From NCBI GenBank assembly GCA_013375475.1, contig JABXKD010000066.1:1-21960 (forward strand): a stretch of DNA of 21,960 nucleotides, written 5' to 3'. Every line of letters starts with the position of its first letter. The stretch's first letter is position 1. Both the position numbers and the translations under genes were made by a program. The notes under the pieces were generated by a model. The model did not search any database and was not told the DNA's origin. It saw only the letters and a list, made by a program, of their open reading frames with translations. The DNA comes from Promethearchaeota archaeon (GTDB lineage: Archaea; Asgardarchaeota; Lokiarchaeia; Sigyniarchaeales; SOKP01). Positions 1 through 21,960 of this stretch are shown here, in pieces.

Positions 1-1
1 A

Positions 2-706
2 GAGCTAGTGTTAATCATAATATGTTTTCGATCTGATGGGACGATTAATTTTTCTGATTTGAAAGCAATTAGATTGGAGTTGAATAACGCAGGAATTCGG
101 TTAAATACAAGCCCCCCTAGGATTGTAATTAAAGAACGTACGCGTGGAGGAATTCATTTTACTTATAAAGGACACCAACTCATGGATGCGGAAGAAGTAA
201 AAGCTCTAATGAATGAACTTAAAGTTCGGAACGCAGGAGTTTATTTTTCTGAACCTGATATTACACCGGATGAGTTAATAGATTTTGTATTTGGAAATCG
301 TATCTACACAAGAGAATTTGTGGTCATTAACAAATCTGATTTGATGGAAACTCCGATTCCTCCCGAAAAAATCACGGATGCTATTGGTCATGAACATTGG
401 GTTATGATCTCAGCTAAAAATAAAGAAAATATTAATACTCTTAAGCATAATATCTTCACGGAATTGAATTTAATACGGGTGTTTTTAAAACCGCCACGAC
501 AAGAAGCGGATATGGATGAACCTATAATTCTCCACGAAGGCGATACCCTCGAGAATCTCTGTCGTAAAATTCACAAACGATTTATAAGCGATTATCGCTA
601 CTCTTTAGTATGGGGTAAATCAGCTAAACACCCAGGCCAAAAATTCGAAAACCTAGATCACATAATTGAAGATGGAGACATCATTTCGATTTATTTGAAG
701 CGATAA
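2..706 (+). CDS. drg: DRG/OBG-family GTP-binding protein, C-terminal part with TGS domain (5'-truncated by window)
   Basis: Frame is open to the window edge (ELVLIII...). It contains the DRG signature 'GIRLN..PP.I.IK....GGI', G4 NKSD, G5 ISAK, and a TGS domain 'LIRVFLKP...LCRKIHK...VWGKSAKHPGQK...DHIIEDGDIISI'. Confidence 0.93.
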   Translation, partial: ELVLIIICFRSDGTINFSDLKAIRLELNNAGIRLNTSPPRIVIKERTRGGIHFTYKGHQLMDAEEVKALMNELKVRNAGVYFSEPDITPDELIDFVFGNRIYTREFVVINKSDLMETPIPPEKITDAIGHEHWVMISAKNKENINTLKHNIFTELNLIRVFLKPPRQEADMDEPIILHEGDTLENLCRKIHKRFISDYRYSLVWGKSAKHPGQKFENLDHIIEDGDIISIYLKR

Positions 707-741
707 TTTGCACTTCATAAAAAGAAGATAATTCAAAAGAT

Positions 742-1374
742 TTAGGGATAAAAAATCTTATATAGCTCCCGATATATTGCTGCTAACGCGGAAATTCTAT
801 ATGGATCGTTTTCTTGTAACGCATAGTTGAGATAATAAGGTAATCCTTGAGGATCTTTGATCCAGCCTAGCATACTGTCTATTTCTGCCTTTAAATATGG
901 ATCGATTGAGGGTTGTGCCATCCTACTGCTTTTTTGAGCGAGTTCATTTTCATCAGAATCTTCTACATCAGTCTCGATAAATTGCGATGCTGAACCTTTT
1001 CTCATCATTGCTGCTGCTCTTGCTATAGCTGGGTAAGCCATATGCTCCCAACCTTTTGCTTTTGGTTTAATGTGAGCGATAAGATACATATCTGTGTCAG
1101 GTATAGAGGACCCAACCAAGTGTCCCTTTTTTTGTCTGTTAGTTGCTATAAATCTCTCTGGTTGCATTTGAAGAACTGAATATCTTATACCATTCATATT
1201 CACAAATTGAGCGCTACCACTACTCCAACTAGCAAATAGTCCTTTAACATCTTTCGTTACATTCCATTTACCTGTGGAGTGGAGAACTTTTCCTTTATTA
1301 TTTATCACAACTACTTCCGTAGCGTCTGAGTAATGTTTTTGTAAGTGTTTTACGATTGATTTATAATTTACTAT
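742..1374 (-). CDS. Asgard profilin-like protein with acidic linker and C-terminal helical extension
   Basis: 'VVVINNKGKVLHSTGKWNV...VNMNGIRYSVLQMQPERFIATNRQKKGHLVG' follows the pattern I recall for Loki profilins (AII..nG.l...t.nW.i ... iqGiKY.i.....ER.IgTN..gKGHi). The frame is open upstream of the tracked GTG (1308), giving VNYKSIVKHLQKHYSDATE, the missing N-terminal helix. Start placed at ATA 1374 behind a GGTG motif; this start is inferred. Confidence 0.75.
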   Translation of the reverse strand: MVNYKSIVKHLQKHYSDATEVVVINNKGKVLHSTGKWNVTKDVKGLFASWSSGSAQFVNMNGIRYSVLQMQPERFIATNRQKKGHLVGSSIPDTDMYLIAHIKPKAKGWEHMAYPAIARAAAMMRKGSASQFIETDVEDSDENELAQKSSRMAQPSIDPYLKAEIDSMLGWIKDPQGLPYYLNYALQENDPYRISALAAIYRELYKIFYP

Positions 1375-1387
1375 GATAATACACCAT

Positions 1388-2809
1388 TTAAGACGGTTGC
1401 TTTTTATTCATTAAATTAATCCATCCTTCGATTTGTTCTAACAATTCAGATTTCTCTTTTGAGCTTAGTCCCAAATTTGGGTCTACTCGCTGGTAGAGAT
1501 TAACAATTCTACTCATTTCCCATAAAATATTTGAATGTAAAATCATAGTTTTTATATAATCTCTACCAATTTCTAATGCCCTTGCGATGGATCTAATATC
1601 ATAATCTCGATATACAATTTCTCTAATTACAAGGAGTATATCTAGCGAATTACTCGTTGGAATAATTGGAAGCGGTTTAGGTCTTACAGTAGGTCGTTTC
1701 ATAGTTCTTATCTTGAATTCCTTTTGTTCCTCCCTAAAAATTGTAGCTTTGGTAGTTTGTTCATCAACATCTTGTGGTTGGTATAATTTAGAGGCTTCTT
1801 GAACAACTGATCTCTCCAACTCATCCTTAGTTTTTCTCTTAAATATTTCAAGCCATTCGACAAAAGAATGCATTCTAGGTTCGGCAGAAAGAAATACTGA
1901 ATTTTTCTCCAGTTTTTCTTTTGATCTCTCAATGTTCTGAGCAGTAGAAGAGCCTATTTCTGATTTTAAACTCATAGAAGCATTTACTAGAATTGAAAAT
2001 AAGTACATGGGATCGTAATCTATTTTAGAATATACCTTTCTGAGATTTAATACTAATTCTTCAATCCGCTTTAAATTCTTGAGTGAATAAAATTGCTCTA
2101 AATGCGTTTTAGAGTCGAAATTTATTCCGTTTAATCCTGCTGTTGGACTTAGGTAATTTGTTTTCATCTCAGAGTCCATTTTGGAAGAAATTAAGATCTG
2201 ATTATAAGAATCCCATTCTGTACTCAGGAGGATTTGTCCTATTTTGTCTACTTGAAAAGAACGCGGATTTTTCAAAGTTTCCATAAACTCTAAGATGATA
2301 TCCTTGTAAGGAATGAACAGATTTCTCATTAGAGTTCCTTGAATAAACGTACGTTTGTTTTCAGATTTAAACGATAAATCTATGGGTAGTTTGAAAAGAT
2401 TCTCACTTACGATTACATCGCGATCGTTTTCTAAAGTTATATTTTTAGATGCCGCAAGATAATCGTAAACGAAATCGGAAAGCACTAAACCCGTTAATTG
2501 TCGATTATCAGTGATGTATCTTCCGCTTTGAAGCTCAAATTTAGTATAATAATAGCCTATCCCAAAAAGGTAATAAAGAGTCCCCATTTCTGTCTGAACA
2601 GAACAATCAGCTCCACCAAAGAAAATAACAAAGTCTTGGGATATTTTTGACACGTTATGGTTAGAATACTTACCCAATGTAGGATAACCGAGAAGATGAC
2701 CCCAACTAGGTATTACAAAAAATGAATAATTTTCCAAGATATTAGGCTTCGCTCCCATGAAGGCTATACCAAATGTGTTTACTAACTTTTTTTGCGATCT
2801 ATTCTGGAT
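1388..2809 (-). CDS. Hypothetical protein (456 aa from ATG 2758; possibly 473 aa from ATC 2809), soluble, no recognised domain
   Basis: Long ORF. The N-terminal part is aromatic/Gly-rich (FFVIPSWGHLLGYP, LYYLFGIGYYYTKF), followed by a charged/Pro linker (RPTVRPKPLPIIP) and a helical C-terminus. The frame stays open 18 codons upstream of ATG 2758. Confidence 0.85.
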   Translation of the reverse strand: MQNRSQKKLVNTFGIAFMGAKPNILENYSFFVIPSWGHLLGYPTLGKYSNHNVSKISQDFVIFFGGADCSVQTEMGTLYYLFGIGYYYTKFELQSGRYITDNRQLTGLVLSDFVYDYLAASKNITLENDRDVIVSENLFKLPIDLSFKSENKRTFIQGTLMRNLFIPYKDIILEFMETLKNPRSFQVDKIGQILLSTEWDSYNQILISSKMDSEMKTNYLSPTAGLNGINFDSKTHLEQFYSLKNLKRIEELVLNLRKVYSKIDYDPMYLFSILVNASMSLKSEIGSSTAQNIERSKEKLEKNSVFLSAEPRMHSFVEWLEIFKRKTKDELERSVVQEASKLYQPQDVDEQTTKATIFREEQKEFKIRTMKRPTVRPKPLPIIPTSNSLDILLVIREIVYRDYDIRSIARALEIGRDYIKTMILHSNILWEMSRIVNLYQRVDPNLGLSSKEKSELLEQIEGWINLMNKKQPS

Positions 2810-2957
2810 ATACTACTTAATATATGATCTTAATACCTATATTTAAATTTCTATTGGACTTCTGAAGAAATTCGCAATTAATGGACTCCCATTATTTAAT
2901 CAATCATCTTTGAAATAGTTATATTAAACAATTAAATAATAAAATTCGAAAGTGAAA

Positions 2958-3719
2958 ATGTCAAATATAGGCGTTATAAAAGAATTCCGTGAATTTGGGA
3001 AATATATACAGGTAGCTGCAATTTTAACGATTGTAAGCTTAGCCGCAGGGATAACTGGTTTTATAGCATTAATTTTAGTTTTTGTTGCTATGAAATACAT
3101 TAAAAGGGCCAATTTTACCTTAAATAATACATCGCTACACGAATTTCGCTCAAAATACTTCAGGGGTTTTGTATCAAGAATAGCTGGTACGATCATAATG
3201 ATTACTGGAGTTGCTAATCTTGTGATTTTCTTCATGATCCCAACCTCATATCCTATCTATATCTCGATCTCTCTCTCTGTTATTCTTATAGTTTCGGGTA
3301 TAGTTTTCATTTATGCAGGTGTGGTAGCTGAAATGAAAGCGTGGAACAATTTGAAAATATTTTTTGAGAATGATAGTAATATCTTTCCAACTTATATTAC
3401 TAACGAGGCTATTAAGGGGTGTGATAAGTTAAAAACTGGTGCGTTGTTGAGCTCCTTAGGATTTTTAATTGTCCCGGCAATTATCGGATTTATCTTTCAA
3501 GTCAAAGGGTATTTTATGCTAGCAACTCTAAACAAACTATCATTAGACGACACTCCAAAGCCCTCAGAAGTGGAAACGGACTTAGCTCCACCTAAATTTC
3601 AACTAAAACCTCAACCAGTAAACGATTTTGACACAAAAACCAATTTTTGTCCAAATTGCGGAGCTAAATCATCTGGATTAGGAAAATTTTGTGCTCTATG
3701 TGGTTCAGAAATTAACTAA
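2958..3719 (+). CDS. Membrane protein with C-terminal zinc ribbon (DUF973-like)
   Basis: About 5 hydrophobic segments, a Pro-rich linker, then CPNC-x10-CALC at the C-terminus. ATG 2958 preferred over GTG 2952. Confidence 0.8.
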   Translation: MSNIGVIKEFREFGKYIQVAAILTIVSLAAGITGFIALILVFVAMKYIKRANFTLNNTSLHEFRSKYFRGFVSRIAGTIIMITGVANLVIFFMIPTSYPIYISISLSVILIVSGIVFIYAGVVAEMKAWNNLKIFFENDSNIFPTYITNEAIKGCDKLKTGALLSSLGFLIVPAIIGFIFQVKGYFMLATLNKLSLDDTPKPSEVETDLAPPKFQLKPQPVNDFDTKTNFCPNCGAKSSGLGKFCALCGSEIN

Positions 3720-3720
3720 A

Positions 3721-3761
3721 ATTTACTTTTTTTTTAATTTTTTACTTTTTATTTCTTTTTT
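3721..3761 (+). terminator. T-rich archaeal-type terminator region
   Basis: Several oligo-T runs (T9, T5-T6) directly after stop codon 3719, between convergent genes. Confidence 0.5.
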
Positions 3762-3802
3762 AAGATTATATTACATTATAACATTAATTGATTTACTTTT
3801 AG

Positions 3803-3820
3803 TCACCCCTCCCTCCCTCT
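3803..3820 (+). repeat. 18-bp pyrimidine-rich direct repeat, copy 1 (TCACCCCTCCCTCCCTCT)
   Basis: 16/18 identical to 9554-9571. It is a C-rich island inside an AT-rich intergenic region. Confidence 0.6.
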
Positions 3821-3889
3821 ATTTGACAATATATCGTGCTGATAAAACTAGAATACTTCAGCTTAAATTCGCATGATTTAGAACAAGTA

Positions 3890-4960
3890 TCATGTTATGC
3901 TTTTGAGAATTACATCTGCAATTTCATTGTATTTAATTTCCTCGATAAAATGGCCAACATCACTAAAAAAGGTTAAATTATTTTTAAGTTGAGGTAAGGC
4001 CTGAAGCCATTGTTTTAACACGCTTTCTTTACCTAATGGATCCCATTTACCGATTACAGCATGAACACCAATTCTATTAGAGTTCCCACTCCATGAAGAT
4101 TTTATGTTCTTTTGAATGAAATCATAGAACGATTTTGTAGTTCTTTTACCAATCTTCGGATCGGTGTATGTATTTCCGTGACCCCACACTGCTGATTGCA
4201 TTACTAACCGTTTTGAGCTTTTTACATTATATTTAGAAAGAAATTGCTGTTTCAATACTGATCGAATATTATATTCATTCTTAGGTAATTTTCCTAACTC
4301 TGCTTTTAATATGTATTTCAACATACCAAAAAGTAGTTTCATTGAGCCTATAGGTTGAGCAAACATAGCATAGGAGGCGAATGACCCCCAAAATCTATCA
4401 GGAATAATATGGGGCGTTTGAGCCCAACCTAACCACGAGATGGGATAATTTTTATAAGTCAAACCGTGATAGGAAAGTGGAAATACCGTGCTATTCAAGA
4501 CGATAAGATTTTTTAGGCGATTTGGTGATTTTAAGAGCGTGCCTATACCAATAGGACCTCCCCAATCATGAATAACCATTGTTATATTGTTTAGATCAAG
4601 CTTGGTAATTAATTCCAATAAATTCTCAGCGTGATCCATACACACCATTTCATGAGAAGCTTGATCAGATAATCCAAAACCGATATGATCCGGATTTACG
4701 ATCCTTACGGGTATCTTAATTATTTTTACTAGTGAATCTATTACCTTACGATAGCTATAAGAACATTCAGGATTTCCATGAATAAATAAAAGAGTATCAT
4801 CATAAGTTCCTTTCCCATGAATACTATCTCTGAAAAAAAGTTTTTTCCCTTTGTCTATTCCCTTCGATAATTCGAACCAAAAACCACACCCTTCTGGAAA
4901 ATAATCATGAGGTACAGTGTTTAAGGGCGTATTTCCGGGTATTTGAGTAATCTGGGGCAT
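3890..4960 (-). CDS. Alpha/beta hydrolase, haloalkane dehalogenase / OleB-like family
   Basis: HGNP oxyanion motif, PDHIGFGLSD, nucleophile elbow HDWGG (Asp followed by Trp), and C-terminal catalytic His in GHFIEE. Confidence 0.88.
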   Translation of the reverse strand: MPQITQIPGNTPLNTVPHDYFPEGCGFWFELSKGIDKGKKLFFRDSIHGKGTYDDTLLFIHGNPECSYSYRKVIDSLVKIIKIPVRIVNPDHIGFGLSDQASHEMVCMDHAENLLELITKLDLNNITMVIHDWGGPIGIGTLLKSPNRLKNLIVLNSTVFPLSYHGLTYKNYPISWLGWAQTPHIIPDRFWGSFASYAMFAQPIGSMKLLFGMLKYILKAELGKLPKNEYNIRSVLKQQFLSKYNVKSSKRLVMQSAVWGHGNTYTDPKIGKRTTKSFYDFIQKNIKSSWSGNSNRIGVHAVIGKWDPLGKESVLKQWLQALPQLKNNLTFFSDVGHFIEEIKYNEIADVILKSIT

Positions 4961-5009
4961 ATAATCACTTTATTATAAAGAAGTATGCCTAAAAAATAAA
5001 ATGGATAAA

Positions 5010-6845
5010 TTAGAAAGCAATGAAATTTCTTCTTTTTACGGTTTCAATTATGTAGTCGTCAATTTTGCGATCGCTTTTCCTTCGCTTGAAGGTTCGAATC
5101 ATCTTTAGTATTTGGGCTAAAACTAGAAATTCAAATTTGGTCCATTTCATGGCAAATGGTTTCTTTGTAGGTTCAATAGTTTTATAAGGGATGACTTTAT
5201 CTTTTGTGGCTTTATCCTTGTCATATATGTATTTTTTAAACGGTTCTTCTTTGGGATAACGGTTAAAAGGATCAAGTAAATTCTTTAGTTTAAACTTTTT
5301 CGCTCTACTTTCGATAATTTTTTGTAAATACTTCATAATTGGAGTTGGTTCGCCGATTAATCGCCTGTATTTTTCGTCAGTTTTTCGAACTCTCCTTCTA
5401 ACAACCCCATTTGGAGCGAAGCGATCCATGGCTTCTATTGCAGTCCATAAAATTGCAGCTTGATTTTTAAAAAATAAGGATTTATGATCGCGCATAATGG
5501 GGTTATCAGATTTCAGACAAAACTCATATCCATTCAAAGTAACATCTAATTTACGGAGGATTGATGGACCCCAGGTTTTATATAGTAAGTCGTATCCATA
5601 CTCTGTCAAATTAAGGGTTTCGTGGGTTTCTAGGTTGATGTTTTCCTGAGAAGCGCTCCAGAAATGGACATCCTCCCATGGAACATCTCTAACTCTATTT
5701 TGTTCCATCAATTTCTCATATAATACGGTACCTGGGAAGGGGGAAAGTCTGGTTAATTGCTGGAAAGTCGGATAACATGCCACGAAATAGTTAAGGTCTT
5801 CGTAGATATTTGAATGATCATGGAAGTCCCAACCGCAAACCCAGGCACCCAATGTTCTGATCCCCATTGAATGTAGCTTATCAAAGACTTCACGGGCATC
5901 TACCTCTTGTCGTTTAGTATAACCGTGTTCTCCCGCAAATTTTGATTCTACCCCTATAAAAATTGCACCTACCCCTATTTCAGCAATAGTTTCCCATCCA
6001 TATTTCTCAGCAAATTTATTAATATTATCTACCGAACCAAAAGCAAGCCAATCTAAGGTTTCAACTACTTTCGGACTCGATTCCCAGTACTTTTTTGTTT
6101 CAAATAGATATTCTGGATGCCGAAAATGATCTTCTTCTATAGCAAATATTAACCGAACATCGGGAAAATGCCGGTGATACGAGTAAATATGTGATACAAA
6201 TTCTTTTGGTGAAAGCAATTCAATGCGTTTAAAACCAAACATTTCAGTCGTAGAACAAAAATCACACCCTCCAGGACACCCTAATCCGGTCACTACAAAT
6301 CCTACATTACCAATTGGGTATCTATTTATGAACCACGGAGCACCACCACATTTTGGCATTAATCTCTGCTCAATTGGTCTCTCAATGTCTTCACCTAAGA
6401 ATTTTCGTAAGAACTCTACCCCCTCACCTTTTACAACATGATCGACATATCTTTTCTGCGTCTCTTCGTCGTACTTGGCTTTAAACGCTTGGGCTGCGTA
6501 TGAACCTAACATAATTGTCGTGTCAGGTGATTTGTCTCTAATATATTCGCACATTTTCATAACATTATCTAGGTGTGGCGGAAAAGCACTGATACCAATG
6601 ATGTTATATCCTTTATCAACTTCTTTCTTAAAGTCTTTCCACCGAGGGTATTCCAATAAAGTAGCGGATTTATTGATGTTTTGAGCTAAAATATGATTTG
6701 CGTAGCAATGAGTATGAGAGATTAAAGTAAAGATGTCGTCTCCCTTAGTAAATCTTTGACCTGTTGCATCTGTTAAAGAATCGTTTGCAGGAAGTGTAGG
6801 GTAAGGGTAAGTGGGGGTTGTTAATAATATTCGATTTTCGATCAT
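5010..6845 (-). CDS. Cobalamin-binding radical SAM protein
   Basis: N-terminal Rossmann-like B12 domain (IIGISAF...IRDKSPDTTIMLGSYAA...DHVVKGEG), CxxxCxxC motif GCPGGCDFC, IFIGVES and LSPFPGT.LY motifs. Confidence 0.92.
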   Translation of the reverse strand: MIENRILLTTPTYPYPTLPANDSLTDATGQRFTKGDDIFTLISHTHCYANHILAQNINKSATLLEYPRWKDFKKEVDKGYNIIGISAFPPHLDNVMKMCEYIRDKSPDTTIMLGSYAAQAFKAKYDEETQKRYVDHVVKGEGVEFLRKFLGEDIERPIEQRLMPKCGGAPWFINRYPIGNVGFVVTGLGCPGGCDFCSTTEMFGFKRIELLSPKEFVSHIYSYHRHFPDVRLIFAIEEDHFRHPEYLFETKKYWESSPKVVETLDWLAFGSVDNINKFAEKYGWETIAEIGVGAIFIGVESKFAGEHGYTKRQEVDAREVFDKLHSMGIRTLGAWVCGWDFHDHSNIYEDLNYFVACYPTFQQLTRLSPFPGTVLYEKLMEQNRVRDVPWEDVHFWSASQENINLETHETLNLTEYGYDLLYKTWGPSILRKLDVTLNGYEFCLKSDNPIMRDHKSLFFKNQAAILWTAIEAMDRFAPNGVVRRRVRKTDEKYRRLIGEPTPIMKYLQKIIESRAKKFKLKNLLDPFNRYPKEEPFKKYIYDKDKATKDKVIPYKTIEPTKKPFAMKWTKFEFLVLAQILKMIRTFKRRKSDRKIDDYIIETVKRRNFIAF

Positions 6846-6922
6846 TATTATTCTATATATTAATTATATGTGTTTTAAATCTTATATGCAATTAATTTCT
6901 GTTTTAATTGAAATTGGGAGCT

Positions 6923-6939
6923 TAAAAAACAAAAAAAAA
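6923..6939 (-). terminator. Oligo-T tract after amidohydrolase stop
   Basis: The minus strand reads TTTTTTTTTGTTTTTT immediately after stop codon 6941. Confidence 0.4.
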
Positions 6940-6940
6940 G

Positions 6941-7894
6941 TTATAATCCAAAGATTTTCTTTGGGTTTTCATTTAGAATTAAGTTGATCTCTTCTGGCGT
7001 GAATTTTAGTCCGTATTGTTTTGCTGTTTCAGGAATATCCTTAAAGTATTGTACCCAAGCTTTGTCATCAAAATATGGAGCTAGATAAGGCCAATCACTT
7101 CCAAACATGATTCGTTCTTTAAGTGGTGGACCAAACAATGCTTGAGTATCGAGAACAGCTCTTAATAACTTTAGCCAGTACTCAGGAAAGCTCTTTGCCA
7201 TCCCTTGGTGTCCAGAGAACTCAGCAAAAACGTTAGCTCTCCCTGCCATGATCTCGATTGCGCCTAATGTCCAAGTTGTAAAACCTCCTCCAAAATGTAC
7301 CAGCAGTATTTTCAGATCAGGAAATTTAGCTGCGATACTATCCAGATACATAGGATTTGCGTACTTATTTTCCACTAATGGATGAGTTAAAGCTGCTGTG
7401 TGGGATTGTAACATCAAACCTAAGTCCTGAGCTTTAGCATAAAAAGCATCGTATTTAGGATCGTCTGGAAAAAATCCGCACGGGGCATAAATTTTGACTG
7501 CCTTAACAGCCCATTCTTCAGCAGCTTTTTCCATTAATTTTATCCCTTCTTCGCCTCTCCTCGGATCTATCCCTACAACTGCTTCAAGCTTATCAGGAAA
7601 CTGATCCCTCTGATCGATATACCACTTATTTACCTGCTCAATAGACCACTTTGCTTCACCAACAATAGATTTTCCATAATCAGGATGACAAATAAATGCT
7701 TTATCAACTCCAGCATCAGCCATAATTTGCGTAAAAACGGAGGCGTCTGAAGCCCAAGTTTGGGGCATCATTTGGCTCATGACGGTTTCAGTCGGTACTC
7801 CTAGAGATCTGGCGTATCCCGCGGCAATTCCTTCCCAAAAAGCATCTGAATAGAGTTCTTTACATAAAATATGACAATGTGTATTTATTACCAT
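6941..7894 (-). CDS. Amidohydrolase_2 family TIM-barrel metal-dependent hydrolase
   Basis: N-terminal HxH (INTHCH), GIDPR, VKIY, SHT, LVHFG and MFGSDWP motifs. ATG 7894 is preceded by GAGGTG. Confidence 0.92.
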   Translation of the reverse strand: MVINTHCHILCKELYSDAFWEGIAAGYARSLGVPTETVMSQMMPQTWASDASVFTQIMADAGVDKAFICHPDYGKSIVGEAKWSIEQVNKWYIDQRDQFPDKLEAVVGIDPRRGEEGIKLMEKAAEEWAVKAVKIYAPCGFFPDDPKYDAFYAKAQDLGLMLQSHTAALTHPLVENKYANPMYLDSIAAKFPDLKILLVHFGGGFTTWTLGAIEIMAGRANVFAEFSGHQGMAKSFPEYWLKLLRAVLDTQALFGPPLKERIMFGSDWPYLAPYFDDKAWVQYFKDIPETAKQYGLKFTPEEINLILNENPKKIFGL

Positions 7895-7900
7895 CTCTAA

Positions 7901-7906
7901 CACCTC
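7901..7906 (-). promoter_or_regulatory. Shine-Dalgarno site GAGGTG
   Basis: GAGGTG lies 6 nt upstream of ATG 7894. Confidence 0.65.
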
Positions 7907-8004
7907 TACATTTGTTTGATGTAGTACTACTAATATTGTTTAAAAATGTATTTAAAACTTTATCATACATAATTTTAAGGATTTAGAGAAATGATATTGA
8001 AATC

Positions 8005-9408
8005 CTATTTTATTTCTATTGAAACGTTAGATAAATGTTTGATAGCAACTTTTTTCTTTTTCCACATTGCCTTAGATGTTTCGACCCATTGATCAAAGTC
8101 ATCTACATTCTCGGGAAAATTTTCGTAATGTTTTTTAATTTTCCCAGCGAGTCCATTAACACTGATTAACCGAGAAACATGACCTACGGTTAATTTCCCT
8201 TTCAATATCCCCCATATAAGTTTTCCTAAGAATTTCAAAAGTTCCTCAAGGCTCATTTCTTCCTCATACTCCTTATTAGGTTCGGGAATATCTTCATCCT
8301 CTCCAGTTTGATAGATTAGCCCCTTCTTTAAGAAATAATTCCATTCCTTTTCTTTAAAATTGAGTACTCCAGAAAGTTGCATGTAAAGGCTGGCAAACTT
8401 TGCCCCTTGGTCTCTAAAATATCTAGCATTTATATCCCATAACCTTTCTCTAGTGATATAACCATCGTATTTGAGCTCTCTTCCAATCACATCAGCAGCA
8501 ATCATACACAACATCCAAGTTGCTGTTACGCCATGTCCAGAAAAGGGATAGGTAATCGCACCAGCGTCTCCAATACAAAGAAACCCATCACCAACTAATG
8601 AGTAAGGAGGTCTTCTATAGGGGGTCATTCCTTGTTCTTCTTTGATAATCTCGTAAGAGGGGAGGTCAGCTCTATTAAGAAAATCCTCGCGGGCTAATCT
8701 AGCGTATTCGTAGGACCCCGGGGATCCAACTCCTAAAATTGCGTCATCTTTATGGTATGAAGGACCAAACCATAACAACCACCAATTATAGCCAGTGTCA
8801 TTAGCAGGATGTGAAGATTGTGGATCCGTCCATTTTATGTATTGTAAGAGAACATACATTACATCGTGAGGTCCTAAATTAAAATTCTCGACACCATAGC
8901 TTTCAGGTAGAGCGGTTCTCAAGGCAGCGATTTTACCTGAAGCATCAATTACTACTCGTGCGAAATAATCTCTTTCAATGCCATCTTTCTCTGCTGATAT
9001 TCCAATTATTCTTCCTTCTTGATAAAGTAATTTCTTGAAGTGACATGAGAATTCTAACTTTACACCATCAGTTTCTAACACCTTATACATCCTATTTAAA
9101 AAGGGAGTGAGTCTTACGATTGTTTGAAGTGCTCTAATTTTAATTTCCGTTGTTAAATCAGGAGTTCCTACAAGGGAAGTATCCCGGATTTCAATACAAT
9201 CTGGTTCTCCGACCTTAAAGGGAGGAATACCCGCTTTTTCAATTCTATCTGTTTCGAAGTGAATAACATCCAACCTTTTTCCCACGTTTTCTCGCTCATC
9301 TTTTTCAATAGTAATAACGGAATATCCTTCCTTAGCTATGAGCCAACTCAAATAAGTACCAGCAGTACCAGCACCTACAACCAATACATCGCATTTTTCT
9401 TTAGTCAT
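8005..9408 (-). CDS. FAD-dependent oxidoreductase, geranylgeranyl reductase/FixC-like family (divergent)
   Basis: DVLVVGAGTAG dinucleotide-binding motif, VIDASG, and IGDAG...PFSGHG second FAD motif. Confidence 0.88.
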   Translation of the reverse strand: MTKEKCDVLVVGAGTAGTYLSWLIAKEGYSVITIEKDERENVGKRLDVIHFETDRIEKAGIPPFKVGEPDCIEIRDTSLVGTPDLTTEIKIRALQTIVRLTPFLNRMYKVLETDGVKLEFSCHFKKLLYQEGRIIGISAEKDGIERDYFARVVIDASGKIAALRTALPESYGVENFNLGPHDVMYVLLQYIKWTDPQSSHPANDTGYNWWLLWFGPSYHKDDAILGVGSPGSYEYARLAREDFLNRADLPSYEIIKEEQGMTPYRRPPYSLVGDGFLCIGDAGAITYPFSGHGVTATWMLCMIAADVIGRELKYDGYITRERLWDINARYFRDQGAKFASLYMQLSGVLNFKEKEWNYFLKKGLIYQTGEDEDIPEPNKEYEEEMSLEELLKFLGKLIWGILKGKLTVGHVSRLISVNGLAGKIKKHYENFPENVDDFDQWVETSKAMWKKKKVAIKHLSNVSIEIK

Positions 9409-9553
9409 TTAATCTCATCATTTTGATGCAATTTATATTTAAATCATTCAAATTATTGATAAGAATTAAAATTTCTTAAACGAATTTAAGACCTCTTAAT
9501 TTAGATACAAAACAAGAACTTTTCTACAAATAAGAAAAAATTTTTAGTTCCAA

Positions 9554-9571
9554 TCACCCCACCCTCTCTCT
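9554..9571 (+). repeat. 18-bp pyrimidine-rich direct repeat, copy 2 (TCACCCCACCCTCTCTCT)
   Basis: 16/18 identical to 3803-3820, in the same orientation and also intergenic. Confidence 0.6.
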
Positions 9572-9708
9572 GTAAGAATAATATTTTATGTACTTATATT
9601 TGTGAAAATGTTCTACTCTATTGTAAGAAAAGATGGAATTTAAAAAACTTTAAAATGAATTAATTACATTGTTAACATGAGTTTTAAGACTTAACTTGTT
9701 GAGCTAAC

Positions 9709-9840
9709 ATGGATGGTAAAAACTCCCATAAAGATGTTTGGTTAACATATTGCGAAGAATGTGTCAAATCGAAAATCGACAAAAATGCCTCTTACGATTT
9801 TAAAGAAGAACCGGGGGAAACCGAAGATACCAATTTGTGA
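9709..9840 (+). CDS. Candidate 43-aa small protein with CxxC (not in ORF track), or a gene remnant
   Basis: ATG 9709 to TGA 9840 gives MDGKNSHKDVWLTYCEECVKSKIDKNASYDFKEEPGETEDTNL. The segment is purine-rich and coding-like compared with its AT-rich flanks. Confidence 0.5.
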   Translation: MDGKNSHKDVWLTYCEECVKSKIDKNASYDFKEEPGETEDTNL

Positions 9841-9975
9841 AAAACATCTAATTTTTCGTAAATAAAACACTTCTTTTCCTACATTTCAACACTGATCTAT
9901 TTTAATTATCGAATATTTCTAAAATAAAAGAAATTTAATTTCTTTTCTATCTAATTTAATGAGAAAAATTAGATT

Positions 9976-11157
9976 ATGAATTCTAAAGAACGTGTTAAAG
10001 CAGCAATACACTTTAATCGCCCAGATAAAGTGCCAATTTTTAATATAATAAAAGGGGATGTTGTTCCTTTACCTTTAACTTACTCAAAACATTGGAATCC
10101 GGGTCATGTAGACAACGAAATCGGATTGTTTCCACATGGTATGAGCCCTAATAATTGGAATGAACCCGATTGGGTTAAAGATCGACCCGAATATAAAGAC
10201 GGGAATTGGAAAAAGATTCCACATGAAGAAGTTGATGAATGGGGATGTATCTGGAATATGAAAGGAAGTGATAGGAATATGGGACATCCCGGGAGACCTT
10301 CTTTACCAGATTTAAAAAATATTGACGACTATATTGAGCAGTACACTTTAAATCCTAAAGATAAGAGTCGCTACGAATCTGCGTTTCAATTTAAAGAATC
10401 ATTCAGTGATGATTTCTACAAAATGTTGGCAATTGGATCACAAGGACCTTGTCATGTAGTTTCTGAAATGAGAGGTTTTTCCAATTACCTAATTGATCAT
10501 TCTAAACATCCAGAAGAGTTAATGCGCCTAATAGAACATGTAACTGATTTTTTCGTAGAAACTATAAAAACCTCTTTTAAACTTGGATTAAATCCTGATG
10601 GAATTATGTTTGCTGACGATTTAGGAGAGCAAAATGGTCCTTTCTTCAGTCCTCGTCTTTTTAAAAAAATTTACTTACCATATTATAAGAAAATTTTTGA
10701 GATTGCTCACGAATTTGGAAGTGAAACCCATCTTCATTGCTGCGGCAAAGTAGATAAACTTCTACCAGTACTAATTGAATGTGGTTTAGATGCTATAGAA
10801 TTTGATAGCCCAAGGATGAGTGGATATTGCGACTTGAAGCAATATAGAGGAAAAATAATGTTTTGGGGTTGTGTGAATATTCAATCTATTTACGGGAAGG
10901 GAACTCCGGAAGAAGTAGAGCGAGAAGTTTGGCATATGGTACGCAATTTAGGGACGAGGAATGGGGGATATGGTGCCTATTTTTACGAGGAACCAAAAGT
11001 AATTAAAGCACCACTGAAGAATGTTAGAGCATTTACAAAAGGACTTAAAAAATATGGTGATTATTCGAAAATTCCCGATCATTGGTGGGATTATCCAACT
11101 GTAGAAAGTTGGGATGATTTTGAGGTTCCTCCTTTACCACCCTTAGATCCGAACTAA
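9976..11157 (+). CDS. Uroporphyrinogen decarboxylase (URO-D)/MtaA-CmuA superfamily protein
   Basis: MNSKERV..AI....PDKVP start, VDEWG.IW, MRGF, DDLG.Q, HLHCCG putative Zn motif, FWG.VNIQ, and GTPEEV.REV. Confidence 0.9.
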   Translation: MNSKERVKAAIHFNRPDKVPIFNIIKGDVVPLPLTYSKHWNPGHVDNEIGLFPHGMSPNNWNEPDWVKDRPEYKDGNWKKIPHEEVDEWGCIWNMKGSDRNMGHPGRPSLPDLKNIDDYIEQYTLNPKDKSRYESAFQFKESFSDDFYKMLAIGSQGPCHVVSEMRGFSNYLIDHSKHPEELMRLIEHVTDFFVETIKTSFKLGLNPDGIMFADDLGEQNGPFFSPRLFKKIYLPYYKKIFEIAHEFGSETHLHCCGKVDKLLPVLIECGLDAIEFDSPRMSGYCDLKQYRGKIMFWGCVNIQSIYGKGTPEEVEREVWHMVRNLGTRNGGYGAYFYEEPKVIKAPLKNVRAFTKGLKKYGDYSKIPDHWWDYPTVESWDDFEVPPLPPLDPN

Positions 11158-11166
11158 AAAAGAAAT

Positions 11167-13860
11167 TTAAAATTTATTTATTATTATTTGCCAAGATAGG
11201 GGTTTATTAAGCTTACTCTCTCCAGTTAATATAACGCGATTTCCCATAATAGCGAACTCATTTTTGTTTCCATTTGTATTTATAGAACTAATTTTCTCAA
11301 GTTCTTGATTAGTTAGTTCTATTGATAATTTCCATGTACCTTCTTTTTTAGGACTATACCACCCTGAATATCCATTTACCGTTTTTTCTATTCCAATAAG
11401 AGAAGATTTAAACCTATATTCCTCTTCAGGGAGAGTGGGTTTTAATTCTACCCCTTCAGAAGTGAAATTTATTCCCATTAAGCGAGTTAGATCGTATAAG
11501 GGCCATGCATGAGGATGTAAGTTGAATACAGGAAAATCGGTCCAAGCGATTCCTATATGAGCAAGATGTTCTTCTCCATCTGCAAGTTCTTCTTCTCCAT
11601 TAATTAATCCTTCATCAAATACGGTCTGCCCGGGATATTTAGATAAATCCGAATTATATGTATCAGGGCCACTCCAAATACCGTACCAAACCTCCGGAAA
11701 ATTCTCAGCATGGTAAGCCAGCGTATTTTTTTTCCACTCGTCCCAGCCCAGATTCCCATCAACCAGTGAAAGTGCCCATATTAAAGTACCGTTTATGGAA
11801 GGCCATATACCAGCGTTCACACCCTGTCCTATATTCCTTATACTCTCAATTCCTTTACTATGAAGCCGTGCACCAATTTTTGAAGGTTTTCGTAATAATT
11901 CATTAATGGTCTGAACTAAAATCATCTTTTTCTTATCCTCAAGTGCGTCCCCTATAATAGCCCATGGTTGAGGTTCTAACCACATCTGGTTCTCACCTAC
12001 CCAACCTAAGTCTTCTGTTAACCAGGCTCTTCTAAACCATCTTCCCATCCACTGAGCTTTAACTGCTTCTCTTTGGGATTCAGAACATTTTAGAACTTCC
12101 TCAGCTAATTCCGATTCGTCTAGATAACATAACATCTCGGAATAGATTTTTAGAGAGAAAATAGCCATGGCTGCATTTAAAACGCTTTCCCCTTCTTTTT
12201 GGATTTCCTTATGTTTTTCAGGTGAAATGTTTCCAATTACAACTCCATCGTTCCAATCTCCATTCGATAATCTCTGGAGTCCATGACGTCCTGTTCCTGT
12301 TTTTTTAACGAGGTGACGGTAACATCTTTTCAATATTTCTGCTACTTCTACTTTTTCAACTCGAGATCCATAAACGGGATATCTTGAAATTTGCTCAGAA
12401 AGGAAATCTGTGTCTCGCGTACCAAGAATGTATTCACTTGCCAGCCACAACAACCACATTTCTTGATCGCTTGGTTTAAAAGGGGTTGGTAGGATTTGTC
12501 CGCTACCAGTGAAAGCGTAGGGTATTTCACCGCTCTTACGAACTGTTTTCAGGATATACCTAATAACATTCTTAACGATGTCAGGATCGTTGTATATAAA
12601 CGGTAACGCGTGTTGTAAAGGATCTCGAGCTGCCCCTTGAAATCCAAGGATATACTGATAGACATGACCCTGAGAGAGGATATGCTCTTTGAAAAAGCTA
12701 TCATAAGTCATAGCGCTTCGCAAGTAGTAATAATGCCAAAAAATCTCGCGATTTACCCAAGGCTCGTCGTAGATTTGTAATTGTATTCTGGTAGTTTTCC
12801 ATTGCTCACAGGATTCTTCAAACTTAGTAGATGTACCAGTTTTATATTTAATAATCAGTGCTTCCAGTTCAAAATTATCGGGAAGATATCCGTATAAAAA
12901 TGAGAGGGTGCAACTTTCAGTCGGATTTAAACTAACTTTCTGCTCAAGTAGCATGGAGCTTTCAACCCCTGTGGAGTTAAGACTATTATTAAGATCGTTT
13001 TTTAAACCATCAGGAGTTTCAACGCCATCTATCCCAAAAAAATCTTTACTGTTTGTTTGCATACCACTGATTTCCGAGTCTAAAGAGACAAGAAATGTTT
13101 TGGGAGGAAATTTGTCTCTAAAACTAGGTTGAAGGTTGTTTGGATCGTATATTTTTTCCTGGTTTTCAAAGTATCTTTTATCTAGAATTCCTGTACCATT
13201 CTCAATTGATTTAAATTCATGTTTGAGCTTATTGCTTGATTCGTGTCGCACATCTCTGGGATGTTTATCTGATGTTTTCGAAAGCATTCCTGCAAAAGCA
13301 GCGGATGAAAATTGATACATGTAGCATCCCCAATATTCGATCCATCGCAAATCTACCCGTTCTTTTCTATTATTGGTGATTTTAACTTGAGAAATTATCA
13401 CGGGATCGTCCCCGAAAGGTGCGAAAATAATCTGGTTCACTGAATATCCTTTTCCACTCACTTTTTTTTGAAAATAACCAATTCCAAAAATTCGTTCAAA
13501 GGAGTCTGCATTGCCTGAATAATATGTACTTAAAAAATTAGTTCCATCTGTTAGGTACCCAAATCCTCCCGCATATTGTCCTTGTTCGGGATTAAATTCG
13601 TTTAAATATTTCGGACTACCCTCGTCCTGTCGCACTTGGATATGTCCATAGTTCGATGCTACAGCTACCAACCTATCGTTCCCAACTTGATGAAGGTGTT
13701 CTTTGTTTGAACGCCACTTTTTATTCATTGGAGTTATTGCTTTAGGATCGTTGATTTGGTTGCATGTATAACGATATGCAGGCAATCCAAGTTCGTCTTC
13801 AACCCATTCTCCAAAATAACCGGACCCAAATTCTTTTTTACTCATTTTATTATGACTCAT
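11167..13860 (-). CDS. GH94-like (cellobiose phosphorylase superfamily) glycoside phosphorylase/hydrolase
   Basis: 897 aa with an N-terminal beta-sandwich-like region, RD..Q sugar-binding motif (AARDPLQH), catalytic GDWND, GESVLNA and EPQPWA. An alternative ATG lies at 13845. Confidence 0.85.
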   Translation of the reverse strand: MSHNKMSKKEFGSGYFGEWVEDELGLPAYRYTCNQINDPKAITPMNKKWRSNKEHLHQVGNDRLVAVASNYGHIQVRQDEGSPKYLNEFNPEQGQYAGGFGYLTDGTNFLSTYYSGNADSFERIFGIGYFQKKVSGKGYSVNQIIFAPFGDDPVIISQVKITNNRKERVDLRWIEYWGCYMYQFSSAAFAGMLSKTSDKHPRDVRHESSNKLKHEFKSIENGTGILDKRYFENQEKIYDPNNLQPSFRDKFPPKTFLVSLDSEISGMQTNSKDFFGIDGVETPDGLKNDLNNSLNSTGVESSMLLEQKVSLNPTESCTLSFLYGYLPDNFELEALIIKYKTGTSTKFEESCEQWKTTRIQLQIYDEPWVNREIFWHYYYLRSAMTYDSFFKEHILSQGHVYQYILGFQGAARDPLQHALPFIYNDPDIVKNVIRYILKTVRKSGEIPYAFTGSGQILPTPFKPSDQEMWLLWLASEYILGTRDTDFLSEQISRYPVYGSRVEKVEVAEILKRCYRHLVKKTGTGRHGLQRLSNGDWNDGVVIGNISPEKHKEIQKEGESVLNAAMAIFSLKIYSEMLCYLDESELAEEVLKCSESQREAVKAQWMGRWFRRAWLTEDLGWVGENQMWLEPQPWAIIGDALEDKKKMILVQTINELLRKPSKIGARLHSKGIESIRNIGQGVNAGIWPSINGTLIWALSLVDGNLGWDEWKKNTLAYHAENFPEVWYGIWSGPDTYNSDLSKYPGQTVFDEGLINGEEELADGEEHLAHIGIAWTDFPVFNLHPHAWPLYDLTRLMGINFTSEGVELKPTLPEEEYRFKSSLIGIEKTVNGYSGWYSPKKEGTWKLSIELTNQELEKISSINTNGNKNEFAIMGNRVILTGESKLNKPLSWQIIINKF

Positions 13861-13890
13861 TTTTTTTTTTATATATATCTTAACGCTTCA

Positions 13891-15462
13891 TTAAAATCCA
13901 CAGTCTCTCAAAACAGGCTTGCTTATGTTGGATGTTTTTTTTAATAATTTTAATAGTAATTGAATTTTAATCTCATTGAAAGATTTTTTCTGCCATAAAT
14001 TATTAAATTCGTCTGGATCATCCTTGAGATTATATAATTCTCCATGATCGCTAAATATTGTAATTCTCCAATTTTCAGTAATTAAAGTTCTTGTTCTTTC
14101 TTTATTGTGGTCGTCGTCCATTTCGATAAGAACATCATCTCTTACTTTATTTTCTGGATTTTCTATTATCGGAATTAAGCTTTTTCCCTGCATAAAGTCG
14201 GGGATGGGCATTCCTGCTAATTCTAAGATAGTTTCAGGAATATCAATTGAACTGGCTAAAGAATCGCAATTTACATTCGTTAAACCGTTTGGAACTTTAA
14301 TTATAAAAGGAATTTTTATCAATCCTTGATATAAAAATGGTCCTTTAAAGAAGAATCTGTGGTCACCACCGAGTTCGCCGTGATCTGTGGTGAAAATTAT
14401 CACCGTATTCTCTGATAAACCAAATTTATCTAAAGCATCTAAAACCTCTCCTAATGCGTCGTCAATCATTTTTTCTGTTCCATAACTTGCAGCAATTACG
14501 GCTTTTGCTTGTTCTTCCGTTACATCTTTAGGGATAGGAAAAATTCTTTTTTCAGTTCCTTCACTTGAAATAAGAGTGTTGTAATGAATTCTATTGAATT
14601 TTGAACTATTTTTATGATTATCATTAAACGTTTTGGGTAATTTCACTTCTTCAGGTTTGTACATATCAAAATATTTCCCTGGTGGTGAATAGGGGTGGTG
14701 TGGGTCCGGAAAAGAGCAGAAAGCGAAAAAATTGTCTTTAGGATAAATCCCCTTCGAAAATCGTTCCAAGAATTCTATTGTGTTATCTTTGACAAATGTA
14801 GTGGAATAAAGCTCTTCAGGAACTTTGTGTTTTAGAACTTGAACTTTTAGTAGAGGGTCTGCCGTATTAAGACTAATATTTAGTTTTGCTTGGATTAAAT
14901 TATCCGGATTGTTTAACTTTATCCTTAGAGATTTTCCTAAGGAAGGGTCACTCTCAATCTTTTTTTTTACCCAATTTATATAGTCAGGGTGTCCACATAG
15001 AGTACCATGCCCCGAAATAAGTTTTACTTCTTCTAATCCAAAGTAGGGCGAATATTTAGTTAAATCACCGTATTGTCCAGGGTGAGCGAATTCTTGACTT
15101 TTTGTGGGATTTTGAAAACGGCCAGAGTTTGCTCCAAAATAATTTAGATGGATTTTTCCAAAACTTGCCGTATGATAATTTCCTGAATTAAGTAATAGAT
15201 CAACAAATGTATTTGAACCTTGTGGTAAATTTCGTCCATTGGTTGTCACTCCGTGGACTGACGGATATTGTCCAGTGTAAATGGTACTTCGATTAGGCAT
15301 GCAGATAGGATTATTGCAATAAAAATTCGTGAACTTTATTCCCTCGTTAGCAATACGATCGATATTGGGTGTTTTTAAGACTATATCGTTATTATAACAG
15401 CTTAAATGGTCTAATCGTTGTTGATCTGTTATAAAAAACAAGAAGTTTAGTTTCTGACTAAT
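13891..15462 (-). CDS. Cys-type sulfatase (choline/arylsulfatase-like)
   Basis: (N)[11 protein letters not shown], formylglycine motif CMPNR..IYTG, GKIH, PDPHHP and FTTDHGE..GDH..FFKG. The frame extends upstream of TTG 15441 to ATT 15462 (ISQKLNF), which is taken as the likely start. Confidence 0.93.
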
Positions 15463-15596
15463 CGCGAACTCACTTTACACTTTTTAATTCAAATAGATAA
15501 TGTTGATAGATAAAAAATGGAAGTTAAAATAAATCTTTTTATAGTCTTACATCAAGGTTACATTATTAAAAAGATATATTTTTAATATAAACAAAA

Positions 15597-16976
15597 ATGT
15601 CAGATACTAAATTACCAGGAAAGCAAATTTTTGGTTATGTAATGGGTATGGCTCCTTTAACCATCATTCTTGGAGTCTTTCGATTGGCGTACTTAAAATT
15701 TTTCTACGATTCTTTAGGTCTTAATGAGGTTTTGACTATAATTGGATTGGTAATCTTCATGTTCATCAATATGACGAACGATCCGATTATAGGGCAATGG
15801 CAAGATAACACCGATGTGAAGAAACGAGGTAGTCGTCGGATTTTTTATATTAAATATTTTAGTCCGTTTTTAGTAATTGTATTTGTTCTTATGTGGTTTC
15901 CATGGAGTACTGATAACACAACGGATTTAGGACAATTTGTTATGTTTCTACACTTTGTGATAACAATCAGCGTTTTTGACACTTTATCCAACATTGTTAC
16001 TATGGCATGGATGGCTCTTCTCCCCGATATGACTTCAGATTTAGGTGAACGGACAAAAATTAATTTCATTGGGTCCATTTTAGCCCTATTCGCAAGTTTT
16101 TTAGTGATAACAGTTCCTACGATGGTAGATAATTTGCAGTTTTTTCAAGTATATAATATAGTAGTTGCAGTTTTCAGCTATGTGTGTTATCTTCTCGTTG
16201 TTAAATTTTCTAAAGAAAGGCCAGAATATCAACACGATAGGAGTCCTCCCCTTTGGACTGCTATCAAGCAGACTTTGAAATCGATATCGTTTAGATATTT
16301 CATAGGTTATAATTTCTTCAAAACTCTAATTGGTTCGATTCAGCTCGCCTATGTGTTTCTCTTCTTGATACTTATAGGACCTGGAAATGTGGTTTTCTAC
16401 TTTCTTATTGTTATAATAGTTGGATGGAGTTCTAATGTCTTGTGTATGAAGTTAAGAGCCAAGTATGGATTTAAGAAATTGCTGATTCGGTTCAGTATTA
16501 TTCAGTTTGTAGGTGGGTTAGTTTTATTCTTTTTAATTTTGATTCCCGCGATTGAATTACCTGCGATTTGGATTGGATTGGTTTTCTCCACATTTTTTGG
16601 CGGTGCAAATATTTTTGGCGTAATCCTTCAAACGCTTCCAATAGACGAGGACGAAGTAGAATATGGTTCAAGACGGGAAGGGATGTTTTATGGAATTAAC
16701 GCGTTTTTCACCAAACCTGCGGAAAGTATTGGCCCAATAATAGTCCTTGTGGTCTTAGGCCTTACGAGTTACATTCCTGATTCCCTTGTTCAACCCGCTT
16801 CGGCAATATTTGGAATTAAACTAGTATTTTATTTTATCGTGAACATATTTGTAGCTTTAAGTTTAATATTTGCTTACTTTTTTCCACTTGAAGGTGAAAA
16901 ACTTGAGAAACTTGAGAAAGATCTTGAGGAAATACATAAGAAGAAACGAGAAGAGTTTAGCTCAAAAAACTTATAG
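15597..16976 (+). CDS. MFS transporter, GPH (MelB/glycoside-pentoside-hexuronide:cation symporter) family
   Basis: About 11-12 hydrophobic segments, NDPIIGQWQD..T..RGSRR, ALLPDMT....ERT and IDEDE..YG.RREGMFYG motifs. Confidence 0.92.
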   Translation: MSDTKLPGKQIFGYVMGMAPLTIILGVFRLAYLKFFYDSLGLNEVLTIIGLVIFMFINMTNDPIIGQWQDNTDVKKRGSRRIFYIKYFSPFLVIVFVLMWFPWSTDNTTDLGQFVMFLHFVITISVFDTLSNIVTMAWMALLPDMTSDLGERTKINFIGSILALFASFLVITVPTMVDNLQFFQVYNIVVAVFSYVCYLLVVKFSKERPEYQHDRSPPLWTAIKQTLKSISFRYFIGYNFFKTLIGSIQLAYVFLFLILIGPGNVVFYFLIVIIVGWSSNVLCMKLRAKYGFKKLLIRFSIIQFVGGLVLFFLILIPAIELPAIWIGLVFSTFFGGANIFGVILQTLPIDEDEVEYGSRREGMFYGINAFFTKPAESIGPIIVLVVLGLTSYIPDSLVQPASAIFGIKLVFYFIVNIFVALSLIFAYFFPLEGEKLEKLEKDLEEIHKKKREEFSSKNL

Positions 16977-17041
16977 TTTAATTCCCCTTAAAATTTAACA
17001 TAAACAAAATTATTCTCTTTTTTTTTTTGAAGGGCATTATT

Positions 17042-18283
17042 ATGACATATGACTTAATTATTGTTGGAGGGGGTCCCGGTGGAGCAACAGCTGCAAAAAT
17101 TGCAGCAGAGCATAACGCAAATGTATTAGTGCTTGAAGCTGCTGAAGAGGGCAGGTATAAATGCTGTGCAGGGGGAATTCCCATTAGAAACGAAGAGTTC
17201 TCACCAATTCCAAACGGAGTTGGTGATCGTGAAATTACTGGTGGAGTTCTCTTTACTCCTAAAAATGGACCCATGGAATTCGAAGCTTCTGGAAAAAATA
17301 ATAAAGGTTATTGCATGTTTCGAACCGACTTCGATAAGTTTCTTTTGGACAACGCACAAGATGCTGGTGCTCAAGTAATTTATAGAGTGCGAGTAAAAAG
17401 GATTGAATTAGCTAAAGACAAGGGAGTTAAGGTAATAGGAATGGAAGAATATCAAAGCAAATGTGTTATCCTCGCAACAGGATTAGGAGGTGCTCAACTA
17501 CAAAGATCTCTCGGTTTGGAGGTTCCGCCAATGGTAGGAGGAATACAAGCAGAAATTAGTGTTCCCGAATCGAACATAGACGAAGAATTTGGTAATCGCG
17601 TATGGGAGTTCTTCGATCGAGACTTAATTGATCACGGGATTGGGTGGGTATTTCCTAAAAGTCAAGCGCTAAGTATTGGAGTTTTAGGAAAAGGTATTAA
17701 GATGAGTCATTTCAACGCATTCCTCAAAAATCCATTCATAAAGGAGAAAATCGAGGGGAGAAAAATGAAAACTTTTGGAGGTCGTAAAGTTTGGGCGGCG
17801 CCTATACCAGATCGAATGATCGCTAACCCTTATCGTGACCGAGTCATGGTAATAGGAGATGCTTGTGGAACAGCAGATCCTATTTTGTACGAAGGAATTT
17901 ATCAAGCGCGATTATCTGGTAAAATTGCAGCTGAAGTTTTTATTCAAGCACTTGGTGAAGAGGATTTTGGAGAATCTAGCCTTGCGAGATATAACGAGCT
18001 CCTATTAAACAATCTTTACGAAGAAGATTTAAGATATTCCTATAAATTCCATCACCTTTTGTATCACAGTGGTCTCCTAGAAAGAATCATCGAAGCAGCC
18101 TATTCCATGGCTCAAGATGATCCGGAAATGATGCAATCAACTATCGCACTATTTACGGGAAGTGAAACAAGGAAACATAGCTGGGAAGTTATGATGTCTC
18201 GTAAGTGGAAATTAATAAAATTTTTAGGGCTAAAAAATAGTATAAAACTTCTTCCAACACTACTCCATGCTGTAAGTATCTAA
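17042..18283 (+). CDS. Geranylgeranyl reductase family flavoprotein (DGGGPL reductase-like)
   Basis: YDLIIVGGGPGG, KCCAGGI (cf. KPCGG), R..FDK.L...A...GA, GWVFPK and IGDACG.ADP..YEGIYQA. ATG 17042 preferred over TTG 17027. Confidence 0.9.
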   Translation: MTYDLIIVGGGPGGATAAKIAAEHNANVLVLEAAEEGRYKCCAGGIPIRNEEFSPIPNGVGDREITGGVLFTPKNGPMEFEASGKNNKGYCMFRTDFDKFLLDNAQDAGAQVIYRVRVKRIELAKDKGVKVIGMEEYQSKCVILATGLGGAQLQRSLGLEVPPMVGGIQAEISVPESNIDEEFGNRVWEFFDRDLIDHGIGWVFPKSQALSIGVLGKGIKMSHFNAFLKNPFIKEKIEGRKMKTFGGRKVWAAPIPDRMIANPYRDRVMVIGDACGTADPILYEGIYQARLSGKIAAEVFIQALGEEDFGESSLARYNELLLNNLYEEDLRYSYKFHHLLYHSGLLERIIEAAYSMAQDDPEMMQSTIALFTGSETRKHSWEVMMSRKWKLIKFLGLKNSIKLLPTLLHAVSI

Positions 18284-18470
18284 CAAAAGAAAAATTAGTA
18301 ATCTTAATTCAAAATATATTTCTATTTTCTATATTTTATATAAAAATTCTGGGTTATACGCCATAAATTTATAAATAAAGTATTTTTTGAGCAGATTGTT
18401 AAAGAAAAAAGTAAATTTACAAAAGTGATAATTACTGTTGAAACTAAAAATAAATTGAATAACAAAGAAA

Positions 18471-19712
18471 TTATCCTGCCAATTTTCCTACTTTTCTGTG
18501 GATAAGATTCCTTATCTCCCGTATATTCTTATCCATATTGTAAAAATCAAATTCCAATCCTAACCTCGATTTAAGTAGTGTAGGAATGTGATTCACATCA
18601 TAAAAAACCGGTATGATAGGCATACCAATCGCCTCTGCCGCCGTCCACTCTTTTTTAACGGGGACTGAATTTTTCGCATTTTCCGAACAGAATAAAATCA
18701 TTGTATCACATTTCTCGAGACTTTTATCCATATATTCAAAAATATTGTCTTCCATGTGTTCTTCCCAATATAGAACATTCTCTAACTCAGGATATTCAAT
18801 AAGCTTCTTAGCAATATCATGAACTTTAAAAGTATCTACATCCTTCGTGGCATAACTCATAAAAATATACTTTTTATCCTCAAGTTCTTTATCTTTAAGA
18901 ATTTGTTCTTTAATGACTTTATCAGAGTTAGTCTTTTTCAAAACATATGACACTAATCTTAATTCTTCGTCTGAAGGTAATTTCTTTTTTTTTTTTTTTT
19001 CTCGTTTTTCTCTTATGGGTTTTACTCCATAGTATAATAACAAAACCAAACTAAAAAATCCAAACATATAGAAACCCGATAAAATTCCAGGTTTAGAAGT
19101 AGTAATAATATATGCAAAAAATACACAAAGAATAAAACTTAAAGATAATAAAAAATATTTTTTTCTAATTTTCCCTTTTAATTTCATACCTTTAATCATA
19201 ATCCCAAATCCAAAAATTAACAGTGAAAGTTCTAAATATAAAACAATAAAAAAGGCCAAAGAATAAAGATTAAAACGAATATTGGTTAGATTTTCTCCTG
19301 GGGTAGAAGGTATATCGATAAGAACTATGCTAAATGGATCATAGAATAAGATTATCTCAAAAATTAGGCACAATATTAAGTAAGTAACAAAAAAATACCG
19401 TTTTCTATTTGGTAGGTTAAGAGTTATAGCCACATAATTCAAAGCACTCAAACCAATGGGAGCCCAAAACCATTTGAAAATAATTATTGTAGCATCAAAA
19501 GATAAATTACTGCCAGTGTAAAGAATATATATAAATTCAATAGTGCCTGGCAAGAATGAAAGTGTTGCAGTAATGAGAGCAAACCCCGCATAATACAGCA
19601 ATTTTACTTGATACACTTTCGCTTTATGAAAATAGTAAAAACCGGCTATAATATCAAAAAAAACTTTAGTTGTATTAGCTATCGCAAAGAACCAGCCTTC
19701 AATCGAAAGCAT
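18471..19712 (-). CDS. 7TM membrane protein fused to a C-terminal TIR (TIR_2) domain
   Basis: Seven hydrophobic segments in residues ~6-230, a poly-Lys linker, then TIR motifs IFMSYA..D, MD..LEKCD..ILFCS.NA..S..VKKEW.AA and IIPVF. Confidence 0.9.
   Translation of the reverse strand: MLSIEGWFFAIANTTKVFFDIIAGFYYFHKAKVYQVKLLYYAGFALITATLSFLPGTIEFIYILYTGSNLSFDATIIIFKWFWAPIGLSALNYVAITLNLPNRKRYFFVTYLILCLIFEIILFYDPFSIVLIDIPSTPGENLTNIRFNLYSLAFFIVLYLELSLLIFGFGIMIKGMKLKGKIRKKYFLLSLSFILCVFFAYIITTSKPGILSGFYMFGFFSLVLLLYYGVKPIREKREKKKKKKLPSDEELRLVSYVLKKTNSDKVIKEQILKDKELEDKKYIFMSYATKDVDTFKVHDIAKKLIEYPELENVLYWEEHMEDNIFEYMDKSLEKCDTMILFCSENAKNSVPVKKEWTAAEAIGMPIIPVFYDVNHIPTLLKSRLGLEFDFYNMDKNIREIRNLIHRKVGKLAG
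18985..19000 (-). repeat. A16 homopolymer (coding strand) within 7TM-TIR linker
   Basis: 16 consecutive T on the + strand, encoding EKKKKK. It is the longest homopolymer I saw in the window. Confidence 0.9.
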
Positions 19713-19941
19713 TTCTATATCCTTTCAAGGCTAATTACATTTTTAGACATTTAAGTTAAAAATAATAATGATATATTAATATATAAAGACTTCTTAAAAA
19801 GGGGAAAGATTTTAGAAATTTTGTATATACACCTGATTTTATTTAAAAATAATTATATTTATAGCGATATCAATTTTTATAACCATTTTAATAGTTAAAA
19901 GAAGAGAAATAGAATGGAAATGAGTTTTAGTGAATTTTATT

Positions 19942-20883
19942 TTATTTTATTTTTTTATACATAGGGTAGAAAATTGGCGAAATATACGCTCCAAATGTTT
20001 TAGAGTAAAATTTAACGGTATTCCCTTCAACCCACATAATTTCGCATCTATCCAATCCTTTTTGCTTAATGTCCCATAAGCACCATAAGAAAAGTTCCGT
20101 TCCAATTCCTTTCTCACGTAATAACTCATTAACTCCTGTCGGACCAAACGAGCCTGGAAAGAACTGACTATGAGTAGCCCACCCTACAATCTCATTATTC
20201 TCGTCTTTTGCTATAAAAGTTGAGGGGGGTTGAAGTTTAAACGAAAAGTTAACTTCTTCAGCCCAAGTATTATTTGGAAAGTGTCGTTTTACGAACTCAA
20301 ATGTTTTCTTGAAATCTTTAGGTTGAACGCGCTCATATATGTATCCGTCTTTGTTTCTCACGGGCTCTTTATTAATTGCATTCAAAGAAACCGTGAGATT
20401 GAATATGGCTCTATGCGATTTAAATCCATGTTTTTTTAAAAAGAAATAAAGACTAGTATTGCGGATATCGACCCCAGGTTGCCAGTATTCTGGAACGCTG
20501 GGACCATAAATGACTTGAGTTATTTCTTTCTCCTTAACTCGGCTTAAAAACTCATAAAATATCTTAGAACCAAGTCCTTGTCGTCTGTATTTCTTGTCTA
20601 CTACACATCCTTTAAAAAAGCAATAGTTTTCATTCATTTCATTTCTTTTTACAACAATAAAAGCAGCGATCGGTTTATTATTTTCAGGATTAAATAAGAT
20701 CAAGGATAAATTTGGATCAAAACCATCGTCTTCTAGAGTTCCTCTTCGAAAATAATCAAACGGTATCGAAAAGAAGCGGGAATTATTTTCGAATAATTGA
20801 TACACGCTCTGAATATTATCGTTCGATAATTTTCTATAAACCATGTTATCAATTGTTATCTGCTTGTGTTCTTCTCCTTCCAT
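19942..20883 (-). CDS. Tandem GNAT-family N-acetyltransferase
   Basis: Two acetyl-CoA motif-A copies (VDKKYRRQGLGS and FGPTGVNELLREKGIG), followed by FLKKHGF and FYSK motifs respectively. Confidence 0.9.
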   Translation of the reverse strand: MEGEEHKQITIDNMVYRKLSNDNIQSVYQLFENNSRFFSIPFDYFRRGTLEDDGFDPNLSLILFNPENNKPIAAFIVVKRNEMNENYCFFKGCVVDKKYRRQGLGSKIFYEFLSRVKEKEITQVIYGPSVPEYWQPGVDIRNTSLYFFLKKHGFKSHRAIFNLTVSLNAINKEPVRNKDGYIYERVQPKDFKKTFEFVKRHFPNNTWAEEVNFSFKLQPPSTFIAKDENNEIVGWATHSQFFPGSFGPTGVNELLREKGIGTELFLWCLWDIKQKGLDRCEIMWVEGNTVKFYSKTFGAYISPIFYPMYKKIK

Positions 20884-20913
20884 TTCTTTATTCCTCTTTT
20901 TTAATAAAATTGA

Positions 20914-21609
20914 TCACAGAACATCTATTAAATCTTTCAAATCTCCACTAAAAGTCGGTTCAGGAGTTTCAGGACTCAGTTTTGTATTTGAGCTGTTTAC
21001 TAAGAAGGTCTGTGAGCCTAAATTGGCACATACCATGTCCTTATCTTCGTCCCCTACCATAATACATTCTTTAGCAGAGAGATTGAGATGTTTAAATATC
21101 AATTGATAATAAAGTAGATTTGGTTTAGTAGCACGTGAGTTTTCAATACTGGTTATGAGATCGTATGGAAAATCACCAATTCCGGCCCAGTCAAGGCGTT
21201 GCTCTATAGCAGTTAGAGGAAAAACTGGTGTTGTTGCAATTACAACCTTATAATCTTTGTTAAAAGCGGTTTGAACGACTTTTCGTGCTTCCGGTTTCTT
21301 TTCTGTAAATTTCTGTAATTCCTTATAATCTTCCTCGTAAAATTTATCAAATAGTGGTTGGATCTGGTCATTTTCATAGCCTTCAACAGGAAAAAAAGCG
21401 TTTAAAAACACTTCCTCATTTGAGATTTTGCCGTTGTTTCTATTTACGAATTCAGACGCTTTTAATATGGCAGGAACCATCTTTTTAGGAGGGATTAAAT
21501 GAGCTACATTCTTCGCTAATAATTTTAAATATCCCGGAACGAATTGGTTTAAATCCACATCTATTAAGGTTCCATCTAAGTCGAATAAGATCGCTTTAAG
21601 TTGTCCCAT
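20914..21609 (-). CDS. HAD-superfamily hydrolase (phosphatase, subfamily IA)
   Basis: Motif I FDLDGTL, motif II IATT, motif III KP and motif IV MVGDEDKD. ATG 21609 preferred over TTG 21621. Confidence 0.93.
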   Translation of the reverse strand: MGQLKAILFDLDGTLIDVDLNQFVPGYLKLLAKNVAHLIPPKKMVPAILKASEFVNRNNGKISNEEVFLNAFFPVEGYENDQIQPLFDKFYEEDYKELQKFTEKKPEARKVVQTAFNKDYKVVIATTPVFPLTAIEQRLDWAGIGDFPYDLITSIENSRATKPNLLYYQLIFKHLNLSAKECIMVGDEDKDMVCANLGSQTFLVNSSNTKLSPETPEPTFSGDLKDLIDVL

Positions 21610-21693
21610 AATTTTACGCAAGTTGAAATAAATGCAATATATTAAATCTAAATCATATTAGCAATTATAATTTGTTATTTATCTTTCTTAAAC

Positions 21694-21734
21694 TAGTTTG
21701 AAATAGTTTGAAATAAAGTTTTAATAGTTTGTAA
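21694..21734. promoter_or_regulatory. 10-bp direct repeats (TAGTTTGAAA x2 plus TAGTTTGTAA) in divergent promoter region
   Basis: Exact copies at 21694-21703 and 21704-21713, with a one-mismatch copy at 21725-21734. Confidence 0.45.
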
Positions 21735-21834
21735 ATTACTTTAAATAGTAAAAAAAAATATTAATAGAGTTCTACAATTAATATTAATATATTAAATTTC
21801 AATATGTTCTTTTTGACATATTAGAGCAAATCTT

Positions 21835-21960
21835 ATGAAATTAAACCTTAGTGATTTAAATAACGGATATGTTTACTTAGGGGATAAGCTAAAGGTTAGG
21901 ACTACATTCAATTTCAACGAAGATTCGTCAATATTATGGTCTGGGATTCGTCTTTTAACT
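21835..21960 (+). CDS. N-terminus of a protein running off the window; possible arrestin/Vps26/SpoOM-like beta-sandwich
   Basis: ATG 21835 with 42 open codons to the edge: MKLNLSDLNNGYVYLGDKLKVRTTFNFNEDSSILWSGIRLLT. The alternating beta pattern and 'VY.GD.l.v' resemble arrestin-N starts. Confidence 0.6.
   Translation, partial: MKLNLSDLNNGYVYLGDKLKVRTTFNFNEDSSILWSGIRLLT

Follow-up and report, generated by a model that had tools for sequence, protein, structure and literature searches.

A long profilin with an acidic linker and a C-terminal module in one Asgard order

The work on actin regulation in Asgard archaea has so far centred on short single-domain profilins and on gelsolins. The stretch of DNA analysed here, a contig of 21,960 nucleotides referred to below as the window, carries on its minus strand, at positions 742..1374, an open frame that an initial annotation, made from the sequence alone, described as a profilin-like protein with an extra C-terminal part. 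This raises several questions: where does the protein begin, is its N-terminal domain a profilin or a member of a related fold, what is the additional C-terminal part and where else does it occur, and what could such a part bring to a protein that would bind actin monomers?

Reading frame and translation start

The gene occupies 210 codons, followed by a stop codon at 742-744. Translation of the minus-strand frame 742-1374 is free of stops over all 210 residues (IVNYKS...KIFYP), with IVNYKSIVKHLQKHYSDATEVVV as N-terminus and YKIFYP as C-terminus, and orthologues of 210-212 aa align with it from end to end. The motifs that the initial annotation had quoted, namely STGKWNV, GIRY, PERFIATN...KKGH, the acidic ETDVEDSDENE and a helical block extending from IDPYLKAEID to YKIF, are all present in this product.

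The codon at 1374-1372 is ATA, which is not a canonical start, and the first in-frame ATG, GTG or TTG is a GTG located at 1308-1306. This GTG (1306..1308, minus strand) is the codon picked by automated gene calling, which leads to an ORF at 742..1308 and to a 188-aa product devoid of the N-terminal helix. Indeed, the protein-database entry from the same contig (21960 bases), P0002, has 188 aa and starts with MINNKGKV. The prediction that automated calling would cut the first helix was therefore borne out, and the same defect recurs among relatives, as 18 of the best 120 of 350 homologues have 187-190 aa.

In most orthologues, an ATG stands at the position of the ATA at 1372..1374 (minus strand). 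The codons discarded by the automated call behave as coding sequence: over codons 2-22, the window differs from locus L002 by eight synonymous and no non-synonymous substitutions, from L004 by six and none, and from L007 by six and none. At the level of sequence comparison, the N-terminal helix is thus coding. The lack of a canonical start is shared by the window and six other loci (L001, L002, L004, L007, L008 and L022), which have ATA or ATC and lack any in-frame ATG, GTG or TTG further upstream. Two of them, L007 and L022, have an in-frame stop 3-6 codons 5' of the ATA/ATC position. A Shine-Dalgarno-like GGTG (1382..1385, minus strand) is found 7 nt upstream of the ATA, and this motif, replaced by GAGGG in L022, is found at the identical 7-nt spacing in all seven loci without a canonical start. 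Translation of the long profilin most likely starts at a near-cognate codon, the ATA at 1374.

Two other accounts of the missing start were considered and rejected. An assembly error does not agree with the letters of the start site, which are identical in contigs from three DNA runs belonging to two studies. A +1 frameshift at the stop of the upstream 456-aa gene, which would fuse both genes and explain the absent start, is contradicted by L007 and L022, where the in-frame stop lies between the stop of that gene and the ATA. The recurrent ATA/ATC start has a practical consequence and is a warning to annotators, as standard gene callers strip the first helix of the fold across a whole clade.

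The profilin domain and its family

The N-terminal domain (residues 1-125; 1000..1374, minus strand), which the initial annotation had considered as profilin-like, was delimited by phmmer searches against PDB sequences, AlphaFold2 and Foldseek, and all three lead to profilins. The phmmer search retrieves 5yed_A (E value of 1.3e-6), 7pbh_A (1.4e-6), 5zzb_A (3.7e-6) and 5zza_P (7.5e-6), all of which are Asgard profilins, and no non-profilin family below an E value of 0.8. Built on 22 family members, the AlphaFold2 model reaches pLDDT values of 82-92 in 10-residue blocks over residues 1-120. It displays helices at 4-14, 40-52 and 109-122 and strands at 18-25, 30-33, 57-60, 63-70, 74-78, 85-90 and 96-102. 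These seven predicted strands agree with the definition of the profilin fold, i.e. a seven-stranded sheet with both terminal helices on the same face, half of the central helix being replaced by a three-strand insertion. Comparison of the model with the PDB by Foldseek gives 32 matches at E <= 1e-3, for which the 27 rows listed (duplicate chains being omitted) are all profilins; LokiProfilin2, LokiProfilin1 and OdinProfilin lead the list, with E values from 6e-11 to 1.1e-10 and TM scores of 0.76-0.84. By homology and by predicted fold, the N-terminal domain of the 742-1374 product is a profilin.

[quoted passage not shown] However, the window protein is only about 24% identical to these profilins and shows short deletions after helix 2. 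Furthermore, the Loki and Odin profilins are single-domain proteins of 119-136 residues, whereas the window protein has 210 residues and carries an acidic linker and a 54-residue domain; it departs in this respect from the single-domain architecture of about 120-150 residues.

The profilin fold has a core in common with another family, and this raises the possibility that the N-terminal domain is a small-GTPase regulator of the roadblock/LC7/MglB type instead of an actin regulator. The alpha-beta-alpha core of roadblock/LC7/MglB proteins is also found in profilin (PMC10933270), but roadblock domains are five-stranded, with a long helix at the centre, and profilins have seven strands (PMC10933270, PMC8410842). 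Among the best 120 of 350 homologues, all proteins that carry a name are called 'hypothetical protein' except P0078 and P0101, which JGI names 'predicted regulator of Ras-like GTPase activity (Roadblock/LC7/MglB family)'. The only Pfam match of the long profilin is to Robl_LC7 (PF03259), weak (E 0.2) and, at 11.9 bits, below the cut-off of 23, and relatives of the C-terminal module are fused to Ras-family GTPases (see below). Against this, the four PDB sequence matches at E < 1e-5 are all profilins, the model is seven-stranded like profilins and not five-stranded, and what the long profilin has in common with the GTPase fusions is its module and not its profilin-like domain. In the Foldseek comparison, all rows listed through rank 33 are profilins and the first roadblock chain appears at rank 34 (E 1.1e-3, rmsd 7.7). 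Structure prediction of the 210-aa product, which the initial annotation proposed as a check that might reveal a roadblock or longin fold, thus points to profilin, and a roadblock identity is very improbable.

The long profilin has no match to the Pfam Profilin family (PF00235) at E <= 1. The source genome encodes two long profilins, together with a short profilin and a single small free-standing homologue of the module (hereafter the mini-protein), and its other profilins are also missed: the second long profilin reaches 19.4 bits (E 1.2e-3) and the short one 17.9 bits (E 3.5e-3), both under the Pfam Profilin cut-off of 25. The Pfam model therefore appears weak for the profilins of this genome in general. 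The two long profilins are 33% identical over their full length (E 1e-38) and both carry the module; identity of the window protein with the short profilin is 25% (E 1e-8). A cultured Lokiarchaeon has three profilins (PMC9834061, PMC13716822).

Searches with the long profilin found 350 homologous proteins at E <= 1e-3. The best 120 of them, which were listed, all have E <= 3.6e-83, and most of these 120 have 210-212 aa. The species-representative genomes in which a long-profilin locus was found number 63, almost all of them bearing the label Promethearchaeota or a similar one, and 57 of these 63 loci match the query over residues 1-203 or further. The most conserved stretch of the protein, residues 57-79, gathers 11 of the invariant columns of the family. 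It corresponds to the putative actin-contacting three-strand motif, which is the element of profilins described as contacting actin (PMC10933270). From the conservation of this putative contact region, we infer that the profilin domain most likely binds actin monomers like the characterised Loki and Odin profilins.

The linker, the C-terminal module and its relatives

The initial annotation had recognised a C-terminal module of about 85 residues. The extra C-terminal part does exist, but it actually consists of two distinct segments, a linker of about 31 residues, variable and largely acidic, and a sharply conserved domain of 54 residues. The linker (residues 126-156; 907..999, minus strand) has low pLDDT, with block means of 39-53 and values below 50 at residues 129-141 and 152-154, and its length differs among orthologues. 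Its acidic stretch is conserved (family consensus F-I-E-T-E-V-D-x-S-D), and F132, E134, T135 and S140 show no or almost no variation.

The module itself (residues 157-210; 745..906, minus strand) was delimited by an alignment of 23 sequences and by profile searches. In this alignment of 23 diverse sequences, which includes the paralogue of the source genome, P3, E8, W15, G21, Y25, N33, I38 and L41 are invariant. Helices are predicted, with low confidence (pLDDT block means of 57-63), at residues 159-172, 177-187 and 191-208, and the module is net acidic in the long profilin. The Pfam scan of the 23 module sequences at E <= 10 revealed no villin headpiece, WH2 or other actin-binding family and no RIIa/Dpy-30 domain, and the module profile retrieved from PDB sequences only a spurious repeat match and matches at E >= 0.27. 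A PDB match to a C-type lectin was rejected as a coincidence involving a repeated 13-residue stretch. Globally, neither the module, nor the mini-protein, nor the 456-aa neighbour has any real match in Pfam, NCBIfam or PDB sequences, and of two Atlas look-ups, one gave no usable match and the other gave scores of at most 0.79, which correspond to chance level.

The module is not confined to profilins. Genome searches revealed a free open frame of 53-55 aa homologous to the module, the mini-protein mentioned above, whose copy in the source genome has 55 aa (G000:C133:12266-12430); hhalign aligns the module with this mini-protein with a probability of 97.2 and an E value of 3e-11. A search with the C-terminal module alone, as advised by the initial annotation, was carried out against 1.84 billion cluster representatives and gave 54 representatives at E <= 1e-3 (46 at E <= 1e-10), including GTPase, leucine-rich-repeat and other profilin architectures. 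Four of them, the metagenomic cluster representatives P0135, P0145, P0150 and P0152, associate a Ras-family GTPase with the module, and P0152 additionally carries a gelsolin repeat (20.7 bits for a cut-off of 21). P0169 consists of leucine-rich repeats with the module at the end. P0138 combines the module, a polyproline tract, a profilin domain and a zinc ribbon, and P0149, P0163, P0168 and P0139 are profilins with long lysine- or proline-rich linkers and the module. Long profilins and fragments are also among the representatives. A search for the module among longer proteins found 771 proteins, of which the best 120, the ones listed, are all long profilins or fragments and bring no further rare architecture.

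The fused architectures are single metagenome-derived cluster representatives known from protein records alone. The modules fused to GTPases are of the type of the paralogue and retain remnants of the last helix of that profilin, a sequence feature by which the GTPase-module fusions probably derive from a long profilin. Because of these remnants, some of the fusions may also be decayed or merged gene calls.

Since it also exists as a free protein of 53-55 aa and within other architectures, the C-terminal part of the window protein, which had been proposed to be a fused targeting, oligomerisation or partner-binding domain, behaves as a separate, conserved and portable domain. On these sequence grounds, the module is an autonomous domain, and its portability fits a partner-binding or oligomerisation role.

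The phyletic range of the module was surveyed in 400 sampled genomes of the phylum. Within its own order, the module was detected in 150 of the 153 genomes, i.e. in 132/134 genomes of family f1, 1/1 of f2, 13/14 of f3 and 4/4 of f4, with one to four copies per genome. In the remainder of the sample it was found in none of 246 genomes (0/7 in the other families of the class and 0/239 beyond). The mini-protein, almost always in one copy, was found in 139/153 genomes of the order, a count in which a few f3 matches are cross-hits to long profilins, and in 0/246 of the rest of the sampled phylum. As judged from these profile searches, the range of the module is one Asgard order, where it is co-distributed with its free homologue. 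Almost all genomes of the order, complete single-contig ones among them, thus encode the long-profilin family, while the public records carry it as 'hypothetical' or truncated.

The free mini-protein and the GTPase and leucine-rich-repeat architectures, all of which carry the module without a profilin domain, bear directly on a possible role within the protein itself. The long flexible linker would permit intramolecular reach, and the module could thus be an autoinhibitory lid that folds onto its own profilin domain, for example on the face of the N- and C-terminal helices, and is released by a signal. The N-terminal extensions of the Heimdall and Thor profilins, which modulate ligand binding (PMC8410842), provide a parallel for such an effect. 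However, the occurrence of the module away from any profilin domain, together with a conservation across architectures greater than would be required of a lid that co-evolves with one domain, makes this explanation improbable.

These Heimdall LC3 and Thor profilins (PDB 6YRR and 7PBH), whose cores come at ranks 6 and 11 of the Foldseek comparison, are like the window protein in being Asgard profilins with an appendage. According to PMC8410842, about 5% of Asgard profilins carry N-terminal extensions, and the appendages of Heimdall LC3 and Thor are N-terminal, about 20 residues long, disordered and probably of independent origins. By contrast, the appendage of the window protein is C-terminal, predicted to be helical (with low confidence), highly conserved, and occurs independently of profilin. 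In the passages covered by a full-text literature search, Asgard profilins are nowhere described as carrying a C-terminal domain, and the long-profilin form is provisionally regarded as new to the literature.

A parallel in design is provided by gelsolins. In Thor 1DGelX and the Lokiarchaeal GelX, a gelsolin domain is combined with a functionally uncharacterised X domain at the C-terminus (PMC7444086). As in the long profilin, a linker and a further C-terminal domain thus extend a small actin-binding domain of an Asgard protein. They differ by the actin-binding domain; as the module profile is silent outside one order (0/246 genomes), any relation to the X domain would be too distant for HMMER.

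Several terminal domains of eukaryotic proteins provide analogies for the module. Like docking and dimerisation domains of the RIIa/Dpy-30 type, the module is a short, predicted helical unit at a protein terminus that is associated with varied partner domains and also exists as a free-standing protein, as would be expected of such a domain, but the Pfam scan (23 sequences, E <= 10) and the PDB profile search brought no sequence support for a relationship. Headpiece-type domains, carried by proteins of the gelsolin family, would be the analogy if the module were a second actin-binding element, contacting filament sides or a second monomer and making the protein a bundler, a nucleator or a filament-tethered loader. 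Such a role would agree with the company of the module, which accompanies actin-binding domains in the two profilin paralogues and in P0152, with its gelsolin repeat at 20.7 bits for a cut-off of 21, and a precedent exists in the C-terminal extension of 1DGelX, hypothesised to bind the sides of F-actin (PMC7444086). However, the module matches no actin-binding family in Pfam or PDB sequences, is net acidic in this protein, and also occurs free-standing, on Ras-family GTPases and on a leucine-rich-repeat protein. A second actin-binding element is therefore unlikely.

The upstream gene and the possible role of the module

A gene of unknown family encoding 456 aa (1388..2758, minus strand) is located directly upstream of the long profilin, its stop lying 13 nt before the profilin ATA. 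The remaining genes of the window are metabolic, except a TIR-domain gene. One RNA-library run yielded a single contig of 243 nt inside the 456-aa gene (2453-2695) and none over the profilin, these being contig data that have no bearing on expression. A homologue of the 456-aa protein is encoded immediately upstream and on the same strand in 41 of the 63 loci, for profilin identities of 45-82%; the long profilin is thus frequently adjacent, in an operon-like manner, to one and the same protein. From this gene order, the two genes are probably operon partners and co-transcribed.

The AlphaFold2 model of the 456-aa protein (mean pLDDT of 72.6) comprises an N-terminal part rich in beta structure, a disordered stretch (273-353) and a confident C-terminal four-helix bundle at residues 371-453, with pLDDT block means mostly of 77-91. 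The family shows a conserved proline-rich motif, K-P-L-P-x-I-P, between the disordered region and the helical bundle. Foldseek found 0 matches to this model at E <= 1e-3. The bundle locally resembles the C-terminal domain of Vps28 (2j9w_A, rank 35, E 0.56, TM 0.70 over 86 columns), a likeness that gives rise to no claim, as four-helix bundles are common. The proposal that the module is related to the similar-looking C-terminal stretch of the 456-aa protein was rejected, the profile comparison giving a probability of 0.3 and an E value of 0.22.

The 456-aa product could be the specific partner of the module, both proteins forming a complex through docking of either the module or the profilin domain on the proline-rich motif or on the four-helix bundle. 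The direct same-strand adjacency in 41/63 loci across profilin identities of 45-82%, and the conservation of K-P-L-P-x-I-P after a disordered region and before a confident bundle (371-453), speak for such a complex. Co-folding of the 456-aa protein with the long profilin gave scores of 0.08 and 0.00 for a mark of 0.32, which speak neither for nor against the complex. Against it, the 22 other loci have unrelated neighbours and no 456-aa homologue near the profilin; among five of these genomes that were checked, four encode homologues only elsewhere, none of them beside a profilin or a module (the displaced homologues being four proteins of 640-717 aa and one of 483 aa). The mini-protein and the GTPase fusions lie among different neighbours, as does the second long profilin, and weaker relatives of the 456-aa family are found in other Asgard families and classes that are devoid of the module. 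As the gene is missing from 22/63 loci and its family extends to module-less Asgard classes, the 456-aa protein cannot be the only partner of the module, and the view of a dedicated two-protein complex is rather unlikely.

The explanation that we favour, to which we give a probability of roughly 55%, is that the long profilin binds actin monomers and carries, on a tether, a docking or oligomerisation domain that it has in common with other proteins. The protein would be translated from the near-cognate ATA behind the GGTG ribosome-binding motif, from a transcript probably shared with the upstream 456-aa gene. Its Loki-type profilin domain would bind actin monomers, and the acidic flexible linker, of about 30 residues, would tether to it the 54-residue module, a putative protein-protein docking or oligomerisation domain. 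The module would then tether or cluster profilin-actin at sites set by a shared partner or by the association of modules with one another. It would in this way provide a recruitment route that eukaryotic profilins gain via polyproline binding. Loki profilins 1 and 2 are reported to be devoid of polyproline binding (PMC8410842), and a docking domain attached covalently would offer another means of recruitment. In this explanation, we infer the binding of actin, the role of the module in docking and the logic of recruitment.

A more elaborate version can be put forward tentatively, and its correctness is doubtful. In this version, docking would be homotypic or heterotypic and specific to the order: the module would bring together the mini-protein, the long profilins and those Ras-family GTPases that bear it, thereby wiring GTPase signalling directly to the delivery of profilin-actin. 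The system would then have arisen independently in Lokiarchaea as a functional counterpart of polyproline/FH1 recruitment and of the docking domains of eukaryotes.

Should the module prove to be a docking domain, Lokiarchaea would have a concrete, testable mechanism for placing profilin-actin in the cell independently of polyproline binding, and profilin would be linked to small GTPases. Furthermore, the module and its free homologue make up a small new domain family that is well suited to structural work.

The start codon of the long profilin

The site at which the long profilin begins (window 1372-1390, minus strand) was compared by alignment with the corresponding site of six other loci carrying a long-profilin copy (L001, L002, L004, L007, L008 and L022). 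In the window and in all six loci, the ATG found in orthologues is replaced by ATA or ATC. A GGTG motif is located 7 nt upstream of this codon in the window and in the loci of the same clade (GAGGG in L022). Because ATA or ATC stands where the orthologues have ATG, gene callers begin the protein 22 codons late. One whole clade apparently uses ATA or ATC as the start of its long profilin.

Neighbouring genes in the window

Upstream of the long profilin, a gene on the minus strand (window 1388-2758) encodes a conserved protein (456 aa) of unknown fold. This protein includes a disordered region followed by a proline-rich motif with invariant K361, P364 and P367, and its predicted structure displays a C-terminal four-helix bundle, whose likeness to the Vps28 C-terminal domain in structure comparison is local and non-significant. 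A 243-nt metatranscriptome contig is identical to window 2453-2695, i.e. to the 5' part of this gene, and no contig of this library covers the profilin gene. In eight genomes belonging to one genus (G237, G242, G244, G261, G264, G268, G270 and G271), otherwise full-length matches to the 456-aa gene contain one or two in-frame stops, which are TAA codons except in G237 (TAG). These interruptions could mean that the gene is split, has become a pseudogene or is recoded.

On the other side, a DRG/Obg-type GTPase gene, represented by its 3' part (window 2-706, plus strand; MMR_HSR1_Xtn and TGS domains), is convergent with the long profilin, and adjoins it in only 17 of the 63 loci, all from close relatives. 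The surrounding stretch is metabolic except for a minus-strand gene (window 18471-19712), whose 413-aa product carries a TIR domain at its C-terminus (PF13676, E 2.5e-11).

Other occurrences of the C-terminal module

The same genome encodes a second long profilin of 205 aa that carries the same module (L065:1492-2109 on contig C234, minus strand). A gene for a C2H2 zinc-finger protein flanks it, and another whose translation reads as TFIIB-like is found close by; this locus has no 456-aa neighbour.

The module also has a free-standing homologue, a 55-aa mini-protein (positions 12266-12430 of contig C133, corresponding to L121:1498-1665; minus strand). This single-copy mini-protein is confined to the same order as the module, where it is found in 139 of 153 genomes. 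Its gene is flanked on one side by a DEAD-box-helicase-like gene and on the other by one encoding a zinc domain of the DnaJ type (CXXCXGXG). In three genomes of one genus (G172, G176 and G181), the match extends to 189 nt and is interrupted in frame by one or two TAA codons, which could reflect insertion or decay.

Furthermore, two metagenomic cluster representatives harbour the module in other architectures. In P0138 (315 aa), it is followed by a polyproline tract that immediately precedes the profilin domain, and P0152 (429 aa) combines a Ras-family GTPase, the module, a gelsolin repeat and the initial part of a profilin. These two arrangements point to domain shuffling among the actin regulators of this order.
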